Source: Delftia acidovorans NBRC 14950 (lineage in GTDB: Bacteria; Pseudomonadota; Gammaproteobacteria; Burkholderiales; Burkholderiaceae_C). From it: a stretch of DNA of 32,000 nt. Shown one piece after another: positions 1 through 32,000 of the stretch; position 1 is the first letter of the stretch; each line of letters begins with the position of its first letter. The notes under the pieces were generated by a model, which ran no database searches, was not told the origin of the DNA, and saw only the letters and a program-made list of their open reading frames with translations. The position numbers were made by a program, and so were the translations under genes. The stretch covers positions 15,567 to 47,566 of the forward strand of contig NZ_BCZP01000032.1 of NCBI RefSeq assembly GCF_001598795.1, given 5' to 3'.

Positions 1-1113
1 GGTGCCGGTCAGCGAGCACTCGATGGCCGTGCCGCACAGCTCGGAGTCCCCCTGCGAGGCATGCGGATCGCCCACGGTGAAGTTGGCCCCTGGCACGGCC
101 ACGGGGAAATACATGGTCGCCCCCTTGCCGATGCGCCAGTTGTCGATGTTGCCGCCCGTGTGGTTGGGTGGAATGGAGCTGGCCATCTCCACCTCGGCCG
201 GCGCCACGCCGATGGTGCCGAAGTGCGGGCGCACGGGAACGCGGATATTGCGCAGCACGTTTTCGTTCTTGCTGATCGTGCGGTGGTCCACGGGCACGCC
301 CGGATAGTCGATGGTCGGGTGGACCACGCCGAAGGGGTCGGTCTGCGGCGTCCAGCGGTAGTTGTAGACGGCGCGGGCCCAGTTGCGCTCGCCGGTCGCA
401 TCCACCTCGTAGATGGTGACCACCTCGCGCTTTCGGGGCTCGGTGAGCGTGTCGCCATAGTGAAAGCCCCAGTTCGCCGCCGCATTGCTGCCGAAGGTCC
501 GGCCCTTGAATTGCGGGTTGCCCGAGGGGCGTGGCACCACATCAATGATGCGCACTTCCAGCACATCGCCGGGCTGGGCGCCCTTGATGCGTACCGGCCC
601 CGTGCAGATGTGCACGCCCTGGCCTCCGCCTGCGCCGTTCTTGGCATCCATGGGACCGGCGCCCCGGCGATCGACGTTCTTGCGCTGGCTGTCCCAGTGG
701 AACACGCTCTCGGCGCCAGGGTCGCCCCGGACCATGCGTTCGGCATCGTCATTGGCATGGTGGGTCAGCGTCTCCATGGTCACGTAGTCACCCGATTCGA
801 CTTCGACCACCGGCTTGGCCGATCTGCTGAAGTAGCCCCAGAGCACGGTGCTGGCAGAGGCGGGAATGTAGTAGTGGCTGGCCATGCCCTGGCCGGCCCG
901 GGCGCCAGGCGCGCCCTGGGCAAAGGCCCGGGACGGTGCCATCGCGCCGCTGATGGCGCCGGCCGAGACCGCGCCGCCACCGACCACCATGGCGTCGCGC
1001 AGGAAGGAACGGCGTGCAACCTGGAATTCCTCGCGGATCAGCTTCTCATCGGCTGGCGAGGCACCGTGCTGGCAGCCCGGGCCGCAGATATGTTCTTGGT
1101 GGGGGATGGTCAT
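1..1113 (-). CDS. acetamidase/formamidase (FmdA/AmdA) family amidase with a twin-arginine signal; the 3' end lies beyond the window
   Basis: Absent from the ORF track because it has no stop inside the window. My translation of the reverse strand from ATG 1113-1111 gives MTIPHQEHICGPGCQHGASPADEKLIREEFQVARRSFLRDAMVVGGGAVSAGAISGAMAPSRAFAQG...HYYIPASASTVLWGYFSRS...GVHICTGP...GDPHASQGDSELCGTAIECSLTGT. AGGAG lies 8 nt upstream of the ATG. RRSFLRD plus a hydrophobic stretch plus AFA forms a Tat signal. It is clearly paralogous to the domain encoded at 2435-3706. Confidence 0.85.
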   Translation of the reverse strand, partial: MTIPHQEHICGPGCQHGASPADEKLIREEFQVARRSFLRDAMVVGGGAVSAGAISGAMAPSRAFAQGAPGARAGQGMASHYYIPASASTVLWGYFSRSAKPVVEVESGDYVTMETLTHHANDDAERMVRGDPGAESVFHWDSQRKNVDRRGAGPMDAKNGAGGGQGVHICTGPVRIKGAQPGDVLEVRIIDVVPRPSGNPQFKGRTFGSNAAANWGFHYGDTLTEPRKREVVTIYEVDATGERNWARAVYNYRWTPQTDPFGVVHPTIDYPGVPVDHRTISKNENVLRNIRVPVRPHFGTIGVAPAEVEMASSIPPNHTGGNIDNWRIGKGATMYFPVAVPGANFTVGDPHASQGDSELCGTAIECSLTGT

Positions 1114-1156
1114 CGAAAATACTCCTGCTGTTGTGGATCGGTGCCGGCAGCGCCAG

Positions 1157-1179
1157 TGTCCAGGCGAGCATGTCCAGGC
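1157..1179. promoter_or_regulatory. direct repeat TGTCCAGGC x2 (1157-1165 and 1171-1179) in the divergent amidase/araC promoter region; candidate operator
   Basis: Exact 9-bp direct repeat with a 14-bp period in the 160-bp divergent intergenic region. A partial inverted copy (TTGGACAGG) sits near 1237-1245. Confidence 0.3.
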
Positions 1180-1273
1180 CGGTTGTTCCTGCGCGCACAA
1201 AAACTTGTCGCGACTGCCATCCGGTGCGCCGGGCTTGGACAGGCTGTACGCGGGCGTTCATAGTTCGCCCCTG

Positions 1274-3706
1274 ATGCACGACGATCCAAGACGCTTTTCC
1301 ACCCACGCATTTCCCGATGCCTTGCGGCAGGCTGCGCTCAATGAGGCGCTGTCCAGGGCAGACATCCATGGCGAAGCGCCCACGCCACCGGCCACCCACC
1401 TGGCGCTGCGCAGCTCGTCACTGGGATCGGTGTTCATCACGCTGGCCACCTCGCCGCTGACGCTGCAGGCCGTGGCCAAGCGGCTGCGCGGCCCGGGCCT
1501 GCTGCTGTGCGCCTTGCTGCAAGGCAGCGCCGATGCGGTGATCGAGGACGCCGCGTTCCCGATCAAGGCCGGCTCGGCCCTGCTGCTGGAGTCAGACCGG
1601 GACTGGCAGCTGCAGTTGCCCGGCGACGGCCGCCTGCTGCTTGCGCGGCTGGAGTCCTCGAGCTTTCTGTTGCGCCTGCTGCGCTCGTGCCCGCCCGAGG
1701 CCAGGCACATCGGCGGGACAGGCGGTGTGGGGGCCATGTGCATGGCAATGGCGGCCTCACTGGCAGAGCAGATCGACACACTGGCACAGGACGATCTGCT
1801 GTCGGTGGAGGCCACGCTCACCGACATGCTGGTCACCTGCCTGACACCGCGCGCCGGCAATCCCGACCAGGAGCAGGCCGAGGCGACCGAGCCGCCAAGC
1901 GCCGTGCAGCTTGGCCATCTGCGCCGCATCTGCCGCGCCATCGAAACCCGGCTGGGCGATGCCGAGCTGTCCATCGATGCCATCGCCGACGCCGAGGGGC
2001 TGTCCACACGCTATCTGCAAAAGCTGTTCAAGGGGGCGGCCACCAGCTTCAGCACCTACCTGCGCGAACGCCGGCTGGAGCGCTGCCGCATGGACCTGAG
2101 CAACCGCTCGCTGCAGCATTTCTCCATTGCCGAGCTGTGCTTTCGCTGGGGCTTTGGCGATGCCGCCAACTTCAGCCGCGCTTTCACGGCCCGCTATGGT
2201 CTGTCCCCCAAGGCCTATCGCGCCAGTCCGGCGCGCGTGCAGGATGCGCCGCCCGGCCAGCGCGGACGCCCCTCGCCCGCCGAGAGCGCTGCGCAGGGTG
2301 CAGAACCGGCCGCAGCGCGCCTGGCACACAGCCCGTTCCAGGCCCTGCTGCGCGACCATGCACGCTACGCCCAGGCGCTGGCCCTTGTGCCCAAGCGCTC
2401 GGCGCACGCAGACAATGGCGGTGCGTCGCCCCAGCATTACTACCTTCCGGTCTCCGACAAGACCGTGCACTGGGGCTACCTGAGCCGTTCGCTCAAGCCC
2501 GTGCTTTCGGTGCGCTCGGGTGACGTGGTGACCATGGAGACGCTGACCCAGCATGCCTCGGACGACTGGGAACGCATGATCGAGGGCGATCCGGGCGCCG
2601 AAAGCGTGTTCCACTGGACCGCGGCCCAGAAGGCCGTGGACCGGCGCGGCGCGGGCCCGATGGACGCCTCGATCTACGGCCGCGGCGCGGGCGAGGGCTT
2701 CGGCGTGCACATCTGCACCGGCCCCATCTATGTGCATGAGGCCGAACCCGGCGACCTGCTGGAGATACGCATCCTCGACGTGCAGCCACGCCCCAGCTGC
2801 AGCCCCGCCCACCACGGCCGTGTCTTCGGCAGCAACGCCGCCGCCTGGTGGGGCTTTCACTACCGCGACCAGATCACGGAGCCCCGCCAGCGCGAAGTGG
2901 TCACCATCTACGAAATCGACCACGCACTGCCCGAGGAGCCCACGGCCCGCGCTGTCTACAACTACCGCTGGACGCCGCAGACCGACCCGTTCGGCGTGGT
3001 CCATCCGACCATCGACTACCCGGGCGTGCCCGTGGACCCCGCCACCATCACCCGGCGCTTTGGTGTGCTGGACAAGGCACGCGTGCCGCTGCGTCCGCAT
3101 TTCGGCATGCTGGCCGTGGCACCGCGAGAGGCCGGCCTGATCGACTCCATACCGCCGAGCTACTTCGGCGGCAACCTGGACAACTGGCGCGCCGGCAAGG
3201 GCGCGACGCTCTTCCTGCCCGTATCGGTGCCAGGCGCGCTGTTTTCGGTGGGAGACCCGCATGCATCCCAAGGCGACTCGGAACTGTGCGGCACGGCCAT
3301 CGAATGTTCGCTGACCGGCAGCTTCGAGCTGCGGGTGCACAAGCGCGCCGCGCTGGACAACCGCTTCCTTGCAGAGCTGGACCACCCTTTCCTGGAGACC
3401 GGCTCCGAATGGGTGATACAGGGCTTCAGCTTCACCGACCACCTGGCCGAACTGGGCAGCCAGGCGCAGTCCCAGGTCTATCGCAAGTCATCGCTGGAAG
3501 GCGCCATGCGTGACGCCTTCCACAAGGCAAGGCGCTATCTGATGCTGGCCCACGGGCTGGACGAGGACGAGGCCGTATCGCTGATCTCCGTGGCCGTGGA
3601 CTTCGCCGTGACGCAGGTGGTGGACGGCAACTGGGGCGTGCACGCCGTGATCAAGAAGGCGCTGTTTCCGCCGGAACTCTCGGCGTCCGCCCAGGCGGGC
3701 CCATGA
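1274..3706 (+). CDS. AraC-family regulator (N-terminal AraC-type ligand-binding-like domain plus HTH) fused in frame to an acetamidase/formamidase-family domain; about 810 aa
   Basis: Single open frame in the track (884..3706). Starting at ATG 1274 (MHDDPRRF...), the AraC HTH is encoded at about 1908-2222 (LSIDAIADAEGLSTRYLQKLFK...ELCFRWGFGDAANFSRAFTARYGLSPKAYR). A low-complexity linker follows at about 2225-2434. The amidase domain runs 2435-3703 (HYYLPVSDKTVHWGYL...GDPHASQGDSELCGTAIECSLTGS...). No in-frame stop separates the parts. The start codon is uncertain because there is no clear SD. Separate translation of the amidase from in-frame GTG 2387 cannot be excluded. Confidence 0.7.
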   Translation: MHDDPRRFSTHAFPDALRQAALNEALSRADIHGEAPTPPATHLALRSSSLGSVFITLATSPLTLQAVAKRLRGPGLLLCALLQGSADAVIEDAAFPIKAGSALLLESDRDWQLQLPGDGRLLLARLESSSFLLRLLRSCPPEARHIGGTGGVGAMCMAMAASLAEQIDTLAQDDLLSVEATLTDMLVTCLTPRAGNPDQEQAEATEPPSAVQLGHLRRICRAIETRLGDAELSIDAIADAEGLSTRYLQKLFKGAATSFSTYLRERRLERCRMDLSNRSLQHFSIAELCFRWGFGDAANFSRAFTARYGLSPKAYRASPARVQDAPPGQRGRPSPAESAAQGAEPAAARLAHSPFQALLRDHARYAQALALVPKRSAHADNGGASPQHYYLPVSDKTVHWGYLSRSLKPVLSVRSGDVVTMETLTQHASDDWERMIEGDPGAESVFHWTAAQKAVDRRGAGPMDASIYGRGAGEGFGVHICTGPIYVHEAEPGDLLEIRILDVQPRPSCSPAHHGRVFGSNAAAWWGFHYRDQITEPRQREVVTIYEIDHALPEEPTARAVYNYRWTPQTDPFGVVHPTIDYPGVPVDPATITRRFGVLDKARVPLRPHFGMLAVAPREAGLIDSIPPSYFGGNLDNWRAGKGATLFLPVSVPGALFSVGDPHASQGDSELCGTAIECSLTGSFELRVHKRAALDNRFLAELDHPFLETGSEWVIQGFSFTDHLAELGSQAQSQVYRKSSLEGAMRDAFHKARRYLMLAHGLDEDEAVSLISVAVDFAVTQVVDGNWGVHAVIKKALFPPELSASAQAGP

Positions 3707-3719
3707 AGCCCGCCCGGGA

Positions 3720-4532
3720 TCAGACCCGTGCCAGGAAACGCGCGATGCGTTGGGCAATGCGCTCGGGCTGCTCGCGGTGGGGGACGTGGCCGCCGCCGGC
3801 CACGATCTCCACCTCCACCGGGCCGCTGGCGCGGTCGCGGATGCGCTCGGGATGGACCAGGGAGCCGAACTCGTCGAGCTCTCCATGGATGGCCAGCACC
3901 GGGCAGCGCACGCGCTCCAGCGCCTCGTCCAGCCGGTAGTCTGCAAAAGGCGGGGACAGCCAGGTATCGACCCAGGCAGACAGCACCCAGGCGGCCTTGT
4001 CGCCGTGGTATTTCTCCAGGCGCGCAAGCTGGCCGGGCCGGGCGAAATCCTGTTGGGCCGCGCGAATGCCCTGCAAGGTGCGATCTTCCACAAAGGCCTG
4101 GGCGGACTCCGTGATCACCGCCTTGCACTGCGCGCCATATCGGGCCGCCACCATGGCGGCCATGCCGCCGCCCACGCTGTGGCCCAGCACAATGAAATCC
4201 CCAAGGCCCAGCCCCTGGTGCACGGCCGGGAACACGGTCTCTGCCTCCCGGGCCACAAAGCCCGGCCCCAGCGTGCCCGGATAGGGATCGGACTGGCCAA
4301 AGCCCAGCCGGTCATAGGCCAGCACATCGCGGCGCGTGGCCTCGGCCAATTGCTGCGGGAAATCGCGCCACAGCGCCACCGAGCCCAGCGAGTCGTGCAA
4401 CAGCACGATGGGCGCGCGCGCCGGGCCTTGTTCGCCTTCGCCGGCCGCCGGCGCCTGCCAGCGCCTGACGTAGATGCTGCCCTGCGGTGTGGGAATGCGG
4501 ATTTCGTTCAAGGATGCGGGGATGTCGGTCAT
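3720..4532 (-). CDS. alpha/beta-fold hydrolase
   Basis: Track ORF 3720..4802, trimmed to MTDIPASLNEIRIPTPQGSIYV.... It has the nucleophile elbow GHSVGG, a HDSLGS region and a C-terminal GGGHVPH. The upstream 90 aa of the ORF are Arg/Cys-rich junk. In-frame ATGs at 4547 and 4562 are alternative starts. Confidence 0.8.
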   Translation of the reverse strand: MTDIPASLNEIRIPTPQGSIYVRRWQAPAAGEGEQGPARAPIVLLHDSLGSVALWRDFPQQLAEATRRDVLAYDRLGFGQSDPYPGTLGPGFVAREAETVFPAVHQGLGLGDFIVLGHSVGGGMAAMVAARYGAQCKAVITESAQAFVEDRTLQGIRAAQQDFARPGQLARLEKYHGDKAAWVLSAWVDTWLSPPFADYRLDEALERVRCPVLAIHGELDEFGSLVHPERIRDRASGPVEVEIVAGGGHVPHREQPERIAQRIARFLARV

Positions 4533-4765
4533 GCACGAGGAAGGCATCGAAAAAAACTCCATGCCGGTCGGCGCCGGCCCGGCAGACATCATGCGCCTGC
4601 ATGCCGCCAGAGGGCGACACCGTGGCGACGCGCTGGGCGAAATGCGGCAGCTTTTGTCTCTCTCGGGGCAGCTTTTGCGAACCCGGGCGCGCGGGTTCCT
4701 CCGATGGTGAAAGGCCAGGCAGCGGCGTATAAGTTGAAGCCACCCCACGCACGCGAAGGCCTGCC

Positions 4766-5119
4766 ATGTCACACGCTTCCGCTCCCCTGCCCGGCGCCGC
4801 ACAGGCTGCCGTGGACCCGCGCCAGTTCAAGAGCTTTGCCGAGTTCTATCCGTTCTACCTTCAGGAACACAGCAACCGTACCTGCCGGCGCCTGCACTTC
4901 GTCGGCTCCACGCTGGCGCTGCTGTGCCTGTTCGCGCTGTTCCTGACCGGCAATTTCGGGTTCCTGCTCGGCGGCCTGCTGTTCGGCTACGGCTTTGCCT
5001 GGATAGGGCACTTCGGCTTCGAGAAAAACCGGCCCGCCAGCTTCAAGCGCCCGCTGTACAGCTTTCGCGGCGACTGGGTGATGTGGCGCGACATCCTCAC
5101 CGGACGCATTGCACTCTAA
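4766..5119 (+). CDS. DUF962 (Mpo1-like) small membrane protein
   Basis: 117-aa ORF containing FAEFYPFYLQEHSNRTCRRLHFVGS, two hydrophobic helices, and GHFGFEKNRPA...GDWVMWRD, which is characteristic of the DUF962 family. Confidence 0.8.
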   Translation: MSHASAPLPGAAQAAVDPRQFKSFAEFYPFYLQEHSNRTCRRLHFVGSTLALLCLFALFLTGNFGFLLGGLLFGYGFAWIGHFGFEKNRPASFKRPLYSFRGDWVMWRDILTGRIAL

Positions 5120-5135
5120 AGCGCCGCGCCGGGCA

Positions 5136-6482
5136 CTACGGCCGGGGCCGGCTCTCCAGCAGGCTGGCCAGCGTCATGCCCGCCAGGCCCGTGCGCTCCC
5201 ACAGCGGCTGCACGGCCGCGGAAGGCGCCAGCAGCAGGCGTTCGACCAGGGGGGCCAAGGGCGTGTGTTGCGGGTCCACCAGCAGCATGTAGCGGGGCTC
5301 GGTGCCCTCGCTGCCCGCCGCAACGCCAGGCGCCTGCACCGTTCCCACCCAGTCGAGCACGGACAGCGCCTGCAGCACCGGATCGATCTGCTGCCAGTCC
5401 ACATGCAGGCGTCGTGCCAGATCGCTGGCATACAGGCCCTTGGCGGGCGACTCGCGCTCCTGCTCCAGGTACTGCAGGATTTCCACGGCCATCTCGAACT
5501 GCCAGCCCTGCTGTCCGGGCATGCGCTGCACGCCGGCCATGACGATGGGCAGATACGCGGTGACCACGGCGCCCAGCAGCACGATGATCCAGGCCATGTA
5601 GATCCAGATCAGCAGGATCGGCAAGGTGGCAAAGGTGCCGTAGATGACCGAATAGGTAGGCACCGAGGCCAGGTACAGGCCCAGCGCCTTCTTGGCCAGC
5701 TCCATGCAGGTGGCCACGAACAGGCCGCCCACCCAGGCATGGCGCCAGCGCACCGCCGTATTGGGCACGTAGTGGTACAGGCCCGCCATGCCAGCGGCCA
5801 GCGCCAAATACTCGATGGAATCGAAGATGAAGCGCAACCCCTCGGGCAGCGCATTGACCAGCCCGCGCGAGGCCGACATCACATAGGACGACAGCACCAG
5901 GCTCAGGCCCAGCACCAGCGGGCCCAGCGTGATCGCGGCCCAGTAGATCAGCACGCGCTGGCCCAGCGGCCGCAGCTGGCGCACGCGCCAGATGTTGTTG
6001 AGCGTGCGGTCTATGGTGAGGATCAGCGCGACCGCCGTGATCACCAGAATGGAAAAACCGGCCATGCCCAGCTGGCTGGCCTTGGAGGCGAACTGCGTCA
6101 GATAGCCCAGCACCTGGCGCGCAATGGTCTCGGGGATCAGGCTGTCGATCAGCCAGCGCTCCAGCACGATCTGCACGCGCGAGAAGATGGGAAACGCCGT
6201 GAACAGCGCCAGCGCCACCGTGAAGAACGGCACCAGGGCCAGCACCGTGGTGAAGGTCAGGCTGCTGGCGGTGACGCCCAGCCGGTCCTCTCGAAAGCGT
6301 TCGCGCAGCGTGTGCGCGGTATTGCGCCAGGGAAAGCAGCGCAGGCGCTCGCGCCAGGATGGGGGCACCACAGGCTCGGGCCGCTCCATCAGCGAAAGGC
6401 TGCGCTCCTGTTCGGGCGCGGGCAGTGCAACGGCACCGTCCTCCAGGCCACCGGCAGGCTCCTGCCCGGGGCCGCCGCTCAT
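5136..6482 (-). CDS. YihY/BrkB (virulence factor BrkB, formerly RNase BN) family inner-membrane protein
   Basis: Track ORF 5136..6539. It contains LGVTASSLTFTTVLALVPFFTVALALFTAFP...LIYWAAITLGPLVLGLSL and multiple TM helices. The start is set at ATG 6482, 8 nt downstream of GGAG (6494-6491). ATG 6488 is also possible. Confidence 0.85.
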   Translation of the reverse strand: MSGGPGQEPAGGLEDGAVALPAPEQERSLSLMERPEPVVPPSWRERLRCFPWRNTAHTLRERFREDRLGVTASSLTFTTVLALVPFFTVALALFTAFPIFSRVQIVLERWLIDSLIPETIARQVLGYLTQFASKASQLGMAGFSILVITAVALILTIDRTLNNIWRVRQLRPLGQRVLIYWAAITLGPLVLGLSLVLSSYVMSASRGLVNALPEGLRFIFDSIEYLALAAGMAGLYHYVPNTAVRWRHAWVGGLFVATCMELAKKALGLYLASVPTYSVIYGTFATLPILLIWIYMAWIIVLLGAVVTAYLPIVMAGVQRMPGQQGWQFEMAVEILQYLEQERESPAKGLYASDLARRLHVDWQQIDPVLQALSVLDWVGTVQAPGVAAGSEGTEPRYMLLVDPQHTPLAPLVERLLLAPSAAVQPLWERTGLAGMTLASLLESRPRP

Positions 6483-6589
6483 CGCCATATCTCCGCTGCA
6501 ACGCGCGTGCCTGAAACGGGAACGCGCGTGACCATCCAAGCAATCACATGTTCAAAGGACAAGACCATGGCCGATATGATGCCACCCCG

Positions 6590-6988
6590 ATGACTGATTC
6601 CATTTCTCGCCCCGGCGCCGATGTCGCCGCCACCCGCTGGCTGGCGGTCTCCAGCCTCATGGGCCTGATCGTGCTGAGCCTGGCCTGGGAACTGTGGCTG
6701 GCGCCCATGCGGCCAGGGGGCTCCTGGCTGGTGCTCAAGGCCCTTCCGCTGGCGATTCCGCTGATCGGCCTGCTCAAGCACCGCATGTATACCTACCGCT
6801 GGGTCAGCCTGCTGGTGTGGATCTATTTCACCGAGGGCGTGGTGCGCGCCTGGAGCGACCCGGCGCCCGGCCGCTGGCTGGCGCTGCTCGAAGTTTTCCT
6901 GTGCCTGATGCTGTTCACCGCCTGCGCCCTGCATGTGCGCTGGCGCCAGCGCAGCGCGCGCCGCGCGGCCCAGGCGGCCGGCGGCTGA
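6590..6988 (+). CDS. DUF2069 family membrane protein
   Basis: Track ORF 6548..6988, trimmed to MTDSISRPGADVAATRWLAVSSLMGLIVLSLAWELWLAP...KHRMYTYRWVSLLVWIYFTEG. It has four hydrophobic segments. DUF2069 beside yihY is a common arrangement in betaproteobacteria. Confidence 0.7.
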   Translation: MTDSISRPGADVAATRWLAVSSLMGLIVLSLAWELWLAPMRPGGSWLVLKALPLAIPLIGLLKHRMYTYRWVSLLVWIYFTEGVVRAWSDPAPGRWLALLEVFLCLMLFTACALHVRWRQRSARRAAQAAGG

Positions 6989-7031
6989 GTCCCCGTTTTC
7001 ATGCCTTCACGTCTTTGAAAGAAGTTGCAAC

Positions 7032-8456
7032 ATGACTGCACTGCTTGAACGCCTGCGCCAGATCGTCGGCGAAGCCCATGTCCTCACCGAGGGCGACCTC
7101 GTGGCCTATGAACAGGACTGGCGCCGCCGCGTGCGCGGCAAGTCCCTGGCCGTGGTACGCCCGGCCAGCACGGCCGAGGTGGCCGCCGTGGTGCGCGAAT
7201 GCGCGGCCGCGGGCACCAGCATCATTCCCCAGGGCGGAAACACCGGCCTGTCGGTGGGCTCCACGCCGGACGACAGCGGCACGCAGGTGGTGCTCAGCCT
7301 CACGCGCATGAATGCCGTGCGCAACATCGACCGCGACAACCTGAGCTTCACCGTCGAGGCAGGCTGCATCCTGCAAAGCCTGCAGGAGCTTGCCGAGAAA
7401 GAGGGCCTGCTGTTCCCGCTGTCGCTGGCCGCCGAAGGCAGCTGCACCATTGGCGGCAACCTGGGAACGAACGCGGGCGGCACCCAGGTGGTGCGCTACG
7501 GCAACACGCGCGAGCTGTGCCTGGGCCTGGAAGTGGTCACCCCGCAGGGCGAGATCTGGGACGGCCTCAAGGGCCTGCGCAAGGACAACACCGGCTACGA
7601 CCTGCGCGACCTGTTCATCGGCAGCGAAGGCACGCTGGGCATCATCACCGCCGCCACCATGAAGCTGTTCCCCCAGCCTGCGGCCCAGCTCACGGCCTTC
7701 GCCGCCGTGCCCTCCATGGAAGCGGCCGTGCGCCTGCTGGGCATGGCGCACCAGTACCTGGGCGCGGGCCTGACGGGCTTCGAGGTCATGGGCCAGTTCG
7801 CGCTGTCCCTGGTGATCAAGCACATGCCCCAGCTGCGCGTGCCCTTTGCGGGCCTGGACGGCGCGCCGCCCTATTACGTGCTGGTCGAGAACTCGGACAG
7901 CGAGTCCGAGCAGCATGCGCGCGAGCGTTTCGAGGCGCTGCTGGAGCTGGCCTTCGAGGACGGCTGCGTGCTTGACGCCGTGGTGGCCGAAAGCCTGTCG
8001 CAGGCCCATGAGCTGTGGCACATCCGCGAAAGCATTCCGCTGGCCCAGGCCGAGGAGGGCCTGAACATCAAGCACGACATCTCCATTGCGGCATCGCGCA
8101 TTCCCGCCTTCGTCGAACACACCGATGCCGTGCTGCAGCGCGAGATCCCGGGTGTGCGCCTGGTCAACTTCGGGCACCTGGGCGACGGCAACCTGCACTA
8201 CAACGTGCAGGCGCCCGAGGGCGGCGACGCCAAGGCCTTCCTCAATGAGCGCGAGCACCTGGTCAACCACCTGGTCTACGAGGCCGTGGCCGAATTCGGC
8301 GGCTCGTTCTCTGCCGAGCACGGCGTGGGCGCGCTCAAGGTGGACAAGCTGGAAAAGTACCAGTCGCCCGTGGCCCTGGGCATGATGCGCGCCATCAAGC
8401 AGGCATTGGATCCTCAAGGCCTGATGAATCCCGGCTGCATCCTGGCGCGCGCCTGA
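7032..8456 (+). CDS. FAD-binding oxidoreductase, D-2-hydroxyglutarate dehydrogenase / GlcD-like
   Basis: Track ORF trimmed to MTALLERLRQIVG.... It has FAD-linked oxidase motifs PQGGNTGLSVGS, GSCTIGGNLGTNAGG and LRKDNTGYDLRDLFIGSEGTLGIIT, and a C-terminal EHGVG. It closely resembles the D2HGDH family. Confidence 0.9.
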   Translation: MTALLERLRQIVGEAHVLTEGDLVAYEQDWRRRVRGKSLAVVRPASTAEVAAVVRECAAAGTSIIPQGGNTGLSVGSTPDDSGTQVVLSLTRMNAVRNIDRDNLSFTVEAGCILQSLQELAEKEGLLFPLSLAAEGSCTIGGNLGTNAGGTQVVRYGNTRELCLGLEVVTPQGEIWDGLKGLRKDNTGYDLRDLFIGSEGTLGIITAATMKLFPQPAAQLTAFAAVPSMEAAVRLLGMAHQYLGAGLTGFEVMGQFALSLVIKHMPQLRVPFAGLDGAPPYYVLVENSDSESEQHARERFEALLELAFEDGCVLDAVVAESLSQAHELWHIRESIPLAQAEEGLNIKHDISIAASRIPAFVEHTDAVLQREIPGVRLVNFGHLGDGNLHYNVQAPEGGDAKAFLNEREHLVNHLVYEAVAEFGGSFSAEHGVGALKVDKLEKYQSPVALGMMRAIKQALDPQGLMNPGCILARA

Positions 8457-8477
8457 TCGGGCAGCGCCGGCTTTTCA

Positions 8478-8513
8478 GGAACGGGCAGGGCTGCAGCGCG
8501 GCGCTGCCCGTTC
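8478..8513 (+). terminator. GC-rich hairpin downstream of the FAD oxidase gene; possible intrinsic terminator
   Basis: GGAACGGGCAG (8478-8488) pairs with CTGCCCGTTC (8504-8513), followed by TTCTTGCATT. The T-run is weak. Confidence 0.35.
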
Positions 8514-8532
8514 TTGCATTCAAACGCCGTCA

Positions 8533-8572
8533 GGTGCGGCCAAACTCGGCCAAACTCGGCCCGGTGCGGCCA
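8533..8572. repeat. short tandem/direct repeats: CGGCCAAACT x2 nested between two copies of GGTGCGGCCA
   Basis: CGGCCAAACT occurs at 8538-8547 and 8548-8557. GGTGCGGCCA occurs at 8533-8542 and 8563-8572. The repeats lie in the convergent intergenic region. Confidence 0.6.
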
Positions 8573-8580
8573 GGCGCAGA

Positions 8581-9165
8581 TCAGGAAGCGGGCTTGTTGC
8601 TCTCGACCACGGCAAAGGATTTCTGCACCTGGCTGGGCCAGGCGATGTCGGCACCGGCCGCGTCGGAGAAGTCGGTCTGCTTGCCATCGGTCAGCAGCCA
8701 CACGCGCAGTGCGTTGCGCGCGGGATCGATCACGATGGCTCCCATCTCCTCGCCGCCCTGGTGGGGGCGCAGGCCGACGATGCTCCACACATCGCCTTCC
8801 TTGGTCAGCGGGCCCACGGTGCGCATATTGCTCAGCAGGGTAGGGTAGCTGGTGCCCAGCAGCGCCTTGAGCCGCTCGGCCAGCACGCCTTGCTCCAGGT
8901 AGTTGGTGCCGTCATAGGGGTACTTGCCCAGGTACTCGGCCAGGCTGTCCAGGCCGGGCTCCCCCGCCTTGGCGGTGGACGGCAGGCGCGTGCGCTCGGG
9001 AAAGTTCAGCGTCAATGCGGGCGCGGGCGCGGCCACATCGAGTGCCACGGACTGCACGGCCTTGGGAGTGGGAACGGTGGGAGAGCGCGGATCACAGGCT
9101 GTCAGCGCCAGCATGGCGGCACCCAGTGCGATTCCGGCCTGCCAGGGGGAGAGCATGGAAGACAT
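8581..9165 (-). CDS. hypothetical lipoprotein
   Basis: Track ORF 8581..9228, trimmed to [24 protein letters not shown], which is a signal peptide with lipobox LTAC. AAGGAG lies 7 nt upstream of ATG 9165. I recognise no family. Confidence 0.65.
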
Positions 9166-9340
9166 GCGCAAGCTCCTTGTCAAAGCGGATGCGAAAAAAC
9201 CATGGCGCCGGTGTGAAAGCCCAGGCAAGACACCGGCGCCCGTCGGCAGTCATTTTCGCACCGGGGGTTGCAAACCTTGTTTCGAGGGGCATGGATACCG
9301 TCGGACAAGGCGCCGTATTCATCAAGGGATAATCCCCGCC

Positions 9341-10165
9341 ATGAACATGACTGCCGCGCCCCGCCCTGCCCGCTCACAGTACGAAGATTTCATGCGCCAT
9401 GTCTACGAACATGGCGTGTCCAAGACCGACCGTACCGGAACGGGTACGCGCAGCGTGTTCGGGCACCAGATGCGCTTCGATCTGTCCGAAGGCTTTCCGC
9501 TGGTCACCACCAAGAAGGTGCACCTCAAATCCATCATCCTGGAACTGCTGTGGTTCCTGCGCGGCGACAGCAACGTGCGCTGGCTGCAGGAGCGCGGCTG
9601 CACCATCTGGAACGAATGGGCACGCGAGGACGGCGACCTGGGCCCGGTCTACGGCGTGCAATGGCGCAGCTGGCCCACGCCGGACGGCGGCCACATCGAC
9701 CAGATCGCCGAAGTGGTCAAGCAGCTCAAGAGCAACCCGGACAGCCGCCGCATCATCGTCAGCGCCTGGAACGTGGCCGACCTGCCGCAGATGGCGCTCA
9801 TGCCCTGCCACGCCTTCTTCCAGTTCTATGTGGCCGACGGCAAGCTCAGTTGCCAGCTGTACCAGCGCAGCGCGGACATCTTCCTGGGTGTTCCCTTCAA
9901 CATCGCCAGCTACGCATTGCTGACCCACATGCTGGCCCAGCAATGCGACCTGCAGGTGGGCGACTTCATCTGGACCGGCGGCGACTGCCATATCTACAAC
10001 AACCACTTCACCCAGGTCGAGACCCAGCTGGCCCGCCAGCCCTTCGCCTACCCGACGCTGCAGATCAAGCGCCGGCCCGACTCCATCTTCGGCTACGAGT
10101 ACGAGGATTTCGAGGTCGTCGGCTACCAGCACCACGAGCCCATCAAGGCCCCCGTGGCCGTCTGA
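9341..10165 (+). CDS. thyA: thymidylate synthase
   Basis: [48 protein letters not shown]...[14 protein letters not shown]...[21 protein letters not shown]...[11 protein letters not shown]. These are canonical ThyA motifs, including the catalytic PCH. Confidence 0.97.
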
Positions 10166-10186
10166 GGCTGCAGAAAGACCCGTCCG

Positions 10187-10687
10187 ATGGCCATCCATCT
10201 CATCTACGCACGCGCCGCCAACGGCGTCATCGGCAAGGACAATGCCATGCCCTGGCACCTGCCCGAGGACCTGGCGCACTTCAAGCAATTGACCCAGGGC
10301 TCGGCCGTGGTCATGGGCCGCAAGACCTGGGACTCGCTGCCGGCCCGCTTCAGGCCGCTGCCCGGGCGCACCAACATCGTCGTCACGCGACAGGCGGACT
10401 GGGCGCCCGAGCCGGCCGCCCCCGGCGTGCTGCATGCCACCAGCCTGGAGCAGGCCATGGCGCTGGGCCTCCAGGCATCGGCCGACGTCTGGGTCATGGG
10501 CGGTGCCCAGATCTACGCCCAGGCCCTGCCGCTGGCCGACAGCATCGAGGTGACCGAGATAGAGCGCGACTACGAAGGCGATGCCTTCGCCCCCACGCTC
10601 GGCCCCGAGTGGCAGGAAGCGTCACGCAGCCGCCATGTGGCCGCCAACGGGCTGCCCTACAGCTTTGTGCGCCTGCAACGACGCTGA
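10187..10687 (+). CDS. folA: dihydrofolate reductase
   Basis: MAIHLIYARAANGVIGKDNAMPWHLPEDLAHFKQLTQGSAVVMGRKTWDSLP...PLPGRTNIVVTR. It lies 21 nt downstream of thyA. Confidence 0.95.
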   Translation: MAIHLIYARAANGVIGKDNAMPWHLPEDLAHFKQLTQGSAVVMGRKTWDSLPARFRPLPGRTNIVVTRQADWAPEPAAPGVLHATSLEQAMALGLQASADVWVMGGAQIYAQALPLADSIEVTEIERDYEGDAFAPTLGPEWQEASRSRHVAANGLPYSFVRLQRR

Positions 10688-10782
10688 CATACCCCTGTCG
10701 CACACGGGGCTGGCGGGCGCGGCGGGTCTGTGCAAATAATGTCGTTTTTCCACGCCTTCGCCGTCTTTCGCGCCTCTTCGCC

Positions 10783-11865
10783 ATGAGCCTCGTCCAGCCC
10801 TTGCCCCCCGGTCCGCTCGACATCGTCGGCGACATCCATGGAGAGTCCGAGGCGCTGGACCAGCTGCTGGGGCACCTGGGCTACGACGCGCTGGGCCGCC
10901 ATCCCCAGGGTCGGCGCCTGGTCTTCGTCGGCGACTTCTGCGACCGGGGGCCCGACAGCCCGGGCGTGCTCGCCCGCGTCGTGCCCATGCTGGAGTCGGG
11001 CCATGCGCTGGCCGTGCTCGGCAACCATGAAATCAACCTGCTGCGCGAGGATGCCAAGGACGGCTCCGGCTGGTTCTTCGACAGCCGCGTGGCCTCCGAT
11101 ACGCCCAAGTACGCGCCGTTCGCGCGCATGCCGCTGTGCGATATCCCTGACACCCTGGCCCTGCTGGAACGCCTGCCCATTGCCATGGAGCGCGAGGACC
11201 TGCGCGTGGTCCATGCGGCCTGGCGCCCGCAGCAGATCGCCATGGCGCGCGAGCTGCCGCTGGGCAGCGCACGCAGCGCCTATGACCACTACGAGGCCCT
11301 GGCCGCCCAGCAGGCCCAGGTCAACAAGGTGGCCGAGCGCATGCGTGCCGAACGCCAGCAATGGCCGCATGACCTGGAAGACCGCAACTGGCTGCCGCCC
11401 TTCCTGCCCGCGCACAGCGAGAGCGAACTGGCCAAGGCCATGGTCAATCCGCTGAAGGTGCTGACCTCGGGCGTGGAGCGCGAATGCCGCAATCCCTTCT
11501 ACGCGGGCGGCAAGTGGCGCTTCGTCGAGCGCGTGGCCTGGTGGAACGAATACGAGGATGCCCAGGCCGTGGTCGTGGGCCACTACTGGCGGCGCCTGAA
11601 CCGGGGCGGCCCGTCCTTCCACGGCGCGCAGGCCGAGAACCTGTTCGGCCAGACCGGTCCGCTGTCCTGGCACGGCCGGCGCGGCAATGTGTTCTGCGTG
11701 GACTACTCGGTCGGCGGCCGCTGGAACGCCCGCCTGGCCGGCGAGGACCCGCAGCAGCGCTTCAAGCTCGCCGCCATGCGCTGGCCAGAGCGCCGCCTGG
11801 TGTTCGACGACGGTGCCCAGGCGGACAGCGAGGAGTTTGGCGTTACGGCGGCCGCTGCCGCATAA
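10783..11865 (+). CDS. PPP-family metallophosphoesterase (ApaH/PrpA-like Ser/Thr phosphatase fold) with a C-terminal extension
   Basis: Track ORF 9268..11865, trimmed to MSLVQPLPPGPLDIVGDIHGESEAL...VFVGDFCDRGPDS...VLGNHEINLL, giving the GDxHG / GDxxDRG / GNHE motifs. The upstream part of the ORF overlaps thyA and folA in another frame. Confidence 0.85.
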   Translation: MSLVQPLPPGPLDIVGDIHGESEALDQLLGHLGYDALGRHPQGRRLVFVGDFCDRGPDSPGVLARVVPMLESGHALAVLGNHEINLLREDAKDGSGWFFDSRVASDTPKYAPFARMPLCDIPDTLALLERLPIAMEREDLRVVHAAWRPQQIAMARELPLGSARSAYDHYEALAAQQAQVNKVAERMRAERQQWPHDLEDRNWLPPFLPAHSESELAKAMVNPLKVLTSGVERECRNPFYAGGKWRFVERVAWWNEYEDAQAVVVGHYWRRLNRGGPSFHGAQAENLFGQTGPLSWHGRRGNVFCVDYSVGGRWNARLAGEDPQQRFKLAAMRWPERRLVFDDGAQADSEEFGVTAAAAA

Positions 11866-11871
11866 CACGCG

Positions 11872-14361
11872 CTAGATCCGCGGCGCGTAGCGCAGCGTCA
11901 GCAACAGCGACCTGGGCGCACCGTAGTAGTTGTTGCCCGACACCGTGTTGTAAGAAGGCACGTAGTAGCGCTTGTCCAGCAGGTTGCTGACGTTGAGCGC
12001 CACGCTCAGCTCGGGCGAGACCTGGTAGGCCACGCGTGCATTCCACAGCGCAAAGCCTGCCAGGCGGAAGGCGCGGTCGGAGCTGAGGGTGTCGGTCTGC
12101 GCATTCACGCCCGTGCCCACCGTCCAGCGGCCCAGCTCGCCCGGCAGGCGGTAGCTGCCCCACAGGCGCAGCATGTGCCGGGGCGTCCAGGTGTTGAAGA
12201 TCTGGCCCTGGTAGTCGGGGTCGGACAGGTAGCGCGTGGTGTTGTAGGTGTAGCCGGCCGCCAGTTCCAGGCCTGTGGCGACCTTGCCGGAGACCTCGGC
12301 CTCCAGGCCCTGGCTGCGCACCTTGCCCGAGGAGCGCGAGCAGTACCAGTCATCGCATGCAAAGCCGCTGTCGTAGTCGTTGACGGCGCGGTTTTTGTGC
12401 TCGTAGCGGAACACGGCCAATGCCATGTTCAGGCGGCCGTCGGCCATCTCGCCCTTGATGCCGGCCTCGTAGTTGCGGCCCTGCACCGGCTTGATGAGGT
12501 CGCCCTGCACGGTGCGCGCGGTCTGCGGCTCGAAGACGGTGGAGTAGCTGCTGTACAGCGACCAGGTGTCGTTGAGCGCATAGACGGCACCCGCGTAGGG
12601 GATGAAACGCCCCGTGGTCTTGCTGGTGGAAGAATCGCCCGATTGCGCGCGGTAGGCGAAGTCATTCCAGCCCAGGCGCCCCCCGGCGATCAGCGTGAAC
12701 GCCTGCGTGGGCCTGACACGCCAGGTGCCGTACAGGCCCTTTTGCGTGATGTCGTAGTTGCTGCGCACATCCGCGCCACGCGCGGCGATGCTTTCCATGT
12801 CCTGCCAGGGGCGGTTGTGGTCTATATCGAAGATGTTGCCGCCCGCGGTCCAGGCGCGCACGAAGCGGTCGCTGGTGGTGTAGCCAGCGTAGTTGGCGCC
12901 CAGCAGCACTTCCTGCTCCATGCCCAGCGCCTTGAAACGGCCCGACAGCGACATGTCCAGGCCGCGCTGCTGGTTGTTGAAGTCCACGCCGAAATCGCCG
13001 TAGCTCATGCCACTGCCATCGGGCTTGATAGGGCCCACGGCGCGCTGGTGCACGTTGGTGTTCTTCTCGTTCATGGCCATGCCCACCATCTTGAAGCGCC
13101 AGTCCGCATTGAAGCGGTGTTCCAGGTCGGCGAACAGCATGTTCTGGTCATTGCCTGCGCGGTTCCACATGGCGCCTGTGTAGGTGGAGCGCGGCAGGCC
13201 GATGTCGCTGCCGTCGGCAAAGCGCGGCAGGCCCACGATCATGGGGCGCGAGCGGCTGTGGCGCTGCCCCACGGCCAGGCCCACCGTGGTGCTGGCGCTG
13301 ATGTCGTAGTCCAGCGCCGCGTAGATGTTGCGCGTGCGGTCGCGCGTGTATTCGGTGAACCCGTGGCTGTAGTCCCCGTCCAGCACCACGCGGCCGCGCA
13401 GCGTGCCTTCGGCATTGAGCGGCGTGCTGGCATCCATCTGCAGGCCGTAGTGGTCATGGGAGCCGAGCTTGCCAGTGAAGACCACGGAGCGCTCGCGGCC
13501 CGGGCGCTTGCGCACCAGGTTGATCGCGCCGCCGGGGCTGCCCGCACCCTGCAGCAGGCCGGCCGCGCCGCGCAGGATTTCCACGCGGTCATAGAACACC
13601 AGCGACTCCTGCTCCCAGTTGCCCAGGCTGTAGGTATTGCGCGTGAACGGCAGGCCGTCGTACTGCAGCGAGTCCACCGCAAAGCCGCGCGCATTGATGG
13701 CCAGGCCTGCGCCCACGCCCTGCACAGCCACCATGCCGGTGGCGTTGTGGATGGCGTCGGGCAGGCTGGTCATGCCCTGGTCGTCCATGCGCTGGCGCGT
13801 GAGCACGCTGACCGATTGCGGAATGTCCTTGAGCGCCTGCGCGGTCTTGCCCAGCGTGACCGTGCCACTGGTGTAGGAGTCCGAGCCTTCGGTGACGCCG
13901 TCACGGATGCGCGTGTCGGTCACCATGACGGCCGGCAGGCCCGCCTCTGCCCCAGCGGCGGCCTGGCCGCGCGATGTGCGCACCTCGGGCAAGGGGCGCA
14001 GCGCATAGCCGCCATTGGGCTGCGCATGGGCGGCCAGCCCCGTGCCGGCCAGCAGCGCATCCAGGGCCGCAGGCGCTGCATGGTTTCCACTCAGGCCCGC
14101 GCTGCGCCTGCCCGTGATGTCGGCCGCCGTGTACGACAGCATGACGCGGCTTTCCTGGGCGAAGCGGGCCAGCGCGCCCTCCAGCGGGCCTGCCGGTATG
14201 GCGTAGCTGCGCACTTCGGAGGGTGACTGGGCCTGGGCCTGCGCGGTTTGCGGCGCAAGGGCTGCGCTGACGGCGCACAGCGCCAGCGTGGTGCTGGCAG
14301 CCAGTGCCAGCGAATGGCGCCGGAAGGCCGGTGCCGCAGTGTGAGCAAGTCGTTGGACCAT
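11872..14361 (-). CDS. TonB-dependent siderophore receptor with an N-terminal STN signalling domain (FecA/FpvA type)
   Basis: 829 aa. Signal peptide ...ALAPQTAQAQA. STN-like region YAIPAGPLEGALARFAQESRVMLSYTAADITGRRSAGLSGNHAAPAALDALLAGTGL. Plug motifs VSVLTRQRMDDQG and RGF. C-terminal ...LLLTLRYAPRI. Immediately downstream of fecR/fecI-like genes. Confidence 0.92.
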   Translation of the reverse strand: MVQRLAHTAAPAFRRHSLALAASTTLALCAVSAALAPQTAQAQAQSPSEVRSYAIPAGPLEGALARFAQESRVMLSYTAADITGRRSAGLSGNHAAPAALDALLAGTGLAAHAQPNGGYALRPLPEVRTSRGQAAAGAEAGLPAVMVTDTRIRDGVTEGSDSYTSGTVTLGKTAQALKDIPQSVSVLTRQRMDDQGMTSLPDAIHNATGMVAVQGVGAGLAINARGFAVDSLQYDGLPFTRNTYSLGNWEQESLVFYDRVEILRGAAGLLQGAGSPGGAINLVRKRPGRERSVVFTGKLGSHDHYGLQMDASTPLNAEGTLRGRVVLDGDYSHGFTEYTRDRTRNIYAALDYDISASTTVGLAVGQRHSRSRPMIVGLPRFADGSDIGLPRSTYTGAMWNRAGNDQNMLFADLEHRFNADWRFKMVGMAMNEKNTNVHQRAVGPIKPDGSGMSYGDFGVDFNNQQRGLDMSLSGRFKALGMEQEVLLGANYAGYTTSDRFVRAWTAGGNIFDIDHNRPWQDMESIAARGADVRSNYDITQKGLYGTWRVRPTQAFTLIAGGRLGWNDFAYRAQSGDSSTSKTTGRFIPYAGAVYALNDTWSLYSSYSTVFEPQTARTVQGDLIKPVQGRNYEAGIKGEMADGRLNMALAVFRYEHKNRAVNDYDSGFACDDWYCSRSSGKVRSQGLEAEVSGKVATGLELAAGYTYNTTRYLSDPDYQGQIFNTWTPRHMLRLWGSYRLPGELGRWTVGTGVNAQTDTLSSDRAFRLAGFALWNARVAYQVSPELSVALNVSNLLDKRYYVPSYNTVSGNNYYGAPRSLLLTLRYAPRI

Positions 14362-14494
14362 GAAATATCTCTTCCCTGAAAAGTGGCTTCTTCAGGACTT
14401 GCCACGCGAGAAAAGAAAACACCTCATGCCAACGGGTCCAGGCATCAGTCAAATTGCAACAATTCGCAACAACAACCATCCGACCTGTCTTGGC

Positions 14495-15502
14495 TCATGT
14501 CCGGTTCTGCCGGGCGCGCACGGTCAGCCAGTAGCGGCCAAAGCCGGTGAGCTCGATGGGCTGGGTGCGCACCAGCATGTCGAGCACGCGGTCGGTCTCG
14601 TCCAGCGGATACATGCCCGAGACGCGCAGCGAGGCGAGCGCGGGATCGCAGGCCAGGCGGCCCCTGCGGTGGCGCGCCAGCTCGGCAATGAAGTCGGTCA
14701 GCGGCATGTCCCGCGCGGCCAGCAGGCCTGTGCTCCAGGCGGCGGCCAGTTCGTCGGCGGGCTGGGGCGCGTCCACGGCAAGGCGGTCAAAGCCGGCCTG
14801 CTCGCCCGCGGCCAGAATGCGCACGGCCTGCGGGGCGTCGGCCGGCCGCACCTCGACCGCGCCCTCATAGACGGCCACATGGCTGGCGCCATCGCGCTGG
14901 CGCACCGCAAAGCGCGTGCCCAGCGCACGCAGCCGCCCTTGCGCGGTTTCAACCAGAAAGGGGCGGGCCTGCGGGTCGCTGGCCGTGGTGACCAGCACCT
15001 CGCCGCCCAGTAGCCGCAGCAGGCGCTGGCTGGCGTCAAAGCGCACGTCGATGGCGCTGGCCGTGTTCAGGTGGATGCGCGTGCCATCGGCCAGGGTCAG
15101 TGCCTGGCGCTCGCCGGTGGCCGTGCGGTGGTCGGCCGACCATTCGCGCCAATCGCCGCGTTGTAGCCACCAGGCGCTGCTGCCCGTGAACGCGGCCAGG
15201 GCCAGCAGCTTCATGGCCTGGCGCCGGCCGCGCGCACGGCTGCGGCGCGGCTGCAGCGCCCCATGCGCCAGCGGTGCGGGCAGATCGCGCAGGTGCAGGC
15301 CGCAGGCCTCGATGTGCCGCCAGGCGCGCTCATGGTCGGGATGATCGGCACGCCAGCGCCGCCACGAGGCCTGCGTGTCCTCGCCGGCATCGCAGGCCTG
15401 CAGGGCCACCAGCCATTGCACGGCCTGCAGGCTCACGGCTTCTGAAACGGGTGGGCCTTCAAAAACGGGCAGGCCGGTGGATGCGTGGCGGAATTCGGTC
15501 AT
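14495..15502 (-). CDS. FecR-family transmembrane anti-sigma / sigma regulator (module 1)
   Basis: 335 aa. N-terminal AVQWLVALQ...WRRWRADHPDHERAWRHIE, a central TM segment (LLALAAFTGSSAWWL) and a FecR periplasmic domain (LADGTRIHLNTASAIDVRF...). Confidence 0.9.
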   Translation of the reverse strand: MTEFRHASTGLPVFEGPPVSEAVSLQAVQWLVALQACDAGEDTQASWRRWRADHPDHERAWRHIEACGLHLRDLPAPLAHGALQPRRSRARGRRQAMKLLALAAFTGSSAWWLQRGDWREWSADHRTATGERQALTLADGTRIHLNTASAIDVRFDASQRLLRLLGGEVLVTTASDPQARPFLVETAQGRLRALGTRFAVRQRDGASHVAVYEGAVEVRPADAPQAVRILAAGEQAGFDRLAVDAPQPADELAAAWSTGLLAARDMPLTDFIAELARHRRGRLACDPALASLRVSGMYPLDETDRVLDMLVRTQPIELTGFGRYWLTVRARQNRT

Positions 15503-15512
15503 GGGCTGGCGC

Positions 15513-16040
15513 TCAGCCGCCGAAGAAGCAGCAGTGCGCGGCCTTGGCGATATGGCGCTGCACGGTGGCCAGCGACAGCTGCAGCTCGGCCGCGATGTCG
15601 GCCTGCTTCATGCCGTCGAGCTGCGACAGCAGGAAGGCACGGCGCACGGGCAGCGCCAGCGTGTCCAGGCGGCGGTCCAGCTCGACCAGCGTCTCCAGCA
15701 GGATGGCGCGCGTCTCGGGGCCCGACACCTGCGGCTCGGGCAAATGCGCCAGCGTGGCCAGGTACGCCTCTTCGATTTGCCTGCGCCGCATGAAATTGGC
15801 CACCACGCCCTGCGCCACCGTGGTCAGAAAGGCACGCGGCTCGCGTGCGGCAATGGGCTCGCCGCGCGTGAGCAGGCGCATGAAAGTGTCCTGCGCCAGA
15901 TCGGCGGCCTCCGTGGAATTGCCCAATCGCCGCCGCAGCCAGCCCTGGAGCCAGCCATGGTGGACGCGGTACAGCGTATCGACCTCTTGGTGCAAAGCGG
16001 CGGGGGCGGCGGGCAAGACAGGCTCCTGGTGCGGCAGCAC
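15513..16040 (-). CDS. ECF sigma-70 factor, FecI-like (module 1)
   Basis: Region 2 (LYRVHHGWLQGWLRRRLGNSTEAADLAQDTFMRLL) and region 4 HTH (FLLSQLDGMKQADIAAELQLSLATVQRHIAKA). The track start is GTG 16040. TTG 16016, preceded by AGGAG, is an alternative start. Confidence 0.88.
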   Translation of the reverse strand: MLPHQEPVLPAAPAALHQEVDTLYRVHHGWLQGWLRRRLGNSTEAADLAQDTFMRLLTRGEPIAAREPRAFLTTVAQGVVANFMRRRQIEEAYLATLAHLPEPQVSGPETRAILLETLVELDRRLDTLALPVRRAFLLSQLDGMKQADIAAELQLSLATVQRHIAKAAHCCFFGG

Positions 16041-16059
16041 GTGCAGGCGTGCGCCACAT

Positions 16060-16080
16060 GAATGAGAAAGATTCTCATTC
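16060..16080. promoter_or_regulatory. Fur-box-like palindrome upstream of the module-1 ECF sigma gene
   Basis: GAATGAGAAAGATTCTCATTC, i.e. inverted repeat GAATGAGAA-N3-TTCTCATTC. It fits the 7-1-7 Fur dyad TGATAAT-n-ATTATCA as TGAGAAA-G-ATTCTCA. It overlaps a TAGAAT -10-like hexamer on the minus strand (16082-16077). Confidence 0.6.
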
Positions 16081-16175
16081 TATAAGGATTAGGCCTTGAT
16101 GCCCTCCCCTTCGCAAACCGGCGCGCTCCAGAACCAGAGACACCGAGGAAGAGCCGCCTCGCACCGAGAGTGTCG

Positions 16176-16215
16176 TCCCCCTTCAGGGGGAAGGCGCGCA
16201 GCGCCTCAGGGGGTC
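16176..16215 (-). terminator. cluster of GC-rich hairpins immediately downstream of the module-2 receptor stop; possible terminator or insulator before the fecI-1 promoter
   Basis: TCCCCCT/AGGGGGA (16176-16191) and AGGCGC-N3-GCGCCT (16192-16206), plus the repeated CCTTCAGGGGG / CCTCAGGGGG. There is no clear U-tract. Confidence 0.3.
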
Positions 16216-16216
16216 T

Positions 16217-18832
16217 TCAAAAGCTACCGCGCAGCGTCAGCATCACATTGCGTGGCTCGCCATACCAGTTGTTGCCACCGCTGGTGCCCACCGTGCGGTA
16301 GTAGACCTTGTCGAACAGGTTGTTCAGGTTGAGCACGGCCTGCCAGTTGCGGTTGATGCGGTACTGCACGCTGGCATTCCACACGGCATAGCCGCCCTGG
16401 CTGAACTTGAAGGGCACGGCCGCGCCATCGAACTTGCCCGAGTCAGGATTGAAGGCCTTGGCCGAGCCGCTGACGAAATGCGCGCTCTGGATATTGGCGC
16501 CGCCGCCAATCGTCCATTGCGACAGCTCGCCGGGCAGGCGGTAGGTGCTCCACAGCTTGAACAGATGCTTGGGCGTAACGGAGTGGTAGATGCCTTCGAT
16601 GCCCGGCGTCTTGTTGTGGTTGCGGTTGAAGGTGTAGCCGGCAAACAGCTGCCAGCCGCGCGCCAGCTCGCCCGAGATCTCGCCTTCCACGCCCTGGCTG
16701 ACCACCTTGCCCTTGCTCAGCCAGCAGCAGTTCAGGCCCGCGTCGCCGATGTCGGTGTTGGGGTAGGAGGGATCGGCCACGGCCTCGCCATTGCGCTCTA
16801 TGCGATACAGCGCCATGGAGGCCATCAGCCGGCCTTCGTTGAACTCGCCCTTGGCGCCCAGCTCGAAATTGCGGCCCTTGATGGGGTCCAGCGGCGTGCC
16901 TGGCAAGGGCCCACCCAGCTTGTCGGCCTGGGACTTGTGGATCTCGGCGACGCTGCCGTAGGCCGTCCAGCGGTCGTCGATGTCGTAGACCAGGCCGCCA
17001 TAGGGCGTGAAGATACCGCTCTCGCTATTGGACGACACGATGCGGCTGGTGAGATTGCCGGCCTGGTCGAAGCGCAGCCAGGGTGTCTGCGTTGCATAGC
17101 TGGCGCGGCGTGCGCCGACGATGGCCGTCAGCCGGTCCGTCAGGCTCAGGTTGAGCCGGCCGTACAGGCCCTTCTGCGTGGCGCCATAGCCCGCGAAGCT
17201 GCGCGTCTTCCAGACGAAGCTGGGCAGGGGAATGGCGCCCGGGTCGAAGCCGAACACGTTGATGCCCCCCGGCATGTCCACCTCGGACAGAAAGGTGTCC
17301 TGCGTGTCACGGATCTTGGCCCAGTCCGCGCCCAAAAGCAGCCGGTGCCTGCGCCCCAGCAGGGAGAACGTTCCGCTGACGTTGGCATCCAACGCCTTCT
17401 TGGTGGAATAGAAGTCGTTGGAGAAGCCGTTGAGCGTGGCTCCCAGGCCCGTCGTCGGATCGACCGCGCCGGTGACGTCGGCCAACCGGCTGTCGCTGTC
17501 CACCTTGACATAGTTGGCATGGGCGCGGACGCGCCAGTCGCCCTCCAGCTTCTGTTCCAGCTGGGCGAACAGCTCCTTGTTGGTCCTGTCGTAATGGCCC
17601 CAGCCCGCCATGAGTGCCGTATGGCGCGGCAGGTGCAGATCGTCGCCATTGGCCGCGCGCGGCAGGCCACCGCGCCAGGGCAGGCTGGCCGACTTGTCGT
17701 AGCTGCCGCCCAGGGTCAGCTTGGTCGCCGGCGTGAGATCGGCTTCCACGATGCCGTAGAGCAAGGTGTTGCGCGCATCGGCGTAGTCATAGAAGAACTC
17801 GCGGTCGCTGTGCGCCAGCACGGCGCGGCCGCGCACCCGGCCATCGGCAGCCAGGGGACCCGCCACATCAAGTTCGGCCCGGCGCTGGTTCCAGCTGCCC
17901 ACCGAGGCCGAGGCCAGCACCTGGGGCTGGGCCGTGGGGCGCTTTCTCACCAGGTTGATGGAGCCGCCGGGCTCGCCATTGCCGCTGTACAGGCCGTCCG
18001 CGCCGCGGATCACCTGCACGCTGTCGTACATGGCCATGTTGGGGTCGAAGGTGCCCTGGCTGAAGGCATCCACCGCCGCTCCGTCGATCTGGACATTGCT
18101 GATCTGGAAGCCCCGCGCGTAGAAGCTGTTGGCCGTGCCGCCCAGGCCACCCGAGCCCGCGTAGTCCACCGTCACGCCCGTGGTCTGCTGCATCACGTCG
18201 CCCACGGAGACCAGGCCCTGGTCCTCGATGCGCTGGCGCGTGACCACGGAGATGGACTGCGGCGTCTCGCGCACGCTCTGCCCCTTGCCCAGCGACACGC
18301 GCGAGGCCGCATAGGAGCCCGAACCCTCCGTGGTATCGCCAGCGTGCGCCTGGGCCGTGACCAGCACCGTGCCCAGCGCAGCATCGGCTGCCGGCGACGG
18401 CTCCCTGAGCGGCGCCTTCAGCGTGTAGGCGCCCGGCACGGCGTCGATCACGGTCACGCCCGTTCCGGCCAGCAGCCGGTCCAGCGCCTGGCGCGGCGTG
18501 AAGCGGCCCTGCAAGGCCGGCGAAGTGCGGCCTGCAACGATCTGCGGATCGAACAGCACCTGGTGCTGGGCCTGCTGCGTGAACTGGCGCAGCGCGCCCG
18601 CCAGCGGCTGGGGCGCGATGCTGAAGGCCAGCTCCCCTGCCTGGCCCGCCTGCCCCGCCTGCACGGACGATGGCTGCTGCGCCTGCACCGCAGGCTGCGC
18701 CAGCGCAACCAGGGCTGCGGCCACCAGCGACGGCATCCTTGCCCGCTGCCATGGCCTGCCCCTGTGCTGAAACTCTCCTCCCCAAATGCCCGCGCCCATG
18801 GCGGCGCTGCCGTGTTCTTTTCCTGCTTGCAT
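16217..18832 (-). CDS. TonB-dependent siderophore receptor with an N-terminal STN signalling domain (module 2)
   Basis: Track ORF 16217..18982. STN region FSIAPQPLAGALRQFTQQAQHQVLFDPQIVAGRTSPALQGRFTPRQALDRLLAGTGV. Plug motif ISVVTRQRIEDQG. C-terminal ...VMLTLRGSF. Start chosen at ATG 18832 because AGGAG lies 5 nt upstream. ATGs at 18799 and 18736 (MPSLVAAALVALAQPAVQA) are alternatives. Confidence 0.9.
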   Translation of the reverse strand: MQAGKEHGSAAMGAGIWGGEFQHRGRPWQRARMPSLVAAALVALAQPAVQAQQPSSVQAGQAGQAGELAFSIAPQPLAGALRQFTQQAQHQVLFDPQIVAGRTSPALQGRFTPRQALDRLLAGTGVTVIDAVPGAYTLKAPLREPSPAADAALGTVLVTAQAHAGDTTEGSGSYAASRVSLGKGQSVRETPQSISVVTRQRIEDQGLVSVGDVMQQTTGVTVDYAGSGGLGGTANSFYARGFQISNVQIDGAAVDAFSQGTFDPNMAMYDSVQVIRGADGLYSGNGEPGGSINLVRKRPTAQPQVLASASVGSWNQRRAELDVAGPLAADGRVRGRAVLAHSDREFFYDYADARNTLLYGIVEADLTPATKLTLGGSYDKSASLPWRGGLPRAANGDDLHLPRHTALMAGWGHYDRTNKELFAQLEQKLEGDWRVRAHANYVKVDSDSRLADVTGAVDPTTGLGATLNGFSNDFYSTKKALDANVSGTFSLLGRRHRLLLGADWAKIRDTQDTFLSEVDMPGGINVFGFDPGAIPLPSFVWKTRSFAGYGATQKGLYGRLNLSLTDRLTAIVGARRASYATQTPWLRFDQAGNLTSRIVSSNSESGIFTPYGGLVYDIDDRWTAYGSVAEIHKSQADKLGGPLPGTPLDPIKGRNFELGAKGEFNEGRLMASMALYRIERNGEAVADPSYPNTDIGDAGLNCCWLSKGKVVSQGVEGEISGELARGWQLFAGYTFNRNHNKTPGIEGIYHSVTPKHLFKLWSTYRLPGELSQWTIGGGANIQSAHFVSGSAKAFNPDSGKFDGAAVPFKFSQGGYAVWNASVQYRINRNWQAVLNLNNLFDKVYYRTVGTSGGNNWYGEPRNVMLTLRGSF

Positions 18833-19103
18833 CCCTGCTCCTGCTGCACTGTGTCCATTGCCCGCTGTCGCGGTGTGCGCGGTGGGTGGCAGGCAGACAG
18901 TTGAGCGTCCACCCGCCACGCGCGTGCGCGGCCGTCGCGGTTGTTGGCTGAGCTGTGCACTGGGCAGCGGCCTGGCTGGCAACCATGGAGGCGCGAGAAA
19001 ACCCGGCCTCCATGAAGGTAAAACCCGCTACCGCGCCAAAGTGGGAACGTGGCCGAACCGAGAAAGCGGGTTGTTTACATTAATTTACAAATAGACAAGG
19101 CAC

Positions 19104-20138
19104 TCAATGCGCCGAGATTCGCCAGCCGCCCTGCGCATCGGCCTGCACACGCACCGGCAACAAGTGCGGCAGCGAGCGCAGAAACACCTCGGGCTTGCCG
19201 GTCAGCGCCACGCCGGACACGGACAGCGCGGCCAGCCGCGCATCGCCATCCACCCGTACGGGCTGGCCCAGGTAGCGCGACAGATCGGCGGCGACCTCGG
19301 CCAGCGTTGCCTGCTGGAACACCATCTGGCCGCTGCGCCAGTCGCCCACCGTGTCCGTGCCGGCCGCCAGCGGATGCTGCGTGCCGTCACGGGCATCGAC
19401 GGACATGCCGGCACCCGCGCCCAGCAGCAGGCGCCTACCGTCCGCCGCATGGCGGTCGGGCCGCAGTTCCACCTTGCCCTCCAGCACCTTCACCACAAGC
19501 GCTGGCGGCCCGGCGCGCACATTGAAGGCCGTGCCCACCACCCGGACCTGGCTGGCGCCGCTGTCCACGGTGAAGGGCCGCGAGCGGTCGGCGGCGACCT
19601 GGAAGAAGGCCTCGCCCTGGTCCAGCACCGTCTCGCGGCGGCGCGGGTAGTAGCGCACCTGCAGCCTGGAGGAAAAATTCAGCGTGACCCGCGTGCCATC
19701 GGGCAGTTCGGCCTCGCGCACCTCGCCGGGGCCGGTGGCCATCTCGATCACATGGCTTGCGTGGTTGTCCCAGGCATACCAGCCCCCGCCCACGGCCAGC
19801 GTCGTGACCAGAGCCACCGACAGCAACGCAGGCATCAGGCCGCGGCGTGTGCGCTGACGTGCCGGCGCGGGCAAGTGGGCCTGTGTCTGCGCACGCGGCC
19901 CGCTCGCCCTGGCTTGCGGCGCAGCAGCCGCGTCGCAGGCCAGCGCCGGCCTGCGCAACTGCTGCAGGTCCAGCACCGTGCGCCCCAAGCTCTCGAAGAT
20001 GCTGCGGTGCTGCGGGTCGGCGGCCAGCCAGGCGTCGAGTTCGCGCTCGTCGGCGCCGGTCCAGTCGGCTTCGCGGCGGCGGGCGAAGTAGTCGGCGGCG
20101 CGGGCGTGCAGTTGCAGGCGTTTCGGGGTCAGCGTCAT
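19104..20138 (-). CDS. FecR-family transmembrane anti-sigma / sigma regulator (module 2)
   Basis: Track ORF trimmed to MTLTPKRLQLHARAADYFARRREADWTGADERELDAWLAADPQHRSIFE. It has a TM segment (LLSVALVTTLAVGGGWYAW) and a FecR domain (LPDGTRVTLNFSSRLQVRY...). GGGGAGGG is the SD. The ATG overlaps the sigma stop codon (ATGA at 20138-20135). Confidence 0.9.
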   Translation of the reverse strand: MTLTPKRLQLHARAADYFARRREADWTGADERELDAWLAADPQHRSIFESLGRTVLDLQQLRRPALACDAAAAPQARASGPRAQTQAHLPAPARQRTRRGLMPALLSVALVTTLAVGGGWYAWDNHASHVIEMATGPGEVREAELPDGTRVTLNFSSRLQVRYYPRRRETVLDQGEAFFQVAADRSRPFTVDSGASQVRVVGTAFNVRAGPPALVVKVLEGKVELRPDRHAADGRRLLLGAGAGMSVDARDGTQHPLAAGTDTVGDWRSGQMVFQQATLAEVAADLSRYLGQPVRVDGDARLAALSVSGVALTGKPEVFLRSLPHLLPVRVQADAQGGWRISAH

Positions 20139-20755
20139 TCCCGGCCCTCCCCGTCCGTCGCGGCCTGCGCCAGCAAGCCCTGCATCAGGCGCATGTCTTC
20201 GGCGCTGCCGTACTGCACGCGCAGTTCGCAATAGGCCATGGCCAGCGTCACATGGTTGTGCACCATGCGGCGCGAAATGCCCATGCGCTGCGCCACCTCG
20301 GTCTGCGTGAGCCCGTCGATGCTGTGCAGAACGAAGGCCTCGCGGCGGCGCTCGGGCAGCTCGGCCATGGCCTGCTCCAGCCGGCCCAGCCGCTCGCGGT
20401 GGTGCGCCGCCTGCAGGGGGTCCGACCCCTCGCCGGCCGGCAGTTGCTGCGCCAGTTCCATGTGTTCATCCAGCGAGACCGATTCGCGCCCCGGCGCGCC
20501 CGCCGAGCGGCGCCAGGCATCGTGCGAGACATGGCGGGCGATCACGCGCAGATAGGGTTCCTGCTCCTCGGGCGGCAGGGCCTTGCCCGAGGCCGCATAG
20601 CGCACGAAGACCTCCTGCACCGCATCCTCGGCATCCTCGCGGTTGCGCATCTGCCGGCCCAGCAGGCGGCGCAGAGGCTGGTGCCAGCGCGCATACACGC
20701 GGGCCAGCAGAGAGGGAGCGGCATCATCGTCCGCGCCTGGCACGCGCGCGCTCAC
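20135..20755 (-). CDS. ECF sigma-70 factor, FecI-like (module 2)
   Basis: Region 2 (LLARVYARWHQPLRRLLGRQMRNREDAEDAVQEVFVRY) and region 4 HTH (FVLHSIDGLTQTEVAQRMGISRRMVHNHVTLA). Start set at GTG 20755, with GGGAG 7 nt upstream. The longer track ORF (to 20887) would run through the Fur-box-like site. Confidence 0.85.
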   Translation of the reverse strand: MSARVPGADDDAAPSLLARVYARWHQPLRRLLGRQMRNREDAEDAVQEVFVRYAASGKALPPEEQEPYLRVIARHVSHDAWRRSAGAPGRESVSLDEHMELAQQLPAGEGSDPLQAAHHRERLGRLEQAMAELPERRREAFVLHSIDGLTQTEVAQRMGISRRMVHNHVTLAMAYCELRVQYGSAEDMRLMQGLLAQAATDGEGRE

Positions 20756-20850
20756 GGGCAGGCTCCCGGCACGGCGGTCTGGACGCGGGCAGGCACGCCA
20801 GCATGGGAAACGGACAGGACGAAGAAGAACGGCACGGGCGGCGATTGTAC

Positions 20851-20865
20851 TGAGAATGGTTCTCA
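20851..20865. promoter_or_regulatory. Fur-box-like palindrome upstream of the module-2 ECF sigma gene
   Basis: TGAGAATGGTTCTCA, i.e. TGAGAAT-G-GTTCTCA, with the same TGAGAA...TTCTCA arms as the site at 16060-16080. It lies about 95 nt upstream of the proposed GTG start. Confidence 0.55.
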
Positions 20866-20917
20866 TCAACACCTTTGCGGCCGGCACGCGCCATGCGATG
20901 CGGGTGCTGCGGATGCC

Positions 20918-21622
20918 TTACCGGCCCGCTGCCCCATGCAGCGCCACCAGCGTGGGCACCACCCAGTGCGGCGCAGGCTGCGCCCCGTCGAAGCACTGGT
21001 CCTCGGACGGCACGGCGATGACGGTCATGCCGGCCTGCCGCGCCGCATGTGTTCCCGAGACGGAGTCCTCGAACACCAGGCAGCGCCCGGCCGGCACGCC
21101 CAGGCGTTGCGCCGCGAAGTGGTAGATGTCGGGCGCGGGCTTGCCGCGCACCACCTGCTCGGCCGAGACGATGGCGTCGAACGCCGGCCGCAGGCCCAGC
21201 GCATCCAGGGTGTGGTGGCACAAAGACAAAGGAGAGTTCGAGGCCAGCGCCACGCGCCAGCCCTGGGCGCGGCAGGCGCTCAGAGTTTCGCGCACGCCGG
21301 GCAGGGCCTGCCCATGCGCGCTGACCAGGGCCGCCACGCGCGCGACCACGCGGCTCTCCAGCTCGCGCTGGCTGGGCCCCTGCCAGGGCCGGTGGGCATA
21401 CCAGTGCGCGGCCACCTGCGCCGTGGTCATGGGCGCCGTCACGCGGGACATCTCGGCCGTGATGTCGATGCCGACCTCGGCAAAGGACTCGCGTTCGGCA
21501 CGCTTCCAGAAGGGCTCGGAGTCTATGAGCAGGCCGTCCATGTCGAAGATGGCGGCGCCGAATCCGGCCTGGCCAAGGCCTGCGAACGAGGGAGCGGCTT
21601 CAGGGATTTGCATGGCGCGCAT
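20918..21622 (-). CDS. HAD-superfamily hydrolase, subfamily IA (sugar-phosphate phosphatase / beta-phosphoglucomutase-like)
   Basis: Motif I (AAIFDMDGLLIDSE), motif II (ALASNS), motif III (RGKPAPDIY) and motif IV (LVFEDSVSGTHAARQAGM). ATG 21613 is an alternative start. Confidence 0.85.
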   Translation of the reverse strand: MRAMQIPEAAPSFAGLGQAGFGAAIFDMDGLLIDSEPFWKRAERESFAEVGIDITAEMSRVTAPMTTAQVAAHWYAHRPWQGPSQRELESRVVARVAALVSAHGQALPGVRETLSACRAQGWRVALASNSPLSLCHHTLDALGLRPAFDAIVSAEQVVRGKPAPDIYHFAAQRLGVPAGRCLVFEDSVSGTHAARQAGMTVIAVPSEDQCFDGAQPAPHWVVPTLVALHGAAGR

Positions 21623-21729
21623 GCTAGCGCAGGCGGCAAGTGAAAGCAGTTGCTGTTAGCCTGTGCCGGCTGGCGATGGATGCAGATGCATGCGATTGCC
21701 AGCCCTTCACAATTCTTAGCGAGCCCGCA

Positions 21730-22239
21730 ATGACCAGCCCCCTGTACACCGCCTCCATTCCCGTCCTGCAGCAGATGCTGAAGGCCCTGTCCGACGTGCT
21801 CAAAAAGGCCGAGGAACACGCCGCGCAGAAGAACATCGATCCCGACGCCCTGCTGCAGGCCCGCCTGTTCCCCGACATGTTCCCGCTGGTGCGCCAGGTG
21901 CAGATTGCTGCGGACTTCGCCAAGGGCATCGCCTCGCGCCTGGCCGGCGCCGAGGTACCTTCGTGGCCCGACACGCAGACCAGCTTTGCCGACCTGCAGG
22001 CGCTGATCACCAAGGCGCTGGACCATGTGGGCTCATTCGCGCCCGAGCAGTTCGCGCAAAGCGAGTCCCGCGAGATCGTGCTGCGCCCCGGCACGCCCAA
22101 GGAGAAGAAGCTGAGCGCCAGCGCCTATCTGCTGCACTACGGCCTGCCGCAGTTCTTCTTCCATGTGACCACCGCCTATGCCCTGCTGCGCCACAACGGT
22201 GTCGAGGTCGGCAAGCGCGACTACATGGGCAGCTACTGA
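21730..22239 (+). CDS. DUF1993 domain-containing protein
   Basis: Track ORF trimmed to MTSPLYTASIPVLQQMLKALSDVLKKAEEHA...LPQFFFHVTTAYALLRHNGVEVGKRDYMG, a typical DUF1993 sequence. Confidence 0.85.
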   Translation: MTSPLYTASIPVLQQMLKALSDVLKKAEEHAAQKNIDPDALLQARLFPDMFPLVRQVQIAADFAKGIASRLAGAEVPSWPDTQTSFADLQALITKALDHVGSFAPEQFAQSESREIVLRPGTPKEKKLSASAYLLHYGLPQFFFHVTTAYALLRHNGVEVGKRDYMGSY

Positions 22240-22267
22240 GCGTGCCGTGGCCGGTCTGGCCAGCGCT

Positions 22268-23557
22268 TCACTGCGCGGCCAGATCCCGGCCTCGCGTCTC
22301 CGGCAGGCACATGGCGAACATCACCACCATCACGTAGCCGGCCGTGGCGCAGATGCCGATGGCCGTGCCCAGCGACAGGCCCAGCCGGTCGCTGAACACG
22401 CCCACCAGCGCGGGGAAGGTGGCCCCGATGCCGCGGCCGAAGTTGTAGCAAAAGCCCTGGCCGGAGCCGCGCAGTTCGTTGGGGAACAGCTCGGCCAGGA
22501 AGGCTCCGGCGCCGCTGAAGATGCCCGACATGAAAAAACCCAGCGGAAAGCCCAGCACCAGCATCCAGGCATCGGTGATGGGCATCAGCGTATAGGCATA
22601 GGCCAGGCTGCCTGCGCCGATGGCGAACAGCGTGAAGGCCAGGCGCCGGCCCAGCCGGTCGGAAGCGTAGGCACCGCACAGGTAGCCTGCAAAGGCGCCA
22701 AAGATGAACATGAACTGGTAGCCGCCCGAGCCCAGCACCGTCAGGTGGCGCTCGTTCTTCAGGAAGGTGGGCAGCCACACGGCAATGGCGTAGTAGCCGC
22801 CCTGCATGCCCGTGAACATCAGGCTGGCCAGCACCGTGGTCTTGAGCATGCCGCCCTTGAAGATGTCCAGGAAGTGCCCGCTGCGCTCGCCCCGGCCCAC
22901 GGCGGCGCGGGTCTTCAGGTAGACCTCGGGGTCCTTGACGGAACGGCGGATGAACAGGATCAGCAAGGCCGGCAGCAAACCCAGCAGGAACATGGCCCGC
23001 CATGAAATCTCGGGCGGCAGAAACGAGAACAGCGCCATGGACACCAGCACGGCCGCCCCCCAGCCTATGGCCCAGCTGCTTTGCACCAGCCCCACCGCCT
23101 TGCCACGGAAAGCCGGCCGTATGGTCTCGGCGATCAGCACCGAGCCCACGGCCCATTCGCCGCCAAAGCCCAGCCCCTGCAGCGTGCGGGCCAGCAGCAA
23201 CTGGCCCGGCGTCTGCGCCAGGCCGCAGGCGAAGGTGAAAAGGGCGAACACGAGAATGGTCCACTGCAGCACGCGCACACGCCCGTAGCGGTCCGCCAGG
23301 ATGCCGGCCATCCAGCCGCCGATGGCCGAGGCCACCAGGGTCGAGGTGCCGATCAGGCCGACCTCGGTCTTGCTCATGCCCCACAGCGACAGAAGGATCG
23401 GCGTGACCAGGGGCAGCGTGTAGTAGTCGAAGGAATCGACCGCGTAGCCGCCGAACGAGGCCGTCAGTGCACGTTTTTCCCGGGGTTCGAGCTGGCCCAG
23501 CCAGCTGCCCTGCGACTGTTCGCCAGCCAGGGGCTTGGCATTGTCAAGGCTTGTCAT
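22268..23557 (-). CDS. MFS transporter (metabolite:H+ symporter-like)
   Basis: 429 aa with 12 predicted TM segments and MFS motif GILADRYGRVRVL / SDRLGRRL. AAGGAG lies 8 nt upstream of ATG 23557. It sits 126 nt downstream of the oxoprolinase gene on the same strand. Confidence 0.9.
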   Translation of the reverse strand: MTSLDNAKPLAGEQSQGSWLGQLEPREKRALTASFGGYAVDSFDYYTLPLVTPILLSLWGMSKTEVGLIGTSTLVASAIGGWMAGILADRYGRVRVLQWTILVFALFTFACGLAQTPGQLLLARTLQGLGFGGEWAVGSVLIAETIRPAFRGKAVGLVQSSWAIGWGAAVLVSMALFSFLPPEISWRAMFLLGLLPALLILFIRRSVKDPEVYLKTRAAVGRGERSGHFLDIFKGGMLKTTVLASLMFTGMQGGYYAIAVWLPTFLKNERHLTVLGSGGYQFMFIFGAFAGYLCGAYASDRLGRRLAFTLFAIGAGSLAYAYTLMPITDAWMLVLGFPLGFFMSGIFSGAGAFLAELFPNELRGSGQGFCYNFGRGIGATFPALVGVFSDRLGLSLGTAIGICATAGYVMVVMFAMCLPETRGRDLAAQ

Positions 23558-23683
23558 TTTTCAGTCTCCTTGCGCTTCGGTATGCAGAAGCGTCTTGCCT
23601 TCAATGGCATTGCATCGGTGATGAACCAGGCCTGGCCGGGCGGCCCTCATCCACCACCCGGACAGACCCCTGCAGGCGGCGTG

Positions 23684-27316
<3,633 letters not shown>

Positions 27317-27440
27317 GGTGTCGGAACCCGTTTGTCTCGAAGTTGAAGTCAGGAAAACCGTGGCCTGGAGCACGGCCCTCCGCCGGTGCCCACCACTGGC
27401 GTCCAATCTAAAAGTGCCCCTGGACCGCGTCCATCGAGAA

Positions 27441-27474
27441 GTTTTCGCCCCCTCTGTTCACGAAAACTGAACAG
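27441..27474. promoter_or_regulatory. interleaved inverted repeats upstream of the oxoprolinase gene; candidate LysR-type operator
   Basis: GTTTTCG (27441-47) pairs with CGAAAAC (27461-67). CTGTTCA (27454-60) pairs with TGAACAG (27468-74). The site contains a T-N11-A core. The 13-mer GAAAACTGAACAG (27462-74) recurs at 28422-34. Confidence 0.45.
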
Positions 27475-27501
27475 GAGCGGCCCCTTGCCGGCCGGCAACG
27501 C

Positions 27502-27528
27502 AAAGAAAAAGGCCCGCCGAAGCGGGCC
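27502..27528 (-). terminator. rho-independent terminator downstream of the DUF1445 gene
   Basis: On the minus strand: GGCCCGC-TTCG-GCGGGCC followed by TTTTTCTTT (plus-strand 27511-27528 stem-loop, 27502-27510 A-run). It lies about 22 nt after the stop at 27550. Confidence 0.75.
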
Positions 27529-27549
27529 CCGTGCCAGGCAGGCAGGCCG

Positions 27550-28332
27550 TCAGAACGCGGCCAGATGGCTGTTGCGCAACTCCGTCACCAGCATGTGGCC
27601 CGGCTCGTGCGTGATGGCGAATGGCAGGGCCGCCGAGCGTATGGCCTGCTGGGGCGTCACGCCGCAGGCCCAGAACACGGGGATCTCCCCGGGTTTGAGC
27701 GCCATGGGCTCGCCGAAGTCCGGCCGCTCGATATCGGCAATGCCTATCTGCGCGGGGTCGCCCAGGTGCACGGGCGCCCCATGCACGCTGGGAAAGCGCG
27801 AAGTCACCTGGATCGCACGGATGGCCTGGGCGGCCGTCATGGGCCGCATGCTGACCACCATCCGGCCACCGAACCGGCCCGCCTGGCCGTTGGCAATGTC
27901 GGTGATGAACATGGGAGCGCCCCGGCCCTCGTCGATATGGCGCACGGGCACGCCGGCATCGCGCAGCGCGTCCTCGAAGGAATAGGAGCAGCCGATGACG
28001 AAGCCCACCAGGTCGTCGCGCCACAGGCCCGTGAGGTCATTCACCTGCTCGGCCCTGTGACCATCGCGAAACACCCAGTACGAGGGCAGATCGGTCTTCA
28101 GATCGATATCGCCGAGCTCGGGCACGCGGCTGCTGCCGGGCTCGGTCACGCCGATCAGCGGGCAGGACTTGGGATTCAGCCGGGCAAAGCGCAGGAACTC
28201 CTCGCTGCACTCGCGCGGCAGTATCGCCAGGTTGCCCTGGGTGTAGCCGGGGCACTGCCCGGCCGTCTGCCCGCGAAAGCGTCCGGCGCGCACCTCCTGG
28301 CGGAATTCGGTCGGATGGGTCCAATGCGTCAT
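27550..28332 (-). CDS. DUF1445 / UPF0317 putative hydro-lyase (D-glutamate cyclase family)
   Basis: Track ORF 27550..29043, trimmed to [39 protein letters not shown]...[14 protein letters not shown]...VSMRPM...[18 protein letters not shown]...[10 protein letters not shown]...[11 protein letters not shown]. These are family-typical motifs. Confidence 0.9.
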
Positions 28333-28421
28333 GGGGGAGCCTCTATTGAATGGAGATGCCCCCCAATGTAAAAAGCAGCAGGCCACCGGTCCATTCAGGA
28401 ATTGTGCGCAGCCTCCCCCAG

Positions 28422-28434
28422 GAAAACTGAACAG
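28422..28434. promoter_or_regulatory. second copy of GAAAACTGAACAG in the divergent lysR / DUF1445 intergenic region
   Basis: Exact 13/13 match to 27462-27474, in the same orientation, 25 nt upstream of the LysR ATG. The same intergenic region also holds inverted repeat TGAATGGA (28347-54) / TCCATTCA (28390-97). Confidence 0.4.
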
Positions 28435-28459
28435 CCACTGCAGCCCGCGCAGCCCCCCC

Positions 28460-29389
28460 ATGAACATCCGTTTTCTTGAAACCTTTGTGCTGCTGGCACG
28501 CATCGGCAGCGTGCGCCGCGTGGCCGAACTGGTGCATGCCAGCCCCGGCGCCGTCTCCATGCGCATACGCGGGCTGGAGTCGGACCTGGGCGTGACCCTG
28601 TTCCACTGGGACCGCAAGACGCTGCAGATCACCGATGCCGGCGCCCGCTTGCTGCGGCATGCGGAAGCCGTCATCGAAGCCACACGCACCCTGGAGCGTG
28701 CCGCCAGGTCCGACGACGCCATCGGCTGCCGCCTGCGGGTCGGTGTGCTGGAGACGGCGGTACACACCTTCCTGCCCGAATTCGTCAAGGCGATGGGTGC
28801 CAGCCTGCCGCACATCGAGCTGGACCTGACCGTCGATCTGAGCACCCACCTGTCGGAGCAGATGATGCGGCGCGACCTGGACCTGATCGTGCGCACCGGC
28901 AGCGGGGTGGACCCCCAGTTCGCCGTGGTCGAGAACCTGCTGGAAGTGCCCGTGCACTGGATTGCCAGGCGGGGCCTGGTGCCCAGGAAGGATGGACTGC
29001 ACAAGGCGCTGGGCAAGCAATTGCTGACCCAGATGCGCGGCACCGGCCCCTACGAGCAGGCCGTGGCCATGGCACAGCAGCTGGCCGTGCAAAGCGGCAT
29101 GGTCTCCAGCGATCTGCGCATCTCGGGATCGCCCTCGCTGGCGGCCCTGGTCTCGCTGGTGCGCGAGGGCCTGGGCGTCGCCATCATGCACGGCATGCTG
29201 GTGGCGCCGCAGCTCGAAAGCGGGGAGCTGGTGGAGCTGGAACTGCCCACGCCGCCCTCCTTTCGCATCACCACCTGGTACCCCAAGAGCCCGTCGCCCG
29301 GCGTCACCGACACCGCACAAGTGCTGCGCCGCGTCTGCAAGAGCTACTGCAAGCGGGTCAGCCCGCATCTGGCGCGGTACATCGGCTAG
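28460..29389 (+). CDS. LysR-family transcriptional regulator
   Basis: Track ORF trimmed to [48 protein letters not shown] (wHTH), followed by a LysR substrate-binding domain. It is divergent from the DUF1445 gene. Confidence 0.9.
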
Positions 29390-30342
29390 GGCGCGGATGC
29401 CGGTGGCGGCTCCTGCCCGTGCAGCAGCGCCAGAAAGCTGGCGGCCGCCTGGCTCAGCGGCCGGTCGCGGCGCACCAGGCTGCCGTAGGCCTGCAGGTTG
29501 CGGCGCATGCGATAGGGCAGGATGCGGACCATACCGTGCGCGGCGCTGTCCCGGGCCACGGCCTGCGGAATCACGGCGATCAGGTCGGAGTTGCGCACCA
29601 GGTTCATGGTGGTGAGGATGGAGCCCGTCTCGATCAGGCCGCGCGGCAGCGGCAGGCCATGGGCCTGGAATTCCTGGTCGATCAGTGCGCGCATGGGACT
29701 GCCGGGCGGCTGCAGCACCCAGCCATGGGCCTGCAGCTGCGCAAAGCCCAGGCTGCGGGCACGCGCCAGCGGATGGCTGCAGCCCACGATGATGGACAGG
29801 GCCTCGTCATCAATCGTGCGGAACAGATGGGCGGGATCGGCCTGCCCGGTCTGCCGGCCCACCACCACCTCCAGCACGCCGTCCTGCAACTGCGCCAGCA
29901 GCCGGTCGCTGGTGTCCACGGCCACCTCGATGGACAGCAGCGGCCACTGGCGCTTGAGCGCCAGCAGCGCCTGTGTCAGCCGCCCCGGCGAGGCCGCCAT
30001 GATGCTGCCCACGGCCAGCCGCCCCGCGCTGCCTTCGCGCAGTTCCTGCAGCTCGCGGTTCAGCGCCTCCATGCCGCCGCGCAGGTGGCGGAAGTAGCCC
30101 GTCACGCGCTCGCCGGCGGCATTCAGTTGCAGACCGCGCCCCACGCGGTCGAACAGGGGCAGGCCCAGCGCGCTTTCCAGCTCATGCAGCATCTTGGTGG
30201 CGGCCGGCTGGCTCAGTCCCAGCTCGGCTGCGGCGCCGCGCAGCGTGCCCTTCTGGTCGATGGCCAGCATCAGCGCCACCTGCCGCATGCGCAGGCGGTT
30301 GAGCAGTTGCGGCGTGCTGTCCCTGCGGTCGATGGAGCCCAT
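29386..30342 (-). CDS. LysR-family transcriptional regulator
   Basis: LRMRQVALMLAIDQKGTLRGAAAELGLSQPAATKMLHELESALGLPLFDR (wHTH) plus a substrate-binding domain. It is divergent from the Bug-family gene. Confidence 0.9.
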   Translation of the reverse strand: MGSIDRRDSTPQLLNRLRMRQVALMLAIDQKGTLRGAAAELGLSQPAATKMLHELESALGLPLFDRVGRGLQLNAAGERVTGYFRHLRGGMEALNRELQELREGSAGRLAVGSIMAASPGRLTQALLALKRQWPLLSIEVAVDTSDRLLAQLQDGVLEVVVGRQTGQADPAHLFRTIDDEALSIIVGCSHPLARARSLGFAQLQAHGWVLQPPGSPMRALIDQEFQAHGLPLPRGLIETGSILTTMNLVRNSDLIAVIPQAVARDSAAHGMVRILPYRMRRNLQAYGSLVRRDRPLSQAAASFLALLHGQEPPPASAP

Positions 30343-30357
30343 AGCAATATCCCGCGA

Positions 30358-30412
30358 ATTGATTACCCAAGGTTATTGATTCATCAGCAACTTTCAGTTT
30401 ACGGCAATCAAT
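30358..30412. promoter_or_regulatory. ATTGATT repeats and a T-N11-A dyad in the lysR / bug divergent promoter
   Basis: ATTGATT occurs at 30358-64 and 30375-81, with the inverted copy AATCAAT at 30406-12. ATTACC-CAA-GGTTAT is an imperfect dyad containing T-N11-A. Confidence 0.35.
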
Positions 30413-30457
30413 CATCTGCCTAGCATGGGTCCACAACAAAAGCACCGGAGACAAGAC

Positions 30458-31225
30458 ATGCAACGCCGCCCCCTGCTGCTGGCCGCAGCTGCCCTGCTGC
30501 CCGCCATCGCCCTGGCCCAAACTCCGCCGGACTGGCCCACGCGGCCCGTGCGCATGCTTGTGGGCTCGGCCCCGGGCGGCGGCACGGATGCCATGGCACG
30601 CGCCGTTGCCGACCGGCTGGCGCCGCTGCTGCGCCAGCCGGTGATCGTGGAAAACCGCCCCGGCGTCTCCAACACCCTGGCCGTGGACATGACGGCCAAG
30701 TCCACGGACGGGCACACCATGGTGATGGGCGTGGTCACGGCCCATGCCATTGCCCCGCACCTGCTCAAGCTGGGCTACGACAGCAACCGCGACCTGGTGC
30801 CCGTGGCCTATGTGGGCGCAGTGCCCAATGTGCTGGTGGTGGGCAACAACCTGCCCGCGAACTCGGTGCAGGAACTGGTCGCCCTGGCCCGCAAGGAGCC
30901 CGGCAGGATCAACTTCGCCAGCAGCGGCACGGGCAGCACCCAGCACATCGCGGCCGAGATGTTCAAGGACGCGGCCGGCCTGCCCGGCGTGGAGATAGGC
31001 GCCTGGTACGGCATCTACATGCCAGCGGCCACACCCCGCGCCGTGCAGGCCCGGGTGCACGACGAGGTCAACAAGGTGCTGGCCATGCCCGAGACGCGCA
31101 CGCGCCTGGAGGCCGTGGGCGCCGAACTGCAGCCCATGGGCCAGGCCGAGTTCATCGCCTTGCACAACGCCGAGTACCAGCGCTTTGGCGAAATCATCCG
31201 CAAGAACCACATCAAGATCGACTGA
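30458..31225 (+). CDS. Bug-family (TctC-like) tripartite tricarboxylate transporter substrate-binding protein, apparently carrying an in-frame internal deletion
   Basis: MQRRPLLLAAAALLPAIALAQTPPDWPTRPVRMLVGSAPGGGTDAMAR...INFASSGTGSTQHIAAEMFKDAAG|LPGVEIGAWYGIYMPAATP.... GGAG lies 7 nt upstream of the ATG. The protein is 255 aa, versus about 320-330 aa typical for the family. The HVPYKG...GKLRALAV...PDVPT block is missing. Confidence 0.8.
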   Translation: MQRRPLLLAAAALLPAIALAQTPPDWPTRPVRMLVGSAPGGGTDAMARAVADRLAPLLRQPVIVENRPGVSNTLAVDMTAKSTDGHTMVMGVVTAHAIAPHLLKLGYDSNRDLVPVAYVGAVPNVLVVGNNLPANSVQELVALARKEPGRINFASSGTGSTQHIAAEMFKDAAGLPGVEIGAWYGIYMPAATPRAVQARVHDEVNKVLAMPETRTRLEAVGAELQPMGQAEFIALHNAEYQRFGEIIRKNHIKID

Positions 31226-31232
31226 GCCGCAC

Positions 31233-32000
31233 ATGCCCGCATCCGAACTTCCCGTCGTCGCCCTGACCCTGGGCGATCCCGCCGGCATTGGCGCCGAACT
31301 GATCGCACGCCTGCTGGCGCGGCCCGAGGCCATGCAAAAGGCCAACATCGTGCTGGCCGGCGACCCCTGGCTGTGGCAGCAGGGCCAGCGCATCGCGGGC
31401 CTGCAGGTGGCCACCGCGCCCATCGCCAGCATGGCCCATGCACGGGGCCGCACCGATACCGCCCTGCCCGCCTTCCTGGCCCTGGACACGGTGGCCCCCG
31501 ATGCCGTGCACCAGGGCCGTGCCGAAGCCGCAGGCGGGCGCTCGGTGCTGCAGGTGCTGGACCGGTGCATGGACGCGGCCCAGGCCGGCCAGATCGACGC
31601 CATCTGCTTTGCGCCGCTCAACAAGCAGGCCATGAAGCTGGGCGGCCTGCGCCATGAGGACGAGCTGCACCACTTTGCCGAGCACCTGGGTGTGACTGGC
31701 TATTTCTGCGAATTCAATACGCTGGGCGATCTGTGGACCTCGCGCATTTCTTCGCATGTGCCGCTCAGGGACGTGGCCGGCTATCTGAGCCAGGAGCGCA
31801 TCGCGCAGGCGGCCGAGCTGATCTACCGCGCGCTGCTGGCCAGCGGCATGGCGGCCCCCAAGGTGGCGGTGGCGGGCTTCAACCCGCACAACGGCGATGG
31901 CGGCACCTGCGGCCGTGAAGAGATCGACATCATCGCGCCTGCCGTGCGCGCGCTGCAGGCCCGCGACTGGCCCACGCCCGATCCGTTCCACGGTCCCTTT
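31233..32000 (+). CDS. PdxA-family NAD-dependent 4-hydroxythreonine-4-phosphate-dehydrogenase-like enzyme; 3' end beyond the window
   Basis: Not in the track because it has no stop in the window. My translation from ATG 31233 gives MPASELPVVALTLGDPAGIGAELIARLL...IDAICFAPLNKQAMKLGG...KVAVAGFNPHNGDGGTCGREEIDII. It begins 7 nt after the bug-gene stop. Confidence 0.88.
   Translation, partial: MPASELPVVALTLGDPAGIGAELIARLLARPEAMQKANIVLAGDPWLWQQGQRIAGLQVATAPIASMAHARGRTDTALPAFLALDTVAPDAVHQGRAEAAGGRSVLQVLDRCMDAAQAGQIDAICFAPLNKQAMKLGGLRHEDELHHFAEHLGVTGYFCEFNTLGDLWTSRISSHVPLRDVAGYLSQERIAQAAELIYRALLASGMAAPKVAVAGFNPHNGDGGTCGREEIDIIAPAVRALQARDWPTPDPFHGPF

Follow-up and report, generated by a model that had tools for sequence, protein, structure and literature searches.

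The question raised by this locus of Delftia acidovorans NBRC 14950 is whether a reading frame that encodes an AraC-type regulator and then runs on, without a stop, through a complete amidase is a real gene, and, if it is, what a transcriptional regulator does with an enzyme domain. AraC proteins normally stop after their second helix-turn-helix (HTH) motif, and in GC-rich genomes long open reading frames are possible by chance. We analyzed a window of 32,000 nucleotides (contig NZ_BCZP01000032.1, forward strand), to which all coordinates refer. An ORF scan found the frame open from 884 to 3706 on the forward strand, and a start at ATG 1274 agrees with the N-termini of homologs (MHDD/MLDDLRRFST). 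The gene, its parts and the divergent gene beside it are as follows:

1274-3706, forward strand: AraC-amidase fusion gene, a single open reading frame with a product of 810 aa and ~88 kDa and its stop codon at 3704-3706
1391-1843, forward strand: AraC_binding_2 domain (PF14525; cupin-like, FeaR-type), residues ~40-190
1982-2224, forward strand: AraC/XylS DNA-binding domain with two HTH motifs (PF12833, PF00165), residues 237-317
2225-2428, forward strand: interdomain linker of ~68 aa, low complexity, residues 318-385
2429-3703, forward strand: complete FmdA/AmdA-type amidase domain (PF03069), residues 386-810
1-1113, reverse strand: 5' part of a stand-alone paralog amidase, divergent from the fusion gene and exiting the window at its left end

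The fusion is not confined to this strain. NCBI holds an identical protein (WP_034396200.1), the same fusion is carried by 230 near-identical Delftia sequences, complete genomes among them, and its full-length homologs are 48-99% identical. Both domains are present together in >115 protein clusters formed at 90% identity (52-77% identity to the Delftia protein, 790-870 aa), and in the best 80 genome loci every fusion is full-length with its two halves in one frame. The hosts are Alpha-, Beta- and Gammaproteobacteria, of the genera Delftia, Variovorax, Aquabacterium, Pseudomonas, Methylophaga, Nitrincola, Paraburkholderia, Bradyrhizobium, Parvibaculum and Sphingobium, among others. Since one frame holds two curated domains in >100 homologs with linkers of varying length, the frame is not a chance ORF. 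The earlier note on this DNA had proposed, on condition that the frame is real, an 810-aa chimera, and this is borne out, with no lost stop: a stop codon or frameshift between 2225 and 2435 was sought in the orthologs and none was found among the >115 clusters or the best 80 loci. The chimera of AraC regulator and amidase is a genuine single polypeptide, and it is widely conserved.

The suggestion of internal initiation at GTG 2387 did not hold up. The residue at this codon is unconserved, being V, T or A in the motif LAL[VTA]PKR, there is no Shine-Dalgarno (SD) sequence, and the aligned fusions have no conserved Met ahead of the amidase domain. An amidase-only database entry, P0103 (482 aa), was considered as a split ortholog and rejected; it begins within the linker and is chimeric between the amidase domain of the fusion and the Tat paralog. 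An artefact, in which a lost stop, frameshift or misassembly had merged two genes, or in which the amidase has a separate internal start such as GTG 2387, could draw on the usual AraC end point at the second HTH, on the low complexity and low AF2 confidence of the linker and on this one entry, but it is effectively refuted, and to us vanishingly improbable, given the same fusion throughout the Delftia sequences and complete genomes, the >100 diverged homologs fused in independent assemblies, the lack of a conserved internal Met/Val or SD and the chimeric nature of P0103, which starts inside the linker. An Rfam search of the whole window gave no matches.

The earlier note also knew of no described fusion of this kind. 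This stands for papers, as none on an AraC-amidase fusion was found in the literature searched, but not for databases, where the architecture has already been named: GenBank entry ABX37592.1 is a [quoted passage not shown] and the JGI label is "acetamidase/formamidase/AraC-like DNA-binding protein." The architecture is known to databases and uncharacterized in the literature searched. The name "twin-arginine translocation pathway signal domain protein" also exists for the fusion at NCBI; its N-terminus has no S/T-R-R-x-F-L-K motif, hydrophobic region or AxA site, and it does not belong with Tat-exported proteins.

The regulator half contains the ~100-aa domain with two HTH motifs that defines the AraC/XylS family. 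This domain scored 65.3 bits to PF12833 (HTH_18; cutoff 33.6) and 43.6 bits to PF00165 (HTH_AraC; cutoff 26.6), matches the DNA-binding domains solved for RamA, Rob, SoxS, MarA and AraC, and terminates in ...KAYRAS at ~nt 2224. The N-terminal domain is the least conserved region of the protein (31-60% identity between genera). It scored 26.3 bits (E 7e-6) to AraC_binding_2 (PF14525), just below the 27-bit cutoff, and has a beta-rich fold predicted by AF2 with pLDDT of ~80-90. A canonical domain of this AraC effector type could itself sense a ligand, with the amidase then a catalytic passenger, a counterpoint to any sensing by the amidase domain. The match to the FeaR equivalog NF007243 was 90.2 bits against a curated cutoff of 199; judged by these profiles, the fusion is related to FeaR in layout and is not FeaR.

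The linker differs in length among homologs, and its indels never break the frame. It contains an R-G-x-P motif, RGRP, at nt 2261-2272, of which R330, G331 and P333 are invariant in an alignment of 22 fusions; RG.P was present in 73 of 74 fusions, in 72 of them 12-17 residues after the HTH. We considered RGRP as an AT-hook for the A-tract of the operator described below and rejected it, as the third residue is R in 26 of the 74 fusions, W in 22 and L in 18; by its sequence the motif is not a canonical AT-hook. By eye, FQALLRD of the linker resembles FQVARRSFLRD of the paralog. The idea that the linker descends from the Tat signal of the paralog was likewise rejected as unsupported, with 69 linkers and 17 Tat leaders dissimilar in a profile-profile comparison (hhalign, E=0.53). 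In a full-length AF2 model built from the 22-sequence alignment, linker pLDDT was <50 apart from a predicted helix, FQALLRDHARYAQALAL (nt ~2333-2383, residues 354-370). Because the mean pLDDT of this model was 64 and its amidase half was poor, it was used neither for fold search nor for interdomain inference.

The amidase domain opens with QHYYLPVS at ~nt 2429 and scored 100.1 bits to PF03069 (FmdA_AmdA; cutoff 27), which places it in this family. Its signature blocks are PHFG (H609), GGNLD (nt 3167-3181) and GDPHASQGDSELCGTAIE (nt 3251-3304), and the family blocks PHxG, GGNxD and GDxHAxQGDxExCGTAxE are invariant in the fusions. The blocks GVHICTGP and GDPHASQGDSELCGTAIECS are, as had been noted previously, common to the fusion's amidase domain and the neighboring paralog. 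The closest solved structure is PDB 3b9t (E=1.7e-183, residues 4-416 of the domain), and 5ubu, 2ii1, 3tkk, 2f4l and 2wkn matched with E of 5e-18 to 1e-11. To the formamidase FmdA equivalog NF045496, which has a cutoff of 500, the fusion scored 52.5 bits and the stand-alone neighbors 65-69 bits; on these scores none of them is the characterized formamidase. As a guide to the substrate, NCBIfam gave only sub-threshold formamidase matches and generic amino-acid SBP matches. The domain is 65-89% identical across genera, compared to 31-60% for the AraC half. In an NJ tree (no bootstrap) the amidase domains of 80 fusions were monophyletic; the branch that groups them with the Tat clade as their sister is very short. 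These domains have a single origin.

The neighboring paralog, which starts at ATG 1113-1111 with an SD, AGGAG, at 1126-1122 (both reverse strand), is 62% identical to the fusion's amidase domain over 362 aa. Its long N-terminal region contains HICGPGCQHG and then a twin-arginine signal, ARRSFLRDAMVVGGGAVSAGAISGAMAPSRAFA|Q, made up of ARRSFLRDA, a hydrophobic region and AFA|Q. The full-length ortholog of this paralog in locus L001 is 491 aa, and 17 loci share the conserved Tat-type N-terminus. In nearly all loci a stand-alone amidase adjoins the fusion, and these amidases are of three types: Tat-exported, cytoplasmic, and divergent (~340 aa). Many fusion loci also have an ABC transporter, with an SBP of the SBP_bac_3 family, and RidA; across the fusion loci, the fusion itself is the only conserved regulator gene. 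The following elements lie between the paralog and the fusion gene:

1182-1208, forward strand: candidate operator GTTGTTCCTGCGCGCACAAAAACTTGT, a CTTGT direct repeat, 22 bp apart, flanking GCGCACAAA
1155-1160, reverse strand: -10-like hexamer GACACT of the inferred Tat-amidase promoter, which sets the operator at ~-60 to -34
1236-1264, forward strand: sigma-70-like promoter candidate of the fusion gene, TGGACA-17-CATAGT

The candidate operator is conserved in divergent intergenic regions, with the 27-bp consensus CTTGtc-N5-GCGCACAAA-NN-CTTGt. The pattern has one site in the 32-kb window (0 expected), and 70 sites were found in 61 of 81 related loci, compared to ~1 in shuffles; the remaining 20 loci had none at the threshold used. 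Its orientation is fixed toward amidase, SBP, Rieske or TauD genes, and it is located at ~-60 to -34 of amidase or ABC-transporter promoters, with a TAnnnT-like -10 element, conserved across loci, 22-27 nt past the proximal half-site. A reverse search with the exact operator pattern found the fusion gene beside the site in 10 of 16 metagenome contigs and a type-B SBP in 1 more. These findings show an operator that keeps a constant promoter geometry and that is associated with the fusion gene in both directions of search. In Delftia it sits centrally in the 160-bp intergenic region, so that the promoter it serves there is assigned from the other genomes. The promoter candidate of the fusion gene was the single site found by a promoter scan (0.1 expected), and Delftia and Variovorax loci L002-L004 share the conserved sequence CATAGT(T/G)C..CCCTGATG. 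As this promoter ends 10 nt upstream of ATG 1274 and there is no SD, the fusion mRNA may be nearly leaderless. Transcription is predicted to start at ~1271 on the forward strand for the fusion gene and at ~1148 on the reverse strand for the Tat-amidase gene.

Based on the fact that the fusion is kept in many proteobacteria beside amidase and transporter genes that share the operator, it is probably an amide-sensing regulator, as yet uncharacterized, that uses its enzyme domain for the sensing. The reading that we favor, with reasonable but not strong confidence, is that the protein acts as a one-component activator for amide catabolism, with the amidase domain as its substrate-recognition module, which is possibly still catalytic. 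The predicted binding site of the fusion is the 27-bp operator, which overlaps with the -35 region of the neighboring amidase promoter; from there the fusion would switch on transcription when the amide substrate is present. Its target in Delftia would be the gene for the Tat-exported periplasmic paralog, and in other lineages the cytoplasmic paralog together with the SBP_bac_3 ABC importer and RidA. The substrate, likely a small or amino-acid-like amide, would be recognized by the C-terminal amidase domain, which is itself paralogous to the regulated enzymes. We infer that it is the fusion that occupies the operator, and that it does so as an activator rather than a repressor. In the Tat-type loci the enzyme is expected to be periplasmic and the sensor cytoplasmic, and the inducer would therefore have to cross the inner membrane.

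The state of the amidase domain bears directly on this proposal. No usable published catalytic residues for PF03069 were found in the literature searched, and since they are undefined there, an intact active site is judged solely by conservation, by which the domain is apparently intact. Of the polar residues that are conserved across 75 stand-alone amidases, all except D549 and D784 are kept in 98-100% of 80 fusions (D417, E422, D430, H479, D494, E497, R506, E541, R607, H609, N634, D636, D661, H663, Q666, D668, E670, T674, E677, E708, T709, and Q781). With almost all of them kept, the domain probably still binds the amide and may hydrolyze it, which would make the fusion a trigger enzyme. A role as sensing module or trigger enzyme would fit this retention, the adjoining stand-alone amidases and the conserved operator. 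Judged by the same residues, the domain may be catalytically active. More tentatively, and as possible rather than likely, we suggest that it works as an amidase and that its turnover of the inducer forms part of the signal. In one version, a flux-sensing activator would destroy its own inducer and so act as a self-resetting switch; in another, the amidase would yield an acid or ammonia product that is read by the N-terminal cupin domain.

The fusions also have features of their own in this domain. Of the 185 columns that are invariant across both enzyme clades, Tat and cytoplasmic, 117 are invariant in the fusions too; fusion-specific changes at enzyme-invariant positions are H to Q426, G to A614 and T to F631 (beside GGNxD), while L648 is found where stand-alone enzymes have Y/F, and an insertion, DASI[FY]GRGAGEGF, is specific to the fusions. 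Further fusion-specific residues are F476, which goes with the insertion, D624 and L656. Compared with the Tat enzyme of the same genomes, the domain has evolved at a somewhat higher rate (75-79% identity vs. 82-86% for the Tat enzyme in Aquabacterium, for example). The substitutions and insertion could reflect altered specificity or lost turnover. In the latter case the domain would bind the amide, perhaps with a metal, as a pure ligand-binding domain comparable to the GATase1-like domains of GbdR/CdhR-type AraC regulators, and the replacements at 426, 614, 631, and 648, the inserted loop and the faster evolution are all in keeping with such a pseudoenzyme sensor. However, pseudoenzymes normally lose some conserved polar residues, and here all but two of those shared by the stand-alone amidases, the divergent clade included, have been kept. 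In addition, position 631 is H in PDB 5ubu and hence not family-invariant, which suggests that it belongs to a specificity pocket and not to the catalytic machinery. We consider a sensor devoid of turnover rather doubtful.

Less probable still, in our estimation, is that the AraC_binding_2 domain senses the effector and the amidase is active but merely co-expressed with the regulator, or makes the acid or ammonia that is sensed. This would suit an N-terminal domain that is a canonical AraC effector/dimerization module, related to that of FeaR and with a confident predicted fold, as well as the near-complete set of polar residues in the amidase. The N-terminal domain, however, evolves fastest and scores below its Pfam cutoff, and a simple passenger leaves unexplained why a fusion of single origin is found in three proteobacterial classes beside three kinds of stand-alone amidase.

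The amide-sensing activator that we favor has partial counterparts among known systems. In Escherichia coli Ada a C-terminal O6-alkylguanine-DNA methyltransferase domain comes after an AraC-type HTH; AdaA-AlkA fusions are also known. As in the Delftia protein, the HTH in these proteins is not C-terminal and an enzyme domain follows it, and in Ada chemistry is coupled to transcriptional activation. Unlike the fusion, Ada is a suicide methyl acceptor in DNA repair that is activated by self-methylation at an N-terminal zinc site; it contains no amidase and plays no part in the catabolism of small molecules, and there is no relation between the domain families. PutA, BirA, and NadR are trigger enzymes with DNA-binding domains, in which the availability of substrate sets the regulatory state. 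They too combine a metabolic enzyme and a DNA-binding domain acting on genes of the same pathway in one polypeptide (for the fusion, this is predicted), but they have RHH or winged HTH folds and other enzymes, and are mostly repressors.

Within the AraC family, GbdR, CdhR, ArgR/SouR, and the GlxA-type DJ-1/PfpI-AraC proteins also join the DNA-binding domain to an enzyme-derived domain, in their case an amidotransferase-like sensory one. These GATase1-like regulators control the catabolism of nitrogenous compounds, a role predicted for the fusion, and the GbdR profile scores weakly against the fusion's HTH. However, their enzyme-like domain is N-terminal, of another fold and catalytically inactive, whereas that of the fusion is C-terminal and of the FmdA/AmdA fold, with its conserved polar residues retained. 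FeaR, the activator of tynA and feaB, is the fusion's best NCBIfam match (residues 83-318), has the same AraC_binding_2 and HTH layout and regulates a periplasmic catabolic enzyme, as proposed here, but it ends after the HTH, with no enzyme domain. Conversely, PDB 3b9t, a structural-genomics entry ("Twin-arginine translocation pathway signal protein"), is collinear with the whole amidase domain and belongs to the subfamily of the Tat-exported neighbor, but it is stand-alone and signal-bearing, with no DNA-binding part; it has no published function, and the sole mention of it found in the literature was in a JCSG methods paper. In the amidase operon of Pseudomonas aeruginosa, dedicated amide sensing by AmiC/AmiR induces an amidase and an ABC transporter, as we propose for the fusion. 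So does the sensing at ANTAR-regulated FmdA_AmdA/SBP_bac_5 operons for L-amino acid amides (bioRxiv 10.1101/2024.02.22.581678), where the enzymes are FmdA_AmdA proteins. Both of these systems use a sensor of the periplasmic-binding-protein fold and antitermination, whereas the fusion would use an amidase paralog as its presumed sensor and act as an AraC activator; in addition, the SBP belongs to family SBP_bac_5 in the ANTAR operons and to family SBP_bac_3 at the fusion loci.

In AraC regulators the DNA-binding domain is almost always C-terminal and the ligand is sensed by a small N-terminal domain. Here, a conserved family of single origin has a complete 47-kDa enzyme domain after its DNA-binding domain, and this added domain is a paralog of the enzymes that are apparently regulated. 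If it senses or processes the substrate, the fusion would be a clean natural case in which a regulator acquired its sensor by taking in a copy of the enzyme it targets, and a member of the AraC family would join the short list of trigger enzymes. Should turnover of the inducer prove to be the signal, this would be a new AraC-family class of trigger enzyme spanning the Alpha-, Beta-, and Gammaproteobacteria, and a previously unrecognized amide-scavenging regulon with a periplasmic (Tat) and a cytoplasmic (ABC importer) version. The operator, promoter geometry and target genes define a testable regulon for an uncharacterized subfamily of amidases, of which 3b9t, with no function assigned, is the only structure. 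The system may yield an amide-responsive biosensor, and it may have a bearing on the use of amides by Delftia and soil proteobacteria.

The 810-residue protein encoded at window positions 1274-3706 has the layout proposed in an earlier note, an AraC regulator fused in frame with an acetamidase/formamidase domain, and ORF reading and Pfam searches placed all of its parts at the positions named there.

Features of the fusion gene and the divergent amidase gene (window nucleotides, or residues of the fusion where stated)
884-3706, plus strand: open frame (ORF reading)
1274, plus strand: ATG of the fusion gene (product 810 aa); the N-terminus, MHDDPRRFST, aligns with homolog starts
Residues 40-190, plus strand: AraC_binding_2 (Pfam, 26.3 bits, just under the 27-bit cutoff)
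Residues 237-317, plus strand: HTH_18 (Pfam, 65 bits), with HTH_AraC also matched
2224, plus strand: end of the HTH, KAYRAS (translation)
Between HTH and amidase domain, plus strand: linker of 68 residues, Ala/Pro/Arg/Gln-rich (translation)
2429, plus strand: start of the amidase domain, QHYYLPVS (translation)
Same frame as HTH_18, plus strand: FmdA_AmdA (Pfam, 100 bits vs. a cutoff of 27)
1236-1264, plus strand: candidate promoter of the fusion gene, TGGACA-17-CATAGT, ending 10 nt before the ATG (sequence)
1182-1208: candidate operator, GTTGTTCCTGCGCGCACAAAAACTTGT (match to the shared intergenic pattern)
1160-1155, minus strand: putative -10 of the amidase gene, GACACT (sequence)
1126-1122, minus strand: Shine-Dalgarno of the amidase gene, AGGAG (sequence)
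1113, minus strand: ATG of the amidase gene (sequence)
1113 to the left window edge, minus strand: stand-alone amidase paralog, 62% identical to the fusion's amidase domain

NCBIfam models gave only sub-threshold matches to the fusion (FeaR, 90 bits vs. 199; formamidase, 52 vs. 500). One GenBank record of the same protein (KFJ12289.1, window 1274-3703) bears the title "twin-arginine translocation pathway signal domain protein", which was carried over from paralogs resembling PDB 3b9t; the fusion has no Tat signal.

A lost stop codon or an indel as the origin of the open frame is excluded by its homologs. A search of 5.8 billion proteins, with matches clustered at 90% identity, returned more than 115 clusters (52-77% identity to the query, 790-870 aa), and every one contained both HTH_18 and FmdA_AmdA except P0113, a fragment truncated at a contig end, and P0103. 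Similarly, when one genome was scanned for each species, the best 80 loci all proved to encode full-length fusions (48-99% identity), the 99% match being Delftia acidovorans (locus L002). These loci derive from Delftia, Variovorax, Aquabacterium, Rubrivivax, Pseudomonas, Halopseudomonas, Nitrincola, Methylophaga, Herminiimonas, Paraburkholderia, Caballeronia, Cupriavidus, Pandoraea, Azoarcus, Pseudoxanthomonas, Parvibaculum, Afipia, Bradyrhizobium, Methylobacterium, and Sphingobium. The linker differs in length and sequence among homologs and the two halves are always in frame. At NCBI the exact protein (WP_034396200.1) belongs to a cluster of 230 near-identical Delftia sequences, including those of complete genomes. 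The fusion is thus genuine and its orthologs unsplit. Only about five full-length representatives remained in a library clustered at 50% identity, and the fusions are one compact family.

P0103, a 482-aa protein from an ENA metagenome contig of 4.6 kb, was considered as a split ortholog and rejected as a chimera. Its first half shows no difference from the linker and amidase domain of the fusion, whereas the remainder corresponds to the Tat paralog and is identical to the readable part of the window copy. The entry probably arose when assembly collapsed the two 62%-identical paralogs, and could mislead searches for split orthologs.

Internal initiation at GTG 2387, also raised previously, was not borne out by the alignment, in which homologs have V, T, or A at this codon and the stretch ahead of the amidase domain holds no conserved Met. 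Within the linker, R330, G331, and P333 are invariant in a 22-sequence alignment, and the RG.P motif occurs in 73 of 74 fusions, 12-17 residues past the HTH in 72. It was rejected as a canonical AT-hook because its variable residue is R in only 26 fusions. The AF2 model has a helix at 354-370, the rest of the linker being of low confidence, and a profile-profile comparison gave no support for descent of the linker from the Tat leader of the paralog.

The fusion mRNA may be leaderless or nearly so, as suggested by the promoter-like element lying 10 nt from the ATG, the lack of a Shine-Dalgarno sequence in window 1236-1276, and the conservation of CATAGT(T/G)C..CCCTGATG in the Delftia and Variovorax loci (L002-L004). 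Directly downstream, and convergent with the fusion gene, is an alpha/beta-hydrolase gene (window 3720-4640, minus strand; 11760-12680 in locus L001), which is found in Delftia and a 77%-identical metagenome relative, is absent from the wider fusion family, and is probably unrelated to the amidase module.

The amidase domain is collinear with 3b9t (E = 1.7e-183), which came from structural genomics under the name "Twin-arginine translocation pathway signal protein"; the domain is related only distantly to the family's other solved structures (5ubu, 2ii1, 3tkk, 2f4l, and 2wkn). A neighbor-joining tree was built from amidase sequences extracted from the loci, 80 of them fusion domains and 75 stand-alone. 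The fusion domains were monophyletic, and that the fusion arose only once is well supported. Outward from the fusions lie Tat-type (21 tips), cytoplasmic enzymes of about 413 aa (25 tips), and divergent enzymes of about 340 aa (23 tips), although the position of the Tat clade as sister is not well supported, the tree having short deep branches and no bootstrap.

The amidase half is the slowest-evolving part of the protein, with 65-89% identity between genera vs. 31-60% for the AraC half. The Tat and cytoplasmic enzymes have 185 columns with an invariance of at least 97%, and in 117 of these the fusions are just as invariant. Polar residues conserved in all 75 stand-alone proteins are, with two exceptions, retained by 98-100% of the 80 fusions (D417, E422, D430, H479, D494, E497, R506, E541, R607, H609, N634, D636, D661, H663, Q666, D668, E670, T674, E677, E708, T709, and Q781), the exceptions being D549 (57%) and D784 (85%, otherwise N). 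At other enzyme-invariant positions the fusions have fixed changes, namely H to Q426 (ETLT-Q-HA), G to A614, and T to F631 immediately ahead of GGNLD, along with D624, L648, and L656, and they carry an extra loop, DASI[FY]GRGAGEGF. Since 5ubu has H at position 631, this residue is not catalytic across the whole family. Read most simply, the fusions have an intact core site within a remodeled pocket, where intact means conserved and not proven active, as no catalytic residues for the family were found in the literature searched.

A stand-alone amidase gene adjoins the fusion almost everywhere (81 loci), and no other regulator gene recurs. Type A is the Tat-exported paralog, divergent from the fusion in Delftia, Variovorax, and Rubrivivax, and on the same strand directly upstream in Aquabacterium, Pseudomonas kuykendallii, Nitrincola, Methylophaga, and Halopseudomonas. 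In type B the paralog is cytoplasmic and 413 aa long (MKHHTLPVSPETVHWGY); it generally shares an operon with genes for an SBP_bac_3 binding protein and a fused permease-ATPase, and often with RidA as well (e.g., Paraburkholderia fungorum, Bradyrhizobium, and Variovorax paradoxus). Type C is an amidase of about 340 aa, only 38-40% identical, sometimes beside polysaccharide-deacetylase-like, Rieske, or TauD genes (e.g., Caballeronia, Parvibaculum, Afipia, and Cupriavidus).

The long N-terminus of the window paralog (MTIPHQEHICGPGCQHG...EEFQVARRSFLRDAMVVGGGAVSAGAISGAMAPSRAFA, followed by QG) reads as a textbook twin-arginine signal after a conserved Cys/His motif. Its n-region is unusually long, with about 35 aa ahead of the twin-arginine motif (window 1000-1113, minus strand; L001 7557-9032; type-A loci L002-L022), and contains H-[IV]-C-x-x-[GTS]-C-x-H (HICGPGCQHG), conserved from Delftia to Methylophaga, which might serve for metal binding or for a (proofreading) chaperone. 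In two Herminiimonas loci and a MAG labeled Terriglobales (L019 2291-3745, L020 5748-7178, and L021 1095-2519), HICxxGCxH is kept, ARHSLRAN replaces ARRSFLRD, and a polar Gly/Lys-rich stretch replaces the hydrophobic region; the Tat signal looks decayed, and the enzyme is therefore probably back in the cytoplasm.

The divergent intergenic regions share CTTGT-N6-GCGCACAAAAA-CTTGT, and the candidate operator is its sole match in the 32 kb (none expected from shuffles). With a tolerance of 5 substitutions over the 27 positions, we found 70 sites in 61 of the 81 loci vs. 0-2 in shuffled loci, with the consensus CTTGtc-N5-GCGCACAAA-NN-CTTGt. Sites lie upstream of the Tat-amidase gene in type A, of the SBP gene, the first of the ABC operon, in type B, and of the 340-aa amidase and neighboring operons in type C, and their orientation with respect to the downstream gene never varies. 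The target strand has a -10-like TAnnnT element (e.g., AATAAT, CATAAT, TACGAT, or GACACT) at +22 to +27 past the proximal half-site, which would place the operator at about -60 to -34, overlapping the -35 region as do the classical sites of AraC-type class II activators.

Reciprocally, the exact pattern CTTGT-N6-GCGCACAAA-NN-CTTGT matched 16 contigs in a metagenome collection. In ten the fusion gene lies no more than a few hundred bases from the site, one reaches a type-B SBP gene just where its readable stretch ends, one ends on the target side of the operator, and four are low-GC and look like chance matches. Operator and fusion gene thus predict each other. The type-C loci of Caballeronia and Paraburkholderia (L025-L032 and L040) have 2-3 operator copies each. 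These lie before the ~340-aa amidase, before a divergent SBP gene, and, as weaker core matches, between the fusion gene and a polysaccharide-deacetylase-like gene that is itself followed by a second SBP/ABC set; the regulon there may be larger and multi-operon.

The best-supported model is that the fusion would act as a one-component activator of an amide-catabolic module, its AraC domain binding the operator and its C-terminal amidase paralog recognizing the substrate. One regulator family and one operator would serve both versions of the module, one with a Tat-exported enzyme and no importer in the locus, the other with a cytoplasmic enzyme and an ABC importer. The C-terminal domain could either hydrolyze the inducer, as a trigger enzyme, or only bind it, as a pseudoenzyme, and the N-terminal cupin-like domain could either sense, for example, the product or only dimerize. 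The SBP falls in the polar amino-acid class, and L-amino acid amides are the ligands in another FmdA_AmdA/ABC system (bioRxiv 10.1101/2024.02.22.581678), which offers only a hint to the ligand of the fusion. Delftia acidovorans is classically acetamide-positive, which is a lead and not evidence.

Comparable arrangements are known: Ada has an AraC HTH followed by an enzyme domain, GbdR/CdhR-type and GlxA-type AraC proteins have sensor domains derived from enzymes, and PutA, BirA, and NadR are trigger enzymes. To our knowledge, none of these contains an FmdA/AmdA amidase or has a paralog of its target enzyme C-terminal to the AraC domain. The earlier note knew of no described AraC-amidase fusion, and full-text literature searches found no paper on one, although the architecture is already named in public annotation. 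The AraC-amidase fusion is real, widespread, and uncharacterized in the literature searched, and is directly testable through the operator and regulon outlined here.
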